Program-made: the position numbers and the translations under genes | The notes under the pieces: generated by a model | Told to the model about the DNA's origin: nothing | Databases searched by the model: none | What the model saw: only the letters and a program-made list of their open reading frames with translations | IMG/VR virus record: IMGVR_UViG_3300033565_000004 | Span: 1 to 57,515 of that record | Direction: 5' to 3' (one strand) | Length of the DNA stretch: 57,515 bases | DNA from: a virus | Lineage: Duplodnaviria > Caudoviricetes | In this document: positions 1-57,515 of the stretch, piece by piece | How the letters are laid out: each line of letters starts with the position of its first letter | Numbering within the stretch: the first letter of the stretch is position 1

Positions 1-1058
1 TAGCGTTCGAGAATGTCACGTCCGGCCATTGCGATAAAGTTTTGCGCCTCCTCGTCTCCGACCTTATTGACCTCCGCTCCTGCTATCGAATAGTCCGTAA
101 ACTTGAATGGCTTTCGTAGTGGTTTCGGTGCGAGCCGATTATCCTCCGTAATCGTTTCGAATGCCTGCGTCAAACTCCTTGCATTATTGCGCTGCCTTAA
201 TCGGTCGGCACTTTCGCTCATTACGACAACTTGCGAATTAAGCACGGCGGCAGTCGCTTTCTTTCGCGTGGCATCGCTGATTTGCTTGCCTCCGTTTAAG
301 CGTTCAATCAGCCCTTCTAAGGCGTTGTATTCGTTCCCCTTACGATTAGTCTTAGCGCCTCCTAAGACGTCTGATATGTCGTCAAATAGCGCTGAAACGA
401 CGCCTACAATCGTCTTAAATGCGTAGCCTGCGCCCATCTTATTTCGGTCGGTCGGCAGGTTCCGCTTGACCTTGCGAATAGTAGCTTCGTAGCTGCTCCG
501 CCAGGTAAATTGAGTCGTCGGCATAAAGTTGTAAAACACGCCGACCTTGTCGCCTTCCTCCATCACGTCGACCACGTTTAGCTTCGAACGGAGCAAGTCG
601 TCGTTACGCCGATCAGTCGCAAGGCTTAGCGCATCTTCCTTCGTGTAGGCGAGCGAATACTTGGTCGCTGATTCGGAAAAACTAGGCAGGTCAGCGACAA
701 CCTTCACGGTTATATTACTCCACGAGTCGCTGATTTTTTCTTTGATGAGCGATAGGTAGCTTTGCGGAATGACGAAGTAAAACTCGACTTTCTTCTTTTC
801 GATATAAACGTAGTAAGCGACTTTGGACGCAAGCTCGACGGAGTATTTCGTGCCGAATAGAAACTCGCGACCGAGCGCCTTGATAACCTTGGCGTTTTCC
901 TTGCGGATATTCTGCGTGAGATTGCGATAAATGGATGCGATGGATTTGGCGATTTTATGAGTGGATTGATTGCGGATTGAATTATTAGGAGTTAGGCGCA
1001 GGTAGACGTATGACGGTTTGATAACGTTGATATAATCGGACATTTTAATGCGTTTCAT
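1..1058 (-). CDS. N-terminal part (truncated by window edge) of a large protein, probably a VirD4/FtsK/HerA-type ATPase
   Basis: Not in the ORF track. ATG at 1058 overlaps the M23 stop (ATGA). The frame reads MKRIKMSDYINVIKPSYVYLRLTPNNSIRNQSTHKIAK... and stays open to position 1. The ATPase call is from module context; no Walker motif is inside the window. Confidence 0.55.
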   Translation of the reverse strand, partial: MKRIKMSDYINVIKPSYVYLRLTPNNSIRNQSTHKIAKSIASIYRNLTQNIRKENAKVIKALGREFLFGTKYSVELASKVAYYVYIEKKKVEFYFVIPQSYLSLIKEKISDSWSNITVKVVADLPSFSESATKYSLAYTKEDALSLATDRRNDDLLRSKLNVVDVMEEGDKVGVFYNFMPTTQFTWRSSYEATIRKVKRNLPTDRNKMGAGYAFKTIVGVVSALFDDISDVLGGAKTNRKGNEYNALEGLIERLNGGKQISDATRKKATAAVLNSQVVVMSESADRLRQRNNARSLTQAFETITEDNRLAPKPLRKPFKFTDYSIAGAEVNKVGDEEAQNFIAMAGRDILER

Positions 1059-1741
1059 TTCGATGCTCCTCCGAATAAATACTTCAATAATATATTTGCC
1101 GTAATTAGGACACCGGTCCAGCGACCTCCGTCCTTCCAGCCGGCAACCTTGAGGATTATCATTAGCGCCGATCCGATAAGCGTTCCGGCGAGCAATAAGT
1201 CCTTTAAGGCGTCGAATATGCCGAACAGGATTTCCGTTGTCACGTCCGCCACATGGTCGCGCATCGTCTCCGTGCTTCCGTAAAATATCCGCGTTAGTGG
1301 ACCTTGCGTGCCGTGGTTGTTAAATAGCGAAGTTATGACGCCGGGCGAAACATGGTCGCCGCTAATGCTTGCGAGTTTTTCAGCGTGTGGCGTCGGGTCG
1401 ATAACGTGACCACTAGCGTCCTTCATTCCGAAATGAAGATGTGGACCAGTCGAGTTGCCGGTATTACCACTGAGTCCTACGATGTCGCCTGCGTTCACAT
1501 GCTCGCCAATACGCGCCTTAACTTCGTTCATGTGGCCGTAAATAGTCCGCGTTCCATCCGGCATTTGAACCGACAGACCCTTGCCTATTGCGCCTGTTCC
1601 GTCATATACTCGGTCGACTACTCCGTCTGCGATGGAACGTAGCGTTGTATTCTCACTCATCGCTAAATCTATGCCTGAGTGCGGTTGCATATTGCGAACT
1701 GGCGAGAGTTCTCCGAATTTACCTGTTAGTCGGAATTTCAT
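1055..1741 (-). CDS. M23 family metallopeptidase with C-terminal transmembrane helices
   Basis: HSGIDL (HxxxD), YGHM and GNSTGPHLHF (HxH) motifs; hydrophobic C-terminus. Confidence 0.9.
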   Translation of the reverse strand: MKFRLTGKFGELSPVRNMQPHSGIDLAMSENTTLRSIADGVVDRVYDGTGAIGKGLSVQMPDGTRTIYGHMNEVKARIGEHVNAGDIVGLSGNTGNSTGPHLHFGMKDASGHVIDPTPHAEKLASISGDHVSPGVITSLFNNHGTQGPLTRIFYGSTETMRDHVADVTTEILFGIFDALKDLLLAGTLIGSALMIILKVAGWKDGGRWTGVLITANILLKYLFGGASK

Positions 1742-1754
1742 GCGTTATCACCTC

Positions 1755-2156
1755 CTATTTACTAACACTTGCGAATACCTGGTCGACTTTATCTAAGCCA
1801 TACGGCAACCCCAACAAAAACAGATACGTTAATAAGTAGCCGAAAAAAGACTTTTTTGCCGAATCCAAATCCCCGTTGCCTATCATTTTCAGCGTATCAA
1901 ATCCGCCTTTAAAAACGATGATCCACTTTCCGATGCCAATTAATTCCTTGTATAACTTCGCCGCTTCGACGTCAATCCCCGAACTGGCATAGACTGCTCC
2001 GCCGCCACTCGTTAGCATTAGCGCTGTTACGCCTGCTGTTACGTAAACCATTCCGTACTTCTTAAAATGACGCTCCACTTTCGCGCTGAATGGCTCCGGC
2101 TCGCGCCCCCTCATAAACTCGCTAATGGACATGGATTCCGTCCTCATATTAGTCAA
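1755..2156 (-). CDS. Membrane protein, VirB2/TrbC pilin-like architecture
   Basis: Hydrophobic leader ending AVYA followed by two predicted TM segments; GGAGG RBS. Confidence 0.5.
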   Translation of the reverse strand: MTNMRTESMSISEFMRGREPEPFSAKVERHFKKYGMVYVTAGVTALMLTSGGGAVYASSGIDVEAAKLYKELIGIGKWIIVFKGGFDTLKMIGNGDLDSAKKSFFGYLLTYLFLLGLPYGLDKVDQVFASVSK

Positions 2157-2176
2157 CCTCCGTCAAACTATTTTTC

Positions 2177-2312
2177 GGTTAGTAACCGGTTGTACATGCA
2201 ATATTTCGCAATTCCGTTAATATGCTGAGGTGAAAGCGCCTCGGCTTCCTAGCCAATCTGCGTGCTTATAGATTTAATCCGTTTAATTGCGTCATGCTCA
2301 GGTTAGTAACCG
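2177..2312. promoter_or_regulatory. Two identical palindromic operator-like sites GGTTAGTAACCG (2177-2188, 2301-2312)
   Basis: Exact 12-bp repeat with a GGTTA-G-TAACC dyad; a degenerate copy lies near 2519-2531. Confidence 0.5.
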
Positions 2313-2490
2313 CCTGGGCTGGCGCTTTTTTTATTGTTCTGACAACGTTTCCTCCTTCCATGTCGCGTTGGATAAGCCGTTTCATATACGCTGAGAAGTT
2401 CGGGTATTGAGCGACGTACTCCTTCATCTGCATTTGAAACGGGTCGGCCACGTTAAAACTTACGGATTTATTGACGATTTTCTTCGCCAT
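2266..2490 (-). CDS. Small DNA-binding protein, ribbon-helix-helix-like
   Basis: KSVSFN beta-strand followed by the NFSAYMKRLIQRDM helix pattern; GGAGG RBS. Confidence 0.55.
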   Translation of the reverse strand: MAKKIVNKSVSFNVADPFQMQMKEYVAQYPNFSAYMKRLIQRDMEGGNVVRTIKKAPAQAVTNLSMTQLNGLNL

Positions 2491-2634
2491 GCTATCTACC
2501 TCCTGACTAGTTAACGACCAGTAACTAACTGGTTAATATACTGTATGGGCGACTGTTTGTCCGTGATACCAATTTTTTGCGTAAGTTTAAAAAACTGATT
2601 TCGTGGACAGACTTATTGTCGAGGTGATAGCGAG

Positions 2635-2865
2635 ATGGGTTGGTTTGAACTCGGCAAAAAACGGAGCAAATTCGGAAAGTATATTGATTCTAAAGGAATT
2701 TCGCAAGAGGACATTCGAAGGGAAACGAAACTGGGAAACGGAACGCTGACGTCGTTATGTAATGATAGCGAATATGTGCCCAGAATTTCTACGTGGGTGA
2801 AGGTGCAACGTGCGTTGAAGTCGATGGGATACGATGTGGACCGCGATAAGTTTTTCGATATATAA
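2635..2865 (+). CDS. XRE/Cro-like HTH transcriptional regulator
   Basis: GISQEDIRRETKLGNGTLTSLCN HTH pattern; GAGGTG RBS; divergent from the RHH gene. Confidence 0.8.
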   Translation: MGWFELGKKRSKFGKYIDSKGISQEDIRRETKLGNGTLTSLCNDSEYVPRISTWVKVQRALKSMGYDVDRDKFFDI

Positions 2866-2881
2866 CGAAGCCTAAACGAAG

Positions 2882-2918
2882 AAAAAGCCCCGACCGGTTA
2901 AGGCCGAGGCTATTTTTT
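2882..2918. terminator. Bidirectional intrinsic terminator
   Basis: aaaaagccccgaccggttaaggccgaggctatttttt between convergent genes. Confidence 0.7.
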
Positions 2919-3278
2919 ATCATACTTAGATACTACGGTAATTGCGATATCTTTCTCTTCATCTTTCGCGTTGAACCAGCCGGAAAGCGTGTCGTCCTCT
3001 TGAACGTTGCCTAACTCGAGGCTGTTCGAAATTTCTTTCGTAAGGACTTCCGCCTGTGCCTCCGTAGCGTCAGGCTGAATCACGAGACTGACGGACGGCT
3101 TCACTCCGTATTCATCAGCGAAGTGCTTCTGGAATTTTTCGAGGTCAGCCAGCGGGTCTGTGTTTCCGATCGGCTCAATCGTTGCGATTAGCGTCACGAT
3201 GACCGCCGTTAAGGCGATAATACCTACGGACAATAAAGTAATTGCGTTTCTATTTAACTCGTTAATTTTCGCTAACAT
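2910..3278 (-). CDS. Hypothetical membrane-anchored acidic protein (moron-like)
   Basis: Single N-terminal TM helix and acidic ectodomain; GGAGG RBS; upstream TTTACA-N18-TAGAAT on the minus strand. Confidence 0.65.
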   Translation of the reverse strand: MLAKINELNRNAITLLSVGIIALTAVIVTLIATIEPIGNTDPLADLEKFQKHFADEYGVKPSVSLVIQPDATEAQAEVLTKEISNSLELGNVQEDDTLSGWFNAKDEEKDIAITVVSKYDKK

Positions 3279-3378
3279 GCGAATCCCTCCGATTAGTAAT
3301 TATTTCTAATTCTACCGCATGTTGTATATGTATGTAAAGGACAAACGCAATTATGCGTCGTCCCGCGTAATTATTTCG

Positions 3379-3570
3379 TTAATTATCGTCTTTAAATCCG
3401 CTACCACTTGACGGGTTACTGACCACGCCAGCTAATACAAGCACAGTCAACACTGCGTTAACCACTTCGTTATATTTATCCTCAGCGATATTTACGCCGA
3501 AAGACTGCGCAATAATTAAGCCTAGCGAAGCAACCGCAAGCCACAATCCGTAATTCTTAAACCGTTTCAT
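3379..3570 (-). CDS. Holin
   Basis: 63 aa, two TM helices, R-F-K-N-x-G-L-W start and GVVSNP end typical of Bacillus holins; overlaps the endolysin stop. Confidence 0.85.
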   Translation of the reverse strand: MKRFKNYGLWLAVASLGLIIAQSFGVNIAEDKYNEVVNAVLTVLVLAGVVSNPSSGSGFKDDN

Positions 3571-4571
3571 TACTTCAACACCTCCGCGAGTTTAGCTTTC
3601 GTTTTAGGACCGTAAATGCCGTCCGCTACTAATTTTTTGTCTGCTTGGAGCTTGCGTAAGGCTGCGTCTGTCTTCGCGCCAAAGATTCCGTCGGCAGTTC
3701 CGCAATTAAACTTCGCAGCATTGAGCGCAGTTTGAAGCAGTTTAACGGATGAGCCTTTGGCACCTTTACGAATAATTCCGTCAGGTAGTTTATAAGTCGG
3801 CTTCGGAGCAGGCGCGCTTTCCTTAGTGGATTCTAACTTCGCTTTCGTTTGCGCCCCTACTACGCCATCGACAGTAAGACCGTTGCGTGCTTGAAATGAT
3901 TTTACCGCGTCTAACGTTTCTTGCCCGAAACCTCCATCTGCTCCAAAACGTGGAAGTTTTTCGCCTGCTTTTACAAGGTATTCTTGCAGTTTTTTGACGT
4001 CCGCCCCTTTATCGCCTAACCGAAGAACCTCCGGCTTTTTTACGTTTGATACAGGATGATTTGCGATAGGAATTGCGATAATTTTGTTGCCGTAATTGGC
4101 GACTTGTTTTAAGAATGCGCCCTTGTCTAAGCCGGTGCCCGGGCAAGTTTTCGGCGCGTGCTCTCGGTGGAACATAATTTTCGCCCCGCATTCCGTCGTC
4201 AGGAAATGCTGCAGTTTTAACATTGCGTTTAGTTGCGCGCCTTCTAGCTTATCGCGTCCCTCGTCAAAGTCGCCTAACATTTCCGTCATAAATGCGCCCG
4301 TATTGTACCCGCTAATTCCTGACGGAGTCTTATCGAACGGTCGTCCTGTCACGAATGTTCCGTCAGGCATAAGCGTAACATGCTGTCCGATATTGTCCCA
4401 TCCTCGTACTTGCGTATGGTTATCATACATACCTTGTTGTAGTCTAAGGTGGTTCTTTCCGTTGAAACTCGAGTGATTCGGTTTCCACGTGTGATGGATT
4501 TGCGAATATTTGTATTTGCGCCCTTTTAACCGTGAAATTAACTGATCCGCCGTCAAAATTTCAAACGCCAT
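3570..4571 (-). CDS. Endolysin, N-acetylmuramoyl-L-alanine amidase with two peptidoglycan-binding domains
   Basis: IHHTW, GWDNIGQH and FHRE..KTCPG amidase_2 motifs; two PG_binding_1 repeats (DGGFG..T, DGIFG..T). Confidence 0.92.
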   Translation of the reverse strand: MAFEILTADQLISRLKGRKYKYSQIHHTWKPNHSSFNGKNHLRLQQGMYDNHTQVRGWDNIGQHVTLMPDGTFVTGRPFDKTPSGISGYNTGAFMTEMLGDFDEGRDKLEGAQLNAMLKLQHFLTTECGAKIMFHREHAPKTCPGTGLDKGAFLKQVANYGNKIIAIPIANHPVSNVKKPEVLRLGDKGADVKKLQEYLVKAGEKLPRFGADGGFGQETLDAVKSFQARNGLTVDGVVGAQTKAKLESTKESAPAPKPTYKLPDGIIRKGAKGSSVKLLQTALNAAKFNCGTADGIFGAKTDAALRKLQADKKLVADGIYGPKTKAKLAEVLK

Positions 4572-4673
4572 TTTATTCCGCTTCCTTTCCGTTTCTTTTA
4601 ATGTTAATATAAAGCTAAGGTCGGCTCCGCAACTTTAATCGTAACCAGCGAATGGGTGCGGTCGCCGACTGGC

Positions 4674-4928
4674 TTACTTGAAAACCGCTATGCCGACGGT
4701 CACTAAAAATCCGATGACTGTTAAGATAGCGCCCCACACCCACTTCGTATTTGCCTTCATATCGCGAATATCCTCACGGTTAGCCTCCGACATTGCCAGC
4801 GCTTTGTCCGCCTTTGCGTCCGCTTCGTCAGCTACGCGTTTCACTTCGCTCATGTAGTCCATTTTCGTATCAATCCGCACAAGCCATTCGCGAAGCTCCG
4901 CGATGTCGCGACTTATTGGTTCCGACAT
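4674..4928 (-). CDS. Hemolysin XhlA-family holin-like protein
   Basis: Coiled-coil N-terminus, then NTKWVW and a C-terminal TM helix; lies upstream of the endolysin. Confidence 0.75.
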   Translation of the reverse strand: MSEPISRDIAELREWLVRIDTKMDYMSEVKRVADEADAKADKALAMSEANREDIRDMKANTKWVWGAILTVIGFLVTVGIAVFK

Positions 4929-4942
4929 TGTTGCGTCCTCCT

Positions 4943-5131
4943 CTACTTCATAATTAACTGACCGTCGACCACTTTATAGCGCCATAGTTCGTCGATTTGT
5001 TCCCAGGTTAAATCGAATTCGTATTGGTAGTTCGGCACCGTGCCGTTTTGAACTAGCGCCGGATCAGTCGTGCTCGCCGATATAATATTTCCGTCTGTAT
5101 CCGTAAAAACCCACGTTTTAACCATTCGCAT
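4943..5131 (-). CDS. Small tail-associated hypothetical protein
   Basis: Likely start ATG 5131 overlaps the tail gene stop; ends with YKVVDG.L motif. Confidence 0.6.
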   Translation of the reverse strand: MRMVKTWVFTDTDGNIISASTTDPALVQNGTVPNYQYEFDLTWEQIDELWRYKVVDGQLIMK

Positions 5132-6999
5132 CACCCATTCATATATTTCGTTGCAAGACGAACTAAACACGGATATCCGTTATCAGTCGTTTTGATTTTT
5201 GCGTAGAATACCTTCTCAGCACCCGTCGGCACGCCTAAATCGATAGTAATTGGAACGTTCGTGTCGCTAGTTGCATTCGTCATATTGGTCGCTAATACTG
5301 TTCCATCGCTATCCTCAACTCGGACATACGCGTAAGCACCGGCACCTCCGCCTCTCGCATAGAACGCTAAATTTAAGTAGCGTGACGTATGCTTAAATCG
5401 GAAGTAGTCAAAGCGCACATACGCAGTTGAAGACGTGCGCGTGTACGGACCTTGCTGTGTTACGACAAATGTTCCGTCACCAAACGTAGAGTCATCGACA
5501 TACTGAGGTGTTCCGCCTTGTACGTTTAAGTCGAAGTTTGCTTTGCCGTCGAGGATAACTTTGTACCCGTCGGGCCGTTCGATTGTCAGCGAACCTTTAG
5601 CGGTGTATAATCCGTCTGAATTTAGCTTAACGTACTTATTTGGATCGGCTGCGTCTATCGCCATAAGGTAATTTCCGTCCCAATAAAAAAGATCATCGTT
5701 TCCGATAATCTGAATATTGTTCGTTTTAATTTGGCCCGCTGTCAGCAAATTCGTTGTTACTCCGTCGGCTGTTATCGCATTATCAAACGTCTCTCCTCCG
5801 TTGGTTGTAATACCGAGCCCTGCCGACCGTAACGCAACAAACCGGCTCGCATCGTTAGGATCACGCGCAATAATACCCATGCCTTCCGGATATTCGAGCT
5901 CAGTCAGAGAATTGTTCAGCGCCTCAGTCGCCTTCTTGACCGCTTCCGTATAAACGTTATAGCGTATGCGCCCGCTGTTTTCGTCCCATAACTTATCGAG
6001 TATCGCTTTCGTCCGATTAAACTGAACGTCTGCGAACGTCTGGCGCACGTTGGAAAGCGCCACTCTCGGCGACTTTGTAGATTCCGGATAATCCTCGATT
6101 TCGAGTATCCGCAAGTCTAAGTCGACACTTAACGGCTCGTAAATCGTAGGCACGGTATCGCCTAGCCCTGGCGCAGTCACCGTAAAGCCAGCGTTCTGAA
6201 GCTCGACGAATTCTAGCTCGATTGACACTTCCGGCGTGTCGACTATCGCGCTCTGAATGTGGCTGAGTAGCGATGCTTGAACGGTAAAGCGTTCGTCCTT
6301 AACCGGCGGTGCGTGGCGAATGCCATAAACGTCAGCCATTGGCGAAGTATATTCCGCTGTACAGGTGTATGTGCCGTCATCGTTCTGCTTTCCGTAGCCT
6401 TTGATATATGTCGATAAGTCGTTCGTATTCACCGTTCGCGACAGCGTTTTGACGTTATGCTTATAGCGAAATTGAAAGTCGGGCGTGCTGCCTATCTTCG
6501 TGCGAATATTAATGTTGGTACCGCTGATGTCAAATTCAGCGCTAAATCGTTCTAGTATCGTCTGAAATAAAGCCAGCGCATTGTCATCTCCGAAGTTTTC
6601 GAATTGGACCGTGCCAAATGCATCAATGACCGAAAATGTCCAGCCGGTTCCACTAAGCGCAAAGCTTAGCGCCTGACTAATAGACTTGGCCCCATTAGTT
6701 AACGTACCGTATTGATAGACGTCGACAATATCGAAGAAGACGTGCGTTGCCGTTACGTCCTTGACCGGCGTGTTGACAACCGTGCGCTCGTCGACGTTCT
6801 TAATGCGATACTGGTCGCCGCCATATTCAACGATAGACTCTTCGCAGACTAACGGAAATGCGTGCGTGTTGGACGGCGTTTTCATCATAAAAAAAGAGAG
6901 CGAACGTTCACCGTTCACCCTCCGTTTACGTGTTAAGTTATTAAAGTCGGTCAGCATTTCGGACTGGCCGGCGAGATTGGTGACGAATAAGTCCGCCAA
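5131..6999 (-). CDS. Baseplate hub/tail endopeptidase-family protein (Tal-like) with C-terminal extension
   Basis: Prophage tail endopeptidase-like motifs (FRYKHNVK, TYIKGYGK, EYTSP..YG.RHAPP..DER). Confidence 0.85.
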   Translation of the reverse strand: MADLFVTNLAGQSEMLTDFNNLTRKRRVNGERSLSFFMMKTPSNTHAFPLVCEESIVEYGGDQYRIKNVDERTVVNTPVKDVTATHVFFDIVDVYQYGTLTNGAKSISQALSFALSGTGWTFSVIDAFGTVQFENFGDDNALALFQTILERFSAEFDISGTNINIRTKIGSTPDFQFRYKHNVKTLSRTVNTNDLSTYIKGYGKQNDDGTYTCTAEYTSPMADVYGIRHAPPVKDERFTVQASLLSHIQSAIVDTPEVSIELEFVELQNAGFTVTAPGLGDTVPTIYEPLSVDLDLRILEIEDYPESTKSPRVALSNVRQTFADVQFNRTKAILDKLWDENSGRIRYNVYTEAVKKATEALNNSLTELEYPEGMGIIARDPNDASRFVALRSAGLGITTNGGETFDNAITADGVTTNLLTAGQIKTNNIQIIGNDDLFYWDGNYLMAIDAADPNKYVKLNSDGLYTAKGSLTIERPDGYKVILDGKANFDLNVQGGTPQYVDDSTFGDGTFVVTQQGPYTRTSSTAYVRFDYFRFKHTSRYLNLAFYARGGGAGAYAYVRVEDSDGTVLATNMTNATSDTNVPITIDLGVPTGAEKVFYAKIKTTDNGYPCLVRLATKYMNG

Positions 7000-7057
7000 A
7001 GGTTCCGACCTCCTTTCGTTTTATTTATGTCGTTCTTTGCTCCAATTGTGCATTAAC

Positions 7058-7888
7058 TTATTCTATATCTATATGATCTTTATGAGTTGAGTCCAACTCT
7101 GTTAAGAAATTAATAATCTCCATATCATATTCATCTAAAACTTTTGGAGTTTTACTAATCCTCTTTGTAACTAATAAATCATCGAGATTTTCCATTGAAT
7201 CAATTTTTGAAAAGCTTTTTGATTTAGAATCATATCTGTACCTTTCAGGGGAAAACTCTTCAAGTGAATTTATATCAACATTAGCAAAAAACAATTCAGG
7301 GCTTTTAAAATAATCTCCATTTAATTTTTCCAAATTAAATTTCCACCATTTTATATCCAATAACTTTTTCCAAACTTCTTCATCAAACCTCATTTTTAAA
7401 GGTTTTGCAGGTATACCACCAACGATTTGATAAGGTAGTACATCTTTTGTAACGACAGCACCAGAACCAATAACAGCCCCATCTCCGATTGTTACACCTT
7501 TTTGTATGATGACATTATCTCCAATAAAGACATCATTTCCGACGTACGTTCTCTTCTGATTCCCGTCGTATTTGTTTTGCTTTTTTATCTTGTTGTAGGA
7601 ATCAAAATTTTTTAAAGCACCTACACCTGATATAGGGAAAGGGTGACTGGTTATAGCAGCAATATCATGCACACCAGGACCTATATTAACCTTTTTCCCT
7701 ATAGAACAATACCTTCCTACGCTAGCATTATAAAATTCACAATCATTTCCTGCATATGAAAACGCGCCAAAGAAACATTCACCTTTTACAGTAGAATTGT
7801 TTATTGATACACATTTTTCAAATACAAGTTTGCCAAGTATAACGTTTTCGTCTAGGGTAATCTCATATTCGGTATATGCTTTTTTCAC
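7058..7888 (-). CDS. CatB/Vat-like hexapeptide-repeat O-acetyltransferase (moron)
   Basis: [53 protein letters not shown] motifs; AT-rich. Confidence 0.9.
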
Positions 7889-7927
7889 TTTTTACCATCA
7901 TCCTTATAAATCTATTTTCCTATGATA

Positions 7928-7956
7928 ATAGTAACTAGTAATATTTGCACAGTCAA
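7928..7956 (-). promoter_or_regulatory. SigA-type promoter for the acetyltransferase
   Basis: TTGACT-N17-TACTAT on the minus strand, about 40 nt before the start codon. Confidence 0.7.
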
Positions 7957-7972
7957 GAAATTTTTGGAACAT

Positions 7973-9514
7973 TTAATCCAACCAAGTGGAACTTAACGTT
8001 TTAACTAAGTTAAATCTAAACCGAGCGTAACGGTTATTAAACGTGTCGTGAACTTCAGCAACATTGGTTAAATGTGTTCCACCGCCGACCAGGGTACCCG
8101 TAAATTGTTTTTCAGCGTATAACTTTACAGTGAAATAATTCCGATGTAAAAGGTCTATAGATGTTCCTCCGTAATCTGTAGCGTTGAATAATGCTCCATT
8201 TATCACATTCCAAAACAATGAAATATCAAAGCGATTATCTTGCATGGTTCCATTTGGATGTCCTGCATCCCCCGTGTCAATACCGTTTACAGGTTCCGTA
8301 GGGATAGCACTCACCAAGTTAGTAAAGGTATCTACCTGTACCCTTGCTTTAAACGTGGATTTATGGAATGAACCTCTAAACACAGAACCCACTGGATGGG
8401 CAGCATCATTGTAAATCGTACAATCTACAAAATTTAAGTTTGTTGCTCTGTTTCCATTTATAATCCCCCGATTTGTCCAATTCGTACCACAGTTAATAAA
8501 CTGACACCCACTCACAGTTATATCTTGTGAGATTAGATCAATGTTTGCAGGGTTGTTAGATTGTTCAATATTAAAACCAGAATATTCGCATTCAATAACT
8601 AAGCAATTGGTAAAGTTAATGTTTCGTGTGCGTTGCTTTAGGTTATCTGTTATACCGTCTAAAGCATCAGCTTTTGTTCCAGAGTCTAATCCTGTAGAAC
8701 AATTGTAGGCACGACAACCAATTACAGTTACATTCCTACTGGCTGGATGACACGTAAATGCTCTACCGCCTTCGATAGATATGTCTCTCTTGCAGTTATT
8801 CACTTCGACATTTGAAATATAAATATTTTCAGCCGCTTCAATTCCGAAACCGTTTACCCCTAAGAATCCGGTACCGTCAATGTTTCCACCATCCCAATGA
8901 ATATTTTTTACAGGAATAGGGTTAGAAATATCTGTTTTGTCTCCATTGATCTCTACGATATGACCGCCTGCACCAAAGCCGTTTAATTTGATCGTTGCAT
9001 AGTTTAAAATGTGTTTGTTATTAGCAATAGCAAAGGAACTATTAACGATAAATGTCTTCCCGTACGGCAAAACAACAATCGTTTTGTCATTATTAAAGGC
9101 TTTACGCATAGCACATAAGTCCAATTCATCGGTTAAAGCATTCGCAATTTGTCTGCCTTTAAAATCTAATCCATAATACGCTCTTGCTTCAGTTAAAGTA
9201 GCGTACTTCGTAGATAAAGGGTGGCTTAGTCCATCACCAATCGCTCCATATTCCACAACAGAACAAATACTTTTATCTTCAAGTTTCTTCGCATTATCCG
9301 CCAAAGACGCATCAACGCCGTCCAACCGATCCTTCAAAACAGGCTTCCCACCGCGCGCATCCACAACCTCGCTCGGCTGAGGCGTTCCGGTTATTAAATT
9401 ATCAACGCGTGACTTCTGCGCCTGTAAATCCGTATCCACATCGTTAAAGTTTGCGTTTAAATCATTACGGAACACTCGGTTAAATAGCGTTCCTAAACTT
9501 CGATATTTTCCCAT
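7973..9514 (-). CDS. Tail spike / receptor-binding protein with pectate-lyase-like beta-helix
   Basis: N-terminal anchor (SEVVDARG..LKDRLD), SVVEYGAIGDG, and many Asn/Cys-rich beta-helix rungs. Confidence 0.8.
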   Translation of the reverse strand: MGKYRSLGTLFNRVFRNDLNANFNDVDTDLQAQKSRVDNLITGTPQPSEVVDARGGKPVLKDRLDGVDASLADNAKKLEDKSICSVVEYGAIGDGLSHPLSTKYATLTEARAYYGLDFKGRQIANALTDELDLCAMRKAFNNDKTIVVLPYGKTFIVNSSFAIANNKHILNYATIKLNGFGAGGHIVEINGDKTDISNPIPVKNIHWDGGNIDGTGFLGVNGFGIEAAENIYISNVEVNNCKRDISIEGGRAFTCHPASRNVTVIGCRAYNCSTGLDSGTKADALDGITDNLKQRTRNINFTNCLVIECEYSGFNIEQSNNPANIDLISQDITVSGCQFINCGTNWTNRGIINGNRATNLNFVDCTIYNDAAHPVGSVFRGSFHKSTFKARVQVDTFTNLVSAIPTEPVNGIDTGDAGHPNGTMQDNRFDISLFWNVINGALFNATDYGGTSIDLLHRNYFTVKLYAEKQFTGTLVGGGTHLTNVAEVHDTFNNRYARFRFNLVKTLSSTWLD

Positions 9515-9527
9515 TTATTCACCGCCT

Positions 9528-10355
9528 TTATAAGTAATAGAACCGGAAGTCAAACGTCACCATAAACGCCCCACTCGCGCCCGTCACCGTAAAGTTATTC
9601 GCTCCAGGCTTCAGCGTAATTAATTTCCGATTGGTATTCGCAAACACGCTGACCACTCCGTTTTTAAGCGACCGCACTCCGTCAATTTTCAACGTGTCGC
9701 TTGCCGTAGTGGTGCCGGTATATGACCACGTTTCGCCTGTCGTTGTGTTAGCGATTGAGAGATTCGTAGAGGCGCCCGCGTACGTTATCACCAACGGAAA
9801 CTCGCGTGGGTCGACCGTTATGTCGCCTGCGTTGAATATCGAAAATGACGCCACGTTTTGCGTATAGTCCGCTTCGTCTACCGTTAAGCCTTGACCGACT
9901 TGCCATAACTCGGCGTCGAACGTTAACGGGTCGAGCGTAGTTCCGATTGATTCTGCGTAGGTTGAGTCGCTGATGAAGTTGAGCGTGAATTCTCCGTACA
10001 TTCCGATTAGTTCCGGCGTAATAGAATCGGCTACCTCGACGAGCCACCGTTTGCCTGGCGTTGCTTCCGGTATAATGTAGTACGGCTCGCGTCCGTAAAT
10101 TACACGGATTATTTCGTCGCGTAATAAAAGCGAGTCAGCATAATCGACCGCAAAGAACGAGCAGACTGCCGTGATTTCGCGTGCTCCGTAATCTTTACCT
10201 AGTCGAATCTGCCCGTCGCGTCCGTCTATTTGATCCGTCTGTCGTGTCGGTTTTGGCGAACTAATTTGGAACGAGCGAACGAGCACCGAAAAGTCATCGG
10301 CCATATCGTAAGTGGTTCCGTCTTGCAATACGATTTTAAAATTGTCGAGGCTCAT
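9528..10355 (-). CDS. Distal tail protein (Dit)
   Basis: Follows the tape measure gene; IDGRDG, PGKRW.V, IFNAGD and LKPGANNF motifs. Confidence 0.85.
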   Translation of the reverse strand: MSLDNFKIVLQDGTTYDMADDFSVLVRSFQISSPKPTRQTDQIDGRDGQIRLGKDYGAREITAVCSFFAVDYADSLLLRDEIIRVIYGREPYYIIPEATPGKRWLVEVADSITPELIGMYGEFTLNFISDSTYAESIGTTLDPLTFDAELWQVGQGLTVDEADYTQNVASFSIFNAGDITVDPREFPLVITYAGASTNLSIANTTTGETWSYTGTTTASDTLKIDGVRSLKNGVVSVFANTNRKLITLKPGANNFTVTGASGAFMVTFDFRFYYL

Positions 10356-13135
10356 CGCTTCACCCCTCCGTTTCTATTCTGCATACGTGTTTCCGTTGCT
10401 TGTTTCGTATCGACGTAATTCCAAAGCGCGTTGCCGTCGACTACAACCGAAGGTGACTGCGCTGTGTTCTGCGCGATCGCACCCAGTAGCGATTTGATGT
10501 CGGCGATTTCGCCCGCTGAGAATGGCGAAGTGTTTCCGCCTGTTTGGCCCGCGTCAATCATCCGCATTAGATTACTTTGTTGTGCCTCCGTAAGAACAGC
10601 CTCGTTTCGAAGTAGCCTGACGTCAATTTCGTTATGAGAAGGAGCATTTGCGAACTGTGACGCAAGTCCTCCGACGTGTAACTGTGGTGGCTTTCCGACA
10701 ATTCCGCCCGTGTGGTATTTCATTGCGTTCGCTTTATAATTGTTGAAATCTTTTGAAGCAACCGCGTTCTGATAGACGGTAAAATTTTTCGATACGTCCT
10801 TACCGAGCTCAGCGTTCATTGCTTGCGCTTTGCCGATGATTTCTTCGACTTTCGACTTTGTACCTTGGAGCTTATTAATTTGCTGTTGTATCGCGTCACG
10901 AGCCGCACGATACTCCGCCGTATTACGCTGATTAACTGGCACGGATTTTTCTAGCGCCGCCTTTTGCGCATTGAGTTTAGTGATTGCCGAATCAATAGTA
11001 CGGACTTCTTCACCGCGTTTTGCGTTAATACCGGCTTGCCTTAATTCAAGGTCGACCATCTTGCGCTTAACTTCGTCTAGCTTTCCGATTTGCGCCTGAA
11101 TTTTATCCATTTCTTTCGTCCTATCGACTAGCAAACCGGCTGTTTCCGCTCTTTGCTTTTTAATCGCTCCGAGTTTGTGCTCTTCCCTTTCGATGGTTGT
11201 GTTGAGACGTTCAATTTCGAGGGAATCCTTATTCGCTTTAGCTGTCGCTAGGTCATCATAAAGGTCCTTTACTTTTTTGCGTTGGTCGATTTCTTTCGTG
11301 TCATAGCCCGCCATCTTCTCTTTTAGACCGTTGATTCGTTTTAACTCTTCCGTCTCTTTTGCGAGGTAATCCGACATGTTCGCTTCGGCTTTCGCCTTTT
11401 GCGCGTCAAGTTCCAAACGAATACGCTCATATTGTTGCTGATTATACGCCTTGATTTTGTCGGTCGAAGTTAAAATTGCGTTCCCTTGCGCCGAAATTTG
11501 AGTCGTTGCTTCCGGAACCTTTTCGATTAACTCCCCGTTAAGTCGTACCATCGTATCGAGTTCTTCGTTAGATAGGCCCGATTTCTTTCGAAGGGATTCT
11601 TGCTCACTGCTAAGGCGAGATATTACGTTCGGATCAGCGGTCTTAGAAATTAGCGAGTTGATGTCAACGAAACGGCCGAGCTCTTCGTTTGATAGCTTTG
11701 ACTTAGCGCGTAATTCTTCGTATTGCTTAGTGGTTGCGCCAAGTTCGTCCGCTTGCTTCATCATTGACTCCGCAGTTTCGAGGTTAACCTCTTTCATTTC
11801 GTTTTGGTGGACGACTACACCGGCAATTACTCCGCCTAATATTGATAGCGCCGTTATAGCCGCACCAACTGGCGTCAATGCGAATGCGCGCAATGCAACG
11901 CTTAGTTTTGCGATTGTACTTCCGACAAGCAATATCGCCGTTGATGCAGACGCCATTGCTAAGCCGACCTTAATCGTCGTACCATCAACATCACCGAATT
12001 TTCGAACGAGGTCTGATGCAAAGCGCACGATATCCGTAAAGGCCGGCAAAAGTTCGTCGCCGACGGTGATTCCTACGTTTTGAAGGACCGCTTGGAATTC
12101 CTTAAAAGCGCCTTTTAGCGTATCCATTTTAACCGCAGCGACGTCGGCCGCCTTAATCTTCATCATTGCGGTAGTCATTTCGTTAAGCCCTTTAGCGCCT
12201 TCTTTATACAGGATATTTCCGGCACGGATAGCATCGGTTCCAAACATTTGGGCAAGAGTTGCCTGCCGTTGTTCGTTTGTTAAGTGCTTCAACTTATCTT
12301 GTAGGATTTGCGCGATTTCAGACATCGATTTAATGTTTCCGTGAGCGTCAAAGAAGGCGTTAGAGCTACCTTTAACAGTGACACCGAGCTCATCGAATAG
12401 TTTCGCCTCTTTTTTCGTTTGCGGGATTAAGTTAAGTAACATCGTCTTGAGCGAGGTTCCCGCGTCGGAACCTTTAAGACCGTTCTGCGCGAATAACGCT
12501 AGTGTCGATGCAGTATCTTTAAACGTTAATCCAACGCCCGAAGCAACGGCTGAAACCATCGAAAGACCAAACCGCATTTCACCGACGTCAGTTGCCGAAG
12601 CATTCGCCGCTCCAGCTAGTATGTTGGCCGCATCTGAAACAGAAAGTGAATCCTTCTTGAAAGCGTTAAGTGCTGTCGATGCAACTTCGGCCGCGTCCTT
12701 TAGCGATATTCCGCCTGCAGCCGCCAAATCGAGCGCACCCTTTAAGCCTCCGCCAATAACTTGACTAGTCGTTAAACCAGCCTTTATCAATTCTTCCATT
12801 CCACCGGCTATTTGTACCGCGTTATATTGAGAGGTTTCGGCGAAGTCTTTTGCTGCTTGGCTCAATTGATCCATTTCTGAAGCCGAAGCACCTGAAACTG
12901 CTTTTACGTTAGCCATCGCCTGCTCGAAATCTGCCGCCGTTTTTACCGCTGCACCAACGCCTACTGCGAGTGCAGCGCCCATCCCAAGCGCAGCTTTGTG
13001 AATTAGCGCGATATCCTTACTAACCTTCTTCGCTGACTGGCTCGTATTGGCCATCTGGTTTTGCGCTGACTGCAAACTTTGGTTAAATTGCGCCGTCGAC
13101 AGGGTTAGCGTGGCTTGTATATTACCTACATCCAT
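10352..13135 (-). CDS. Tail tape measure protein (TP901-type core)
   Basis: AADFEQAMANVKAVSGA and GLKGSDAGTSLKTML motifs; long helical region. Confidence 0.95.
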   Translation of the reverse strand: MDVGNIQATLTLSTAQFNQSLQSAQNQMANTSQSAKKVSKDIALIHKAALGMGAALAVGVGAAVKTAADFEQAMANVKAVSGASASEMDQLSQAAKDFAETSQYNAVQIAGGMEELIKAGLTTSQVIGGGLKGALDLAAAGGISLKDAAEVASTALNAFKKDSLSVSDAANILAGAANASATDVGEMRFGLSMVSAVASGVGLTFKDTASTLALFAQNGLKGSDAGTSLKTMLLNLIPQTKKEAKLFDELGVTVKGSSNAFFDAHGNIKSMSEIAQILQDKLKHLTNEQRQATLAQMFGTDAIRAGNILYKEGAKGLNEMTTAMMKIKAADVAAVKMDTLKGAFKEFQAVLQNVGITVGDELLPAFTDIVRFASDLVRKFGDVDGTTIKVGLAMASASTAILLVGSTIAKLSVALRAFALTPVGAAITALSILGGVIAGVVVHQNEMKEVNLETAESMMKQADELGATTKQYEELRAKSKLSNEELGRFVDINSLISKTADPNVISRLSSEQESLRKKSGLSNEELDTMVRLNGELIEKVPEATTQISAQGNAILTSTDKIKAYNQQQYERIRLELDAQKAKAEANMSDYLAKETEELKRINGLKEKMAGYDTKEIDQRKKVKDLYDDLATAKANKDSLEIERLNTTIEREEHKLGAIKKQRAETAGLLVDRTKEMDKIQAQIGKLDEVKRKMVDLELRQAGINAKRGEEVRTIDSAITKLNAQKAALEKSVPVNQRNTAEYRAARDAIQQQINKLQGTKSKVEEIIGKAQAMNAELGKDVSKNFTVYQNAVASKDFNNYKANAMKYHTGGIVGKPPQLHVGGLASQFANAPSHNEIDVRLLRNEAVLTEAQQSNLMRMIDAGQTGGNTSPFSAGEIADIKSLLGAIAQNTAQSPSVVVDGNALWNYVDTKQATETRMQNRNGGVKR

Positions 13136-13150
13136 TCGTCTACCTCCTTC

Positions 13151-13423
13151 CTAATTTCCTTTCGCAAACATCCGTAACTCTTCGAATTTGTCACGGTTAA
13201 ACCCTTGCTCTTCCTTAACGCCAACGTCCTTATTAAGTCGGCGAATAAACGCTTTATAGTCGGCTTCTTCAAGTCCGCGATTATGCGTTGCAAGTCCGAG
13301 GTAGACGTCGTTTAAGCGCATTAGTGCGTCCTGTTTGCGTTTAGCTTCTAGCACGGCCGGAACGTCGACCATATAGTAGCCGTTTTCCAAATCGGTCTGC
13401 GTGACTCCTAGAGCTACAGACAC
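13151..13423 (-). CDS. Tail assembly chaperone, -1 frameshift extension (gpT-like)
   Basis: The frame is open back to the slippery site at 13498-13504; no clear RBS of its own. Confidence 0.7.
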   Translation of the reverse strand: MSVALGVTQTDLENGYYMVDVPAVLEAKRKQDALMRLNDVYLGLATHNRGLEEADYKAFIRRLNKDVGVKEEQGFNRDKFEELRMFAKGN

Positions 13424-13467
13424 CTCGATTAAAAAGTCATCAATCGTTATCTTCTCGCCTTCGTCCG

Positions 13468-13845
13468 CTACTCTTGTTTCGGCAGAAGGCTTTTTACGTT
13501 TTTTACAACGTCTTCCAAGCGATTTCTCTTAACAGTGCGGAATAAGTATTCAAATAACTCGTCAACACCGACATTCTCGGTGATATATTCGGCTTCTAGT
13601 CCGGTTAAAACCGCAACTATCTCAGCGATTTCATCAAGCGCAATGTTAAGCGCAGTCAGCACGTATGCATAAAAGTCCTCTTTTGGCGCCGATAAAACTT
13701 GCACGATTAGTCCTGGCAATTTATCGACTGTTTCGAATAGTTGTCGCCATTTTGCGATAGTCAATTTTTCTATTTTAACGCGCTGTTCTCCGAACATCAT
13801 TTCGTTCTCGTTTAGCGCCGTTATGTTCGATTTTCGTTTAAACAC
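13468..13845 (-). CDS. Tail assembly chaperone (gpG-like)
   Basis: Lies between the tail tube and tape measure genes; slippery heptamer near the 3' end. Confidence 0.75.
   Translation of the reverse strand: MFKRKSNITALNENEMMFGEQRVKIEKLTIAKWRQLFETVDKLPGLIVQVLSAPKEDFYAYVLTALNIALDEIAEIVAVLTGLEAEYITENVGVDELFEYLFRTVKRNRLEDVVKNVKSLLPKQE
13498..13504 (-). other. -1 ribosomal frameshift heptamer A AAA AAC
   Basis: Zero frame GTA AAA AAC; the -1 frame reads without a stop into ORF 13151-13423. Confidence 0.75.
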
Positions 13846-13904
13846 GGTGGAGCACCCCCATTAAAAATAAAAGGCGAGCCGCCCGAAGGTGCCCGCCGTG
13901 GTTG

Positions 13905-14435
13905 TTACGCTACTGTTTCGTCGCCAAGGATGAATAATTCTCCGGTAACCATGTCCGGATAACCTACGAAAGTAATGTTAACGATACGCTCGTTATCCGC
14001 ATCGTACGTATATTCAGGATCGGCAAGAGCGCCAGCCAGTGGAATAGTAATCCAGTCATTTGCGGAGGCCGAAGCGTCTGTTGGCTTAATTACAAGTTGC
14101 TTTGCTGCCGAAAGTAAATCAAATCCCGCTTGTGATTTAACAGAAAGCTTAAATTTCTCCGCCGGAGCTGTTCCGCTCTTTGTAAAAGTCGAATTCGGAA
14201 TAACTTTCGAAAGTTTTTCAAGGTCATGTAGCGCAAATGGAACGGTTACTTCGCAAGTACGCCCTTTCATAATCGACTTAACCGGTGTATCCCCGTACTG
14301 GTCAACTGTAATATCCTGTTTGTTTGTTGTGGCCGTAAATTTAATTCCACCCTTTGTGATGTCGAATGTAACTAACTCGGCGCCTTCGCCGTACTCGACT
14401 TTCGCTGGGCCGATAGGTACGTTAATTCCTGCCAT
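13905..14435 (-). CDS. Major tail tube protein
   Basis: TKGG, VDQYG.TPVK motifs; position; followed by a terminator-like hairpin. Confidence 0.85.
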   Translation of the reverse strand: MAGINVPIGPAKVEYGEGAELVTFDITKGGIKFTATTNKQDITVDQYGDTPVKSIMKGRTCEVTVPFALHDLEKLSKVIPNSTFTKSGTAPAEKFKLSVKSQAGFDLLSAAKQLVIKPTDASASANDWITIPLAGALADPEYTYDADNERIVNITFVGYPDMVTGELFILGDETVA

Positions 14436-14472
14436 TAATTTTCCCTCCTCAAAATAAAAGCGCAGCCAACCG

Positions 14473-14862
14473 TTAAGGTCTAACTACGCAGTCAAAATTC
14501 ATTGAATAAATTGGTCGATTATTTTCGTCATTGCCGATGTATAATGGAACGCTGTTCATCGCGCGAATAATTACCACGGAATCATCGCCGATTGTCACGC
14601 CTTGCAAATTCATTAGCGCTTCATGTATCGCATAAGCACGCGTCTCAGCATCCGCTACATCGTTCGCTTTACCTCGCACAAGTATCTGAAACGACGGCTG
14701 TTTCTTTCCGGTCCACTGACTCGGAGGAAATCCGCCTGTCAATTTGACGATGGCGCATGCGTCTGGCGTCGCCGTTGAAATCGGAAACGAGTTCGGATAA
14801 TAAACGCCAGGGACCCGCGCTTTAACGAATGTTATTAATTCGAGTATTTTCACGTTAATCAC
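14473..14862 (-). CDS. Tail terminator / minor capsid family protein
   Basis: PSFQILVRG and P.YIG.DEN.R..YSMNF motifs. Confidence 0.75.
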   Translation of the reverse strand: MINVKILELITFVKARVPGVYYPNSFPISTATPDACAIVKLTGGFPPSQWTGKKQPSFQILVRGKANDVADAETRAYAIHEALMNLQGVTIGDDSVVIIRAMNSVPLYIGNDENNRPIYSMNFDCVVRP

Positions 14863-15286
14863 CTACCGCATCTCTAATTTCTTCGGCTATCCACCGCATG
14901 TATTTTTCCGCTTCGCCTTTTAATGGTCGTTCGAGGTATTTGTTACCGACAGCGTATCCGTCCGTTCCTGGCGCAGCTGCCGACAATGGTCCGAGATTAT
15001 ATTCGCCTTCATGTATCCATATAGCGTAATTGAAATGCTGTCCGCTACTGTTATCAACGGCACTGAACGATACCTCTCCGACAACATCGGTAGCAGTTTG
15101 GCGCACATTTGCGTGCCCTGAGCGTCTTAAATCCGCTGAGTCAATCGGGGCAATATCGACGGCAATCCGCTTGAGGTCATCTACAGAATCTTGCATCCCG
15201 TTTTTGGCCGCTAATCTCACGCGAGCCGTTGCTACAGCCATGTTAGCGACAACGCCGGAAAAGTTGAAACTCATCCCGTCACTCAT
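14855..15286 (-). CDS. HK97 gp10-like tail completion protein
   Basis: APIDSADLRRS, YAIWIHEG and KYLERP motifs. Confidence 0.75.
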   Translation of the reverse strand: MSDGMSFNFSGVVANMAVATARVRLAAKNGMQDSVDDLKRIAVDIAPIDSADLRRSGHANVRQTATDVVGEVSFSAVDNSSGQHFNYAIWIHEGEYNLGPLSAAAPGTDGYAVGNKYLERPLKGEAEKYMRWIAEEIRDAVGD

Positions 15287-15615
15287 ACGACCACCTCCGT
15301 CAATAACGGCTTACCGCTTGCGCCACGCTTTACGTTGATTTCTTTCGGATTCTTCTCGATAGTGATTCCGAGTTCATTCGTAAAGACGATCGTGTCGGTT
15401 TCCCGTATGTCTGCAAGTTTGTCGAAGAGTATGCGAGCTGTTGCGATAACGATTTCGCTGTTAGTCATGCCGACCGAGCGATAAGCACGCAATTGCGATC
15501 CTTCTTCAACGCGACATTTTAGCGTTAATTCCTCGCCAGGTATTGCGTTTCCCCAATCGTCCAATTCGCCGCCTCGCTTAATGGTAACGGTCTGCTTCAT
15601 CGGCAGAATCGCCAT
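15283..15615 (-). CDS. Head closure (stopper) protein
   Basis: DDWGN..., CRVEE motifs; position; start moved to MAILP. Confidence 0.65.
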   Translation of the reverse strand: MAILPMKQTVTIKRGGELDDWGNAIPGEELTLKCRVEEGSQLRAYRSVGMTNSEIVIATARILFDKLADIRETDTIVFTNELGITIEKNPKEINVKRGASGKPLLTEVVV

Positions 15616-15617
15616 GA

Positions 15618-16007
15618 CTACAACACCGTCCATTTCACGCGCTTACCGCCTTGACCGCCGAGCGACACACCGTTTTCCTTGCCGATTAAATCGAGAGATG
15701 CCGTCGGTATTAATGACTCTAGCGAATCTTTTCCTCCGTCGAACATGTACGATATACCGGCGACTGAAAACTGCTTCACGCCGTTTTGTTTTTGCGCATT
15801 AGTATCGTTAAATGCCGTCGCTAAAACGGCCACGTATTCATACACAGCATTGTCCGGGATTGTATACGTCGGATAAACACGACTTAGCGTTGAATTAGCA
15901 ACGTTTAATAACCGCTGTTTTCTCGCGTCGTCACTATCCGTCCAATCTTCGATCAGAATCACGTTTGATTCGATGTATACGTCCGCACCAAACACATTTA
16001 ATGCCAT
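15618..16007 (-). CDS. Head-tail adaptor protein
   Basis: Position after the capsid genes; GVKQFSV.GIS motif. Confidence 0.65.
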   Translation of the reverse strand: MALNVFGADVYIESNVILIEDWTDSDDARKQRLLNVANSTLSRVYPTYTIPDNAVYEYVAVLATAFNDTNAQKQNGVKQFSVAGISYMFDGGKDSLESLIPTASLDLIGKENGVSLGGQGGKRVKWTVL

Positions 16008-16026
16008 TTAACGCCACCTCCGTTGA

Positions 16027-16257
16027 TTATTTACCGGAGGCTTTTTTCGCTGGCGCTTTCGGCTTCAATACCGGTGCCTTTGATTCCTCCGCTTTTGGTT
16101 TGTCGACGCGATTGGCGTCTGTAATTTTCGATAATACTTCGATCGTTGCTTCGTCCTCTGTTACATAGCGACCGCCATCAAAGCGCTTGTATTCGCCGTT
16201 AACATAGAAGCCAAGTTGTAGATAATGCGAATTGAATTCCGCCAAATGATTCACCAC
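16027..16257 (-). CDS. Small head-associated hypothetical protein
   Basis: Directly after the major capsid gene; Lys/Ala/Pro-rich tail. Confidence 0.55.
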   Translation of the reverse strand: MVNHLAEFNSHYLQLGFYVNGEYKRFDGGRYVTEDEATIEVLSKITDANRVDKPKAEESKAPVLKPKAPAKKASGK

Positions 16258-16310
16258 CTAAAGAAAAAGCCCGCAGGAAACCCCCGCGAGCCGAATTGTG
16301 TAACGGTTAA

Positions 16311-17393
16311 TTAGCTAAGTCCTTTTAAACGGCCATGCGCTTTCTCTTGCTTGAATTCAAGCGTGTACTCACCAACAAGCATACCGACAGTGTAATCGCC
16401 TTTTTCGCCCATGAATTTATGGAAGAAGTCACGACCGATTAGTGGACGGATTGCAACACGGTTAGCGTCAACGAATAATAGTTCGTCAGCAGCCAAGTTG
16501 TTGTTAAGCGCGATTTCGAACTGACCGAAGTCATTGATTAGCGTGTCAACTACTTCACCACGAGAATTTTCGCTACGAGAAATCTGAACTTTGTTAGTAT
16601 CAAGCGCTGAAAGGTTACGTTTTTGTTTAGCGCCAACGATAACTTTGTAGTCTCCGCCAGTAGCGAAACCGCCTGCTTCGTAGATTTTTTGCGCTAAGTC
16701 ATTTACTGAAGCCATTGTTAAAGCGCCAGCTACGTTAGTAACGTTAGAAGCGATGAATTGACGGATACCTTTCATTTGACGGATTTGACCGCTTTCGTAA
16801 GAGATACCGTTGATTAACGCTTTCTCTAATTGAAGCGCAAGCTCAAGTTGTTTCTTTTGCTTTTCGTATTCGTAAAGATCGTTGATTCCGTATTGTTGAA
16901 CCGCTGCTGCAGTACCGGAAATTTCAACAGAGTCGTCGAAAATTTGAGTTTTGTTAGACTTCGCAACGCGTGCTTTGAAACGAGCACCACGAACGTCTGC
17001 GCCTTCAGAACCTTCAACGAATTGAACTTCGATTTTAGCAAGGTCAGCAATTGCCGCTGCAGTTGTTCCAGCGTATCCACGAGTAACTGTTAAAGTAGAA
17101 CCCGCAATTGCAGTTACTAACAATAACTCGTCTCCAACCTTAACTACGTGTCCTACACGGAATGGTTCAGCATTAGCAACAATCACGGAAGTTGCAACGT
17201 TAGTTACAGCGCCAGCTACTGTTGATTCATCTGCGATCATTTCATCTTCGAACCATTGGTGCGTAGTTTGCGTTACCGCTTCGCTAAATCCAAGTAAGTT
17301 TAAAAGAGGTGTTTGGTGTTGGTTTAATAAAAGGATTTCGTCTACTACTGATTGTTTTTTGCCGATAAGGGATGCATCATAAATTTTCGCCAT
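16311..17393 (-). CDS. Major capsid protein (SU10/DUF5309-like)
   Basis: TPLL, H.WFED, NKTQIF, LEKALING, GEYTLE motifs; follows the scaffold gene. Confidence 0.88.
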   Translation of the reverse strand: MAKIYDASLIGKKQSVVDEILLLNQHQTPLLNLLGFSEAVTQTTHQWFEDEMIADESTVAGAVTNVATSVIVANAEPFRVGHVVKVGDELLLVTAIAGSTLTVTRGYAGTTAAAIADLAKIEVQFVEGSEGADVRGARFKARVAKSNKTQIFDDSVEISGTAAAVQQYGINDLYEYEKQKKQLELALQLEKALINGISYESGQIRQMKGIRQFIASNVTNVAGALTMASVNDLAQKIYEAGGFATGGDYKVIVGAKQKRNLSALDTNKVQISRSENSRGEVVDTLINDFGQFEIALNNNLAADELLFVDANRVAIRPLIGRDFFHKFMGEKGDYTVGMLVGEYTLEFKQEKAHGRLKGLS

Positions 17394-17431
17394 TGTTAAA
17401 TAGCCTCCTAGTATAATTGTTTTTGGGTACT

Positions 17432-17456
17432 AAAAAAGACGCCTTGATGGGCGCCC
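17432..17456 (-). terminator. Intrinsic terminator/attenuator after the scaffold gene
   Basis: ggcgcc-catcaa-ggcgtc followed by T6 on the minus strand. Confidence 0.55.
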
Positions 17457-17462
17457 GATAAC

Positions 17463-18137
17463 CTAAATTCCTAATTCACGTTTTAATGCTGCGACGGCCA
17501 TGCGGTCTTCAATCCGGCCAGTCCGTTTCGCTTTGTCTTGGGCATCTCGCAATAATTGCTCGGATGTCTTCTCTGCCGTATCTCTCAGCGAATTAGTTGC
17601 TTCGCCGATTTGTTTCTGCGGCTTTTTGGTATCCGCCAAGAAGCTATAATTAGTAACAAGCGCATTCATCACGTCTTCCAAACCTTCCACGCCGTTTTCG
17701 CCGATTGTCACGGCCGCTAAGTCGGCAAGTTTGAGCGCAGCGTCGATTCGGTCAACCGGAATGTTAACGCCTGGTGCCGCCTTAATAAATGCGTTTTCGA
17801 TTTTCTGACGTTCGGCTTTCGTTTGATAATCTTTCAATTGTTTTTCGAAGTCATTGCGTTCAGCCTCATATTTCTTCGCTAACTCTTCCGCGCGTTCTTG
17901 CGCTGACAACTCGGCAAGACGTTTTTCTTCGAGCGCTTTTTCATACTCGGACGCTTTCGTTTTCAGGTCATCGTAATCTGCGAACTTTTCGATTTTCTTT
18001 CGTTCGCGAGCAATCCGATCCGCCACGATTTTGTCGAGTTCTTCTTGCGTGAACGTTTTACTTTCCGGTTTATTTACCGACTCCTCAGCCGTGTTGGTTT
18101 CGTTCACTACTGCTTCGTTATTTAATTCTTCACTCAT
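17463..18137 (-). CDS. Capsid scaffolding protein
   Basis: KTFTQEELDKIVADRIARERKK; acidic coiled coil. Confidence 0.88.
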   Translation of the reverse strand: MSEELNNEAVVNETNTAEESVNKPESKTFTQEELDKIVADRIARERKKIEKFADYDDLKTKASEYEKALEEKRLAELSAQERAEELAKKYEAERNDFEKQLKDYQTKAERQKIENAFIKAAPGVNIPVDRIDAALKLADLAAVTIGENGVEGLEDVMNALVTNYSFLADTKKPQKQIGEATNSLRDTAEKTSEQLLRDAQDKAKRTGRIEDRMAVAALKRELGI

Positions 18138-18225
18138 TGCGTTACCTCCGTTTGAGAGCCGTCGCTCATTAATTTAAACAGCCGTTTCTTTTTACGTCTT
18201 AACGTTCGGACATAGAAAAAGCCAC

Positions 18226-19050
18226 TTAGACTCGATCAGGACGTCTAACTGGCGATATAACATGTTTACATTTTGGATGGAATATTTCACGGTTTGGCAA
18301 CGAGCCATAATATGGATAGTCACCCGGAGCGTCAGGCGTTAGCTTCACGATTTTACCTTCCCAATTACGGCATAAATCCTTTGCACCGTGACTGCTGATA
18401 ACTCCGTAAAAGGCGTCACGACCTAGCGCATCATTGATCGCTGATTCTCGTTGAGCCTGCGCTAACTTCGTCTGAGTTACCATGTCCGCATAAACTTCCG
18501 GTTTCCAACGCCTGCCCGCTGCGTCAATAATTCCGGTGTTAAGCGAGTCACCTAACCGCTGTCTTAACGCCTTCAAGATGTCCCGCTTAATCGCGTCTGT
18601 CGTGTTGATGCCTTGTGTTAAATTGGACCGCATGGCTTCCGCAGTCACCTGGCGAATGGTCGTCCGCACTTTCCGATTAATGTTTTGCGAAACTTGCAAG
18701 AGGTCGGCTTGCGTATCAGCAACCGCCGTTTTAATAAACTCGCGGTTTAATCGATTAAAGACGACGATTTTCCGTGCATCTTCAACCGTGTCCGCGACGC
18801 CAAGCGCCATAATCGAATATATGATGCCGTCTTCCGCCGCCTTTGGTATCGTCGAGGCAACCCACGCCTTTGTTCTTACGTCGAGTTCGCCAAGCACATC
18901 CGCTATTTCCTTTTGTACGACGATAAGCTGGGCGCGCTCGAAATTCGTTAAGTCAATGCGATTTAATTCGTTACTAATCTTCTGAAGCGCCTCGCGATAA
19001 TAACCTATTAAAATCGATATATCGTACTCATACGTTGGTGTTGGCGCCAT
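18226..19050 (-). CDS. Minor capsid / head morphogenesis protein
   Basis: DAAGRRW, SSHGA...C..WEG and FHPKCKH motifs. Confidence 0.85.
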   Translation of the reverse strand: MAPTPTYEYDISILIGYYREALQKISNELNRIDLTNFERAQLIVVQKEIADVLGELDVRTKAWVASTIPKAAEDGIIYSIMALGVADTVEDARKIVVFNRLNREFIKTAVADTQADLLQVSQNINRKVRTTIRQVTAEAMRSNLTQGINTTDAIKRDILKALRQRLGDSLNTGIIDAAGRRWKPEVYADMVTQTKLAQAQRESAINDALGRDAFYGVISSHGAKDLCRNWEGKIVKLTPDAPGDYPYYGSLPNREIFHPKCKHVISPVRRPDRV

Positions 19051-19052
19051 GC

Positions 19053-20633
19053 TTATTCACCGCCAGCGTTAAATATCGAGGAATCGACGAATCCATTCGC
19101 GTTCTTTTCGTCTTCTTCGATCCGCGAAATAATCTCGGCTGCTTTTTCATCGTCCACTCCGTCTTGACGCTTAATAGCGCTTTGAACGTCGAGGTTTGCC
19201 TTGCCTCCGGTACGCATCTGCATGATTTCCGCTTCTTCCTTCGCGTTCTTCGGAATACCGTCTTGCCAGTTAATTGTCGGGTAAACCGCTTCGAAACTAG
19301 CTTCACCGTGCGCAATATCGAGTAGCTGACACGTCCAGAGGGCGTCACGAATAGCTTTATCGTAGTGCGTGCGTATGCGTTTCACTTTCGATAATATCGG
19401 CATGAAGCGCGCTTTAATCGACGCTGAGTCGGTATGTGATGTCCCAGTACCGCCGGAATTCTCACCGAGCACCGTTCCGAATAACCACTGAGGAGTTTCG
19501 GAAAGTTGGAAGACTAACGAAATGAGAACTTCAAGCTCTTTAAACGCTGCGGTTAATTGTCCGCTAAAGTCCATATAGCCCGGAGTTACATCTTCTTTTG
19601 TTACTGGGATATACGCACCGCCTAAGCGCACTTGACCGTCTCCCGCACCATCTAAGTCCGGACCGTAAGCTGTCGGGTCGGAATTCTTCCAAAGCACGTA
19701 GTCAATTTGTACGATGCGATCGTTAATGGCCGCCAACAACGACTCAAGTTTTTCGAGTCCGCCAACGCCTTCCCAATCGTCATCTACCGATTTATACGGA
19801 ATGTGGTGCACGAGTAAATGAGGCACGCCCGTTTCAACGGCATCCTCTTCGCGTCCTGTCGCTACACGTTCTCCAATCGTAAAGACCTGCAACGGATAAC
19901 CCCAGCGCGTATCAATTCCGCCTTCAAACTCGAACAAGCGATAGCGTTCGTAAATAATGTAGCCTGGAATATGGCGCTCCACATTAAGGAACGGCTTTTC
20001 CGTTTTGCCGTCGATCACATATTCTACTGTCGCAATGTTTACCGCCTTAAACGACTTCACATTGCCGCGCGATATTTCAGGAAAGACGAACTCGGCATTA
20101 ACGTGCTCGATAATCGGCTCCATTATGACGCCATCCGGAATCTGGCCGCCCCTTTGGACTACTTCCGAAAAGTCTTGACGATATCCATACCGTGTCTTAA
20201 GCCAAGCGTCACCGCGATAGCCGTTACCAATTGCGCTTTCGTGTACCAATTTAACAAGGTCGTTTTCTTCGACATAACGATTAACCGCCTTTTGTTCTTC
20301 GCTACTGTCAGGCAGTCCTGATTCGAAACTCGGTGGCTCGCCGACTAGCAAATCGGATGGTTTTGTGACTAGGATATCCGCAATATTGACCGCAATATAT
20401 AACTGAGCAAGTTGGCTCTCGTGAGGCGTGTCTTTTAATAACTTCGACGCGCGCTCGTATACTTCGAACTGCTTGCCTTGAAATAGCTTTTTCAACCGCT
20501 TATACTTCGATATACGTTCTCGGTCAGCCACTGGCGGAAACTGTTCGCCCGGCTGAAACGCGTTAAACGTATAAACCGACGTATATTCGTTTACTTTGTC
20601 GAGCTGCGCTTTGTCTTTCCAAAATAAGCCCAA
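19053..20633 (-). CDS. Portal protein
   Basis: 526 aa with acidic C-terminus, placed between terminase and minor capsid genes; GGAGG RBS with TTG start. Confidence 0.88.
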   Translation of the reverse strand: MGLFWKDKAQLDKVNEYTSVYTFNAFQPGEQFPPVADRERISKYKRLKKLFQGKQFEVYERASKLLKDTPHESQLAQLYIAVNIADILVTKPSDLLVGEPPSFESGLPDSSEEQKAVNRYVEENDLVKLVHESAIGNGYRGDAWLKTRYGYRQDFSEVVQRGGQIPDGVIMEPIIEHVNAEFVFPEISRGNVKSFKAVNIATVEYVIDGKTEKPFLNVERHIPGYIIYERYRLFEFEGGIDTRWGYPLQVFTIGERVATGREEDAVETGVPHLLVHHIPYKSVDDDWEGVGGLEKLESLLAAINDRIVQIDYVLWKNSDPTAYGPDLDGAGDGQVRLGGAYIPVTKEDVTPGYMDFSGQLTAAFKELEVLISLVFQLSETPQWLFGTVLGENSGGTGTSHTDSASIKARFMPILSKVKRIRTHYDKAIRDALWTCQLLDIAHGEASFEAVYPTINWQDGIPKNAKEEAEIMQMRTGGKANLDVQSAIKRQDGVDDEKAAEIISRIEEDEKNANGFVDSSIFNAGGE

Positions 20634-20651
20634 GTTGCGCCCCTCCTTCCG

Positions 20652-21086
20652 TTATTCGTCTTTTAGTAAGTCGTCCAATTCTTCGAGTTCTTTCGCTAAG
20701 TCATCGTTACTACGTGAACCGCTCGCGTCCTCGTTAACTAAGATTTGTTTCTCCGTAAGTAGACCGAATCTACGCATGAAGAGGTCAATCGCTTTCACTG
20801 AAGGCTGTTCGCCTCCGATTAGTTTCAGTAGTTGTCCGTATACCATCGAGCGTTTGTCGCTTAGGAAATCGTCAGAGATTTCGTTTTTGTATGCGATGAA
20901 ATTACGGTTCTGAGTCCGCCAACTCCAGATCGTTTTATATGAAACGCCAATTTCCTCCGCAATCTGCTCGTATGTTAATTTAGACGGGTCTTTGTTCGAC
21001 TTCAAATCGTTATCGACAAGAATGAGTGCCGCCTTCTTCTGTTGCTCTGTAAGTTTCGCTTCGAGTTCTTTCAATCGTTTTGACAT
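20652..21086 (-). CDS. HTH protein, probable terminase small subunit (phBC6A51-like HTH)
   Basis: TYEQIAEEIGVSYKTIWSWR HTH and PSVKAIDLF motif. Confidence 0.7.
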   Translation of the reverse strand: MSKRLKELEAKLTEQQKKAALILVDNDLKSNKDPSKLTYEQIAEEIGVSYKTIWSWRTQNRNFIAYKNEISDDFLSDKRSMVYGQLLKLIGGEQPSVKAIDLFMRRFGLLTEKQILVNEDASGSRSNDDLAKELEELDDLLKDE

Positions 21087-21110
21087 TTTCGCGTCCTCCT
21101 TTTCGTAAGC

Positions 21111-22874
21111 TTATAAGTAATTTGGTTTCCTAGTTATCGCCGATTTCGGTCTTTTAACCGCTTCTATCGCCATATTCGTTGCATCCGGTCCATCATCATG
21201 CCAGCGGGACCCATACCGTTCAAAATGTTCGAGTAGTATTGCGTGATCGCGATTAAAAATGATATTACCGTTTTCAATGTCGGGCAACATCGCCTCAATC
21301 CGAAGCTCTTTCCGTTGGCGTTGGTGAATCTTCTTAACTCGGTTGTGTGCCGGATACCCTACGAACTGTAGCGCCTCTTTCAACTTATCTACGAAGAATT
21401 CCTGCGCCATTTGCGCCTCAGCGCCGATTATGTCCGGCTGATAATGCTTAACTTTTTGCGTAATCAGTTCGAGAAATTTATCCGGATGAATACGTTCGAT
21501 AACCGCATCAACAACGTAGACTTTTTTCGTAATTTTATGCTTAGCTACCGTTACTAGCGCAGAATAATCGCCCTTCTGCTTACCCATCGCAAAGTCGATA
21601 CCCATTCCGACGTAGTAGTCCTTATGTGGGAATGTTCGCCCACTGTCGTAATAGTAAAAACGGTCGGGATGAAAGATTTGCGATTCCTCGTCGAGAGGGT
21701 TGTTCATAAATTCCGTATTGAACGCCTTAGAGCCGTAGTTGACCTTTTCGAGAAACAAGTTCTGCAACGGGAATCGGTCGGGCCATAGCACTTTTGCACC
21801 TTCGTCCATTGCTTCGCGATGTTCAGCGTAAAAGTTAAGCGCAGCTCTTGCGTTAGGTGTCGCCGTCTCTTCTTCCGCGTCCTCCATTTCGGCAAGTTCC
21901 GCTTCGGTCGGCTGATACTCCTTATATATGCGCTCGAATTCCGCCCATAGGTCCATTCGTTTAGGCCATTCGATAATTGCAGGAAATGTATTCTTAATAA
22001 AGTCGCGACGTTCCGTAAGTACGTAGTTAAGAAGTGAGTCGACGTGCACTAACGTACCCATAAAAATAACGGCTGTCTGAGTCGGATCATATGCGGGCAT
22101 TAAATCTTGGTTCAGCCAGTCCTTCGCCTTCTGACGTAATTCCGGCGTGTTATTCGAGTCCCGCGACTCCAAGTCATCGAGTAGTATAAGGTCAGGACGT
22201 TGGCTACCGTTACGGAAACCACGAATTTGCGTTCCGAGCGACGTTGCTTCCATCTTAATATTAGTCGTCGTTAAGAATGCCTCTTCGCTGTCCTTCTCAT
22301 TGCGCGTCTTTTGTTCGTGCAATATGACGCCAAAGTCATCGCGAAGTTTTTGATTGTACTTCAGCTGACCAGCGACCCATTTAATGAACTTCTTCGACCC
22401 CGCGTTTGTCTCCGAAATAATCAGGATCATTTTCCGCTTACGATAGGCGATTTCATGTACCGGAAAAGCATTCGATAGGTATGCCGATTTAGCGTGACCA
22501 CGACTGGCAGCCCATGCGATACGTGCCGTACGATTACGATTAGATACAGCGTCAAGTATCCGCGATAATTTAACGTGAAAGTCGGGCGCATCGTCCATAT
22601 CTACTCTCGTAGTAGGTACGAGATTATCCGGATTGCCTGGATTACGTGCTTCCGAAAAGTACTCGTAAAAAAAGTACAGCATGTCGACTTCGGCACGGTG
22701 AATCCGCTTGAGTTTCTTTAACTCCGCCATGTCTCTACGGAAACTATCAACGTCGTATTCCGTTCCGCTTCCTTCTTCGATCTTATTACGTAGTTTTTTC
22801 GCATGTTGAACGAGAAGGTCAATACGTACCTGCCGTTTATCACGCGTAATCCACTCGCCATTTACCATTGCCAT
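21111..22874 (-). CDS. terL: Terminase large subunit
   Basis: Walker A ASRGHAKS, Walker B LILLDDLE, nuclease GIDFA..DYSA and HDDGPDA; start set at ATG 22874 after AAGGAGG. Confidence 0.92.
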   Translation of the reverse strand: MAMVNGEWITRDKRQVRIDLLVQHAKKLRNKIEEGSGTEYDVDSFRRDMAELKKLKRIHRAEVDMLYFFYEYFSEARNPGNPDNLVPTTRVDMDDAPDFHVKLSRILDAVSNRNRTARIAWAASRGHAKSAYLSNAFPVHEIAYRKRKMILIISETNAGSKKFIKWVAGQLKYNQKLRDDFGVILHEQKTRNEKDSEEAFLTTTNIKMEATSLGTQIRGFRNGSQRPDLILLDDLESRDSNNTPELRQKAKDWLNQDLMPAYDPTQTAVIFMGTLVHVDSLLNYVLTERRDFIKNTFPAIIEWPKRMDLWAEFERIYKEYQPTEAELAEMEDAEEETATPNARAALNFYAEHREAMDEGAKVLWPDRFPLQNLFLEKVNYGSKAFNTEFMNNPLDEESQIFHPDRFYYYDSGRTFPHKDYYVGMGIDFAMGKQKGDYSALVTVAKHKITKKVYVVDAVIERIHPDKFLELITQKVKHYQPDIIGAEAQMAQEFFVDKLKEALQFVGYPAHNRVKKIHQRQRKELRIEAMLPDIENGNIIFNRDHAILLEHFERYGSRWHDDGPDATNMAIEAVKRPKSAITRKPNYL

Positions 22875-23627
22875 ATACGCGCCCTCCTTTCCGTGTAATA
22901 TTTGCGTTATGTATGCCGACCTCAACCCAATAGTCGACGCGTCGCACACCCTTATTGTCCGTTAGTGCGATTTCCCACCCGAGATTCCAACCGTTAGGCA
23001 TGCGATTGGACTCATCGAGTTCGAAAAATATTGCGCTAATTGAAAACGTCTAAATTCTTGTTTTTTGAGCCTGGCCTTGGGGGTTTTAGATTTCGACCTT
23101 CTTCGACATCTTTCCGAATTGTTTGTCGAATACGAACAACTCAGTCGAATGTATAACGATGTATAAGTATACGGAGATTATTACGTATAACGTTAATTTT
23201 ACGTAATAATGTCGATATCCAACCGCTCTACGCCAACGTTTAATCGTTACGTATATAATACCGTTATGCATTCGTTTATACATCCGCATCACACCGCCAT
23301 TCCTACCGCATATACCTCCGTTATTTCCCATCGATACTGCATAAGTGAATAGCCGCTCATGTTAGCGATCAGCTGCCGAATAGGCCACCGTTCGACACGA
23401 TAGCGCAACACCCCGTGAGTTTGACGAGGCGTCGTCCGCTGGTGCGTTCGTGTTAATGAATCGGAGATACGTCGGAGCGCTTATCGGTAGCTGTAGCGAT
23501 AGCATAGGCATCTCATAGCGCAATAGCAGGCGCCCTTGCTTACGTTAGCTTACCGCCGCCCTTTCGCAATAAGGCGAGTTCCTTCTATATATAAGTGATG
23601 CGGTATTAAGTGCGTAATAGTAGGCGC

Positions 23628-23813
23628 TTATTTGGCGTTGTCTATCCGCTTTCTAAACTCCGCGATACCTGCCTTTAACTTACGCAATGATTCGTCTGGA
23701 TCGATATTAAACTCGTCTTCCCGAATACAATACTCCGCCAGGCTTTCGACTTGCTCGAGTAGGTCTAGCGCTATATCCCGTAAAGATTCTCCGTTCATGT
23801 TATCGTCCTCCAT
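23628..23813 (-). CDS. Hypothetical protein
   Basis: Short acidic/helical ORF with GGAGG before the internal Met; phage promoter-like motif upstream. Confidence 0.55.
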   Translation of the reverse strand: MEDDNMNGESLRDIALDLLEQVESLAEYCIREDEFNIDPDESLRKLKAGIAEFRKRIDNAK

Positions 23814-24098
23814 TCCGTATTCGCTTGCGTTATATGTATTACGGAATATTACCTCTACGTACTATAGACCGTACTAAGGCGTAAATGTTGACGAATATAT
23901 GTCCGCAATGACTAACGGGAAGTCTTACGACTTCAAAACCTTGTAGTCCGGCCAAGAGCGTGCCGTCCTACTACCTACTATCACTTTATCGATGGTTTTT
24001 AAAAGCGTAAGCAATAATAAAGAATGGTAGCGCCGAACGTACTTAGTGAAGGCGCAAGGTTTATCAATCTTATAAGAAAAGAGGCTTTATGCGTCCAA

Positions 24099-24194
24099 AA
24101 GTGCCTTCAGCCCTACGGAGAGTAAGCGCGAAGGCACTTCGGAACTATGACATATTACCGCCAAAATCGCCGTTAGAATGACATATTACCGCCA
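24099..24194. repeat. Origin-like repeats: 10-bp inverted repeat plus two 17-bp direct repeats
   Basis: AAGTGCCTTC 24099-24108 pairs with GAAGGCACTT 24130-24139; ATGACATATTACCGCCA at 24147-24163 and 24178-24194. Confidence 0.8.
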
Positions 24195-24197
24195 CTC

Positions 24198-25079
24198 CTA
24201 AAACGGAAGGTCTTCGATATCGATGTTCGCTTGACTAACGCCTCTCTTTGACTGCTCGAATTGCATCCGTACAAACTCCGTTAACTCATCGGAATCGACC
24301 TTTTTACGGAACATCACATCGGGATTAATACGGTATAACTGGCCGCCAAACGACTGTAGCGACATAATAAAGCCGTGCGATATTAGCTCCTTCATCGCTT
24401 TATTGACGAGGTCACGATCAACGGTTACCAAGTCGGCGAACTGACGGTGCGACATGTGCGTTATCTTCATTTCGTCCGTTTCTTCCGGATTGATACTGAG
24501 GTAGTAGTGCGCATAATTAAAGAACGGCAGCATCTTATACAGAATGCCGGCGGTTTGAATCGAAATCTTAGCGATGTCGGTCCGCGTCTTTACCTGGTAC
24601 AGTTTCGTATAAAAGGTGTCACGGACGTATTTGCCGATTGAATGGTACTCCTCATTAACGCAATAAACGACCGAGCGCCCTTCGCGTTCCTTAGACATAA
24701 CGCCCACTTCGACCATTTTATTAATAAGTCGGATAGTCTGGCGCTCACTTTTGCCGATTGCTTTCGCGGCGAGCTTCGTAGTCATGCGCTCTTTACCGCT
24801 ATATAAATGGCCGCCGGTATTCATGCGCAGGTACGGAAGTAATTTCATCAGGGCGCCTAATTCGTTAACGTCCAGCAAGTCGTTAAGTTCCGCCACCTTA
24901 TCGTGGTAACAATTAACGTAATAACGGATTGGACCGCGTTCTGCGGCCTCTTTCCGTCTCTTTGCTTCGCGCCACTGCTCTAACTCATCGCGAGTCATAA
25001 TCGAAACTTCGTCTGCATTTCCGTAGACAATCTTTTTACCTGTTTCCGGATCATAGTACGTTTGAATAGCGTTACTCAT
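24198..25079 (-). CDS. Tandem winged-helix protein, RepL-like replication initiator candidate
   Basis: Two similar halves (L.KLLPY..HTH..Y.VN and LYKMLPF..HTH..YRINP); ends DLPF; iteron-like repeats directly downstream. Confidence 0.6.
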   Translation of the reverse strand: MSNAIQTYYDPETGKKIVYGNADEVSIMTRDELEQWREAKRRKEAAERGPIRYYVNCYHDKVAELNDLLDVNELGALMKLLPYLRMNTGGHLYSGKERMTTKLAAKAIGKSERQTIRLINKMVEVGVMSKEREGRSVVYCVNEEYHSIGKYVRDTFYTKLYQVKTRTDIAKISIQTAGILYKMLPFFNYAHYYLSINPEETDEMKITHMSHRQFADLVTVDRDLVNKAMKELISHGFIMSLQSFGGQLYRINPDVMFRKKVDSDELTEFVRMQFEQSKRGVSQANIDIEDLPF

Positions 25080-25347
25080 TATAGTAGCCCTCCTCAACGT
25101 CTTTTTCACTTGGACACGCTAAATGCTGTAGCAGTTCATCGATGCTAATAACGCCTTTGTAAAAACACTCGAGGTACAACTCGGCGTTTACGTTAGCAGT
25201 TCCGCACATGTTCTCAAAAGCTGCGTCCTCTAACGCTCTTACCGCCTCTGGCACGCATACATACTTACCGTACTTGTTTCGTACTCTTTTGGCGGTTTTA
25301 AATAAGTACGCACTAAGGTCCAATATTTCAACTAACTTCTTTTCCAA
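25072..25347 (-). CDS. Hypothetical protein
   Basis: GAGGAGG RBS with TTG start; overlaps the next gene. Confidence 0.65.
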   Translation of the reverse strand: MEKKLVEILDLSAYLFKTAKRVRNKYGKYVCVPEAVRALEDAAFENMCGTANVNAELYLECFYKGVISIDELLQHLACPSEKDVEEGYYNE

Positions 25348-25392
25348 TTTGTTTCCTCCTCATAATAAAAAGCCCGCCGAAGCAGGCCTTAT

Positions 25393-26301
25393 TTACTCGT
25401 TTAAATCATCAACAAAACAACCACAGCCGCCGATATCAAACATATCGATTTGCTCCGTTTTATTCGCCTCAACCTCTTCGCGCAACATCCTCAACGTCAG
25501 CGGAATCTTTACCTTATTTCGAGTCCGACGCAGCATGGCGACATCCTTGCCGAGATAATCGCGCATTTCCTGCTCCTTCTCTTCGTGGTAGCGGTAGCGT
25601 GCCGGATTCTTTTCGAGCAGATTAACGAAGTGTCCCTGGCCGGCTCTAACGCAGAAGCCTCCGCAATTGTTGTGGGCAAAATTCATTCCGTAAAGGCGCG
25701 GTACTTCAATTCTTACAGATTCTAGTAATTTGATTGCGTCAATCTTCGTCAGCAGCGGCTCCTCACACATCGGAAATTGTACTGTGTATGGCGCCCAGTT
25801 CTTGACCGGAGCTTTGGTGCGATGCTCCTCCGTCCAATCAATCCCAAGGTACAGTGTCACTTCTTCGGGCTTAAAGTTGGCTTCGATGTACTTTCGCGAC
25901 AAGTCCTGCTTAATTTTGTGCGAACATTGGGCAAGGCGACTATTACCTAGAAACCTAACGTCATGGAATATCTCCCACGGATCTTTACCGCAGTTAATCC
26001 ATACGAAATTAGGATTTCGCTCGCTTACCTTCGCAGCTAGTTCAGTTAGGAACGCTTTTCGGGCAGGCATTGTATCGTGACTAACAGGTGGAATATATGC
26101 GCATTTTGCGATTAAATCGCGCTGGTCAATCCCGTAAATGTATTGCGTCGTCTCGATGAGGAACCGGTATAAATCCTCGTCTTCGATTAGTGTGTCAGTA
26201 AATAAGCAGATAACGTTCTCGGCTCCGTGTGCTGCTACGACCCTTTTCGCGGTCATCCAACTGCCTAGCCCTCCGGAATAAAAGATAATATGTTTCGTCA
26301 A
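25393..26301 (-). CDS. PAPS-reductase-like / PP-loop adenine nucleotide alpha-hydrolase with Cys clusters
   Basis: YSGGLGS PP-loop, CSHKIK, LGID.TE..R, NNCGGFC and GGCGCF. Confidence 0.75.
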   Translation of the reverse strand: MTKHIIFYSGGLGSWMTAKRVVAAHGAENVICLFTDTLIEDEDLYRFLIETTQYIYGIDQRDLIAKCAYIPPVSHDTMPARKAFLTELAAKVSERNPNFVWINCGKDPWEIFHDVRFLGNSRLAQCSHKIKQDLSRKYIEANFKPEEVTLYLGIDWTEEHRTKAPVKNWAPYTVQFPMCEEPLLTKIDAIKLLESVRIEVPRLYGMNFAHNNCGGFCVRAGQGHFVNLLEKNPARYRYHEEKEQEMRDYLGKDVAMLRRTRNKVKIPLTLRMLREEVEANKTEQIDMFDIGGCGCFVDDLNE

Positions 26302-26339
26302 TTAAGTCGTTCCCCTCTCGTTAGCAAGGCGCCGAAGCG

Positions 26340-26530
26340 CCCGCTAAAAATTCCCTTCACTACGTATAGACAACTAACGGCATAAAAGTACAGTAGTTCG
26401 AAAGACTCATTTTCCATCTTCGTATATAAGAGCGTTAACCTCCTCATATAGTAGGCCGCAAAACACGCCAAATGTTGACGTAAAATATCCCTCACTATAT
26501 AGGCCGTACTAACGCTAAAAATAGGGTAGG
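26340..26530 (-). promoter_or_regulatory. Cluster of phage-type promoter-like motifs
   Basis: CGTCAACATTT-N11-CGGCCTA (26452-26480) is mirrored at 23865-23893; TTAGTACGGCCTATA near 26497-26512 is also shared with the 23.9 kb site. Confidence 0.55.
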
Positions 26531-26531
26531 C

Positions 26532-27017
26532 CTAATTACTCATTTTTCGAACTATCACCGGCTGAACTTTCGTAAACTCCGTGTACTTCCTTTTCCGTTC
26601 TTTGTTCAGCGATTTGGCTCGCTTATCTAGCAATAAATTTTCATAATCCGTTCGATTTCGCCTGGTCGGCGTTATGTGCTTCTGACCATCTGCGGCGTTG
26701 TTATCCATCCGCTTTCCTGTCGCAATCTCTGCGCTCTGCCTACGATCAAACTGACGCTCACTCATAATCGGATATTCTTCGTCTTGCATTTTCGTTAGAC
26801 TAGGATTATTTAAATCTTCGAAAAGGATTAAGTCTGCCGTCCGTTCAAGTGTCACCGCGTCAGGCATCTCGCCCGTGGCCACGAAATACCCTTCGATTAA
26901 TCCATCGATTCTAACTAAGCGGAGTTCGCGCGGTAATTCTCCGCGCTTTGTTTCCGCTTGTAATTGCGTTATAGCTTCATGTAGTAACGCCTTATACGTA
27001 CCGTTATTTTCCGCCAT
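26532..27017 (-). CDS. Hypothetical phage protein (late-regulation locus)
   Basis: Start MAENNG after GGAGAGGG; EEYPIMSERQ motif. Confidence 0.7.
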   Translation of the reverse strand: MAENNGTYKALLHEAITQLQAETKRGELPRELRLVRIDGLIEGYFVATGEMPDAVTLERTADLILFEDLNNPSLTKMQDEEYPIMSERQFDRRQSAEIATGKRMDNNAADGQKHITPTRRNRTDYENLLLDKRAKSLNKERKRKYTEFTKVQPVIVRKMSN

Positions 27018-27435
27018 TAATTGCGTACCCCTCTCCGTGTCTGCTCCAGTAGTAATAAACTTCCGATATTGCCTCGATGGCGCGATCCAGCAGGTGATTG
27101 ACCGCATCCCTTGCCAGTCCGCCCATCCGTCGCCCTGCCTCTTCCTGCGTCAAGTCCTCTTCGTAGACCAGAGATAATGCGGTTTTTTGCCGCTCCGTTA
27201 AGCCCGCCAACTCCACTGCGTTACGTAAATCCGTCAGCAGAACCACCGCATCATAGTCGCCCTGATATTGCCTATTTATCAGCGCGTGGTAGTCCGATAG
27301 AAGGATGCGTAAGTTTGCTGGCGAGTCTAAAGCGGGATACTTCGCTTCAAGTGACCGCTCTTGCATGTGTAAATCGCGTTTTACGCTTCCGATAATAATT
27401 CGCCCCTTTCGTCTAATTTCGAGATAATTCGTCAT
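27004..27435 (-). CDS. Sigma-70 region 4-like HTH protein (probable late activator)
   Basis: LTERQKTALSLVYEEDLTQEEAGRRMG; the true start may be ATC at 27393. Confidence 0.75.
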   Translation of the reverse strand: MTNYLEIRRKGRIIIGSVKRDLHMQERSLEAKYPALDSPANLRILLSDYHALINRQYQGDYDAVVLLTDLRNAVELAGLTERQKTALSLVYEEDLTQEEAGRRMGGLARDAVNHLLDRAIEAISEVYYYWSRHGEGYAINGGK

Positions 27436-27446
27436 TCTAATCTAAC

Positions 27447-27475
27447 TTGCGCTTATCGTCCTAATTCGTTATAAT
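27447..27475 (+). promoter_or_regulatory. SigA-type promoter
   Basis: TTGCGC-N17-TATAAT upstream of ORF 27511. Confidence 0.7.
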
Positions 27476-27510
27476 GGCGTTAATAAATCCGTAAAAAGGA
27501 CGTGTTGTAA

Positions 27511-27873
27511 ATGTCATTCGAACCGTTAAAATTATCGCGCCACGGAGGATCCGCGCTAGTCATCGATAAACTGCACCGCCTGCGCGTTTCCTCGGCAGCC
27601 ATGCGCGAACTTAAACTCTCCGCCTACCAATACGTCGTTATTAGCGTTGACGTCGAGAATAAACGCATCGGGCTTGCGAAACAAGAGCTCGCCAAGGTGC
27701 CGAATGCTAGCGCCGTTAAAGTAGATAAGCGCGGATATCTCGGCACATCAGCGGGCAAGGAGATCATTGCGAAACTGGCGCTGACTGACGATGTGCTGCC
27801 CGCCAAGTTTGCCGACATTGGCTGGGAAGATCAGAACGGCGTCAGGTGGCGTGCATTTCAATTTTCGGAGTGA
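27511..27873 (+). CDS. Hypothetical protein, possible AbrB/MraZ-like swapped-hairpin DNA binder
   Basis: Own promoter and AAGGA RBS; two D-K-x-x-R/G motifs (IDKLHRL, VDKRGYL). Confidence 0.6.
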   Translation: MSFEPLKLSRHGGSALVIDKLHRLRVSSAAMRELKLSAYQYVVISVDVENKRIGLAKQELAKVPNASAVKVDKRGYLGTSAGKEIIAKLALTDDVLPAKFADIGWEDQNGVRWRAFQFSE

Positions 27874-27882
27874 TTGCCTATT

Positions 27883-28710
27883 TCACTCCGGCGATTCTTT
27901 TATAATCCTTTTTTTTACATCCTTATATATTTCGTCTACCCGGTTTCTTCCGTATATATTTAGCGGTGTATTAATCAATTTGTTATGGTACTCCCGAATG
28001 CCAGAACCGACTTGAAGGTTGCTGTTTTTACGGTAAATATCTTGTTTGGCAAAGTATTTAGAGAAGGCGTCTAAGGACAATTGTTTTTGTTTTGGTTTAT
28101 TTAAGTCAGCCCAAGAAAACTGAAGCATATACTCAATTAACTCTTCATTGCGATAGGGCACTACAAATTTCTTTTTACATATATCCTCAACTAACGTTTT
28201 TATTGGGAGGTATGCGGAAGAATTCAGACTCGAGAGTGTTCTCTTTCGTATAGCATCAAAAACATTTTTATCTTTAGCAGACTTAATCGCTACACTCTTT
28301 GCTGTTCCAAACAAATCATCCGCACATAACCCCGAGACAACAACTGATTCAATGATGTTAGGTAGTACGTAGAGAAATGGAAAAACGCACTGGATATTGG
28401 TTTTTCTATCTACCGGGAGCTCCTTAACAATATATTTAACATCCTCCTGCAGACGTTCAATGTCATCAGGAATTTCAATAATCACATGCTTTAGTCCATA
28501 AAACTCCGCTACTTTCGCACTAATAACGACGTCTTTGTGTACGTTACCTTCAAGATGAAACGTATAAAGCCTAGGGTAAACTCCGATATCAAGCAGCGCA
28601 AAAAGGCAAGTTAAGGAGTCGGTTCCGCCACTAAACAATAGCGCGACATCTTCACGCTCATTAATTTCCGTTTTAAGCACGTTTTGAATAAGCTCTCTAA
28701 ACTTGTGCAT
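27883..28710 (-). CDS. Asparagine-synthetase-like ATP-dependent amide ligase (synthetase domain only)
   Basis: LFSGGTDS PP-loop, SGLCADDLFG (cf. SGEGADELFG), VPY and LQVGSGI; no N-terminal Cys glutaminase domain. Confidence 0.85.
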   Translation of the reverse strand: MHKFRELIQNVLKTEINEREDVALLFSGGTDSLTCLFALLDIGVYPRLYTFHLEGNVHKDVVISAKVAEFYGLKHVIIEIPDDIERLQEDVKYIVKELPVDRKTNIQCVFPFLYVLPNIIESVVVSGLCADDLFGTAKSVAIKSAKDKNVFDAIRKRTLSSLNSSAYLPIKTLVEDICKKKFVVPYRNEELIEYMLQFSWADLNKPKQKQLSLDAFSKYFAKQDIYRKNSNLQVGSGIREYHNKLINTPLNIYGRNRVDEIYKDVKKRIIKESPE

Positions 28711-28711
28711 G

Positions 28712-29899
28712 TTATAACCTCCCTAATGAACATCCATCCGCTGGATAAGTTATTTCTTCACTGATATACCTGTTTTCGCATATGCCGATATTATCATCGA
28801 ATTCACTCCAGTACTTACAGTTGAAACACGGTATAATTTGAGAAGACATATCAAACTCCTGTATTGCTTTTCCTAATGCTTTTATTATCGGAATACTAAC
28901 GCTTCTTGATGGCCGCCTATACAGTTCAATCTCTTTGAATCCTGCGTCTTTTAACGTCATATAAGCGTAATCTGAAAAGCCCTGTAGTCGGAAAACCTCT
29001 TTCGGACTAATTCTCCGGAATCCAACTCCATCATATAAAGCGATGTCAACCGACTGATCAAGCGTCTTTGTCATCCCGTTTTTAATTCGTCCTCGTCGCG
29101 TTTTACTCGTCGTAAAAGTGTAGTCGATAGTCGTCTCGTTAGGAATCGGCTTAAAGTCCGTGTATCCTTGTATAGTACCGTCCTTAATTCGAAACATGCC
29201 GTCGCCTAAAGGCATCAAGAAATCTCCGAATTCAATATATTCGATGTTCTCGACGTCTTTTTCGATGACACTTTCGAGCGATATGCATTGGTCAGCTCCT
29301 TGAGGAAACGGGAAGTTGAAAGTTTTAACATCCGGAAAGTTCTCTTTAATCGCCTTTTTTGTAGTGTCAATTTGTTTAACTTCCGTTATTGTCCAGTCGC
29401 TGCAAACACCTTCCAACACACCTACGATAAAGACTCTGCTACGTTTTTGAGGCAGGCCGAAGTCAGTGGAAGTTAAAATTGTAAAATCAACACAATAGCC
29501 TGCGTCCGAGAGGCTCTTTGCCATTATTGAAATTGTTCTTCTTTTATCGTGATTCAAAAGACCAGGGACATTCTCCATCAATACGTATTTAGGCTTTTTT
29601 TCTTTCGCGATTCGAAGAGCCTCAAAAAATAAATTCCCTGTCTTATATTCAAACCCTAGCCTAGTGCCGTTTATAGAAAAGCCTTGGCAAGGGAACCCTC
29701 CAACTAGTATGTCGTGATCAGGAACATCAGCAGCGTCTATTTTCGTTATATCTCCGTGTACTTCCTTTTCGTTGTGCAGTATTCTATACATTTTACTAGG
29801 AATATCATCTATCTCAGATGTAAACACGCAGTCATATCCTAAAGAATCCAATCCGTACCTAAACCCACCAATTCCCGCAAATAAATCAATGTACCGCAA
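28712..29899 (-). CDS. DNA cytosine-C5 methyltransferase-family enzyme, predicted carboxymethyltransferase
   Basis: Motifs I DLFAGIGG, IV GGFPCQGFS, VI ENV, VIII QKRSR, IX RLQGF; motif X reads SRSV instead of GNSV. Confidence 0.9.
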   Translation of the reverse strand: MRYIDLFAGIGGFRYGLDSLGYDCVFTSEIDDIPSKMYRILHNEKEVHGDITKIDAADVPDHDILVGGFPCQGFSINGTRLGFEYKTGNLFFEALRIAKEKKPKYVLMENVPGLLNHDKRRTISIMAKSLSDAGYCVDFTILTSTDFGLPQKRSRVFIVGVLEGVCSDWTITEVKQIDTTKKAIKENFPDVKTFNFPFPQGADQCISLESVIEKDVENIEYIEFGDFLMPLGDGMFRIKDGTIQGYTDFKPIPNETTIDYTFTTSKTRRGRIKNGMTKTLDQSVDIALYDGVGFRRISPKEVFRLQGFSDYAYMTLKDAGFKEIELYRRPSRSVSIPIIKALGKAIQEFDMSSQIIPCFNCKYWSEFDDNIGICENRYISEEITYPADGCSLGRL

Positions 29900-29911
29900 T
29901 AGAACCCCTCC

Positions 29912-30604
29912 TTATTTTATCGCAATGAACCCCGCGAAATTCCCCCATTTAAAGAACATATCTACGTCTTTAAATCCGACCGAGTTTAGTAGTTTTATAT
30001 TTTCATCAACAGTATTTGGCTTCAGGACTCCACGGATAGAACGTGCTTTATTAAAGATGTCCGCTTCACTAACGCCGTTTCGATGTTTCATATCGTGATA
30101 CATTTCAACCCACATTTCATCGAATCTGGCATTACTTCCAATAACTTTCTCGACCATGATAAAAGCCGCGCCAATATTAAGTCCGTCGTAGATTTTCTTT
30201 ACAACTGCTTGCCTATGTTTTTGCGCGATAAACATCAACGTGAGAATGGACGTAATTAAACTGGCGTTATCAATGACGAAGTGGTTGTCGGTTATGTCTG
30301 CGTGTAAGATTTCAACGTTGCCTATTTCGCGAAATCTTTCGGCAGTTTTCGCTACCATTTCCGGAGACGTATCTATTCCGTGATAATCGACATGTTTATT
30401 CGGATACGTGCGTTCCAAGTTCGTGATGACTTCGCCTAACGAAGTTCCGATGTCATAAACATTTGTATTATCTTCCAGGAACCACCCTGACAGCCCCGTC
30501 ACTAGTTCGTGAATCTCGTTATATAACGGAACGTGGCAACGCACATGCTCATCAAATACCGGAGTGATTTCCGCGTCAAACTTCCAGGTACTTGGCGACA
30601 TCAA
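29912..30604 (-). CDS. cmoA: CmoA-like carboxy-S-adenosylmethionine synthase
   Basis: WKFD...VFDEHV..HVPLY, VYDIGTSLG, NASLITSILTLMF, EK, HDMK..NG.SE..I..K resemble CmoA throughout. Confidence 0.82.
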   Translation of the reverse strand: MMSPSTWKFDAEITPVFDEHVRCHVPLYNEIHELVTGLSGWFLEDNTNVYDIGTSLGEVITNLERTYPNKHVDYHGIDTSPEMVAKTAERFREIGNVEILHADITDNHFVIDNASLITSILTLMFIAQKHRQAVVKKIYDGLNIGAAFIMVEKVIGSNARFDEMWVEMYHDMKHRNGVSEADIFNKARSIRGVLKPNTVDENIKLLNSVGFKDVDMFFKWGNFAGFIAIK

Positions 30605-31182
30605 ATCGCCTCCAATACTGCGTCAACCTGTCGCTTCAAATCGTCAACACTTCCGTCATTAACTATTTCCGCATCCACCGCAAACCCATCAATCGCCAGC
30701 TCCGTAGAATGCACTAAGTCATTTTCGACAAAACTATCGCCAGCCCCTATCGCCCGAGCAATGCGCACCTCATCCGGAGCCGTTACGCGAATCAACGTAA
30801 AGCCATTTTCGCGACACCAGGCGACTTCGTTTTGCTGCCTAACGTCGGTCAGCACGATGCCCACTCGCTCGGCTCCGGTATTTACTCGAAAGTCAATCGC
30901 ACCCTGCACCGATCGCTCAGCGTGCTTAATCCATACGTCCGGGTCGATTTCGCGCATTAGCTGACCGAACTGCTGATATAGCGCCCGTGGCTTGGTGCCG
31001 TCGCTAATCCACGGAAAGACTGCGTGTGCGTTGCGCTTGAGTGCGTCGCCAAACGCCACTCTATCGAAGCCGTGGCGAATATAAAGGTGCTGCGCTACTT
31101 CGTCCTTGCCGGCGCGAAGCTTTCCGCAGATGGCGAGTTTGACGACGGATACTTCCCGATTAACATTTAGCGTGTGCTTCAT
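30601..31182 (-). CDS. Deoxynucleoside monophosphate kinase
   Basis: P-loop GKLRAGKD, FGDALK, R..Y.Q.G...R, DVR..NE and HSTE. Confidence 0.85.
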   Translation of the reverse strand: MKHTLNVNREVSVVKLAICGKLRAGKDEVAQHLYIRHGFDRVAFGDALKRNAHAVFPWISDGTKPRALYQQFGQLMREIDPDVWIKHAERSVQGAIDFRVNTGAERVGIVLTDVRQQNEVAWCRENGFTLIRVTAPDEVRIARAIGAGDSFVENDLVHSTELAIDGFAVDAEIVNDGSVDDLKRQVDAVLEAI

Positions 31183-31694
31183 CGGCTAGCACCTTCGATT
31201 AAATAATCGACTACCCATCTCGGAAGCGTAACTGTGTCCTCCGGTGCATCTTCTTTCGACTGTGTCCGTTCATCTAATTCGCGAATGTCATCCTCGTTTG
31301 ATAACGTTAAGACTTCGATATGCCCTACGCCCCGCTTCAGTTCCTCGAGCTCCTCCGCCTGACGCTCGACGTTGCGCTGTGTGTCGCGTAGTTGAGATTC
31401 AAGCGAAACTATCTTCCGTGATAATGCGGTAAACATTTCGATGACGGCCGGAGAGGCTTGCGATGTGTCGACCGTGACTTCTTCGCCAACTTCGGCAAGT
31501 ACAACGTAATCGTCGTGAAAAAATCCGTGAACGTGTCCGAACGACCTTGCGACGATAGCAAAATAGCCGTCAACATCTTTGACTGTGTACAACTCGCCTG
31601 ACCGATCCGAGTAACTTTTAATTTTATCGCCAACTTCCGCCTTCCGATCGACCTCAACGTAAGTTTTACCGCCAATTACATGCGTTTTACTCAT
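31179..31694 (-). CDS. Hypothetical protein (SH3-like N-terminus plus coiled coil)
   Basis: RKAEVGDKI motif; translational coupling to neighbours. Confidence 0.65.
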   Translation of the reverse strand: MSKTHVIGGKTYVEVDRKAEVGDKIKSYSDRSGELYTVKDVDGYFAIVARSFGHVHGFFHDDYVVLAEVGEEVTVDTSQASPAVIEMFTALSRKIVSLESQLRDTQRNVERQAEELEELKRGVGHIEVLTLSNEDDIRELDERTQSKEDAPEDTVTLPRWVVDYLIEGASR

Positions 31695-32050
31695 TAGTAC
31701 AACTCCTCCAATTCAACCGATTCTTTAACCGCTTGCTCCTCGTCAGGTGTCGCTAAAATATCGATATTGTCTACGATCACTTGGTGCAAAACGTTAGCCG
31801 TCCGATTAATCGTATCCTCGTCTTGCTCTTCCGGATTGTAGCCGGCTTCGAAGTGAATGGCGTGAAGCATCTCGTGGATGATCGTTTGCTCCTTGCGTTC
31901 ATCTGTCATTGCTGAATCGATTTGGATTACGCAATCACCGAATTCCACATTACCGTACATACTTATCTTACGGAGCAGTCCTTCAACCTCGTGTACCGTG
32001 TAAATAGCTCCGCCTACCTTTAGCTGCTTACCGTGAAATGTTCTCGTCAT
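31694..32050 (-). CDS. ImmA/IrrE-like zinc metallopeptidase domain protein
   Basis: TIIHEMLHA (HExxH) plus downstream E. Confidence 0.75.
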   Translation of the reverse strand: MTRTFHGKQLKVGGAIYTVHEVEGLLRKISMYGNVEFGDCVIQIDSAMTDERKEQTIIHEMLHAIHFEAGYNPEEQDEDTINRTANVLHQVIVDNIDILATPDEEQAVKESVELEELY

Positions 32051-32547
32051 TATTTTGCCTCCTCGATAATTCGTATCTGTACGTTCTGCCTTCCGAACTG
32101 GATGGCGCTTGTGTTGTCGCTAATTAAATAATCGATAATCGTTCCGTCTATTTTTCCGCCCGTATCCAAGGCGATGGCTCGCTCGAGCTTTCCGTTTCTG
32201 AACCGTATCTCGACCGTCGTTCCTAGCGGAATCACACTCGGATCAGTTGCGATAATTCGCTTGCCATCGAAGTGCGTCCGATTCCTAACGTCGAGCCCCG
32301 TCTTGGTGATGCCGGAGCATCCTTCGGGACAATCGGCTGTGTAGGCGGTCGCCGTAAAGTCACGCCACTGAGTCGCCTCTAGACGCTTGATTTCGGCTCG
32401 TAAGCGTTCGTTTTCTTGCGTTAATACTTCCGCTTGCTGGCGCCATATTTGCGCTAGAGGAGCGACCTGCTGGGCGACATCCCCTGCGACAATGGAAGGC
32501 GGACTTAGTAGTGAATGCGTGAGTAGCAATGATGTAAGTAATCCGAT
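32050..32547 (-). CDS. 3D-domain cell-wall protein
   Basis: ATAYT, IATDPSVIPLGT and DTGGKI.G..ID motifs; start possibly ATC 32547 (track gives 32529). Confidence 0.88.
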   Translation of the reverse strand: MGLLTSLLLTHSLLSPPSIVAGDVAQQVAPLAQIWRQQAEVLTQENERLRAEIKRLEATQWRDFTATAYTADCPEGCSGITKTGLDVRNRTHFDGKRIIATDPSVIPLGTTVEIRFRNGKLERAIALDTGGKIDGTIIDYLISDNTSAIQFGRQNVQIRIIEEAK

Positions 32548-32559
32548 AGTATCCGCTCC

Positions 32560-33246
32560 TTATTTCGTTAATTCTGTGATGCTTACTGGGAAGTGCGGTT
32601 CGGCGAGCGCTTTGACCGCCTTTGCGTACTCCTGTATTTCGACTTGGCTATCGTGTGCCAGGCGTTGTTGTAAGAAGTGAGCGACCGATTGGAGTGATGC
32701 CGTCCAGTAGTAGCGTACATACATTCCGTAAGCCGGTAGGAATAGGCGTGCTTGCTCTGCGCATACACCTGAGTTCATTGCACGCTCATACAAGCGCTCT
32801 CCGAACGCTACATAGTCGAGCAAATCTTGCGTAGCTATCTTGCCGTGTTCTTCCGGTAAGGTTTCGCCGCTACCTTGCTTAGAATTTTCCGGAGCTGATC
32901 TCCATTCATTTTTATTAGGAATGTAAAACGCAGGTTCTTCGGTAATATACCGCCGACTTGACTCGTTCCAAGCGTCCATAGTGTGATCGCTGCCTACGAT
33001 GTATTTCCAATGCTGGCGGGCTACCATTAAAGGCGCATACATTTCGAATTGAAGCGTTGCATGGCGAAACGGGCTCGTATGTCCTTCGCGTGCTAGGAAG
33101 CGAATTAAGCGCTTATCCTTTTCTGATAGTTCCATAGATTCCTTGTCGTAACTAACCCGCGCTGAGTTTACGACAGATAGGTCGGAGCCCATTACGTTTG
33201 TTAAGCGGACATAACCTTTGTCTAATACGTTAATAATTTCGTTCAT
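32560..33246 (-). CDS. thyX: Flavin-dependent thymidylate synthase
   Basis: SARVSY, H.SPF.H, NESSRRY, EQAR..LP and RL..DSQ.EI motifs. Confidence 0.92.
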   Translation of the reverse strand: MNEIINVLDKGYVRLTNVMGSDLSVVNSARVSYDKESMELSEKDKRLIRFLAREGHTSPFRHATLQFEMYAPLMVARQHWKYIVGSDHTMDAWNESSRRYITEEPAFYIPNKNEWRSAPENSKQGSGETLPEEHGKIATQDLLDYVAFGERLYERAMNSGVCAEQARLFLPAYGMYVRYYWTASLQSVAHFLQQRLAHDSQVEIQEYAKAVKALAEPHFPVSITELTK

Positions 33247-33807
33247 TTATTCGTCCTCCCTCGTTAATAAGCCAAGGTGTTTCCAAGTTTTACCGTGCCT
33301 GATATTCAAAATAGTTTTCTTAGAGACTCCGTATTCCTTCGCTATTGTTGTGCAGCCTCTTATGTCGTTAAAGATATCGAGAACTTGGCTTTCAGTAAGT
33401 TTAGACCCGATAACGGCTTCTCCCACCGGTTTACGCTTTTTGGTAATCATGTCTTTCGTATTCTCTTTGGGAGTTCCTAACGACAGGTGATCTGGATTTA
33501 TACACTCAGGGTTGTCGCATGAATGCATCACAAACTTTTTGTCGTCAATATAGCCGTTTTTAACTTTAAAAACATACCGACTAAGTCTTTGGTGTTTACC
33601 ACCTCTATCTATAACAGGGTAGTTTCTACGGTGTTTAGCCTTAGCATGACTGGTACAAATCCAGCATCCATTTTTGTTAATAAAATACTTAATCTCTTTA
33701 AAACTACCACAGTCTCTTAACGGCACGTATCCGTCATCGAATGTAAACTCAGCGTACTCCGGATGACCCAAAGGAACCACCGCCTCTTTCTGTGTCCTCA
33801 ATCTCAC
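33247..33807 (-). CDS. Free-standing HNH homing endonuclease with C-terminal HTH
   Basis: GCW, VMHSCDNPECINPDHL..GT..EN..DM, SKLTE; AT-rich; start uncertain. Confidence 0.88.
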   Translation of the reverse strand: MRLRTQKEAVVPLGHPEYAEFTFDDGYVPLRDCGSFKEIKYFINKNGCWICTSHAKAKHRRNYPVIDRGGKHQRLSRYVFKVKNGYIDDKKFVMHSCDNPECINPDHLSLGTPKENTKDMITKKRKPVGEAVIGSKLTESQVLDIFNDIRGCTTIAKEYGVSKKTILNIRHGKTWKHLGLLTREDE

Positions 33808-34264
33808 TGACTTCCCTGAAACGCGCGTGCTCGACCTGTGAAATTACGGCCTGACAAATCCGATCACCCTTCCGCACTAGATACGTATTCTCATCGTAAT
33901 AACGTGCGCTACTGTAAATAGTTTCCGTTTTACCGTCGATTGTTGCTAATACGTTACCGGTCCGGTTAACACGTTCCGCAATGTTATCAACAATGACGGA
34001 AACCTCTCCGCGATACGAACTATCGATAGTCCCAAGCTGTACGCGTAACTTTGTACGCAATGTGATTCCGCTTCGTGGCCGGATCTGCATCTCGTAGCCA
34101 GGCGGTAACTCGAACGCCAAGCCCGTAGGAACTAACTTCGTCTCGCCCGGCTCAATTATGACATCCTCCGTTGCGATAAGATCAAAACCCGCATCACCTT
34201 CGCGAGCATATTTCGGAATAACTGCGTCCTCGTTCAGCCGCTTAATTTTAACGTTCAATCTCAT
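33749..34264 (-). CDS. dut: Trimeric dUTPase
   Basis: AGFDL, IRPRSG, GTIDSSYRGE, GDRICQ, RG.GSFGSSG; start MRLNVK at 34264. Confidence 0.93.
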   Translation of the reverse strand: MRLNVKIKRLNEDAVIPKYAREGDAGFDLIATEDVIIEPGETKLVPTGLAFELPPGYEMQIRPRSGITLRTKLRVQLGTIDSSYRGEVSVIVDNIAERVNRTGNVLATIDGKTETIYSSARYYDENTYLVRKGDRICQAVISQVEHARFREVSEIEDTERGGGSFGSSGVR

Positions 34265-34383
34265 CGTATCATCAACCTCCGGTTCTTTTTCCCTTAATTG
34301 TTTCGCATTCAATTCCGCCAGCGTGCACAACACCGAAAACTTGTCGCACATCAGCCGGCGGGCCGTTTTAATCATTCGGTAGC

Positions 34384-34626
34384 TCATTGGATTTTACTAG
34401 CCAACTTCACGTAAACTTTTTCGGTTTCTTTTATTAAGAAATCGTTACAACCGGCTGCATTTTTATCACGAAGAAATTTCAGTAAGTTAGAAACGCGCTC
34501 AAGTTCTGATATTACATCGTGGTTTGACTCCGTCTTATTCCGTATTACACCAGTTCCGTCGCACTTCCGACAAAAGCGAGACAACGATGTATCTCGCCAA
34601 TATACGCAATCACAACCTATTATCAT
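34384..34626 (-). CDS. Hypothetical protein with CxC/CxxCxG zinc finger
   Basis: CDC...CRKCDGTG; GGAGG RBS. Confidence 0.6.
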   Translation of the reverse strand: MIIGCDCVYWRDTSLSRFCRKCDGTGVIRNKTESNHDVISELERVSNLLKFLRDKNAAGCNDFLIKETEKVYVKLASKIQ

Positions 34627-34744
34627 TTATCTGCCTCCAATGCTTCGAGCAGTTCTTCTGCAAATAACATCGAGAAGTCGTCCGGATGCACTCGTTTTTC
34701 ATTCGCCCATTGGATAATTAATTCCGCTATAGTTGCGCCTTTCA

Positions 34745-35341
34745 TCACTTCGCCTCCATAATTTCGATTGTCTTCACGCCATCCACCGACTTGACCAACG
34801 CCTCTATCGTCCGCTCGACTGACGTATTCGCCTTATCAAACGCTTGCCTATTGCCTTTGATATCGCTTATCGCCGATGTGCGCGCCTTACCATACATCGC
34901 CTGCAACTCGCCTTCGCTTAGTTTGCTACGCAAAAATCCGACGTCCTTGCTGAGCTCCGCTTTGTCGAACGGAATGTCGACGCTGATAATCTTAGGTTGC
35001 GGAAACTTGACCGTTACCGTGTTGCCTTGCGCTGTGACGATGATGTCACTTGTATTAACGCCGAGTTTGAATTCGCCGGTTGCCGCCAGCTTATACGTTT
35101 TGTCTCCGAACCAAGCGTCATTTTCATACGTGATCGTTTTCGCAACCTTGCCAGTCAAGCCGACGAGTTGAGCCTTCGTTGACAGCGCGTTGATGACCGC
35201 TTGCTTGTCGACGTAATGTGGCGCCTCGACTGGCGTGACCACTTCGGCAGGCTTCGGGATAAATGCGTTGCCCACGTAGATGCCTCCGGCTAGGGCGACC
35301 GTTGCTACGCCTAGTGTGGCGGTGATTGCCGTCCTTTTCAT
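34745..35341 (-). CDS. Membrane-anchored DUF4230-like protein
   Basis: N-terminal TM helix; G..KLGV, V.FPQP.I motifs. Confidence 0.65.
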   Translation of the reverse strand: MKRTAITATLGVATVALAGGIYVGNAFIPKPAEVVTPVEAPHYVDKQAVINALSTKAQLVGLTGKVAKTITYENDAWFGDKTYKLAATGEFKLGVNTSDIIVTAQGNTVTVKFPQPKIISVDIPFDKAELSKDVGFLRSKLSEGELQAMYGKARTSAISDIKGNRQAFDKANTSVERTIEALVKSVDGVKTIEIMEAK

Positions 35342-35553
35342 GACTCCACCTCCTGACGCCATTTATTTTCGTTAACTTTTACGTATTTAACTTTGCGCCC
35401 ACAACTTACGCAATCAATCACATCGCCGTCGTTTAATTTGGCTACGTAGTCTAACTGAATTTTCGTCGGGTTAAAATTTCCGGTCTGACCGTGATAGCGA
35501 AACATTGCATCGTCGTAGCATGTAAAACATTGACCGCTTATCATCTCGCTCAC
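35338..35553 (-). CDS. Hypothetical zinc-ribbon protein
   Basis: CFTC...CVSCG. Confidence 0.6.
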   Translation of the reverse strand: MSEMISGQCFTCYDDAMFRYHGQTGNFNPTKIQLDYVAKLNDGDVIDCVSCGRKVKYVKVNENKWRQEVES

Positions 35554-35768
35554 TCCTCTTCGAGTAAATCTTCGATACTCTTTTCGCTAAAATAAACAAA
35601 CGTGTTTTCTTCCGGCAAAAACTCGATATTTACCTTAATCTGCTTTTCGTCCTCGTCGTACCAAACCGAGAAAAGACCGTCTTTTAGGAATAAGTAGTAA
35701 ACGTCGTCCTTAATGTTAATTTTACCGTGCTTTTCTTCCAACAACTTCGTAAGCTTTTCGATACCCAT
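35550..35768 (-). CDS. Hypothetical protein
   Basis: Coupled start/stop with neighbours. Confidence 0.6.
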   Translation of the reverse strand: MGIEKLTKLLEEKHGKINIKDDVYYLFLKDGLFSVWYDEDEKQIKVNIEFLPEENTFVYFSEKSIEDLLEEE

Positions 35769-35962
35769 TATTTCGTCCCCTTTCGCGATTGACTCCGATT
35801 TATATGGAAACCGTTCGGAAGTCCGTGCGCACTAAAGCGGAAACTCGGCTGCTTGACCGTTGGCTCTCCGCAAGTGGCGCAAGTGGTGCTTTCGGTACCA
35901 GCGCGGACTAATTCGTCTGCTTGCGTGTTGCATTTCGTGCATTTAAACGTGTAGAACGGCAT
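35768..35962 (-). CDS. FmdB-family zinc ribbon protein
   Basis: MPFYTFKCTKC...CATCG...GFH. Confidence 0.75.
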   Translation of the reverse strand: MPFYTFKCTKCNTQADELVRAGTESTTCATCGEPTVKQPSFRFSAHGLPNGFHINRSQSRKGTK

Positions 35963-35972
35963 TTCGTCACTC

Positions 35973-36221
35973 CTAAAATTCGTTATTAGCGATTCTCTCA
36001 AAATCCGCGTCTCGCATCTCCGCGCTCTTATACACCCAAGTAGTAGTGTGATTATGGTCGTGAAACTTTAGCGCTGGTAGCCCGCGCCCGAATTCAGCCT
36101 TCGCGATATAACTATAGCGTGATATATTGACGGGATTATTTGCAATCGTCGTATCTCCATCGCCCATTACGCCAGAAAAGTACTTTATACTATCGACTGA
36201 GCATCTTATAAACTTCGTCAT
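35973..36221 (-). CDS. Hypothetical protein
   Basis: GGAGG RBS; codirectional gene string. Confidence 0.55.
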   Translation of the reverse strand: MTKFIRCSVDSIKYFSGVMGDGDTTIANNPVNISRYSYIAKAEFGRGLPALKFHDHNHTTTWVYKSAEMRDADFERIANNEF

Positions 36222-36493
36222 TACTTCGCCTCCAAAATCCGGATTTCGTTCTCCGCCTCGGCAAGTCTGCCAAAGCGGTATCCTTCGATGAGCACCGATT
36301 TCTCATGATCCGTTAGCTTGCGTTTCCACTTCGTTTCTAAAAAGTAGATGACGTCGTTGTAAAATATTTCCGAATAGGTGAACGGTTGGCTCATCGTTAT
36401 TCCTCCCCGTCAGCGTGAGTAGCAGCGTAAATTAATTCGGTAATTTCGCCGACTGCGTTTAGGTGCGTCTGATTTTCCATTTACAATCCTCCT

Positions 36494-37144
36494 TTACCAA
36501 TTTAAGTTATCGGCATGTTGCGCAAGCTGTCCTCGGAAGTTAACGTGAAGCTCTACGACTTTACAGTACGGCTCATTTCGGAAGTGTTCGAGATAAGGTA
36601 CAAATCCGGACTTCTTCGGGTCTTTAAGGTCGATTTGCTTATCGTGACCAATTACGATTACCTTTGCGGAATTATGCACACGAGTCAAAAGCTTCTTTAA
36701 TTCTGAACGAGTGAAGTTCTGCGCTTCGTCCACTATTAGTACGCAGTCCTTGATGTTCGTGCCGCGAACGAATGTATGCGATTTTGCGGTCACCCATGCG
36801 TTTTCGTTAATAATGTCAGGATTCTTTTCGCTTTTAAGTGCAAAGCGTGGGTCTTCGCGTATCTCGATTAGTGCGTCTATTAACGGCTGAAAATACTTCG
36901 ACTCTTTTTCTTCGACCGATCCTGGCGTAAATCCTAGCGAACCCTCTTCGACTGGTGAAAACGTATAGATTAAAGGCTTTCCGATTAGCTTGGCGCAAGC
37001 CACTGCGAGTGTAGATTTGCCTGTTCCCGATTTAGCGTTAACAAAAGTAAGCTGATTGTCGAAAATACTATCGACGTACTCGCGCTGCTCATCGGTTAAT
37101 TTTTCCGCAAATCCAAACAACATATTGTTTTTAGGTAACGGCAT
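36494..37144 (-). CDS. phoH: PhoH-family ATPase
   Basis: SGTGKS, LGF.PG..EEK, RGTN, DEAQN and G...Q.D motifs. Confidence 0.9.
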   Translation of the reverse strand: MPLPKNNMLFGFAEKLTDEQREYVDSIFDNQLTFVNAKSGTGKSTLAVACAKLIGKPLIYTFSPVEEGSLGFTPGSVEEKESKYFQPLIDALIEIREDPRFALKSEKNPDIINENAWVTAKSHTFVRGTNIKDCVLIVDEAQNFTRSELKKLLTRVHNSAKVIVIGHDKQIDLKDPKKSGFVPYLEHFRNEPYCKVVELHVNFRGQLAQHADNLNW

Positions 37145-37236
37145 TCTTCAACACCTCCGGGTTAATTGTCGGGCGCCAGCCGAGTGACTAGCGCCCTTCT
37201 ACTTAATAATAGGCGCGAGTTTGGAATGTCGCGCAG

Positions 37237-37644
37237 TTATCGCTTAAATAATTCCGATTTCATTCCGTGCATAAATTCGATATTGCGTTCGTTCTTATAC
37301 GGATTGGCGTAAACAACCCGCTTAATACCCGCCTGATTCAGTAGCTTCGTACAATTTTCGCAAGGCTCATGCGTAACATAGGCTGTTGATCCTTCCGTTG
37401 AAGCGAGCGCCAGTAGAACCGCGTTCTGTTCCGCATGAATGGTCCGTATGCAACGCCCCTCATCGTTTAGCAGACAACCAGCGTCCGTACAGTGTTCGTG
37501 CCCACGAATCGAACCGTTGTAGCCCGTCGATATAATGCGGTTATCTTTTACGAGGACGCAGCCGACGCGTAGTTTATTACACGTCGACCTTTCCGCCACC
37601 ATAAACGCGATGTCCATAAAATATTCGTCCCAGGACTTCCGCAT
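37237..37644 (-). CDS. dCMP deaminase (ComEB-like)
   Basis: WDEYFM, RSTC, TGYNG, HAEQNA and PC..C. Confidence 0.92.
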   Translation of the reverse strand: MRKSWDEYFMDIAFMVAERSTCNKLRVGCVLVKDNRIISTGYNGSIRGHEHCTDAGCLLNDEGRCIRTIHAEQNAVLLALASTEGSTAYVTHEPCENCTKLLNQAGIKRVVYANPYKNERNIEFMHGMKSELFKR

Positions 37645-37645
37645 T

Positions 37646-40144
37646 CTACAGACCGCATTTCAACTGAGCGCCGCAATTACTGCACGTATTACATCCGCCC
37701 GCATCGATGATTTCACCTTTTCGGCAGACGGGGCATGTTTCGCCCACCTCGTTACCGTAAGTTACATCCGTCGAACGAACTTCATTAATCGTATCGACAA
37801 GCACGACTTTCGGTGCGACTACTTCCGTTTCTTCAAACGTATTCTCTTCGGCAGTTAACGAAAGAACCTGAGCATCACGAGAGCCATCTACGTAAACAGT
37901 TCCGCCCTTTGCTCCGCCTTTATAAAGTCGTTCATAAACCGCTTCAACTTGCTTAACCGAATAGCCTTTAGGAGCGTTTACCGTTTTACTTAGCGATGAA
38001 TCAATCCAGCGCTGAATAATACACTGAACATCGACGTGCTGTTCTGGCAATAATTGCATCGAGCTGACGAACCATTTCGGCAAGTTATTCGGGTCAGTCT
38101 CCGGATTGGCGTCGAGATATTCCTGCACGATGTCCGCAACAACTTCCATAAATTTACCGAGACGACCGCTGCGGTAGTATTTAAAGGAGAAGTACGGCTC
38201 AAGTCCGGTCGAGCATCCGACCATCGAACCGGTGCTGCCAGTAGGAGCGACCGTTAAGATATGCGAGTTACGAATTCCGTATTTAAGGACGCCTTGGCGA
38301 ATATCTTCCGGCATTTTAAGCATGTATCCGGAATTAACAAAAAGCTCGCGTCCATTTTCCAAGTTATTAAGGAATGGGAATGCTCCTTTTTCTTTCGCTA
38401 ATTCAATTGAAGCGCGATAACCAGTCGTCGCCATTACTTCGAATACCTTGTCGACGATTTCATTACCTTTAGGACTTCCATACTCAGCTTCGCAATAGAT
38501 TAATAGATCATGCAAGCCCATAACACCCATGCCGAGACGACGTTCGCCAAGCGCTTGCTTTGTATTCTCTTCCATAAAATAAGGCGTCGCGTTGATTACG
38601 TTATCCATAAAGCGCGTGCCAATTTCAACGGTGCGCTTCAGACGGTCGTAATCGACTTCCTTCGTTTCCTTGTTGGCCATGTTGGCGAGGTTTACTGCCG
38701 CCAAGTTACAAACGGAAAACGGTGCTAAGGGCTGCTCTCCACATGGATTTGTAGCGACGACTTTCTGTCCGTAAGCCGAGGCGTTCGTCATTTCGTTTGC
38801 ATTATCAATAAAGAAGATACCTGGCTCGGCGCTATAAGTTGCGCAAATATTAATCAGATTCCATAACTCTTTCGCTTTGATCGTGCGATACGTTTTAATT
38901 CCGAAGCCTAACTTTTCCCACTCGCGAACATCTCCGTGGTGATGCCATGAATCGTTGTAGAGCGCCTTATCATATTCGCTGTAGTTTTCGATGTCAGGGA
39001 AGCGTAACTCGTAGTCGGTATCATTTTCGACTGCTTCCATGAATTCTTTCGTGATTGCAACGGATATGTTCGCGCCAGTTAAGAATTCAGCGTTATTAAT
39101 TGAATAAGTGCCTCCGTCAGATAACTTTTGCTGTGCTTGCTTTCTTGCTGAACCGTCCGGCAAGTAAATCGCTGCTGTTTCATACAAAGCTTTTTCGTCA
39201 GGCGTTAACGGCGTAAACTTTAGTTTTGATTGCGCTAATCTACGAATCTCGTCATCTTCCGAATTTTCGATTAAGAATCTCAGTATCTTCGGATTTTGCA
39301 TTTTCGAGATAATAAAGTCGATAATATCCGGATGCCAATCGGCAAGCATAATCATCTGAGCGCCCCTGCGACTACCTCCTTGCTCGACTAAGTGTGTTAA
39401 TTTCGCAATATCATCTAGCCATGAGACTGAGCCGGACGACTTTCCGTTAACACCCTTAGCAATTGCGTTCTTTGGACGCAACGTTGAACCGTTCGTCCCT
39501 ACCCCACCGCCTCGAGACATAATTTCCATTACTTTATTACGATGCTCGCCAATTCCCTCGCGACTGTCGGCCGGATAAGGCATAACGTAGCAGTTAAAGT
39601 AGGTGACGTCGGTTTCCGAGCCAGCTCCGTAAATAACACGACCGCCTGGAACGAAATCAAGCGAAACTAGAATATCGTAGAAATCACGGAAAGCCTGCTC
39701 GCGTTTCATAACATCCGTTTCAACTGACGCCAGTCCTCGCGCGTTCCTTTTCGCAATCTGCTCGTAATAGATTTCGAGCGGCTTGTCGATAATATCTAAC
39801 GGACGGGTTACGGTGCCGGTCGCAATTTCCTCCGCATCTTCAAGAACTCCGACAAATGACTCGTCTAGTTTTACGCTGACCTTTCGCTCGGTCCAGTCGA
39901 TATCAGTAACATGACCGTAGCCACGCGCCGGAAACTTCGGATCAGTTTTAACAGTCAGCACTACGAAGTCGCCGACTTTTAACGTCTTCTTTTCGGTATC
40001 TTTAAACGTGTAACGGTCGAGCATAATTAGTCTCGATACGCCACTGAACGCTTTCTCCATGTCATCTGTTACCGGAAATACTTGTCTAAATTGCGTAATA
40101 TCCTCGTTTAATTTCGCTTTTAATTCGTTAGTGTATACAGTCAT
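37646..40144 (-). CDS. nrdJ: Class II (adenosylcobalamin-dependent) ribonucleotide reductase
   Basis: FNCYV, SRRGAQM, TNPCGEQPL, CNL, APTG and C-terminal CxxC..CxxC..CGL; no beta subunit nearby. Confidence 0.93.
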   Translation of the reverse strand: MTVYTNELKAKLNEDITQFRQVFPVTDDMEKAFSGVSRLIMLDRYTFKDTEKKTLKVGDFVVLTVKTDPKFPARGYGHVTDIDWTERKVSVKLDESFVGVLEDAEEIATGTVTRPLDIIDKPLEIYYEQIAKRNARGLASVETDVMKREQAFRDFYDILVSLDFVPGGRVIYGAGSETDVTYFNCYVMPYPADSREGIGEHRNKVMEIMSRGGGVGTNGSTLRPKNAIAKGVNGKSSGSVSWLDDIAKLTHLVEQGGSRRGAQMIMLADWHPDIIDFIISKMQNPKILRFLIENSEDDEIRRLAQSKLKFTPLTPDEKALYETAAIYLPDGSARKQAQQKLSDGGTYSINNAEFLTGANISVAITKEFMEAVENDTDYELRFPDIENYSEYDKALYNDSWHHHGDVREWEKLGFGIKTYRTIKAKELWNLINICATYSAEPGIFFIDNANEMTNASAYGQKVVATNPCGEQPLAPFSVCNLAAVNLANMANKETKEVDYDRLKRTVEIGTRFMDNVINATPYFMEENTKQALGERRLGMGVMGLHDLLIYCEAEYGSPKGNEIVDKVFEVMATTGYRASIELAKEKGAFPFLNNLENGRELFVNSGYMLKMPEDIRQGVLKYGIRNSHILTVAPTGSTGSMVGCSTGLEPYFSFKYYRSGRLGKFMEVVADIVQEYLDANPETDPNNLPKWFVSSMQLLPEQHVDVQCIIQRWIDSSLSKTVNAPKGYSVKQVEAVYERLYKGGAKGGTVYVDGSRDAQVLSLTAEENTFEETEVVAPKVVLVDTINEVRSTDVTYGNEVGETCPVCRKGEIIDAGGCNTCSNCGAQLKCGL

Positions 40145-40348
40145 TCAATCCGCTCCCTTAATCTGTCTAATTTCGTTGGAAATAGCGTCCAACTCCGCTT
40201 CAATTCCGTAAATCCCCGCTGACACTTTGCGATATTCAATCATTTTCTCGCCATAAGCCTCCGCCAGCCGGACCATTTCGTGCTCAATTTCGATGCGATC
40301 ACGTTGGAGGTCAGCGAGAAGTTTACGATACGTTTCTTCGGTGGTCAT
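40145..40348 (-). CDS. Hypothetical coiled-coil protein
   Basis: Coupled to neighbours. Confidence 0.6.
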   Translation of the reverse strand: MTTEETYRKLLADLQRDRIEIEHEMVRLAEAYGEKMIEYRKVSAGIYGIEAELDAISNEIRQIKGAD

Positions 40349-40671
40349 TGCAATTTCGCTTCGTCAAATGCTTCGTAAGTTATAAAGACTGAACATGCGT
40401 GCATCTTTCCGTTACGGAAGTATTTCTTCCATAAATCTCCGGCTTCTTCACCTTCGCCACTTAGAACGAAAGTGACGTCCGGATACTTTTTCGAAAATGA
40501 TCGCATTTCCTTTTCGTGGTCGTACCATTTACAAGAATCACAAGGTTCGCCACCTTCGTCGAAAATATATTCTAAGTTATACTCGTCTTGGACGAATTCT
40601 TCCGCCAGAATATCTTGTATTCTACGCTCCCCTTCGTGAATTTTAAGTGTATAATTAGTGTAATAACCCAT
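40345..40671 (-). CDS. Hypothetical phage protein
   Basis: MGYYT..., KWY, SKKYP...F.L.GEGE..DLW. Confidence 0.7.
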   Translation of the reverse strand: MGYYTNYTLKIHEGERRIQDILAEEFVQDEYNLEYIFDEGGEPCDSCKWYDHEKEMRSFSKKYPDVTFVLSGEGEEAGDLWKKYFRNGKMHACSVFITYEAFDEAKLQ

Positions 40672-41219
40672 TATTTCCCCTCCGTTTTTATTAATCCTTC
40701 GCGAATCAGATACGCAAGCCCAATGGCGGCAGCATCACTTTCATCAAACGTAGCAAATTCGCCAGTATAGCCGGTCCATCTACGGACTGCCTCTTCAACT
40801 TCGGTCTTCTCTGCCTTACCTTTTCCGACGACCAGCAGTTTCACTTTCGACTGCGGAATTCCCAGCAAAGTCTTTTTGCGACCGCTTTTGCCGGTTTCTT
40901 CCCACTTAGTAAACGTCAGCCTAAACTTGTCACAGCCGCGCTCAACGCCTGACCATGCGGCAAATACCGGATAGTTTTGCGTTGAGCTTTGCCCGTGAAA
41001 ATCTTCGCGAATTACTACGTCGAATCCGTTCTTACCAATATGCCCAGCAACAAACAGCGTCGCCCAACTTTCCACTATGTCGGCGCGTAAGCCGTGCGAT
41101 TGCGTTTTCGAGTCGGTCTTAACGTGCGACAGCGCTGTGATTCGTGGCTTGCCGTTTTTCACCTCGATAATGGCTGCGCCTGGTAAGGATAGCGAAGTGT
41201 CCCAACTAAGCACCCGCAT
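40671..41219 (-). CDS. RuvC-like Holliday junction resolvase
   Basis: LSWDTS, IRED, K....GKGKA.K and DESDAAAI. Confidence 0.85.
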   Translation of the reverse strand: MRVLSWDTSLSLPGAAIIEVKNGKPRITALSHVKTDSKTQSHGLRADIVESWATLFVAGHIGKNGFDVVIREDFHGQSSTQNYPVFAAWSGVERGCDKFRLTFTKWEETGKSGRKKTLLGIPQSKVKLLVVGKGKAEKTEVEEAVRRWTGYTGEFATFDESDAAAIGLAYLIREGLIKTEGK

Positions 41220-42216
41220 TTTCACGAACCTCACGGATAAATTCGAACGCCTCATAGCACGAGTCTTTTTTCCATTGAGGCAAGCCGCTGCGCATTAAAC
41301 GCTTCGTTTGCGCCTTCAGCAATTCGAACTCATCTTCGTCAAGACTCAACGCACAACTACGTTTAAAGTTATTGAATCGGAACGTCTCAAGGTCGAGCGC
41401 TGGCGCCGTTCCATCCGCAACACACTTCGTCACATACGCAAACTTGTCAAGGATTTCCGACTTCATTTCGTCGGTGATATCAACGCCAAACACTCGGAAG
41501 TCAGGCGCCTTTTCGTGTTCCTCATCCGTCATAAACCACGCCTTGATGGAGCAGTTCACGTAAACGATAAGATAACCGTCCAGTGGTCCGTACATTAAAT
41601 CGTAGCAAGTCACCTGTTTGACGTGATCCTCTTTCGGACCTTTCATACGCATGAAGCCCGTTTCGCTATACGACGTCTGCTTCGATTTAATTTCGAGGCC
41701 AATGCGTTTGATTTCGCCTGTTTCTTCGTCAACGCACTCAAGAAGGCCGTCACTTGTACCGAATAAGCTAAATCGCTGACCGTTATGTTCGAAGAATCGC
41801 TGCGTCTTTATGAAGTCCTCGAAGAATGGATTGCCTTCATCGGTTCGTGCGATTTTAAACGGGACCTTATCGCCGGTAAACTTTTCATAATGACGCTCAG
41901 CCAACAATATTTCACGCTGCAACCAATCCCCGACAGCCGTTCCCCGTGCCGTATATCGGCGTTGCCACGGCTTAACGACGTCCTCATCGCGAGCCATCTT
42001 AATCGCTTTGACGTATAATTCCCGGTCAGATGAACCGGCCGAGCTTGGCGAGAAATAAGGTGCCGACTTAAAATCGGTCGGCTTGTATTTCCGCATTTCC
42101 TTCGCATAAGCCTCATGTAACGCTATGTCGAGCTTCGTATCGAATGGCTCTCGGTATGAGTGCCACGTATTTAAGAAGTCCGTAAATTCCTGCGCGATTT
42201 CGTTAATGTTCGTCAT
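41206..42216 (-). CDS. PD-(D/E)XK (Cas4/lambda-exo-like) exonuclease
   Basis: FSPSS, GT, G.SDG, LEIKS and Q...Y. Confidence 0.8.
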   Translation of the reverse strand: MTNINEIAQEFTDFLNTWHSYREPFDTKLDIALHEAYAKEMRKYKPTDFKSAPYFSPSSAGSSDRELYVKAIKMARDEDVVKPWQRRYTARGTAVGDWLQREILLAERHYEKFTGDKVPFKIARTDEGNPFFEDFIKTQRFFEHNGQRFSLFGTSDGLLECVDEETGEIKRIGLEIKSKQTSYSETGFMRMKGPKEDHVKQVTCYDLMYGPLDGYLIVYVNCSIKAWFMTDEEHEKAPDFRVFGVDITDEMKSEILDKFAYVTKCVADGTAPALDLETFRFNNFKRSCALSLDEDEFELLKAQTKRLMRSGLPQWKKDSCYEAFEFIREVRENAGA

Positions 42217-42407
42217 TATTCGTCCCCCTCGTCTTTTCCGTTAATCAAGTAAATCTCCGGAGCCTCTGGCGATAATAAAACCTTCGCCACGAACGCCAGC
42301 AGAGTAATCGCTGCGGACTGTATCAGCGTTAACTCCACGCCGGGCAAGGCGACCGGAACTGTGAAGAACACAATCGCCAGGACTAGCGCAAAGTTGACGG
42401 CTATCAT
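42216..42407 (-). CDS. Small membrane protein
   Basis: Two hydrophobic segments; coupled overlaps. Confidence 0.6.
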   Translation of the reverse strand: MIAVNFALVLAIVFFTVPVALPGVELTLIQSAAITLLAFVAKVLLSPEAPEIYLINGKDEGDE

Positions 42408-42553
42408 TCGGATGCCTTCGGCTTACATGCGTATTCAATTTCGACTATATCTTCGTAAGTACGTATTGCGTCGTCGACAATACTTCCGGTTAGTAACTTT
42501 TCGTCTACTCTGTCTAAAACACGTACAACCATCGTAATTTCGAACTGTTTCAT
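42404..42553 (-). CDS. Hypothetical 49-aa protein (not in track)
   Basis: MKQFEITMVVRVLD...; start and stop both overlap neighbouring genes. Confidence 0.55.
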   Translation of the reverse strand: MKQFEITMVVRVLDRVDEKLLTGSIVDDAIRTYEDIVEIEYACKPKASE

Positions 42554-42828
42554 CAGCGCACCACCTTTGCGTGCTTGATTGCGTCAATGATTTCCTCGGT
42601 CGGACGCAGGCCGTTTAAGCGGTGGACTTCGACTCCTGAGCGTTCAAAGACGAGTACAGGCACGCCAGTCAGTCCGTATTGATCGATGACTTCCGGCTGC
42701 TCGGTGATGTCGACGTTGACTAGCGTTGCGCCTGCTTTGAATAGGTCGAGGTCTCCGATGTAGTTCGCTAGTACTTTACAAGGGACGCACCCCGGTTTGC
42801 TGAATTTCTTAATTGTAATAATCGCCAT
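42553..42828 (-). CDS. Thioredoxin/glutaredoxin-like protein
   Basis: CVPC active site; GVP cis-Pro loop. Confidence 0.88.
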   Translation of the reverse strand: MAIITIKKFSKPGCVPCKVLANYIGDLDLFKAGATLVNVDITEQPEVIDQYGLTGVPVLVFERSGVEVHRLNGLRPTEEIIDAIKHAKVVR

Positions 42829-45026
42829 TATTTCGTTTCCCCTTTCGTATTGAACCATTCATTAACGCTGACACCTTCGCCCCACCTAACCATGACCTCG
42901 ATATCGGTACCGTTAGGCACAACGTCTCCCCAACGGTATGAATTAATCATAATATTGCGGATGTCTTGCGCTTCGGCTGAGGTAAAATCCTCCGGTACTT
43001 CGAAAATCAATTCGTCGTGAACGGTCGACCAAAGCGACCATCCTGGCTTATTTGCGCAATACTCATGTGCTCGAAGCATCGTTACTTTCGTTTGAATGGA
43101 CGATGACCCTTGAACGCGGGCATTTGTCGCTTGTCTGAGGGCGCGGTTCTTTTTACTAAAGTTCGGATCGCCCCAACCTTTTAACTTTAGTTTCGCGTCA
43201 GATAGTCGGCGCTTGCGTGCTTCTTTGTCTGTCCATACGAAGCCGTTCTTTTCAACGAATTTCTTGTTGCTTTCAATCCACGCATTAAGTTTCGGCATAC
43301 TCTCGAACAAGTCTGACTGAAACTGTACTGCCTCCTTAACGGCTACACCCAGCATTTCGGCAAGCGAATATTTGCTCATTCCGTAGATTGTCGCAAGCCA
43401 AACAACTTTCATTTGCTTACGTTCTTTCGTATCGCTGCCGTCTGCATTTTTATTTACTTCTTCGTATGGGCGCTTATAGAAGTTCGACGCCATCATAGCG
43501 TACGGATCTAGTTCCTCTGAGAATGCAGTTATTAAGACTTCCTCTCCGGAGAGATATGCAACGGAACGGATTTCTTGCGCTTTAAAGTCGGCACCTACTA
43601 GGACTTTTCCGTGTGGTGCTACGAACATTGGGCGTGCTTCCTGCGGCTGATTCTGCACGTTAAATCCTTGATTCGTTTTATCCTCTTCGTCCTTACCGGA
43701 ACTAAATCGCCCTGTAACGGTGCCCATCGGATTAAACCGTGAATGCCATCGCTTCGTAGTCGGATTCTGTTTAAGAGGCAAAGCGTCTATATATGTTCCG
43801 CTCAGTTTCGTAATTTTCTTGTATTCTAGTAATTTCGCAATAACGTCATGTTCGCTCTTCAGAGGTTTTAACGTCTTTTTCGCGTCCATATTCGGAAGTT
43901 TCGTTCCGATTGCTTTCGATAAAGCGGGCAGCATTTGTTGTTGCGAATTTAAGTTCAACAGTTCGATTCCTTCGTGAAACGGTGTTAGTGTGGCGATTAA
44001 TTCCGCACTCAATTCTTCCGCACGCTTCCGAAGTTGCTCACCGTATTCTTTCGCGAAATCTAAATCGAGTACATAACCGTTGGCCTCCAAATCTACAATT
44101 ACGTAAAGCAACGGCACCTCGACTGTCCGATAATACTCCAGAACGGTGGGCATTTTCGCCATATGATTGCGCTGAAATTCATACAATCGCCAGGTTAATT
44201 CGGTATCCTTCGCAGCATAAACTAACGCAATATCCATCGGTACCGAATTAAACTGCGCGTCCTTTCCAAACAGTTCCGAGAAAGTATCGGACTCAACTCC
44301 GAGGTATTTCGGCGCCAAGTCCTTCAGCTTATATGTCGGCTCGTTTTCGTTCAGCAAGTGCATGGCGATCATCGTATCCCAAACAACGCCTTTAAGGTCG
44401 GAGCCGTGTCGCCTAAACATCGCAATATCGAATATCGCATTATGAAGAACCTTTCCGATTGACTCGTTACATAATACCGGTTCTAATTTCGCAAGCACAT
44501 AATCTCGCCCCAACTGCTCACAATCTTCGTGAGCTACCGGAATATAAACGTGTTTGTCAGCCTCCGGTAAGGTGAAGGACATACCAACGATGACATCCGT
44601 GTAAACATCAACGCCAGTGGTCTCTGTATCCACCGCGATTATTGATTCGCACCACAATTCTCGCAATAACGTATCGAGTTGCCGCTCGCTCGTTATTAAC
44701 TCGTAATTGCTCGGCGTTTTCTTAACCAAGTCCGCCAACTTTTGCTCGCGCTGACTTTCCGCCAGTTGCTTATATAACCGCAAAGCCTCCGCCTTGCTGA
44801 ACCTTTTCGAAATGGACGCGAGGTCTCTGCCTATCAGCCCCGCAGCCATTCCGTTCTTTACTTCGATAAGCCTTCGTTGATCCGGCTCGCTATTATTCAT
44901 CGATAAAATCCGCACCCACGCTTCTTCCACCGTCTCAGTCGCCGCCACTTTCTTCTTAACCGCATCAGCCACACGCTCAGCCGCGCCATCATCTTGCCGG
45001 ATATTTAACGTAAGTTTAGGCGTCAT
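42828..45026 (-). CDS. polA: Family A DNA polymerase with 3'-5' exonuclease
   Basis: DTETTG, HNA.FD, YAAKD, TGRFSS, ADFKAQE.R, R...K......YG, N..VQG and VHDE. Confidence 0.95.
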   Translation of the reverse strand: MTPKLTLNIRQDDGAAERVADAVKKKVAATETVEEAWVRILSMNNSEPDQRRLIEVKNGMAAGLIGRDLASISKRFSKAEALRLYKQLAESQREQKLADLVKKTPSNYELITSERQLDTLLRELWCESIIAVDTETTGVDVYTDVIVGMSFTLPEADKHVYIPVAHEDCEQLGRDYVLAKLEPVLCNESIGKVLHNAIFDIAMFRRHGSDLKGVVWDTMIAMHLLNENEPTYKLKDLAPKYLGVESDTFSELFGKDAQFNSVPMDIALVYAAKDTELTWRLYEFQRNHMAKMPTVLEYYRTVEVPLLYVIVDLEANGYVLDLDFAKEYGEQLRKRAEELSAELIATLTPFHEGIELLNLNSQQQMLPALSKAIGTKLPNMDAKKTLKPLKSEHDVIAKLLEYKKITKLSGTYIDALPLKQNPTTKRWHSRFNPMGTVTGRFSSGKDEEDKTNQGFNVQNQPQEARPMFVAPHGKVLVGADFKAQEIRSVAYLSGEEVLITAFSEELDPYAMMASNFYKRPYEEVNKNADGSDTKERKQMKVVWLATIYGMSKYSLAEMLGVAVKEAVQFQSDLFESMPKLNAWIESNKKFVEKNGFVWTDKEARKRRLSDAKLKLKGWGDPNFSKKNRALRQATNARVQGSSSIQTKVTMLRAHEYCANKPGWSLWSTVHDELIFEVPEDFTSAEAQDIRNIMINSYRWGDVVPNGTDIEVMVRWGEGVSVNEWFNTKGETK

Positions 45027-45222
45027 TACTAATCACTTCCGTCACCAAGTCGCCAGCCTCGCGCCTTTTCCCAACGTAGCATTCATCGTCGCAGAACCAT
45101 TCGTTTTCCGAGCGGTCGTGGACGTAGTCGCAGTTGGCGTATAGCTCAACGTCACAATGGGCACATTTTCCGACGACATCGGGCTCTGGCGGAGTTGTTT
45201 TCCAGCGGTCGTAATCGCTCAT
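45016..45222 (-). CDS. Small Cys-rich hypothetical protein
   Basis: YDRWKT.PP, CAHC...C...C. Confidence 0.65.
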   Translation of the reverse strand: MSDYDRWKTTPPEPDVVGKCAHCDVELYANCDYVHDRSENEWFCDDECYVGKRREAGDLVTEVISNDA

Positions 45223-45223
45223 A

Positions 45224-45619
45224 CTAAATCGCCCCTTTCAGAGTGTCGATTCCGATTTCCAACTTCGTCCATTTTTCGTTAAGTGCGTGCGCTGGACACC
45301 AGTACTCTCCAATTCCGCGATTCTCGAACATATAAACATCTCCGTCTAATATGCCGATGAAATAGTCCGCCTCGTCGAGCGAATAGTTTTCGCCGTTCCT
45401 TTTGCGGGCATAAACGACAACCTCTCCGTTACGATCATCTCTTGCACGAGCACTTTTGATTTGTACACGGTAGAACTCGCGGCCCATTCCGGGACGAGTA
45501 ATACCGATGTCAAATACTTCCGGAGTGACAGATTCCATAACCGTCCATCCGTTAGCGAGTAACGCGGTTTGTGCGAGGAGTTCGGAATGGCGTCCTTTCG
45601 TAGTTGTGATATGCGCCAT
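45224..45619 (-). CDS. PD-(D/E)XK endonuclease
   Basis: G..SE, FD and VQIKS. Confidence 0.75.
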   Translation of the reverse strand: MAHITTTKGRHSELLAQTALLANGWTVMESVTPEVFDIGITRPGMGREFYRVQIKSARARDDRNGEVVVYARKRNGENYSLDEADYFIGILDGDVYMFENRGIGEYWCPAHALNEKWTKLEIGIDTLKGAI

Positions 45620-45840
45620 TACTTCTCCTCCCTGCCTAATCTTATTTTAATTCCGCCAAATATAATATTGCTTATCGTTCCGACTACAAATATTCCGATT
45701 AAAGCACGCCAAAATCCGAGATGATATCCGAATACAAATTCGATTCCTGCCGATAATCCCCAAGCAATCAAAGAGTAGATTCCGAAGATGAATGCTCCTA
45801 CCATAACTAGGCCGAGAATACCACCGATTACTTTTCCCAT
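45619..45840 (-). CDS. Small membrane protein
   Basis: Two TM segments; GGAGG RBS. Confidence 0.65.
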   Translation of the reverse strand: MGKVIGGILGLVMVGAFIFGIYSLIAWGLSAGIEFVFGYHLGFWRALIGIFVVGTISNIIFGGIKIRLGREEK

Positions 45841-45854
45841 AAGTTATCGCCTCC

Positions 45855-46658
45855 TTAAAACTCAAATTTGTCTTCTTTTAAACCGCCAAGTCCGTCAGCA
45901 CTTGCGCCAATGCTCAAGCCGATGAGTGTAATATCGAATCCGGCCGCAACTAAGTTTTCGATTTGCTGCTTTTCGTCAGCTTCGAATAGTAGTCCTTCGA
46001 ATTTCTTCAAGTCGAATTCTTTGCCGATAAACTTATCGAAGTTCGCACGTTCTTTTACCGAAATCTCTTCTTCGTCGTCCATATCAAGAACCGGCGATAA
46101 AGAAATCACTGTTTTAGTACCGGAGCCTTGCTTCGAAATTTCAAAGGCCGTCTTATCCTTTTTCGCATCGTATTTTACTAACGCTGGCTTGATAACCTCC
46201 GTAAATTGCTTTGTGGTAAAATCCAGTACGATTTCTTTGCCGACTTCTAAATCGATAAAGCCGATTGCATAACGGGCTTTACCTGCGTATTTGTAGCCTT
46301 CGCCACTCAAGTCCTTATACGGCTTAGTTTCGCGAATTTCTTTCGCTTCGTCGTCCGACTTGTCTTTCGTTAATGCAAACGCTTGGTCATAATAGTGCTT
46401 CGATGCCAAATCCCAAGGCGTGTGATTTCCGGAAACAAACCCTTTTGCGTCACGATCGGACGGCTTTTCGGCGATAAACGTGTTAACTCGCTTATATACG
46501 CCATAACCGTAGTAACGCATGACACTCGTTAAACCCGTCAATTTTACCTTTAGCGTTGTGCCAGCCGGTAACTTTGCGAAGTCGTTATTCGCCTTTCCTC
46601 CGCCACCTGCAGCGTTTGATTCTTCGATTGCGTCCATTCCGAACTTAAATTGACTCAT
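45855..46658 (-). CDS. Single-stranded DNA-binding protein-like (gp32-type) replication protein
   Basis: Acidic/aromatic C-terminus EDKFEF, K.GSG.KT...SP; upstream of PolA; start MSQFKF after GGAGG. Confidence 0.65.
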   Translation of the reverse strand: MSQFKFGMDAIEESNAAGGGGKANNDFAKLPAGTTLKVKLTGLTSVMRYYGYGVYKRVNTFIAEKPSDRDAKGFVSGNHTPWDLASKHYYDQAFALTKDKSDDEAKEIRETKPYKDLSGEGYKYAGKARYAIGFIDLEVGKEIVLDFTTKQFTEVIKPALVKYDAKKDKTAFEISKQGSGTKTVISLSPVLDMDDEEEISVKERANFDKFIGKEFDLKKFEGLLFEADEKQQIENLVAAGFDITLIGLSIGASADGLGGLKEDKFEF

Positions 46659-46694
46659 TTTACCTACCTCCGATTTAGTTTCGAACGTGGGAAT

Positions 46695-46813
46695 TTCCCG
46701 CGCCCGTCGCAAAGCACGAATATCTATAACCGATACTAGAACGGAGCTTCGTCGGCGTCCTAGCGACAACTTTACCTAACGATTATCTTCGTACTCTCCG
46801 ATGGGCGGGCGAA
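46695..46813 (-). ncRNA. Structured RNA leader (long nested hairpin) upstream of the SSB-like gene
   Basis: 20-nt arms 46701-46720 and 46788-46807 pair 18/20 on the minus strand using G-U; inner stem CUAGGACG/CGUUCUAG. Confidence 0.55.
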
Positions 46814-46815
46814 AA

Positions 46816-47631
46816 TTAATTCGCCTTGGCGTCGTCTATTACGTTTGGATTCGCGTGACATTCGTAAACATAAGCGCGATATTCTTCGACTGTCATTCCG
46901 TTGGCTTTGCCGAGCCATTCGATTAGACGGTCGAAGCGTTCTTGTTCGAGATTGAAGCGTTGCCTATTCGCTTCAAACCATTCGAAGATATTGTGATTAT
47001 ATTTCGAGCAATTTAAACTTTTTGTCATCGGATAAATATTTTCGAAAGTAAAACCGCCACCCATTGACTGCGGGATTGCGTGCTCTTTCTCGAGATTATC
47101 TGTACGTCCAGTAAGAGCGCAAGCGTTTCCGAAATACTCAAGTGTTATAGAGTATTGTTCGATGGTTAGCGTATCTGGCAAGTTCTTTTTACGAGCTATG
47201 CGGCGTTTTTTTGTTAGCCTACGTTTATCGCGGTTAGTTTGCGCCCAATATCGTAAGCACTCTGACCTGCATAACTTACACCTTGATTCACGTCCGCCAA
47301 GCCCTTTCTTTTTAATGTGGTAGTTGTCAAGGACGGTCCATTTTCCGCATTGAGAGCATTTTTTTCCGGTAACTCCGTCAACTATTTCGAGTTCGCTTTT
47401 TTTATTTATTCGCCTACCTTCCTTTCTTCGCTGAACTCCTTCGAGTTCAGATATACACCCCTTGCAATTCGGTCTTTTGCCCCCAACTCCGGTAATGTGT
47501 TTGGAAAAGTTATTAAGCGCCAAAATTTTATTGCAGCTCGCGCACTCCTTCGCTACTATTACAGTCCTCTCATCTACATAATAAACGGTCCCTTTTTGAC
47601 TTCGATTCTCCGTCAACCCTTCGAGATTCAT
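46816..47631 (-). CDS. HNH endonuclease with repeated CxxC zinc fingers
   Basis: Two KxCxxC..CKxC repeats; CALTG..L.KEHAIP...GG....N........NCSK. Confidence 0.8.
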   Translation of the reverse strand: MNLEGLTENRSQKGTVYYVDERTVIVAKECASCNKILALNNFSKHITGVGGKRPNCKGCISELEGVQRRKEGRRINKKSELEIVDGVTGKKCSQCGKWTVLDNYHIKKKGLGGRESRCKLCRSECLRYWAQTNRDKRRLTKKRRIARKKNLPDTLTIEQYSITLEYFGNACALTGRTDNLEKEHAIPQSMGGGFTFENIYPMTKSLNCSKYNHNIFEWFEANRQRFNLEQERFDRLIEWLGKANGMTVEEYRAYVYECHANPNVIDDAKAN

Positions 47632-48158
47632 TTCGTCACTCCTCGTTTAACTTCGTTGACGTTTCCGTAAAACTTCACATATTGCGTAATCACCTTACGA
47701 CGTTTCACTTCCGCCATGCTCACGACCTTCATTCCGCCTCAACCTCCCGCCAGACTGCGCAACAGATTCCGAAAATTACTGCGGTTACATACAATAGAAG
47801 AAACATCGTCATATCAATCGCCCTCCTAATTTTCCCAACTTACTTAGGGCTTCTTCGTTGCTTCCGTCATACAATCGGATAGGGTCGTGCTTGAATCGCT
47901 TAATTTTTCGTTCAAATGACGTATCTTTTACGTTTGTTGGCGTATAATATATATCATTACGATTCGCTGAATATTTTCCCAACTTCGTAGCCTCCAATTG
48001 GTTGCGTTTTGCGATGAAAACGCGTATTATAAAAACGGGTGTATATTAAAGTTACGTTACAGTGTAAAGACACCGTATGTACATTTCGTGAATTTTTGTT
48101 ATAATAAAAGCGAGACGATTTGACGCGGTGCCTATGTGCCAAACCGTCTTTCTTAAAA

Positions 48159-48761
48159 CTAAAGCGCTACTAAATAGTCGTGATAATCTCCGAACTGTTT
48201 GGTACTAAATTTGCCCGCCAGGCGATTTAATGCGCGTGTTACTTTCGAATGGTGAACTCCGAGCTCCTTCGCGATTGCCGTCGCTGTGGGTTTCGGGTGA
48301 GCCAGGAACGCTTCAACGATTGCCGTCGTTTTAGCATCCGCACCGTTCAGAAGAGAGTCGATTAGCTTACGCTGATCGGCTTTTTTCTTTGCGATGATTT
48401 GTTCTTCGAGGTTAAAGTCGTCTTTGATTTCGAAGTTTGCCGCTTCGTCATCATCGACCGTAAGTAATTCGCGGTTAAAGCTTTTTACGTTCTTTCGGTT
48501 GAATCCTCGTCGCTCTAGCGAAACTGCTGCGTTGAAGAAGTGGGTGAAGTCCGATGTGCCGTCGAATCTTTCAATACACCTCATTAGTACGTCTTCGTAA
48601 AGTGCGCGAGTGTCATGGTAGTTAGATCGGACGGAGCTGGCGATTTTTTCTAATTTGCGATTGACCTTTTCGATGGTGGCCTCGTGGATGATTGCGAATG
48701 AATCGTCGCTGCGGCTCCGTTGGAATTCTAATACCGCGTTATTAAGTTTTAAATTATTCAA
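48159..48761 (-). CDS. Phage sigma-factor-like protein (region 2 plus HTH)
   Basis: L.RCIERFD...DF.HF region-2-like segment; TAIAKELGVHHSKVTRAL HTH; GGAGG RBS with TTG start. Confidence 0.75.
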   Translation of the reverse strand: MNNLKLNNAVLEFQRSRSDDSFAIIHEATIEKVNRKLEKIASSVRSNYHDTRALYEDVLMRCIERFDGTSDFTHFFNAAVSLERRGFNRKNVKSFNRELLTVDDDEAANFEIKDDFNLEEQIIAKKKADQRKLIDSLLNGADAKTTAIVEAFLAHPKPTATAIAKELGVHHSKVTRALNRLAGKFSTKQFGDYHDYLVAL

Positions 48762-48873
48762 CTTTTTTCCTCCTTGTTTTGCGCCTTCATAAGATTATAG
48801 GTAGTTAATTTTAATCTCGCGCAGTTTTTTTAATTTTTCTTTTATAATCCTTTGGTGCGTGTCTACAATAAAT

Positions 48874-48942
48874 AATATAGCATGGAAATAATGGAAAAAT
48901 TGGAAAGTAAACAATCTTTGAATTCTGATATTTTGTTTACTT
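48874..48942 (-). promoter_or_regulatory. Candidate AimR operator plus extended -10 promoter
   Basis: Perfect inverted repeat AAGTAAACAA-N18-TTGTTTACTT (48905-48942); TGCTATATT at 48874-48882 with no good -35. Confidence 0.6.
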
Positions 48943-48952
48943 GAGTGAACAC

Positions 48953-48980
48953 AAAAAAAAGACAGCCGATTATGGCTGCC
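48953..48980 (-). terminator. Intrinsic terminator after aimP
   Basis: ggcagcc-ataatc-ggctgtc followed by T8. Confidence 0.85.
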
Positions 48981-49003
48981 AGTAATAATTATTCAGTTGA
49001 AAA

Positions 49004-49144
49004 TCAACCGCCTACTTTATCAGAGTACGGTGTGACAAACCCTCCGACCTTATCACTAGCTGTATCTACGCCTCCGTTGCTAAGCACTAATGGAACGACA
49101 ACCAATGCTGACGCGATTAAAACACCTAATAAAATTTTCTTCAA
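49004..49144 (-). CDS. aimP: Arbitrium signalling propeptide AimP (46 aa; not in track)
   Basis: TTG start after AAAGGGG; MKKILLGVLIASALVVVPLVLSNGGVDTASDKVGGFVTPYSDKVGG = signal peptide plus two SDKVGG. Confidence 0.88.
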   Translation of the reverse strand: MKKILLGVLIASALVVVPLVLSNGGVDTASDKVGGFVTPYSDKVGG

Positions 49145-50297
49145 ATTCTACATCCCCTTTAATTTCAATTTTAAAATCTACAAAATCATCAATCAATGCT
49201 GACGTTTCTCCGAGCTTCTTGGTCTCTCTTGCTGCTATACTAGCGAATAAATAATTGGATCGTTTAAAAAAATACTTTCTGCATTCGTGCATCTTTTTTA
49301 AGGAATTTTTTGCGCCGGCTCTCAGTATTACTAAAAAGTCATCTTCTCCTTGTTGGAAAATCGCCTCCTTGAGTAGTTTTAGTTCGAATTCGCTACCTTT
49401 ATTATCTTGTAGTCTTAGTAGTATGGGATCAGAATCTGCATCTAGTTTGAATCCCAAATAAAGTTTAGCGTATTCTAAGTTTCGTCGAGCCATTTTTTCT
49501 ATATCCGGCTCTCCAAGTGTTTTAGCAATCTCATATCTTATCTGAAGGTTTTCGATGCACTTGTGTTTATCTTCAGACAAGTACGACATCCCTACTATAT
49601 CATAGGCTCCAGAAACTGTTTTCGCGCAGATATTCGCATTAATTATTAAATAAGCGTAGTAACGTGCGGATTTAACATCGTTAAAATGCACACTAACATG
49701 GCCTAAAAGTTCGGAAATTCTATGTAGATAGCTCTCTTTGATGAATAAGTGCCGATCATTTAATTCGAAGACTAATTTTTCAGCTTCCTTTGCTGTTTCT
49801 AATATTAAATGGTACTTTCCGTGATAATAGTAATTGTAGCATTTAATGATTTCCGCTAAGATAGCTAATTCACCACTTAATTGACCGACTTTATTTAATC
49901 GATTGACTAAATCTTTTGCGCCGATAGCATTAATGTAAAAGTCATAAAGCACGGAATAAATGGCAACATATTTTGAAACTGCTTTATCATTAGCGAATAA
50001 GTCGATTAATTGTTTGAGGAGTTTTTTATTACGTGTTATTGAAGCATACTCGAAACTTTGCTTGATGGATTCTGTGGTATTCACACGCAAACACCAGCTT
50101 TCCATTGTAACTACTTGAGTGTCCGGATAAAGTACGTGCGATAGTCTAAGGAGTTTGCGGAAACTCAATCCGCCGTTGTTGTTGAGGAAACGGGACAATT
50201 CCTGTTTTGTGCATTCAATAAGTTTTGCAACCGTGTCGATATTAAGAGTGTTGTGATCTTCAATCCTATTGTAAATCTCTATGTGGAGCGTTTGCAT
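49080..50297 (-). CDS. aimR: Arbitrium receptor AimR (HTH plus TPR, RRNPP family)
   Basis: N-terminal HTH (LSRFLN), FEYAS motif, helical TPR-like body of about 400 aa, followed by propeptide gene and terminator. Confidence 0.88.
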   Translation of the reverse strand: MQTLHIEIYNRIEDHNTLNIDTVAKLIECTKQELSRFLNNNGGLSFRKLLRLSHVLYPDTQVVTMESWCLRVNTTESIKQSFEYASITRNKKLLKQLIDLFANDKAVSKYVAIYSVLYDFYINAIGAKDLVNRLNKVGQLSGELAILAEIIKCYNYYYHGKYHLILETAKEAEKLVFELNDRHLFIKESYLHRISELLGHVSVHFNDVKSARYYAYLIINANICAKTVSGAYDIVGMSYLSEDKHKCIENLQIRYEIAKTLGEPDIEKMARRNLEYAKLYLGFKLDADSDPILLRLQDNKGSEFELKLLKEAIFQQGEDDFLVILRAGAKNSLKKMHECRKYFFKRSNYLFASIAARETKKLGETSALIDDFVDFKIEIKGDVEFEENFIRCFNRVSIGCRSISA

Positions 50298-50402
50298 AAA
50301 TAATTGTCCCCCTTTAATTTCTTGTTAATATTTTCCGTTTTTTCTGTTATAATTAGATTGTACTACGAATGTTCACTAAAGTATACATAAAATTGGAAGG
50401 AA

Positions 50403-50624
50403 GTGTATAAAATGATAGATTTTTCCCCGCTTCATAAAACATTAGAAGAGAAAAACATGGTAATTAGTGACATGCGCGATAAAATTCTTCACCCAAAAAC
50501 TATCGCAGCCATCAATCGAAACAGCGACGTCAACCTAAGCACGGTCGAAAAAATATGCTTATTCCTGGACGTCCCTATCGAAAAAGTAGTCCGCTTTATT
50601 CCGGACGGATCTAAACAAAAATAA
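50403..50624 (+). CDS. Cro/CI-type HTH regulator
   Basis: IDFSPL..TL, TIAAIN...VNL.T.EKIC..LDVPIE.VV; TGTTATAAT upstream at 50345-50353. Confidence 0.85.
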   Translation: MYKMIDFSPLHKTLEEKNMVISDMRDKILHPKTIAAINRNSDVNLSTVEKICLFLDVPIEKVVRFIPDGSKQK

Positions 50625-50657
50625 TCTAACATTAACATTGCGAGGTGAAGCGCCACG

Positions 50658-50879
50658 ATTACGGTCGGTAGGTGCTTGCTACAAGACCGGCTTGACGAAA
50701 TTGGTATGACGCAAGTCCAACTAGCGGAAAGGACTCGAAAATCTCCGCAGTGGATTTCGGACATTGTAAACGATCGCCATAAACTTTCGTTAAAAAACGC
50801 CAAGCTGATCGCCGATACCGTTGGATGCCACATAGACGACCTCTATGAGTGGCACCACCGTCGTAGCAAGCGCCGGTAG
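50658..50879 (+). CDS. XRE-family HTH regulator (candidate repressor)
   Basis: MTQVQLAER...SPQWISD, C.IDDLYEW; start may be ATT 50658 (track gives TTG 50676). Confidence 0.85.
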   Translation: MTVGRCLLQDRLDEIGMTQVQLAERTRKSPQWISDIVNDRHKLSLKNAKLIADTVGCHIDDLYEWHHRRSKRR

Positions 50880-51067
50880 TAAGGTAGGATTTTTACCTAC
50901 CACGACCGAAACTACGTAAACTTACGTATATCGAAGGAATGCAAAAAAGCCAACGCGAAAAATAAGGACCTCATGTGGTCGCAAATTTTTTACGTCAGCT
51001 TCGAGACAGCGCATAAAAACCCTGTGCAAGTAAACCTCTGTATGTCGGACATTCACCGCAAACCGTG

Positions 51068-51451
51068 TTAGGGAATCGTGACTTGCCCATCAGTTATTAG
51101 TTTTTCTAAATCATGGTTAAGGTATAGGACGCTGAGTGAGTACCCTAGTTCATGTTCTACCCTATGCTCAATCCTCTTTATCCGCAGTTCAGAGTGATAC
51201 ATGCTTATAACGGACTGGAAGTGTTTGTACACATCATCATAAATCATTTCGTAAAACTTCAATTCTATCGCTCGGTCGTGGTTGATGAACCGAAAGAGCA
51301 TTTTCTCAAGATCGTTGAACTTCGCGTATAACTTACACGTAATCACGTCGCCCATTATGCGGACCTGCGCTTTATTCGCACCAGCGTCGATGATTGCTTT
51401 CCGTGCCACGCTGAGATGTTTTGCCATACTGATTTCTACGCTCTTTAACAT
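51068..51451 (-). CDS. Hypothetical protein, DUF2294/MpsC-like pattern
   Basis: K...G....V.I..D.I...L...F..LEK.L pattern and C-terminal L..DLEK. Confidence 0.5.
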   Translation of the reverse strand: MLKSVEISMAKHLSVARKAIIDAGANKAQVRIMGDVITCKLYAKFNDLEKMLFRFINHDRAIELKFYEMIYDDVYKHFQSVISMYHSELRIKRIEHRVEHELGYSLSVLYLNHDLEKLITDGQVTIP

Positions 51452-51458
51452 TGTATAT

Positions 51459-52466
51459 CTAGTCCTTTCTACGTAACTTCACGTACAAAAACGGAACGCC
51501 TTCCGCCTTCTCCACTGCAGCCCTCAACGCATCAGCACCGTACTTCACCAGCGCCTCATTCGCATCCTTGACGAAAGAGCCGTCACTTTGGCCACCACCG
51601 CCCACATACGCATGCCTAATCCGTACGTGCCCACGCATCATCGACTCAATCTCTCTCCGCAGTTTGCCGCCTGCTTTATCGTTATCCGTCGCGATAACCA
51701 AGTCCTCGATAGGCGACCGCAATATCAAATCCCGCTTCCATTCGTTAAAACTCGCACCTCCAACGGCCACCGCGCTATAGCCCGCTTGAACCCAGCTCAG
51801 CGCATCAATCTCGGCTTCACATATAACGGTGGTCGGTTGCGCATTCTCTATTCCGTAGACCATTTCGCGAATTGGCCATCCTCCACGCTCATACCAAAAC
51901 GCTTTGCCGAACGTCTTGCGATACTTCACGTTTGCAAGCGAGCCATTTGCGAGCCTCCACGGTAAAACTGCCGCTTTCTTTTCGCGGTCATAAAGGACGC
52001 CCATTTGCCGCTGGGTTTCTTTACTGATGCCGCGATTTTTTAAATACGTATAGTCTTCGGTGTATTTCGTCATGATGTTCGTATTCAACGACTGCCTAGA
52101 TCGCTGAATACGTAGATTAATAGGTTTGAGCGTAACTGTGCCGCCCGTTTCGTCTTGCCATCCGTATTCGCCCGCCAGGTATTCTTCCGTTTCTTCATAC
52201 GTTTCATTGCGTAAAAATGACAGTAGCTTGACGAAGTTGCCGCTCGCCCATTCGCTGTCATATGCGCCACTGTCCGCCCAAGTTCCTGCAGGATAATCTC
52301 CGTGCGGTTCTAGTAGGACGAAGAAGCTTGGCGTCTTATCGTAACGAAACGGACTGGCGGCTATCAGCTTATCTGACGACCAATTCGGGCGTACCCACGT
52401 AAATTGCTCGAGCTCAGCGCGAATGTCGACTTCCACCGTTTGCCCGCGAACCTTAATCGATGACAT
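51459..52466 (-). CDS. DNA primase (TOPRIM)
   Basis: SPFR.D..PSF, YL..RGI, KYR, CEAEIDALS and TDND.AG. Confidence 0.9.
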   Translation of the reverse strand: MSSIKVRGQTVEVDIRAELEQFTWVRPNWSSDKLIAASPFRYDKTPSFFVLLEPHGDYPAGTWADSGAYDSEWASGNFVKLLSFLRNETYEETEEYLAGEYGWQDETGGTVTLKPINLRIQRSRQSLNTNIMTKYTEDYTYLKNRGISKETQRQMGVLYDREKKAAVLPWRLANGSLANVKYRKTFGKAFWYERGGWPIREMVYGIENAQPTTVICEAEIDALSWVQAGYSAVAVGGASFNEWKRDLILRSPIEDLVIATDNDKAGGKLRREIESMMRGHVRIRHAYVGGGGQSDGSFVKDANEALVKYGADALRAAVEKAEGVPFLYVKLRRKD

Positions 52467-52653
52467 TCGGAATCACCCTCCAATACTGCGCAATGTCCTT
52501 TATTGTACATTCCGGAGTGCGCCACGCGCCTGCTGAATCGTCAATCGACTCAATGTATCCGGTATGCTCGCTGACTTTTACGAATTTACCAACGGAATTA
52601 TTAAACTTGCTGCGTACCATGTCGCCATCTTTCATCGGACATCCCTCCTTCAA
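52453..52653 (-). CDS. Hypothetical protein
   Basis: GGAGG before the internal Met (MKDGD); overlaps the primase start. Confidence 0.55.
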   Translation of the reverse strand: MKEGCPMKDGDMVRSKFNNSVGKFVKVSEHTGYIESIDDSAGAWRTPECTIKDIAQYWRVIPNVID

Positions 52654-52770
52654 TCACTTGCATATACAACAAACGACATATTTCATTTTACCGCTTTAAT
52701 TAAGTTGTGAATAGGGGTGAAATATGTCGAATTGTCTTTTTTGTAACTATTTAGTAATATTCGTAACACT

Positions 52771-54123
52771 TTAGAAGTCGAACTGGCTTACGGCTGCCTC
52801 GCCCGTCTCCGGTTCTCTAACGATACCAACTTGCGGAATATAAATAATCTCCGCACTAATTCCTTCGCCCCCATCGCGCCCTTTATTCAATCCGATTAAA
52901 CCGCGCCCTTGCTTATAATCCGTATCAACTCCGATTAGTAGGTACGCATCCTCAAGTAATTGCTTCGTTTTCTTCACGTCTTTACGTTCTGGCAACGCTA
53001 ATTCACGCGAGCCCTCCTCGTCTTTTGATTCCGTTGTTTCCTCGGCCTGAGTAATTGCAAATATAACCGTCTGCGTCTTTCCGGCTAGTCTTCGCAATTT
53101 CATGGACGTGTTCGCAGCGTCTCCGCCAGTTGTTTTCGATGTGTTCGTCTCATAGTCGAGGTAATAAAACGGATCAATAATCACAACGTCGGCTTTCGTT
53201 TCTAGGATGTCGGCTTCAAGCGCTCGCAAATCACGAGTAAGAAAGTCGTCATCATCGACCGCTCTCACCGTAATGTTACCGGGAATAAAGTCGTTCAACG
53301 TATCTACGAAAACCCTAAACGCCGCTTCGAATTCTTCGTTTAGTTTTCCGTAGCGCAGCTCCGATGAATCAAATCCGGCATCTAAGTCTAGTCCGTGCAT
53401 ATTCGCAGTCGTAAGACCTTGCCGAGCCGATATGCTTACGAATATACGAACAAGCACTTCAAACCAGCCCATTTCCATCGCCCATATTAATACGTTAGCG
53501 CCTTGCATGGCCGCCTCAATACCTTCTTCGAGTGTTATTACGGACTTACCTCGACCTGACTTTCCGTAGACCGTGTAAACGTTTGACGATACATAACCGC
53601 CAACTTGTTCGTTGATGAACGGAAACTTTGAACGCCAAATCTTGAACGACTCGCCCGATTTCCGACGATCATATTCCGCCATAAACTTGTCGCCGTCCGC
53701 TTTGATGTCCGTTCCTATTTTATTGCGAACGCTTGTTCTTAGTTTAATACTTTCAACCTCCGATTGCAACCATTCGAAATATTTAAATATATCTTTTTCG
53801 CCTACAGTTTCGAATTGTGCGCCGAGCTTACCGTTGGCCAGTTCCGCAAACTGCACTTTTGCCGAGTGCTTCTTTATTTCTCGCGCTAAAAACTCGTAGC
53901 CGTCTGAAACTTGCGGCGTATATACGAAATCTGGACACTCCGCTGTAACCGTTGCATATCCGGGTGCCTGCCCGCGATTCTTGTCGGCATAATCGAGGAT
54001 AAAGCGGAGGGTCTGCCTATCACCCTCCGTCGCACAATCCTTCGCTGTGATGCCGTATTTTGTTAGCGCCTGGACGTTATTATCGTCGATTGCTTTGCTT
54101 AGCAACATTTGCGTATAATGCAT
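52771..54123 (-). CDS. DnaB-like replicative helicase
   Basis: GKSGRGKS, MEM, IIDP.Y, ITQ and KGRDG. Confidence 0.92.
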   Translation of the reverse strand: MHYTQMLLSKAIDDNNVQALTKYGITAKDCATEGDRQTLRFILDYADKNRGQAPGYATVTAECPDFVYTPQVSDGYEFLAREIKKHSAKVQFAELANGKLGAQFETVGEKDIFKYFEWLQSEVESIKLRTSVRNKIGTDIKADGDKFMAEYDRRKSGESFKIWRSKFPFINEQVGGYVSSNVYTVYGKSGRGKSVITLEEGIEAAMQGANVLIWAMEMGWFEVLVRIFVSISARQGLTTANMHGLDLDAGFDSSELRYGKLNEEFEAAFRVFVDTLNDFIPGNITVRAVDDDDFLTRDLRALEADILETKADVVIIDPFYYLDYETNTSKTTGGDAANTSMKLRRLAGKTQTVIFAITQAEETTESKDEEGSRELALPERKDVKKTKQLLEDAYLLIGVDTDYKQGRGLIGLNKGRDGGEGISAEIIYIPQVGIVREPETGEAAVSQFDF

Positions 54124-54140
54124 TCGCTCACCTCCTTTCG

Positions 54141-54521
54141 TTACTTATTTGCGAGAAATTCCCGCTTCAATTCTTCGTAATCTAACCCGAGTTTCTTAAT
54201 GAGATAGTCGAATACGTCCTCTTTCGCAACTTTTTCTCCGTTACAGAACGGGCAATATTTTGGATCAATTCCAGTGTCGTCGATTATTCCGCCAACTTCG
54301 ACCCATCCTTTTTCGATCCATTCGTCCTCGATTCCGTACTCTTTCTTCATTTCGTCGGAACCGTCATATCTAATGCAATATTCGTGAGTATATTGGTCGT
54401 TGATATCGTCGTTTACTAGACAATACGTACATAAACTGTGTTGACATTTATCGCAATGATGGACGCATTCCTCATACCGGCTTTCTCCGCAACAATCACA
54501 CGCATAAAAATCTACGCTCAT
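54141..54521 (-). CDS. Cys-rich hypothetical protein
   Basis: Multiple CxxC motifs; GGAGG RBS. Confidence 0.7.
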   Translation of the reverse strand: MSVDFYACDCCGESRYEECVHHCDKCQHSLCTYCLVNDDINDQYTHEYCIRYDGSDEMKKEYGIEDEWIEKGWVEVGGIIDDTGIDPKYCPFCNGEKVAKEDVFDYLIKKLGLDYEELKREFLANK

Positions 54522-55085
54522 TTATTCCACCTCCGTTAATTTTTTCAACTCGCAGTCAATCGCCATCACCCTATCGCCATACGCCTCATTCCCCGTCTTC
54601 GCCAGCATATCCGCTGCCCAATTCCGCAAGTCTAGCAAGTTATCAATCTGCTCACCGCGCTTCTTACGCATTTCCTTCTGCTCCTTCGCCAATTGTGCGC
54701 TTAACTCCCTCGCTGTTGGCTTACGTGGTTCCTGTTTCGCCATTGCTTTCAGCCCCTTTTCGTATTCGTCGATTTGTCTTGCGAAATTCATAACATCCGC
54801 TCTCCAATCCGTTGGCGCTGGGTTTGCACGGACGTACTCATCCGCCTGACCAGCGTCGGTCACAAATTCGACATCCTCGCCGTCAACCTCTAAATACTCT
54901 CCGTTATGTGCGTCTAGTACTTCGTATACAATTTCGTTGTATTCCTCTTCCGGCAAGCAGTTACGGATTAATTGGTACGCGATGACCATAAATAGGCGCC
55001 CATCGTAACCATCGACCGTTACCAGGTCGCCGTGTGTTGCCGGTAAATCAAACTCGAATTCTTCGCCGTTCGGTTCGTTTGTCAT
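54522..55085 (-). CDS. Hypothetical protein (SH3-like N-terminus, IDNLLD helical C-terminus)
   Basis: GGAGG RBS; coupled overlap. Confidence 0.7.
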   Translation of the reverse strand: MTNEPNGEEFEFDLPATHGDLVTVDGYDGRLFMVIAYQLIRNCLPEEEYNEIVYEVLDAHNGEYLEVDGEDVEFVTDAGQADEYVRANPAPTDWRADVMNFARQIDEYEKGLKAMAKQEPRKPTARELSAQLAKEQKEMRKKRGEQIDNLLDLRNWAADMLAKTGNEAYGDRVMAIDCELKKLTEVE

Positions 55086-55318
55086 TCGGACGCCTCCTTC
55101 AATTTCGTTTTTACTTTTCCGAGTTTTCCATTCCGAATGTTAAATCGGTAAAGGCCGACTCCTTTTAACTTCAACGCATAAAATCCGCCTTTCAGGAAGT
55201 ACCAAGGGAATTCGATTCTACTACCGTTAACCAAAACCTTTCCGCTAATTAAACACTCGAGCGATTCTGAATAACTTTCGCAGGCACCTATTCTTACTAA
55301 TACTTGCTGAATTTCCAT
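55082..55318 (-). CDS. Small S4-like RNA-binding domain protein
   Basis: Start MEIQQ at TGATG overlap; L...G...S.SE....I..GKV.VNG S4 pattern. Confidence 0.55.
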   Translation of the reverse strand: MEIQQVLVRIGACESYSESLECLISGKVLVNGSRIEFPWYFLKGGFYALKLKGVGLYRFNIRNGKLGKVKTKLKEASE

Positions 55319-56061
55319 CAACGCTTCCCCCTCTTCGATTCGCCACTGAACGCGAGTACGGCACACATATCGCGCATCCTATCGTAAAGCCTAGCGTCAA
55401 ACACGACCGCCATCTCCTCAATCGGTAAATTCGATGTAAATATCGTAGGTATTCCGTTAACCGTCCGATAGTTAATAATCGCGTGAATGTACGCCCTGAA
55501 CGCTTCAGAAGCGCTTCTCACTCCGATATCATCAATGACCGCGAAGGGCGCCGTCTGTGCGCGTTTTATGACCGCCTTAATAGCGTTGATGCCCGTCTCG
55601 TCATTCGTCATTGTAGCGAGGTTGTAGTCGGTCTGAAAGGCGTTCACATCCAAGAAGTAAGCCGGAGTCTGCGCCGCTTGGGTTCCCCGTTTCAGACTTC
55701 CGAGATAATGGGCGATCATCCATTCGTTCAAGACTGCGATTGCTGTCGTCGTCTTTCCGGTGCCTGGCGACTCGCTGAAGAGATAGAGCGATTTGATCCG
55801 GTCGGCTCCTTCTTCAAATTGGCGCTCAAATGTGGCAGCATACTTTTCGATAGTGGCGTAGACTTTCGCCTGACTTTCGCGAGCTGGCGAATTGGCTAGC
55901 GTCAGCAATCGATAATCGGCCGGTGTGTTAGCGTTGGCGACTCGACCGCCGGTTCCGCTGTAGCCGTGCATTGCGATGAAGGCGCTGCACTGGCGATTAC
56001 ACACTTTGCTATGGGCGAGCCGGCACCGCGATGCGAGAATGCAATTATTTGCGTGTGTCAT
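55318..56061 (-). CDS. DnaC/IstB-like helicase loader ATPase
   Basis: PGTGKTT, VIDDIG, INYR, FTSN and RLYDR. Confidence 0.9.
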   Translation of the reverse strand: MTHANNCILASRCRLAHSKVCNRQCSAFIAMHGYSGTGGRVANANTPADYRLLTLANSPARESQAKVYATIEKYAATFERQFEEGADRIKSLYLFSESPGTGKTTTAIAVLNEWMIAHYLGSLKRGTQAAQTPAYFLDVNAFQTDYNLATMTNDETGINAIKAVIKRAQTAPFAVIDDIGVRSASEAFRAYIHAIINYRTVNGIPTIFTSNLPIEEMAVVFDARLYDRMRDMCAVLAFSGESKRGKR

Positions 56062-56065
56062 TCGT

Positions 56066-56230
56066 TCACCTCCTTCCGTAAATAAATATTCCTTCGTCTG
56101 TTAATTCCGCTTTCAATCTACGCAAATCAACTTCGAATGCATCAGGCGATAAAAACGCAACGTCCCATTTTCCTTTTCGGTGTCTTACCGCTGTGCCCCA
56201 CGGAAACCTTACGACCTCCCAAGGCTTCAT
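56066..56230 (-). CDS. Hypothetical protein
   Basis: Start MKPWEVV after GAGGAGG. Confidence 0.55.
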   Translation of the reverse strand: MKPWEVVRFPWGTAVRHRKGKWDVAFLSPDAFEVDLRRLKAELTDEGIFIYGRR

Positions 56231-56925
56231 TCCGCAACCTCCTCGCGTGAGTCGTCGATTGTTTTCGGATTTGTGCAAAGTCCTCCGTGATAGTCACCGC
56301 CATCTAACCGTGCATATACACGAGAATCCTTCGCAGTATACGCTCTTCCGTTTTCAATTCTACCGACTACAAATCTTAGAACCTTTCCGTCTTCATTAGT
56401 TGTTTCCGCTATGTCACCAACTCGCACTTCCGTCGGCTGTGGCGCGCTCAAATATTCCGCAGGCACTTCGAGTCCTAACGCACGCCTTAACGCAATAGCC
56501 TTGCCGATGTGAACGCTGAAGCAGTCAGACGGGTCGCATTTGGCGATTCCTCGCGACATTACTTCACTCGTATTATATCCTCGCAGTAAAGCCACCACAG
56601 TATTTCGTTTTCTATTTACAACATATTCGCAATTATAGGCGTTACCGGACCCTCTGCTAAGCGTGCTATAACCGTCTAATTTCTCGCGATAATCCCACGT
56701 TTTTCCGAATAATTCTCCAGGACATTTTAACTCCGCAATATCACGCTTTGCCTTTTCGATAATTTCGTCGCGAATATCTTGCGGTGATTTAACCGGTAAA
56801 TATTCGCCATCGACTTTGTGGCGCTCCAATATATCCGCGATTCTACTCGCGCTGGCTAGGATTGCAACCTTCGCCTTCAAATCCGTAATTTCCGCCTGCA
56901 TTTGTTCGATTATTCCGTTTTTCAT
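56227..56925 (-). CDS. Hypothetical phage protein
   Basis: GIAKCDPSDCF..HIGKAIALRRA motif; start MKNG after GAGGAGG. Confidence 0.7.
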   Translation of the reverse strand: MKNGIIEQMQAEITDLKAKVAILASASRIADILERHKVDGEYLPVKSPQDIRDEIIEKAKRDIAELKCPGELFGKTWDYREKLDGYSTLSRGSGNAYNCEYVVNRKRNTVVALLRGYNTSEVMSRGIAKCDPSDCFSVHIGKAIALRRALGLEVPAEYLSAPQPTEVRVGDIAETTNEDGKVLRFVVGRIENGRAYTAKDSRVYARLDGGDYHGGLCTNPKTIDDSREEVAE

Positions 56926-56954
56926 TTCGTTTTCCTCCTCGTTTTTAATTTCGT

Positions 56955-57332
56955 TTATAACCAATCGTCGTCAAACTCTTGCGTCTGCTCAACCGCCTTC
57001 TGCACGACAGCCTTCCGCTTCACATCGGCCAGCACCCTAGGCAAGATTCGCGCCCTCTGATACGAAAACATAAAACTGAACGCCAGCCCCGGATAATCCC
57101 GCGTCGGCTTGTAATCCGCGAAACAGGCTTCGATAAATGCCCGCACAACCTCCGCCCCATGTTCCGCAATCATCGACTTCAGCCAGCGAGCTTCAATCGC
57201 AAAGTTTCGCGTTGTGTATTTGATGCCGTATTTGGCTTCGTGCTGATCGGCGAGGAATTGGCGAAAAGTCGTTACGGTCCAGTCGGACGTTGGTAGGTTC
57301 CGCCAATCCTTAACGCTAATTTTTGTCATCAC
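56955..57332 (-). CDS. Hypothetical protein, possible replication organiser
   Basis: Upstream of the DnaC-like loader; acidic DDDWL end. Confidence 0.6.
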   Translation of the reverse strand: MMTKISVKDWRNLPTSDWTVTTFRQFLADQHEAKYGIKYTTRNFAIEARWLKSMIAEHGAEVVRAFIEACFADYKPTRDYPGLAFSFMFSYQRARILPRVLADVKRKAVVQKAVEQTQEFDDDWL

Positions 57333-57515
57333 CGGTCACCGCCTCATGCGAAATTACGAATATTTCTTGTAACGTACTTTTATGCGGAGTAGTATCCGGT
57401 ATTGAGTACGTTAAATCTCCGTCACATTCCGTAAAAAATTCACTGCTGAGATCGTTTATATAGTCCAACGTTTTTCTTAACCGCTCAATCTCCGCAAGCA
57501 ACTTCGGCACGTCTT
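57316..57515 (-). CDS. C-terminal part of a hypothetical protein (Ead/Ea22-like motif), truncated
   Basis: DVPKLLAEIERLR motif; frame open to the window edge. Confidence 0.5.
   Translation of the reverse strand, partial: DVPKLLAEIERLRKTLDYINDLSSEFFTECDGDLTYSIPDTTPHKSTLQEIFVISHEAVTGDDKN

What the first reader, a model, noticed from the sequence alone, without database searches (positions are those of the whole stretch)
27883..30604. Three-gene DNA hypermodification cassette: carboxy-SAM synthase, cytosine carboxymethyltransferase and amide ligase
Seen: three tightly packed minus-strand genes, visibly more AT-rich than the flanks, sit after the dNMP kinase. They encode a CmoA-like protein, a C5-cytosine MTase and an asparagine-synthetase-like enzyme. 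Known: CmoA makes carboxy-SAM (Cx-SAM) from SAM and prephenate for tRNA cmo5U together with CmoB. No CmoB is present here, and B. subtilis uses mo5U, so a phage would need its own Cx-SAM source. Asn-synthetase domains adenylate a carboxyl group and amidate it. Inference: the pathway is C -> 5-carboxymethyl-C -> an amide-linked hypermodified C in phage DNA, as anti-restriction armour. From memory, similar chemistry has been reported in a cyanophage (check the literature). Novelty here would be the temperate Bacillus-type host, the target site and the attached amine.
Basis: partly seen in the sequence, partly recalled or inferred. Interest (0 to 1): 0.93.

Follow-up and report, generated by a model that had tools for sequence, protein, structure and literature searches.

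The report
Phage cytosine carboxymethylation and amidation cassette
A Bacillus-type phage carries three adjacent genes that most likely add a carboxymethyl group to cytosines in its DNA and then link an amine to it, a recently published kind of DNA armour, here built on a different methyltransferase lineage.

Summary
Three tightly packed minus-strand genes (27883-30604, GC 0.40 against 0.458 for the record) follow the dNMP kinase. They encode a CmoA-like Cx-SAM synthase, a C5-cytosine methyltransferase and a glutaminase-less asparagine-synthetase-like ligase. It is already in print as the CmoA/CmoX/CmoY system of Synechococcus phage S-B43 (Yang et al., Nat Commun 2025, PMC12783734), which makes 5cxmC and then its glycine amide.

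The ligase is a full-length homologue of SpCmoY (33% identity). The CmoA-like protein fits the bacterial CmoA model better than the proven SpCmoA does. The methyltransferase carries Arg332 where M.HhaI has Asn304, the position of SpCmoX's Cx-SAM-binding Arg350.

What is new:
- The methyltransferase is M.HhaI-like (GFPCQ, not the 'SPPC' of the published census) and lies in a small Arg-bearing clade among ordinary methyltransferases.
- It has a four-cysteine tail.
- The phage's nearest cultured relative is a Bacillus siphovirus. Similar triads appear to occur in Bacillaceae genomes.

The target site and the attached amine remain unknown. 'Temperate' is not supported: no integrase was found. Verdict: a real feature, a new variant of a known kind, of moderate interest.

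The parts
29912..30604 (-). CmoA-like carboxy-SAM (Cx-SAM) synthase, 230 aa, TTG start overlapping the dNMP kinase stop by 4 nt
   Evidence: TIGR00740 E 1.8e-47, 162 bits (cut-off 193.3; the proven SpCmoA scores 115.6). E. coli CmoA structure 4GEK E 3.2e-34 over residues 6-230. 34% identity to SpCmoA. phrog_4752.
28712..29899 (-). C5-cytosine DNA methyltransferase-family enzyme, 395 aa; candidate DNA cytosine C5-carboxymethyltransferase (works like CmoX) of an M.HhaI-like lineage
   Evidence: PF00145 E 2e-72. M.HhaI E 7.6e-45 over residues 1-159. Model pLDDT 85.2, with M.HhaI as best PDB fold and 8YF3 at rank 37. Catalytic residues: C71 in GFPCQ, E109-N-V, R153/R155.
28904..28915 (-). Motif X with Arg329 and Arg332 (R-P-S-R), where ordinary C5-methyltransferases have Q-x-G-N
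   Evidence: R332 falls in the column of SpCmoX R350 and M.HhaI N304. Of the 150 nearest cluster representatives, 137 have GN and only the 3 closest have this Arg. Codons checked.
28715..28852 (-). C-terminal tail of the methyltransferase with four cysteines (C358, C361, C374, C390; CxxC-x12-C-x15-C); function unknown, possibly metal-binding
   Evidence: The spacing is conserved in L005. Cysteine-rich tails (4-6 Cys) occur in 4 of the 24 clade clusters examined, the window's own included. The model is of low confidence here, pLDDT below 50. No Pfam or Atlas lead.
27883..28710 (-). CmoY-like ATP-dependent (AMP-forming) amide ligase, 275 aa; asparagine-synthetase synthetase domain only; PP-loop SGGTDS at residues 27-32
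   Evidence: PF00733 E 1.3e-8. 33% identity, E 2e-43, near full length to SpCmoY. Best hits among cultured phages are three Synechococcus phage records tied at E 2e-34 (S-B05, RB11-B, S-B43), among them S-B43's own 'putative asparagine synthase'. Model pLDDT 93.5; best folds are Asn synthetase, beta-lactam synthetase and carbapenam synthetase, TMq 0.73-0.78.
30601..31182 (-). dNMP kinase, the upstream gene of the same transcription direction (context; left border of the insertion slot)
   Evidence: PF21448 E 1.6e-9. The order ThyX, transglycosylase, SprT-like, hypothetical, dNMP kinase matches Bacillus phage KLEB27-1.
27511..27873 (+). Opposite-strand 120-aa ORF converging on the ligase gene (context; right border of the slot)
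   Evidence: phrog_18159, unknown function. 32% identity (E 2e-7) to KLEB27-1 gp90, which is likewise opposite-strand next to the dNMP kinase.

Best explanation
The cassette is a post-replicative DNA cytosine hypermodification module of the CmoA/CmoX/CmoY type.

Step 1 (inferred from homology): the CmoA-like enzyme converts SAM plus prephenate into carboxy-SAM. A Bacillus-type host that uses mo5U in its tRNA would not supply this cofactor.

Step 2 (inferred from homology and the active-site signature): the M.HhaI-like C5-methyltransferase flips out its target cytosine and attacks C6 with Cys71. It then transfers the carboxymethyl group of Cx-SAM to C5. Arg332, and perhaps Arg329, take the place of the usual Asn and Gln of motif X and hold the cofactor's extra carboxylate. 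The product is 5-carboxymethylcytosine in a sequence context set by the enzyme's own recognition domain.

Step 3 (inferred from homology): the glutaminase-less asparagine-synthetase-like ligase adenylates that carboxyl group with ATP through its PP-loop and joins an amine to it. By analogy with SpCmoY the amine is glycine or another small amino acid, but its identity is open.

The product would shield phage DNA from restriction enzymes and other DNA-targeting defences. The module sits in a variable DNA-modification slot, where the nearest cultured relative carries an N6-adenine methyltransferase instead. Its low GC suggests acquisition by horizontal transfer.
For: Homology to the characterised system:
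- Ligase: 33% identity, E 2e-43, to SpCmoY.
- CmoA: 34% identity to SpCmoA. It scores 162 bits on TIGR00740, against 115.6 for the biochemically proven SpCmoA.
- Biochemistry of the S-B43 enzymes was read in PMC12783734.

Active-site signature:
- R332 aligns with SpCmoX R350 and M.HhaI N304.
- An Arg three residues before it is also shared with the published family (RRPSR here, ERxGR there), where ordinary enzymes have Q.

Specificity of the signature:
- Of the 150 nearest 50%-cluster representatives, 137 have GN. Only the 3 closest have the Arg. Two further 'R' calls are low-scoring misalignments; 6 gave no residue and 2 gave spurious K or Q.
- Of 160 loci fetched through N-terminal methyltransferase patterns, 112 were Asn-type, and none of these had a CmoA or CmoY homologue within 5 kb. 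46 were undetermined. One was Arg-type with both genes, and one 'R' was a misalignment.

Co-occurrence:
- L005 (72% identical methyltransferase) and L006 carry all three genes in other orders.
- Of 80 viral loci with a CmoY homologue, 63 had CmoA plus an Arg-type methyltransferase.
- Nine contigs appear to hold close homologues of all three proteins. One of them (795,261 bp) is named Lederbergia citrisecunda.

Other support:
- The B. subtilis control genome gave no hit to the CmoA model. There is no CmoB in the record.
- The ligase model has a confident Asn-synthetase-type fold and an intact PP-loop.
- Slot synteny with KLEB27-1.
Against: - No chemistry was or could be measured here. All three activities are inferred.
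- The methyltransferase is only about 26% identical to SpCmoX, over the N-terminal half. It lacks the literal 'SPPC' motif used in the published census. By sequence and fold it is closer to the ordinary 5mC enzyme M.HhaI.
- In SpCmoX, R350N lost all activity rather than switching to SAM. The Arg is therefore necessary there but not shown to be sufficient.
- The CmoA-like protein is below NCBIfam's curated cut-off. I could not retrieve CmoA's catalytic residues from the papers I opened.
- The glycine-binding residues of SpCmoY are only in a supplement that I could not see. The window's ligase differs from the cyanophage clade in two C-terminal blocks.
- The host is unknown.
Confidence: 0.8

Rival explanations
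1. The pathway is the same, but the ligase attaches an amine other than glycine (ammonia, another amino acid or a polyamine). The final base would then be a new amide of 5cxmC rather than 5-glycyl-cxmC.
For: - Identity to SpCmoY is only 33%.
- The window's clade differs from the cyanophage clade in blocks near the C-terminus (IYRKNSNLQVG-SGIREYH against TVKDHINLQLG-SNIDHLF).
- The paper states that several ligase clusters have distinct active-site residues and may use other amines.
Against: - The columns that are invariant or nearly so, including the basic residues K103, R155, K207 and K209, are shared by both clades.
- According to the paper, the largest cluster and several smaller ones keep the glycine-carboxylate binding residues. 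Which residues these are is in a supplement I could not see.
- There is no glutaminase domain for making ammonia.
Confidence: 0.35
2. The methyltransferase is an ordinary SAM-dependent 5mC enzyme. The CmoA-like and ligase genes serve something else, such as host tRNA or a small molecule, and lie next to it by chance.
For: - The enzyme is closest to M.HhaI in sequence and fold and keeps the canonical GFPCQ, ENV and RxR motifs.
- The neighbouring slot in a related phage holds a plain N6 methyltransferase.
Against: - Asn to Arg at the cofactor-methyl position occurs only in the 3 nearest of 150 relatives.
- None of 112 Asn-type relatives has CmoA or CmoY nearby, whereas the Arg-type loci do.
- There is no CmoB to use Cx-SAM on tRNA.
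- The three genes travel together in different orders.
Confidence: 0.07
3. The main benefit of the CmoA-like gene is to drain host SAM and so blunt SAM-dependent defences. DNA modification would be secondary.
For: The paper's Discussion raises this as an open question. Nothing in the window bears on it directly.
Against: - CmoA is coupled to an Arg-type methyltransferase in 63 of 80 CmoY-bearing loci, which argues that Cx-SAM is used as a cofactor.
- This reading does not exclude the best explanation.
Confidence: 0.05
4. Modification takes place on free nucleotides (dCMP or dCTP) before incorporation, helped by the adjacent dNMP kinase, and not on DNA.
For: The cassette directly follows, and overlaps, a dNMP kinase. 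It lies in a nucleotide-metabolism block with ThyX, dUTPase and a ribonucleotide reductase.
Against: - The enzyme is a full DNA methyltransferase with a large variable recognition region between motifs VIII and IX.
- SpCmoX and SpCmoY act on double-stranded DNA.
- The same dNMP kinase block exists in KLEB27-1, which has no C5-methyltransferase at all.
Confidence: 0.03

Closest known systems
CmoA/CmoX/CmoY of Synechococcus phage S-B43 (Yang et al., Nat Commun 2025, PMC12783734; SpCmoX structure 8YF3)
   Same: - The same three enzyme types in one cluster.
- Ligase 33% and CmoA 34% identical.
- The methyltransferase has Arg at the R350 position, plus an Arg three residues earlier.
- No CmoB.
   Different: - Gene order is A-X-Y here and A-Y-X there.
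- The methyltransferase is only about 26% identical, has GFPCQ and not SPPC, and sits in another part of the tree. However, a single origin of all Arg-type enzymes is not rejected (AU p 0.08).
- It has an extra four-cysteine tail.
- The phage is a ~57-kb Bacillus-type siphovirus, not a ~214-kb cyanomyovirus.
- The target motif (GC in S-B43) and the amine (glycine in S-B43) are unknown here.
M.HhaI (GCGC 5mC methyltransferase; PDB 1MHT and others)
   Same: - Best sequence and fold match (E 7.6e-45 over residues 1-159; Foldseek rank 1, TM 0.77-0.79 on the target).
- Same motif IV (GFPCQ), ENV and RxR.
   Different: - Motif X is YRRPSRSV against YKQFGNSV, so N304 becomes R332 and Q301 becomes R329.
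- The recognition region is longer and not alignable.
- M.HhaI uses SAM.
Engineered M.MpeI N374K (Cx-SAM-accepting CpG methyltransferase)
   Same: A positive residue replaces the motif-X Asn to accept Cx-SAM, as described in the Discussion of PMC12783734.
   Different: It is man-made, has Lys and not Arg, and is CpG-specific. M.MpeI is a more distant fold match (rank 16-18).
E. coli CmoA/CmoB (tRNA cmo5U pathway; 4GEK)
   Same: The CmoA-like protein aligns end to end with E. coli CmoA (E 3.2e-34).
   Different: No CmoB is present. The carboxymethyl acceptor is inferred to be DNA cytosine, not tRNA ho5U.
Asparagine synthetase B, beta-lactam synthetase, carbapenam synthetase (AMP-forming carboxylate-activating enzymes)
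   Same: Same synthetase-domain fold and PP-loop (TMq 0.73-0.78).
   Different: - The N-terminal glutaminase domain is absent (275 aa against about 500).
- Sequence identity is 12-19%.
- The substrate is inferred to be a carboxyl group on DNA.
CmoA-methyltransferase pairs of Staphylococcus phages vB-SscS-F1 and SPbeta-like
   Same: - Closest CmoA among cultured phages (47% and 44%).
- F1 also has a CmoY-like gene (30% identity).
- The recognition-region block TSKTRRGR is shared with F1; SPbeta-like has TSKARRGR.
   Different: Their methyltransferases have Gly, not Arg or Asn, at the motif-X position (VGGVIN) and SPCQ in motif IV. Their activity has not been studied as far as my searches show.

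Membership tests
CmoA (carboxy-SAM synthase) | Full-length match to the curated CmoA model (TIGR00740) | tested here: inconclusive
   E 1.8e-47 and 162 bits over model positions 14-239, below the curated cut-off of 193.3. The biochemically proven phage SpCmoA scores only 115.6 bits.
CmoA (carboxy-SAM synthase) | Catalytic and Cx-SAM/prephenate-binding residues | not tested
   The residues were not named in the passages I could read. I recall, from no call, an Arg199 of E. coli CmoA. In the ungapped alignment that position would fall one residue before an Arg of the window's protein, so no conclusion is drawn.
CmoA (carboxy-SAM synthase) | [quoted passage not shown] | not testable with these tools
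   Needs an enzyme assay.
CmoX (DNA cytosine C5-carboxymethyltransferase) | C5-methyltransferase fold with catalytic Cys, ENV Glu and RxR Arg | tested here: met
   PF00145 E 2e-72. C71, E109, R153 and R155. Model pLDDT 85.2, with M.HhaI and 8YF3 among the fold matches.
CmoX (DNA cytosine C5-carboxymethyltransferase) | Arg in place of the motif-X Asn (SpCmoX R350, M.HhaI N304) | tested here: met
   R332 lies in that column in alignments A1 and A2 and in the profile alignment to 8YF3 and M.HhaI.
CmoX (DNA cytosine C5-carboxymethyltransferase) | 'SPPC' motif IV, used as a filter in the published census of 5,615 sequences | tested here: not met
   The window has GFPCQ. Of the 67 Arg-type loci found through CmoY, 66 have SPPC; the only GFPCQ one is the contig of L005. 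The enzyme works like CmoX but is not a member of the SpCmoX sequence clade (tree).
CmoX (DNA cytosine C5-carboxymethyltransferase) | Genomic association with CmoA | tested here: met
   A 12-nt gap separates it from CmoA. The same association is seen in L005 and L006 and by contig-length matching in 11 of 22 related clusters.
CmoX (DNA cytosine C5-carboxymethyltransferase) | Transfers carboxymethyl from Cx-SAM to DNA cytosine C5; GC target motif | not testable with these tools
   Needs LC-MS and modification mapping. The only hint is a weak one: GCGC and CCGG are not depleted in the genome, while GATC, GGCC, CGCG and AGCT are.
CmoY (5cxmC amide ligase) | Full-length homology to SpCmoY | tested here: met
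   33% identity, E 2e-43, residues 7-264 of 275. Three Synechococcus phage records tie as best cultured-phage hit at E 2e-34, among them S-B43's own gene.
CmoY (5cxmC amide ligase) | Asn-synthetase synthetase domain with PP-loop and no glutaminase domain | tested here: met
   PF00733. SGGTDS at residues 27-32. Fold matches to AsnB, beta-lactam synthetase and carbapenam synthetase C-domains.
CmoY (5cxmC amide ligase) | Residues that bind the glycine carboxylate | not testable with these tools

The most novel reading that the evidence does not exclude
An ordinary M.HhaI-type methyltransferase lineage was recruited to Cx-SAM separately from the published SPPC-type CmoX, by the same double change in motif X (Q to R and N to R).

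With its own recognition domain, a metal-binding four-cysteine tail and a divergent ligase, it would write a different amide of 5-carboxymethylcytosine, at a different sequence motif, into the DNA of Bacillaceae phages. The published census of natural carboxymethyltransferases would then be an undercount. A two-residue switch would be a general route from methyl to carboxymethyl transfer.
Probability: 0.3. Interest if true: 0.7.

Novelty: new variant of a known kind. Interest (0 to 1): 0.5.

Why it matters
Natural 5-carboxymethylcytosine and its glycine amide were first reported in December 2025, from one cyanophage.

This window extends the system to a Bacillus-type siphovirus and, apparently, to chromosomes of spore-forming Bacillaceae. 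It also shows the cofactor-switching arginine on an M.HhaI-like scaffold that the published sequence filter (SPPC plus R350) would not have counted.

This gives a second, well-understood scaffold for asking which residues turn a methyltransferase into a carboxymethyltransferase. That question bears on enzymatic DNA-labelling tools. It also gives a tractable Gram-positive setting (a host without its own Cx-SAM, and B. subtilis genetics) for testing what the modification protects against and which amine is attached.

Tried and rejected
- Independent origin of the Arg-type methyltransferases. The tree puts the window's clade (support 100) among Asn-type enzymes and apart from the SPPC clade (support 99). 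The AU test of a single clade of all 18 Arg-type rows gave p 0.0825 and a log-likelihood difference of 36 (the first run, did not finish). A single origin is therefore not rejected, and I do not claim convergence. The group was also named after the tree had been seen.
- Near-identical DNA among cultured phages: none.
- First scan with N-terminal methyltransferase patterns. It returned mostly ordinary methyltransferases, which I used only as a comparison set.
- The four-cysteine tail. There is no Pfam hit, the model is of low confidence and the Atlas gave no lead. A weak NCBIfam hit of the L005 homologue to the small subunit of 4-hydroxyphenylacetate decarboxylase (E 6.8e-4) is too weak to use.
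- Promoter and terminator scan of 27300-31400: fewer sites than in shuffled sequence.
- Target site from palindrome statistics: only a weak hint, not used for the verdict.
- CmoA catalytic residues: not found in the passages I read.
- ParB_N protein, reported as common on CmoX contigs: none here.
- Earlier findings of this scan were not open.
Full report
**What is there**

The window is a whole IMG/VR virus record of 57,515 bp, estimated about 90% complete. At the stated coordinates lie three minus-strand ORFs: 29912-30604 (230 aa), 28712-29899 (395 aa) and 27883-28710 (275 aa).

- The first overlaps the upstream gene by 4 nt. The next two follow after 12 nt and 1 nt. Each has a strong Shine-Dalgarno-like sequence.
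- The cassette has GC 0.400, against 0.458 for the record and 0.53-0.56 for the dNMP-kinase flank.
- Family searches give CmoA (TIGR00740, E 1.8e-47), C5 DNA methylase (PF00145, E 2e-72) and the synthetase half of asparagine synthase (PF00733, E 1.3e-8). The upstream gene is a dNMP kinase (PF21448).

**It is a published system**

A search for carboxymethylcytosine in phages led to Yang et al., Nat Commun 2025 (PMC12783734). I read its abstract, Results and Discussion.

- In Synechococcus phage S-B43, CmoA makes Cx-SAM.
- The C5-methyltransferase homologue CmoX writes 5-carboxymethylcytosine at GC sites. Arg350 replaces M.HhaI Asn304 and contacts the cofactor's carboxymethyl group.
- The asparagine-synthetase homologue CmoY ligates glycine to the new carboxyl group with ATP.
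- The authors report 5,615 candidate CmoX sequences, selected for an 'SPPC' motif plus R350, with 4,257 CmoA genes and 2,251 ligases on the same contigs.
- Further searches found no other paper on natural phage systems of this kind. The main text of this paper names no Bacillus, Staphylococcus or Erwinia phage.

**Homology of the three proteins to the S-B43 enzymes (locus L004)**

- The ligase is 33% identical to SpCmoY over nearly its whole length (E 2e-43). Three Synechococcus phage records tie as its best hit among 50,697 cultured phage records, one of them S-B43's own gene.
- Its AlphaFold model is confident (pLDDT 93.5). It superposes best on the synthetase domains of asparagine synthetase, beta-lactam synthetase and carbapenam synthetase (TMq 0.73-0.78). 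The PP-loop SGGTDS is intact, and there is no glutaminase domain.
- The CmoA-like protein is 34% identical to SpCmoA and aligns end to end with E. coli CmoA (4GEK, E 3.2e-34).
- It scores 162 bits on TIGR00740. That is under the curated 193.3, but well above the 115.6 bits of SpCmoA, which is a proven and fast Cx-SAM synthase.

**The methyltransferase**

It is only about 26% identical to SpCmoX, over the N-terminal half. M.HhaI is its best sequence match in the PDB (E 7.6e-45 over residues 1-159) and its best fold match. 8YF3 (SpCmoX) is only at rank 37. It has the canonical GFPCQ motif IV, not SPPC.

Its motif X nevertheless reads YRRPSRSV. In alignments with SpCmoX-type enzymes, and in a profile alignment to 8YF3 and M.HhaI, Arg332 falls in the column of R350 and N304. 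Arg329 falls in the column where ordinary enzymes have Gln (M.HhaI YKQFGNSV). The published family also has Arg there (ERVGR).

**How specific this signature is**

- Nearest relatives. Among the 150 nearest representatives of 1.84 billion proteins, 137 have the ordinary GN. Only the three closest (58, 57 and 52% identity) have RP[SA]RS. Two other 'R' calls are low-scoring misalignments, six gave no aligned residue, and two gave spurious K or Q.
- The window's own clade. A second search with the C-terminal half found 22 further 90% clusters of this clade. Adding the window's own cluster and P0080 from the representative search gives 24 sequences. Of these, 21 match Y.R[PA][SA]R[ST][IV]. The three that do not match differ elsewhere in the pattern. 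For example, P0080 reads LLERPARSI.
- Comparison loci. Of 160 loci fetched through N-terminal methyltransferase patterns (80 viral, 80 from genomes), 112 were Asn-type. None of these had a CmoA or CmoY homologue within 5 kb. 46 could not be typed. One was Arg-type with both genes (the same contig as L005). One apparent 'R' was a misalignment.

**Co-occurrence**

- L005, whose methyltransferase is 72% identical, has the order ligase, CmoA, methyltransferase.
- L006 has CmoA, ligase, an Arg-type GFPC methyltransferase, and then a second C5-methyltransferase.
- Of 80 viral loci fetched through a CmoY profile:
  - 63 had CmoA plus an Arg-type methyltransferase.
  - 4 had the Arg-type enzyme but no CmoA in the stretch held.
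  - 3 had CmoA but no methyltransferase.
  - 8 had neither.
  - 1 had CmoA plus a Gly-type enzyme.
  - 1 was ambiguous.
- Of the 67 Arg-type loci, 66 were SPPC-type. Only the L005 contig was GFPCQ-type.
- For the window's own clade, the three protein searches list identical 'longest contig' lengths for homologues of all three proteins in nine cases. One of them (795,261 bp) is named Lederbergia citrisecunda in all three lists. CmoA and ligase homologues with adjacent locus tags are listed for Priestia filamentosa. This is an inference from lengths, because contig identities are not given.

**Is the Arg state of independent origin?**

A 43-row maximum-likelihood tree places the window's clade (support 100) among Asn-type GFPCQ enzymes. 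The SPPC clade (support 99) lies elsewhere, and L006 in a third place. An AU test of one clade for all 18 Arg-type rows gave p 0.0825. A single origin is therefore not rejected, and I leave this open.

**Host and genomic setting**

- The large terminase is 70% identical to that of Bacillus phage vB_BauS_KLEB27-1, followed by other Bacillus, Sporosarcina and Paenibacillus phages.
- The gene order ThyX, transglycosylase, SprT-like, hypothetical, dNMP kinase, [slot], sigma factor is shared with KLEB27-1.
- In that phage the slot holds an N6-adenine methyltransferase-like gene. That phage has no C5-methyltransferase at all.
- The cassette therefore looks like an exchangeable module in a DNA-modification slot, in keeping with its low GC.
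- The B. subtilis control genome gave no hit to the CmoA model. The record has no CmoB. Abstracts seen in the search listing state that Gram-positives mainly use mo5U (PMC6158493, PMC10516636).
- No tyrosine or serine integrase is present. The phage encodes its own polymerase, primase, helicase and loader. 'Temperate' is therefore not supported for this record.

**Mechanism and what stays open**

The most likely mechanism is the S-B43 one:
1. CmoA makes Cx-SAM.
2. The methyltransferase writes 5cxmC, with Cys71 as nucleophile and Arg332 (perhaps with Arg329) holding the cofactor's carboxylate.
3. The ligase adenylates the new carboxyl group and amidates it.

All three steps are inferred; none is shown here. 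I put 0.8 on this pathway.

- The amine. I give glycine roughly even odds. The residues that bind it in SpCmoY are in a supplement I could not see, and the window's ligase clade differs from the cyanophage clade in two C-terminal blocks.
- The target sequence. GCGC and CCGG are at expected frequency in the genome, while GATC, GGCC, CGCG and AGCT are depleted. This is a weak hint only.
- The four-cysteine tail (C358, C361, C374, C390). It is shared with L005 and a few close clusters, and it is unexplained.

**Verdict**

The chemistry is already published. This is a new variant of that kind: an M.HhaI-like methyltransferase lineage outside the published sequence filter, in a Bacillus-type phage. 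Interest is moderate.

Noticed in passing
window 28715-28852 (minus strand): The methyltransferase ends in a tail with four cysteines (CxxC-x12-C-x15-C). L005 conserves the same spacing, and three close clusters carry similar cysteine-rich tails (4-6 Cys). The other clade members, SpCmoX and M.HhaI lack it. It may bind zinc or an iron-sulfur cluster. The model is of low confidence there.
   Followed up: partly
L001 5506-6513 (Staphylococcus phage vB-SscS-F1), L002 4693-5691 (SPbeta-like), L172: A third kind of CmoA-linked C5-methyltransferase has Gly at the motif-X position, not Arg or Asn (VGGVIN; L172 ERCSG). The Staphylococcus enzymes form a very long branch in the tree. Whether they use Cx-SAM is unknown.
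   Followed up: partly
protein P0079 (684 aa, 57% identical relative of the window's methyltransferase): An intein-like insert of about 330 residues sits directly after the catalytic Cys of motif IV (GGFPC...HNCQSFS). Pfam intein and LAGLIDADG families are precomputed for it.
   Followed up: no
proteins P0080, P0239, P0246-P0248: Several Arg-type relatives have GITCQ in motif IV, with Thr in place of the usually invariant Pro before the catalytic Cys.
   Followed up: no
window 25393-26301 (minus strand): A 302-aa protein with an N-terminal PP-loop-like SGGLGS matches phrog_424 ('phosphoadenosine phosphosulfate reductase', E 1.5e-46) but no Pfam or NCBIfam model. It lies 1.6 kb from the cassette and may be another nucleic-acid-modifying enzyme.
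   Followed up: partly
whole window: Four-base palindromes GATC (observed/expected 0.45), GGCC (0.51), CGCG (0.60) and AGCT (0.65) are depleted. GCGC (1.03) and CCGG (0.99) are not.
   Followed up: partly
L007 7932-8681 (Bacillus phage KLEB27-1 gp91) against window 27883-30604: The nearest cultured relative carries an N6-adenine methyltransferase-like gene between the dNMP kinase and the sigma factor, where the window has the three-gene cassette. The slot holds exchangeable DNA-modification genes.
   Followed up: yes
window 33247-33807 (minus strand): An HNH endonuclease gene (phrog_59, E 5.7e-29) sits in a low-GC patch between the ThyX and dUTPase-like genes. It looks like a homing endonuclease insertion.
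   Followed up: no
L249 3044-4737 and L251 (Erwinia phage pEa_SNUABM_5): In this jumbo phage the CmoA and CmoY homologues are adjacent. The only C5-methyltransferase (motif X ERLGR, so Arg-type) lies about 18 kb away in a 704-aa open frame with a large insert. 48 Erwinia phage records hit both the window's CmoA and its ligase.
   Followed up: partly
L182, L188, L190, L192, L217, L219-L221, L245-L247; L006 4874-5869: Many marine CmoY loci carry two Arg-type SPPC methyltransferases in tandem. L006 carries a second C5-methyltransferase right after its Arg-type one. This suggests more than one target motif per phage.
   Followed up: no
window 27866-27891: An 8-bp perfect inverted repeat (CGGAGTGA ... 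TCACTCCG) spans the 9-nt gap between the convergent stop codons of the ligase gene and the opposite-strand ORF. It may be a two-way terminator hairpin. The consensus terminator scan did not list it.
   Followed up: no

Follow-up and report, generated by a model that had tools for sequence, protein, structure and literature searches.

The closest described system is that of phage S-B43, in which CmoA supplies carboxy-SAM (Cx-SAM), the cytosine-C5 methyltransferase (MTase) homologue CmoX (SpCmoX) uses this cofactor through Arg350, which replaces Asn304 of HhaI, and CmoY joins glycine to the resulting base, so that the phage DNA is modified (Yang et al., Nat Commun 2025, PMC12783734; PDB 8YF3). 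In the crystal structure, Arg350 contacts the carboxymethyl group of Cx-SAM; moreover, Cx-SAM is the sole cofactor accepted by the wild-type enzyme, and the R350N mutant is dead (PMC12783734). The census of candidate CmoX proteins in the same work was filtered by the presence of 'SPPC' (S95 P96 P97 C98) together with R350 (PMC12783734). A second precedent comes from enzyme engineering: Asn-to-Lys enzymes gain the use of Cx-SAM via the cationic side chain (PMC12015181, PMC13288465), and one of them, M.MedI-N377K, is described as still forming 5mC with SAM (PMC12015181).

Homologues of the three S-B43 genes lie together on one strand of the window analyzed here, that is, the whole 57,515-nucleotide (57.5-kb) phage record, which is nearly complete. 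As in S-B43, the three genes are adjacent; the order is A-X-Y in the window but A-Y-X in S-B43. The relevant features are the following.

27883..28710, minus strand: CmoY homologue, an asparagine-synthetase-like PP-loop protein (SGGTDS) and putative amide ligase, 275 aa (PF00733 and SpCmoY matches)
28712..29899, minus strand: C5 cytosine MTase homologue, predicted DNA cytosine-C5 carboxymethyltransferase (CmoX-like), 395 aa, TTG start (ORF, PF00145, TIGR00675)
28715..28837, minus strand: C-terminal extension of the MTase with four Cys, C358, C361, C374 and C390 (clade alignment)
28880..28924, minus strand: motif X, L326-K340, L-Y-R-R-P-S-R-S-V-S-I-P-I-I-K (translation)
28904..28906, minus strand: R332 codon AGA (tct on the plus strand), at the position of M.HhaI Asn304 and SpCmoX Arg350 (bases and alignments)
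28913..28915, minus strand: R329 codon, matching Gln301 of M.HhaI and Arg347 of SpCmoX; the additional Arg in R-x-x-R (alignments)
29675..29701, minus strand: motif IV, G-G-F-P-C-Q-G-F-S, with the predicted catalytic Cys71 at 29687-29689 (aligned to HhaI GFPCQAFS)
29907..29911, minus strand: Shine-Dalgarno GGAGG, abutting the stop codon of CmoA and 7 nt upstream of the MTase start codon TTG (sequence)
29912..30604, minus strand: CmoA homologue, predicted Cx-SAM synthase, 230 aa (PDB, TIGR00740, SpCmoA and phrog_4752 matches)
30601..31182, minus strand: dNMP kinase gene, an operon neighbor outside the pathway (PF21448, phrog_139)

The CmoA, CmoX and CmoY genes form a single tightly packed, translationally coupled operon: the upstream CmoA gene ends 12 nt before the MTase start, a 1-nt gap separates the MTase stop from the CmoY start, and the end of the kinase gene overlaps the CmoA start by 4 nt. 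A scan of positions 27300-34600 for promoters and terminators returned fewer sites than did shuffled sequence. The 28712..29899 (-) ORF is the only C5-MTase in the window, and counts of short palindromes across the window gave no hint of its target sequence. Comparison of 20 kb of the window with 50,697 phage records revealed no near-identical DNA; at the protein level, the best MTase among these records is approximately 35% identical, all 1,685 matching records remain below 60%, and the phage-record searches yielded no cultured relative of the window MTase clade. The closest relatives, at the loci L001 (MTase 72% identical) and L084 (67%, a Lederbergia citrisecunda genome contig), are flanked by the same gene trio.

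The MTase ORF translates to 395 aa containing ...IELYRRPSRSVSIPIIKALGKAI... (residues are counted from the TTG start at 29899). The protein gives a full-length match to PF00145 (E 2e-72, 244.8 bits against a cut-off of 22, residues 1-347 on profile positions 1-323 of 324) and passes the TIGR00675 dcm model with 258.4 bits against a cut-off of 100.65. By sequence, its best solved relative is M.HhaI (E 7.6e-45 over residues 1-159), with which it shares motifs I, IV, VI, VIII and IX, identical in type. The original prediction that the catalytic motifs other than motif X are intact is borne out by the alignment of motifs I (FAGIGGF), IV (GFPCQ), VI (MENV) and VIII (QKRSRVF) with their M.HhaI counterparts; some members of the window clade have G-I-T-C in place of G-F-P-C. 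The C-terminal extension has no match in a Pfam search and is possibly a small zinc-binding module; all four of its Cys residues are present in only 4 of the 28 clade members (P0001-P0004).

Motif X, in contrast, departs from the pattern of C5-MTases, with Ser-Arg in place of Gly-Asn: Y-R-R-P-S-R-S-V is found in the window protein where M.HhaI has Y-K-Q-F-G-N-S-V. The Arg that had been noticed at the conserved Asn position is read directly from its codon and aligns to HhaI Asn304. A profile of 28 close homologues places 'ykrPsrsv' on 'YKQFGNSV' of M.HhaI (chain residues 299-306; hmmsearch), and hhalign of the clade profile with SpCmoX (probability 98.9) superimposes R332 on R350 and R329 on R347. 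Both Arg residues occur in 30 of the 120 best homologues, the other 90 having Asn; these 30 (P0001-P0025, P0028-P0031 and P0036) are among the 36 top-ranked. Furthermore, L326, R329, P330, R332 and P337 are invariant in all 28 aligned clade members. As judged from these alignments, the motif X Arg is not a chance substitution. In the locus survey described below, an Arg occupies the R329 column in all 14 Arg-type loci, whereas the 143 MTase ORFs scored as Asn- or Asp-type all lack it. The second Arg three residues earlier is common to all Arg-type enzymes, giving the R-x-x-R signature, which is a new observation. Homology to 8YF3 at 26% identity suggests that R332 faces the cofactor. Given that Pro-Ser, rather than x-Gly, precedes this Arg and that the Gln of P-C-Q is retained, the cofactor pocket may differ from that of SpCmoX.

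The proteins encoded on either side of the MTase fit a role in Cx-SAM metabolism. The best PDB matches of the CmoA homologue are to 4GEK, which is E. coli CmoA (E 3.2e-34), and to YecO of H. influenzae; the protein also shows 34% identity with the biochemically validated SpCmoA and matches phrog_4752. Its TIGR00740 score of 162 bits lies below the equivalog cut-off of 193.3 bits, with CmoA still the best family. The original prediction carried the caveat that the Arg of the E. coli enzyme seems shifted by one residue (KARS) in this protein. The shift is real: R199 (4GEK chain residue 213), an Arg with a role in E. coli CmoA, falls on the Ala of N-K-A-R-S, with Arg at +1 and +4. However, the caveat is defused by SpCmoA, which, although validated, also lacks Arg in this column and has Glu there, followed by Lys at +1 and Arg at +4. 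Among these phage CmoA proteins, the conserved Arg is that at +4 ('IRGV'), which is present in 9 of 20 aligned phage and prophage CmoA homologues, including those of the window, its clade and SpCmoA. The CmoY homologue matches PF00733 (E 1.3e-8) and shares 33% identity with SpCmoY across 263 of its 275 residues (E 2e-43); when six CmoY homologues, the window protein and five others, are aligned, SGG.(D/G)S and 30 further columns show no variation. It contains no glutaminase domain, and hence the amine that it joins is probably glycine or another amino acid; the choice is a guess by analogy.

Taken together, these observations make it very probable that the window CmoA-CmoX-CmoY genes constitute a cassette that hypermodifies cytosine in DNA via Cx-SAM, with R332 setting the cofactor preference; the identity of cofactor and product, the substrate of the ligase and the protective function are predicted from the published S-B43 system. 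Under this scheme, CmoA would convert SAM and prephenate to Cx-SAM, and the MTase homologue would flip the target cytosine out of the helix, Cys71 of P-C-Q attacking C6. The carboxymethyl group of Cx-SAM would then be moved to C5, yielding 5-carboxymethylcytosine, with R332, and probably R329, binding the extra carboxylate of the cofactor such that Cx-SAM is preferred over SAM. The PP-loop ligase CmoY would adenylate the new carboxyl and subsequently join an amine to it, and the DNA so modified should resist host restriction. The idea that the window enzyme is a natural equivalent of the engineered M.MpeI N374K gains support from the alignment of R332 with SpCmoX Arg350 and from the flanking CmoA and CmoY homologues.

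A test for co-variation of the motif X Arg with a neighboring cmoA had also been proposed, and among 217 related loci its outcome is the one predicted. A cmoA gene is nearby in 12 of the 14 loci with Arg-type MTases, and the two others (L142 and L191) stop inside the MTase gene at a contig end, the missing side being the one that carries cmoA in their near-identical relative L140. In the vicinity of Asn-type MTases, cmoA occurs at 0 of 141 loci, 71 of which extend at least 3 kb on both sides. The raw co-variation is inflated by relatedness: after correction, there remains one independent contrast on well-supported branches and at most four when all branches are counted, so that a sign test, for which at least six are needed, is without power here. 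The linkage recurs in four sequence lineages, namely the window clade, the GFPCATFS clade, L002 and Synechococcus phages. The Arg itself is dispensable for linkage to cmoA because MTases with Gly at this position adjoin cmoA in the Staphylococcus phages F1 and SPbeta-like and in the locus L002. Further CmoA contexts were set aside as irrelevant to the Arg question: the neighbors of the MT835562 CmoA homologue are membrane methyltransferase-like and ABC transporter genes rather than a DNA modification system, and the cmoA genes of Alcaligenes and Erwinia phages have no C5-MTase within 8 kb.

These patterns bear on the alternative that the window protein is an ordinary SAM-dependent 5mC methyltransferase whose odd motif X is tolerated and whose adjacency to cmoA is coincidental. 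The canonical catalytic motifs outside motif X and the passing dcm superfamily score would be expected of such an enzyme, but coincidence fits poorly with the contrast between Arg-type and Asn-type loci across four lineages or with the invariance of R329, P330 and R332 in the 28 clade members, and replacement of the Arg of SpCmoX by Asn yielded no methyltransferase (PMC12783734). We therefore regard this explanation as highly improbable. An enzyme with dual cofactor use, in which the Arg widens the choice of cofactor so that methyl is transferred from SAM and carboxymethyl from Cx-SAM, producing mixed 5mC and 5cxmC or its amide, is a better contender and yet still unlikely. Its precedent is the SAM methylation kept by the engineered Asn-to-Lys enzymes, including the 5mC formed by M.MedI-N377K (PMC12015181), and it would accord with the canonical P-C-Q of the window MTase and with an N-terminal domain that reaches 61% identity with those of ordinary Asn-type MTases. 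Wild-type SpCmoX, on the other hand, took only Cx-SAM (PMC12783734), and the way in which cmoA strictly accompanies Arg-type genes suggests that they depend on it.

Finally, the predicted use of Cx-SAM could be directed at a substrate other than the DNA of the phage itself, for example, RNA or only host DNA. Some C5-MTase homologues, such as Dnmt2, act on tRNA, and Dnmt2 is among the weaker PDB matches of the window protein; in addition, tRNA modification is given as the ancestral role of CmoA in the S-B43 report (PMC12783734). Nevertheless, we attach hardly any credence to this explanation: by sequence, the best structural relatives are the DNA enzymes M.HhaI (E 7.6e-45) and M.HaeIII, a full target-recognition domain is common to the window MTase and its DNA MTase homologues, and the homologous S-B43 system modifies phage DNA (PMC12783734).

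With respect to origin, the window MTase stands on a separate branch of its enzyme family, one that had not been described before. In the tree of the catalytic domain, it and SpCmoX belong to different supported groups, each with Asn-type neighbors. Constraining all cmoA-linked MTases to one clade, a grouping that includes the Gly type and was chosen after the first tree had been seen, gave p-AU values of 0.024 for the careful tree and 0.063 for the quick tree, and thus a single origin is marginally rejected by the former and not by the latter. Grouped with the window clade (98/98) are the MTases of two Staphylococcus phages, vB-SscS-F1 and SPbeta-like (KT429160, gene hhaIM); their target-recognition domains are related to that of the window protein (31% identity over 336 residues), both adjoin cmoA, and that of F1 also adjoins a CmoY homologue. 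Unlike in the window MTase, the Asn/Arg position is occupied by Gly in both ('Y-D-V-V-G-G-V-I'). Conceivably, although we would give this scenario somewhat less than even chances, the window enzymes are a second group of natural DNA carboxymethyltransferases that evolved independently, Asn-type HhaI-like enzymes having been converted repeatedly by acquisition of R-x-x-R (Gln to Arg and Asn to Arg) with capture of cmoA each time, and the Gly type would represent a third way to accommodate Cx-SAM. If so, the distinct target-recognition domain and the diverged CmoY would imply a carboxymethyl-derived base at a different sequence in Bacillaceae phages, and possibly a different amine as well. Repeated emergence of the Arg switch would mean that a new DNA modification can be reached simply and more than once, which would fit the success of single-residue engineering.

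The reading of motif X as an Arg switch is supported but no longer new: for the S-B43 CmoX, both the chemistry and the function of the Arg appeared in print in December 2025, and the present finding extends that work rather than opening a new field. It does indicate that the family of natural carboxymethyltransferases is broader than reported and that searches are better keyed on R-x-x-R in motif X. Furthermore, the target-recognition domains of the window clade, which are unrelated to that of the GC-specific SpCmoX, could give carboxymethyltransferases with new sequence specificity, with possible use in sequencing and labeling methods that now depend on engineered CG and GC enzymes.

Compared with these engineered enzymes, M.MpeI N374K and M.MedI N377K, the window MTase likewise has a positively charged residue in place of the motif X Asn. 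The former are CG-specific laboratory Lys point mutants that retain the use of SAM, whereas the window Arg is natural, is accompanied by three more motif X substitutions (Q to R, x to P and G to S), and belongs to a phage that carries its own predicted Cx-SAM synthase. Natural Asn-type C5-MTases show up to 61% identity with the window protein over residues 1-165. In the case of SpCmoX, the identity is 26%, and this only over the N-terminal 192 residues that align; the second Arg three residues before the first is shared (R-V-G-R there, R-P-S-R in the window), and both CmoY proteins are of approximately 270 aa and lack a glutaminase domain. The 4-Cys tail belongs to the window MTase as opposed to SpCmoX. 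Since the target-recognition domains of the two enzymes do not align, the target of the window MTase need not be GC. Motif IV is S-P-P-C-S in SpCmoX and G-F-P-C-Q in the window protein, which therefore fails the 'SPPC' filter; SPPC is a search filter, not a feature shown to be necessary for the chemistry, and by retaining P-C-Q, enzymes of the window type were missed by the census that relied on it.

The cassette genes of the window lie on the minus strand, which carries all 32 of the window ORFs of at least 200 aa; the window is an entire virus record of 57,515 bases, linear and an estimated ~90% complete.

28712..29899, minus strand: C5-MTase homologue (predicted CmoX), 395 aa; full-length PF00145, E 2e-72; TIGR00675, 258 bits
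29899, minus strand: TTG start of the MTase, with GGAGG seven bases before it
29912-30604, minus strand: CmoA homologue, 230 aa, directly upstream of the MTase; 4GEK (E. coli CmoA), E 3.2e-34
27883-28710, minus strand: CmoY homologue, PP-loop protein of 275 aa; PF00733; begins one base past the MTase stop

The original prediction had placed an Arg at the conserved Asn position of motif X of an MTase whose other catalytic motifs are intact, and both parts are borne out. Translation of the ORF gives L-Y-R-R-P-S-R-S-V-S-I-P around R332, whose codon falls on bases 28904-28906 (by arithmetic from the TTG start), where tct on the plus strand gives the minus-strand codon AGA (Arg). The canonical form is kept in motifs I, IV, VI and VIII, each matching M.HhaI residue for residue; among relatives with a solved structure, M.HhaI is the best match (E 7.6e-45, residues 1-159). 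The position of the Arg within motif X is supported by two profile alignments that agree. In the first, a profile of 28 window-clade members (A1) reads y-k-r-P-s-r-s-v against M.HhaI Y-K-Q-F-G-N-S-V, which, by the printed chain coordinates 270-318, pairs the second Arg with Asn304 and the first with Gln301. In the second, hhalign sets R-P-s-R-S-V of the same profile on r-v-g-r-m-v of SpCmoX, the validated enzyme of Synechococcus phage S-B43 (translated from MN018232; probability 98.9), so that R332 corresponds to SpCmoX R350 and R329 to R347. The C-terminal 40 residues (28715-28837, minus strand) carry four Cys (C358-x2-C361, C374 and C390) that may form a small zinc module; this tail has no Pfam match, and only the 4 closest of the 28 clade members keep all four Cys.

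For natural carboxymethylation of DNA, a literature search turned up a single paper (Yang et al., Nat Commun 2025, PMC12783734), which describes it in phage S-B43: there CmoA makes carboxy-SAM (Cx-SAM), the C5-MTase homologue CmoX generates 5-carboxymethylcytosine (5cxmC) at GC sites, and CmoY, an asparagine-synthetase homologue, joins glycine to the carboxyl group so formed. SpCmoX has been solved at 1.9 A (8YF3), with Arg350 in the place of HhaI Asn304 and touching the carboxymethyl group; wild-type SpCmoX accepts Cx-SAM only, and R350N neither cofactor (PMC12783734). The same authors drew the parallel to engineered M.MpeI N374K, and PMC12015181 and PMC13288465 describe engineered enzymes in which a cationic residue at the motif X Asn site leads to Cx-SAM use. 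By the SpCmoX precedent, the proposal that the window enzyme is a natural counterpart of the engineered one was right, though the mechanism is now in print (PMC12783734); systems of this type have been described before, and the analogy supports interpretation of the window MTase as a carboxymethyltransferase.

The window CmoA, whose gene start overlaps a dNMP kinase gene by 4 nt, has E. coli CmoA (4GEK) and H. influenzae YecO as its best solved relatives, is 34% identical to validated SpCmoA, and reaches 162 bits against TIGR00740, falling short of the 193.3-bit equivalog threshold. Alignment of the window CmoY with SpCmoY spans 263 residues at 33% identity (E 2e-43); set against five homologues, the protein has 33 invariant columns in common with them, and it lacks a glutaminase domain, as SpCmoY does. 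Another PP-loop protein, of 302 aa, is encoded on the same strand 1.6 kb downstream of the cassette (25393-26301, minus strand); it matches phrog_424, annotated as phosphoadenosine phosphosulfate reductase (E 1.5e-46), with zero Pfam or NCBIfam matches.

A caveat had been attached to CmoA, namely that an Arg of the E. coli enzyme appeared shifted by one residue. The shift itself stands: at the column of E. coli R199, presumably a functional site, the window protein has Ala, with Arg one position later. As a ground for concern it falls away, since SpCmoA, validated and with a rate tenfold that of its E. coli counterpart (PMC12783734), also lacks Arg at that column, where it has Glu, followed by Lys at +1 and Arg at +4. 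The +4 Arg (in I-R-G-V or L-R-D-M) is common to the window CmoA, its relatives, and the Staphylococcus phage and Synechococcus CmoAs; it is kept, with the R199 Arg missing, in the CmoAs of the window and of loci L001, L002, L003, L004, L084, L140, L221 and L225. E. coli-like phage CmoAs (L047, L223 and L224) read K-R-x-S-L-E-G-V, and the CmoA partners of an MTase clade with motif IV G-F-P-C-A-T-F-S read K-E-M-S-L-A-G-V, with neither Arg.

Homologue searches indicate that the Arg-type clade of the window MTase is real and small, given the following counts and the invariance of motif X columns. Among the 120 best homologues from a 5.8-billion-protein collection, 30 have Arg at both motif X columns (P0001-P0025, P0028-P0031 and P0036, that is, 30 of the 36 top-ranked), while in the remaining 90 the second column is Asn and the first is Gln, Met or Leu. 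L326, R329, P330, R332 and P337 are invariant in A1, which comprises 28 of these 30 proteins, a 684-aa fusion and a 249-aa fragment having been omitted. Of the best 150 matches from an exhaustive search against 1.84 billion cluster representatives, Arg-type proteins took the first three places, the rest being 138 Asn type, 8 that end before motif X and 1 misaligned. None of 50,697 deposited phage genomes contains a clade member; their best MTase match reaches ~35% identity. Eight clade members (P0017-P0020, P0022 and P0028-P0030) show motif IV as G-I-T-C-Q, with Thr replacing the nearly universal Pro of P-C.

Co-variation of the motif X Arg with cmoA, which had been put forward as a check, was examined at loci around MTase relatives from IMG/VR, species-representative genomes and metagenomes, plus S-B43 and one Staphylococcus phage; 217 loci with an MTase match were counted, the residue at the M.HhaI Asn304 column was scored by hmmalign, and a CmoA homologue was sought in flanks of up to 6 kb per side. 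In this sample, cmoA is present at 12 of 14 Arg-type loci and at 0 of 141 Asn-type loci (flanks of at least 3 kb on both sides in 71, at least 1 kb in 26 more, less in 44). For the two Arg-type loci without it, L142 and L191, the sequence begins partway through the MTase gene, at the end next to which cmoA lies in the near-identical L140. The single Asp-type locus (1 of 217) has no cmoA; motif X was unalignable in 61 of 217 loci, three of which have cmoA (S-B43, L002 and Staphylococcus phage F1), and the first MTase of L002 reads, by eye, E-R-A-G-R-T-V. Moreover, an Arg three residues earlier occurs at 14 of 14 Arg-type loci versus 0 of 143 Asn- or Asp-type MTase ORFs scored; because this second Arg is confined to, and found in, all Arg-type loci, the signature is R-x-x-R rather than one lone substitution. 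Because the loci are related to one another, the counts are inflated: the tree holds one independent Arg/Asn contrast on well-supported branches and at most four on any branch, too few for a sign test. L140, L142 and L191 form a subclade of the window clade (motif X L-Y-A-R-P-S-R-S-I-T) with the order cmoA, MTase, ribonucleotide reductase genes and with no CmoY homologue.

The tree was built from 57 hand-picked rows (10 of the window clade, 6 of the nine G-F-P-C-A-T-F-S loci, L002, SpCmoX, 2 Gly type and 37 Asn type) and 166 catalytic-domain columns, motif X excluded. In the careful IQ-TREE run, Arg-type rows fall in four places, each within a well-supported group that includes Asn-type neighbours; well-supported branches force at least four label changes, and none of the bootstrap trees puts the Asn type as one side of a branch. 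Forcing all cmoA-linked MTases together, a group fixed after the first tree was seen and including the very long SpCmoX branch, cost 38.9 log-likelihood units on the careful tree (p-AU 0.024) and 32.4 on the quick tree (p-AU 0.063). These results lend moderate support, short of proof, to multiple origins or to swapping of the C-terminal segment; they suggest that carboxymethylation was reached by the Asn-to-Arg change on more than one occasion.

The cassette genes, their coupling, the alignment of both Arg and the cmoA association are direct observations; the cofactor, product, amine and protective function that we infer for the window system all come from S-B43. By this analogy, CmoA would convert SAM and prephenate to Cx-SAM; the MTase would flip the target cytosine and attack C6 through Cys71, C5 taking up the carboxymethyl group, with the cofactor carboxylate held by R332, probably together with R329; and CmoY would adenylate the product carboxyl group and then add an amine. 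The host is probably a member of Bacillaceae, since a genome contig of Lederbergia citrisecunda, its cassette likewise ordered A-X-Y, carries the closest named relative.

Several other combinations adjoin cmoA. Nine loci of a separate IMG/VR clade (L047, L062, L066, L067, L069, L079, L080, L082 and L083) join motif IV G-F-P-C-A-T-F-S (Gln to Ala) to motif X E-R-C-G-R-T-V; cmoA is immediately downstream in each, and the plain 5cxmC product is expected because no CmoY homologue is present. A further combination is G-F-P-C-F-A-F-S with E-R-A-G-R-T-V. Other C5-MTases directly adjoining cmoA have Gly in place of the motif X Asn or Arg (A-Y-D-V-V-G-G-V-I-N-Q):

L004:7506-8513: Gly-type MTase, Staphylococcus phage vB-SscS-F1
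L221:5693-6691: Gly-type MTase, Staphylococcus phage SPbeta-like
L002:5165-6184: Gly-type MTase

On the tree the Gly type falls with the window clade (98/98). It adjoins a CmoY homologue in F1 and L002, and in L002 stands in tandem with an Arg-type MTase; it may use Cx-SAM by a third route or may simply be a conventional MTase. CmoA homologues also occur in Alcaligenes phage Afa-NA1 (L223) and Erwinia phage pEa_SNUABM_30 (L224), where the 8 kb to each side contain no C5-MTase, and in a phage-labelled record (L222; MT835562, 4956-5750; 41.5% identical to the window CmoA), where predicted membrane methyltransferase-like proteins and two ABC transporter genes look like the setting of a small-molecule pathway rather than DNA modification.

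Compared with SpCmoX, the window MTase is distant: BLASTP aligns only the N-terminal 192 residues (26% identity), the target-recognition domain does not align, and motif IV is G-F-P-C-Q, like M.HhaI, as against S-P-P-C-S. Over residues 1-165, Asn-type MTases reach 61% identity to the window enzyme, a closeness on a par with that of the most distant members of its own clade (53%). The published census of 5,615 candidates demanded R350 plus an SPPC motif (PMC12783734), and the window enzyme is a divergent variant that this census would have missed.
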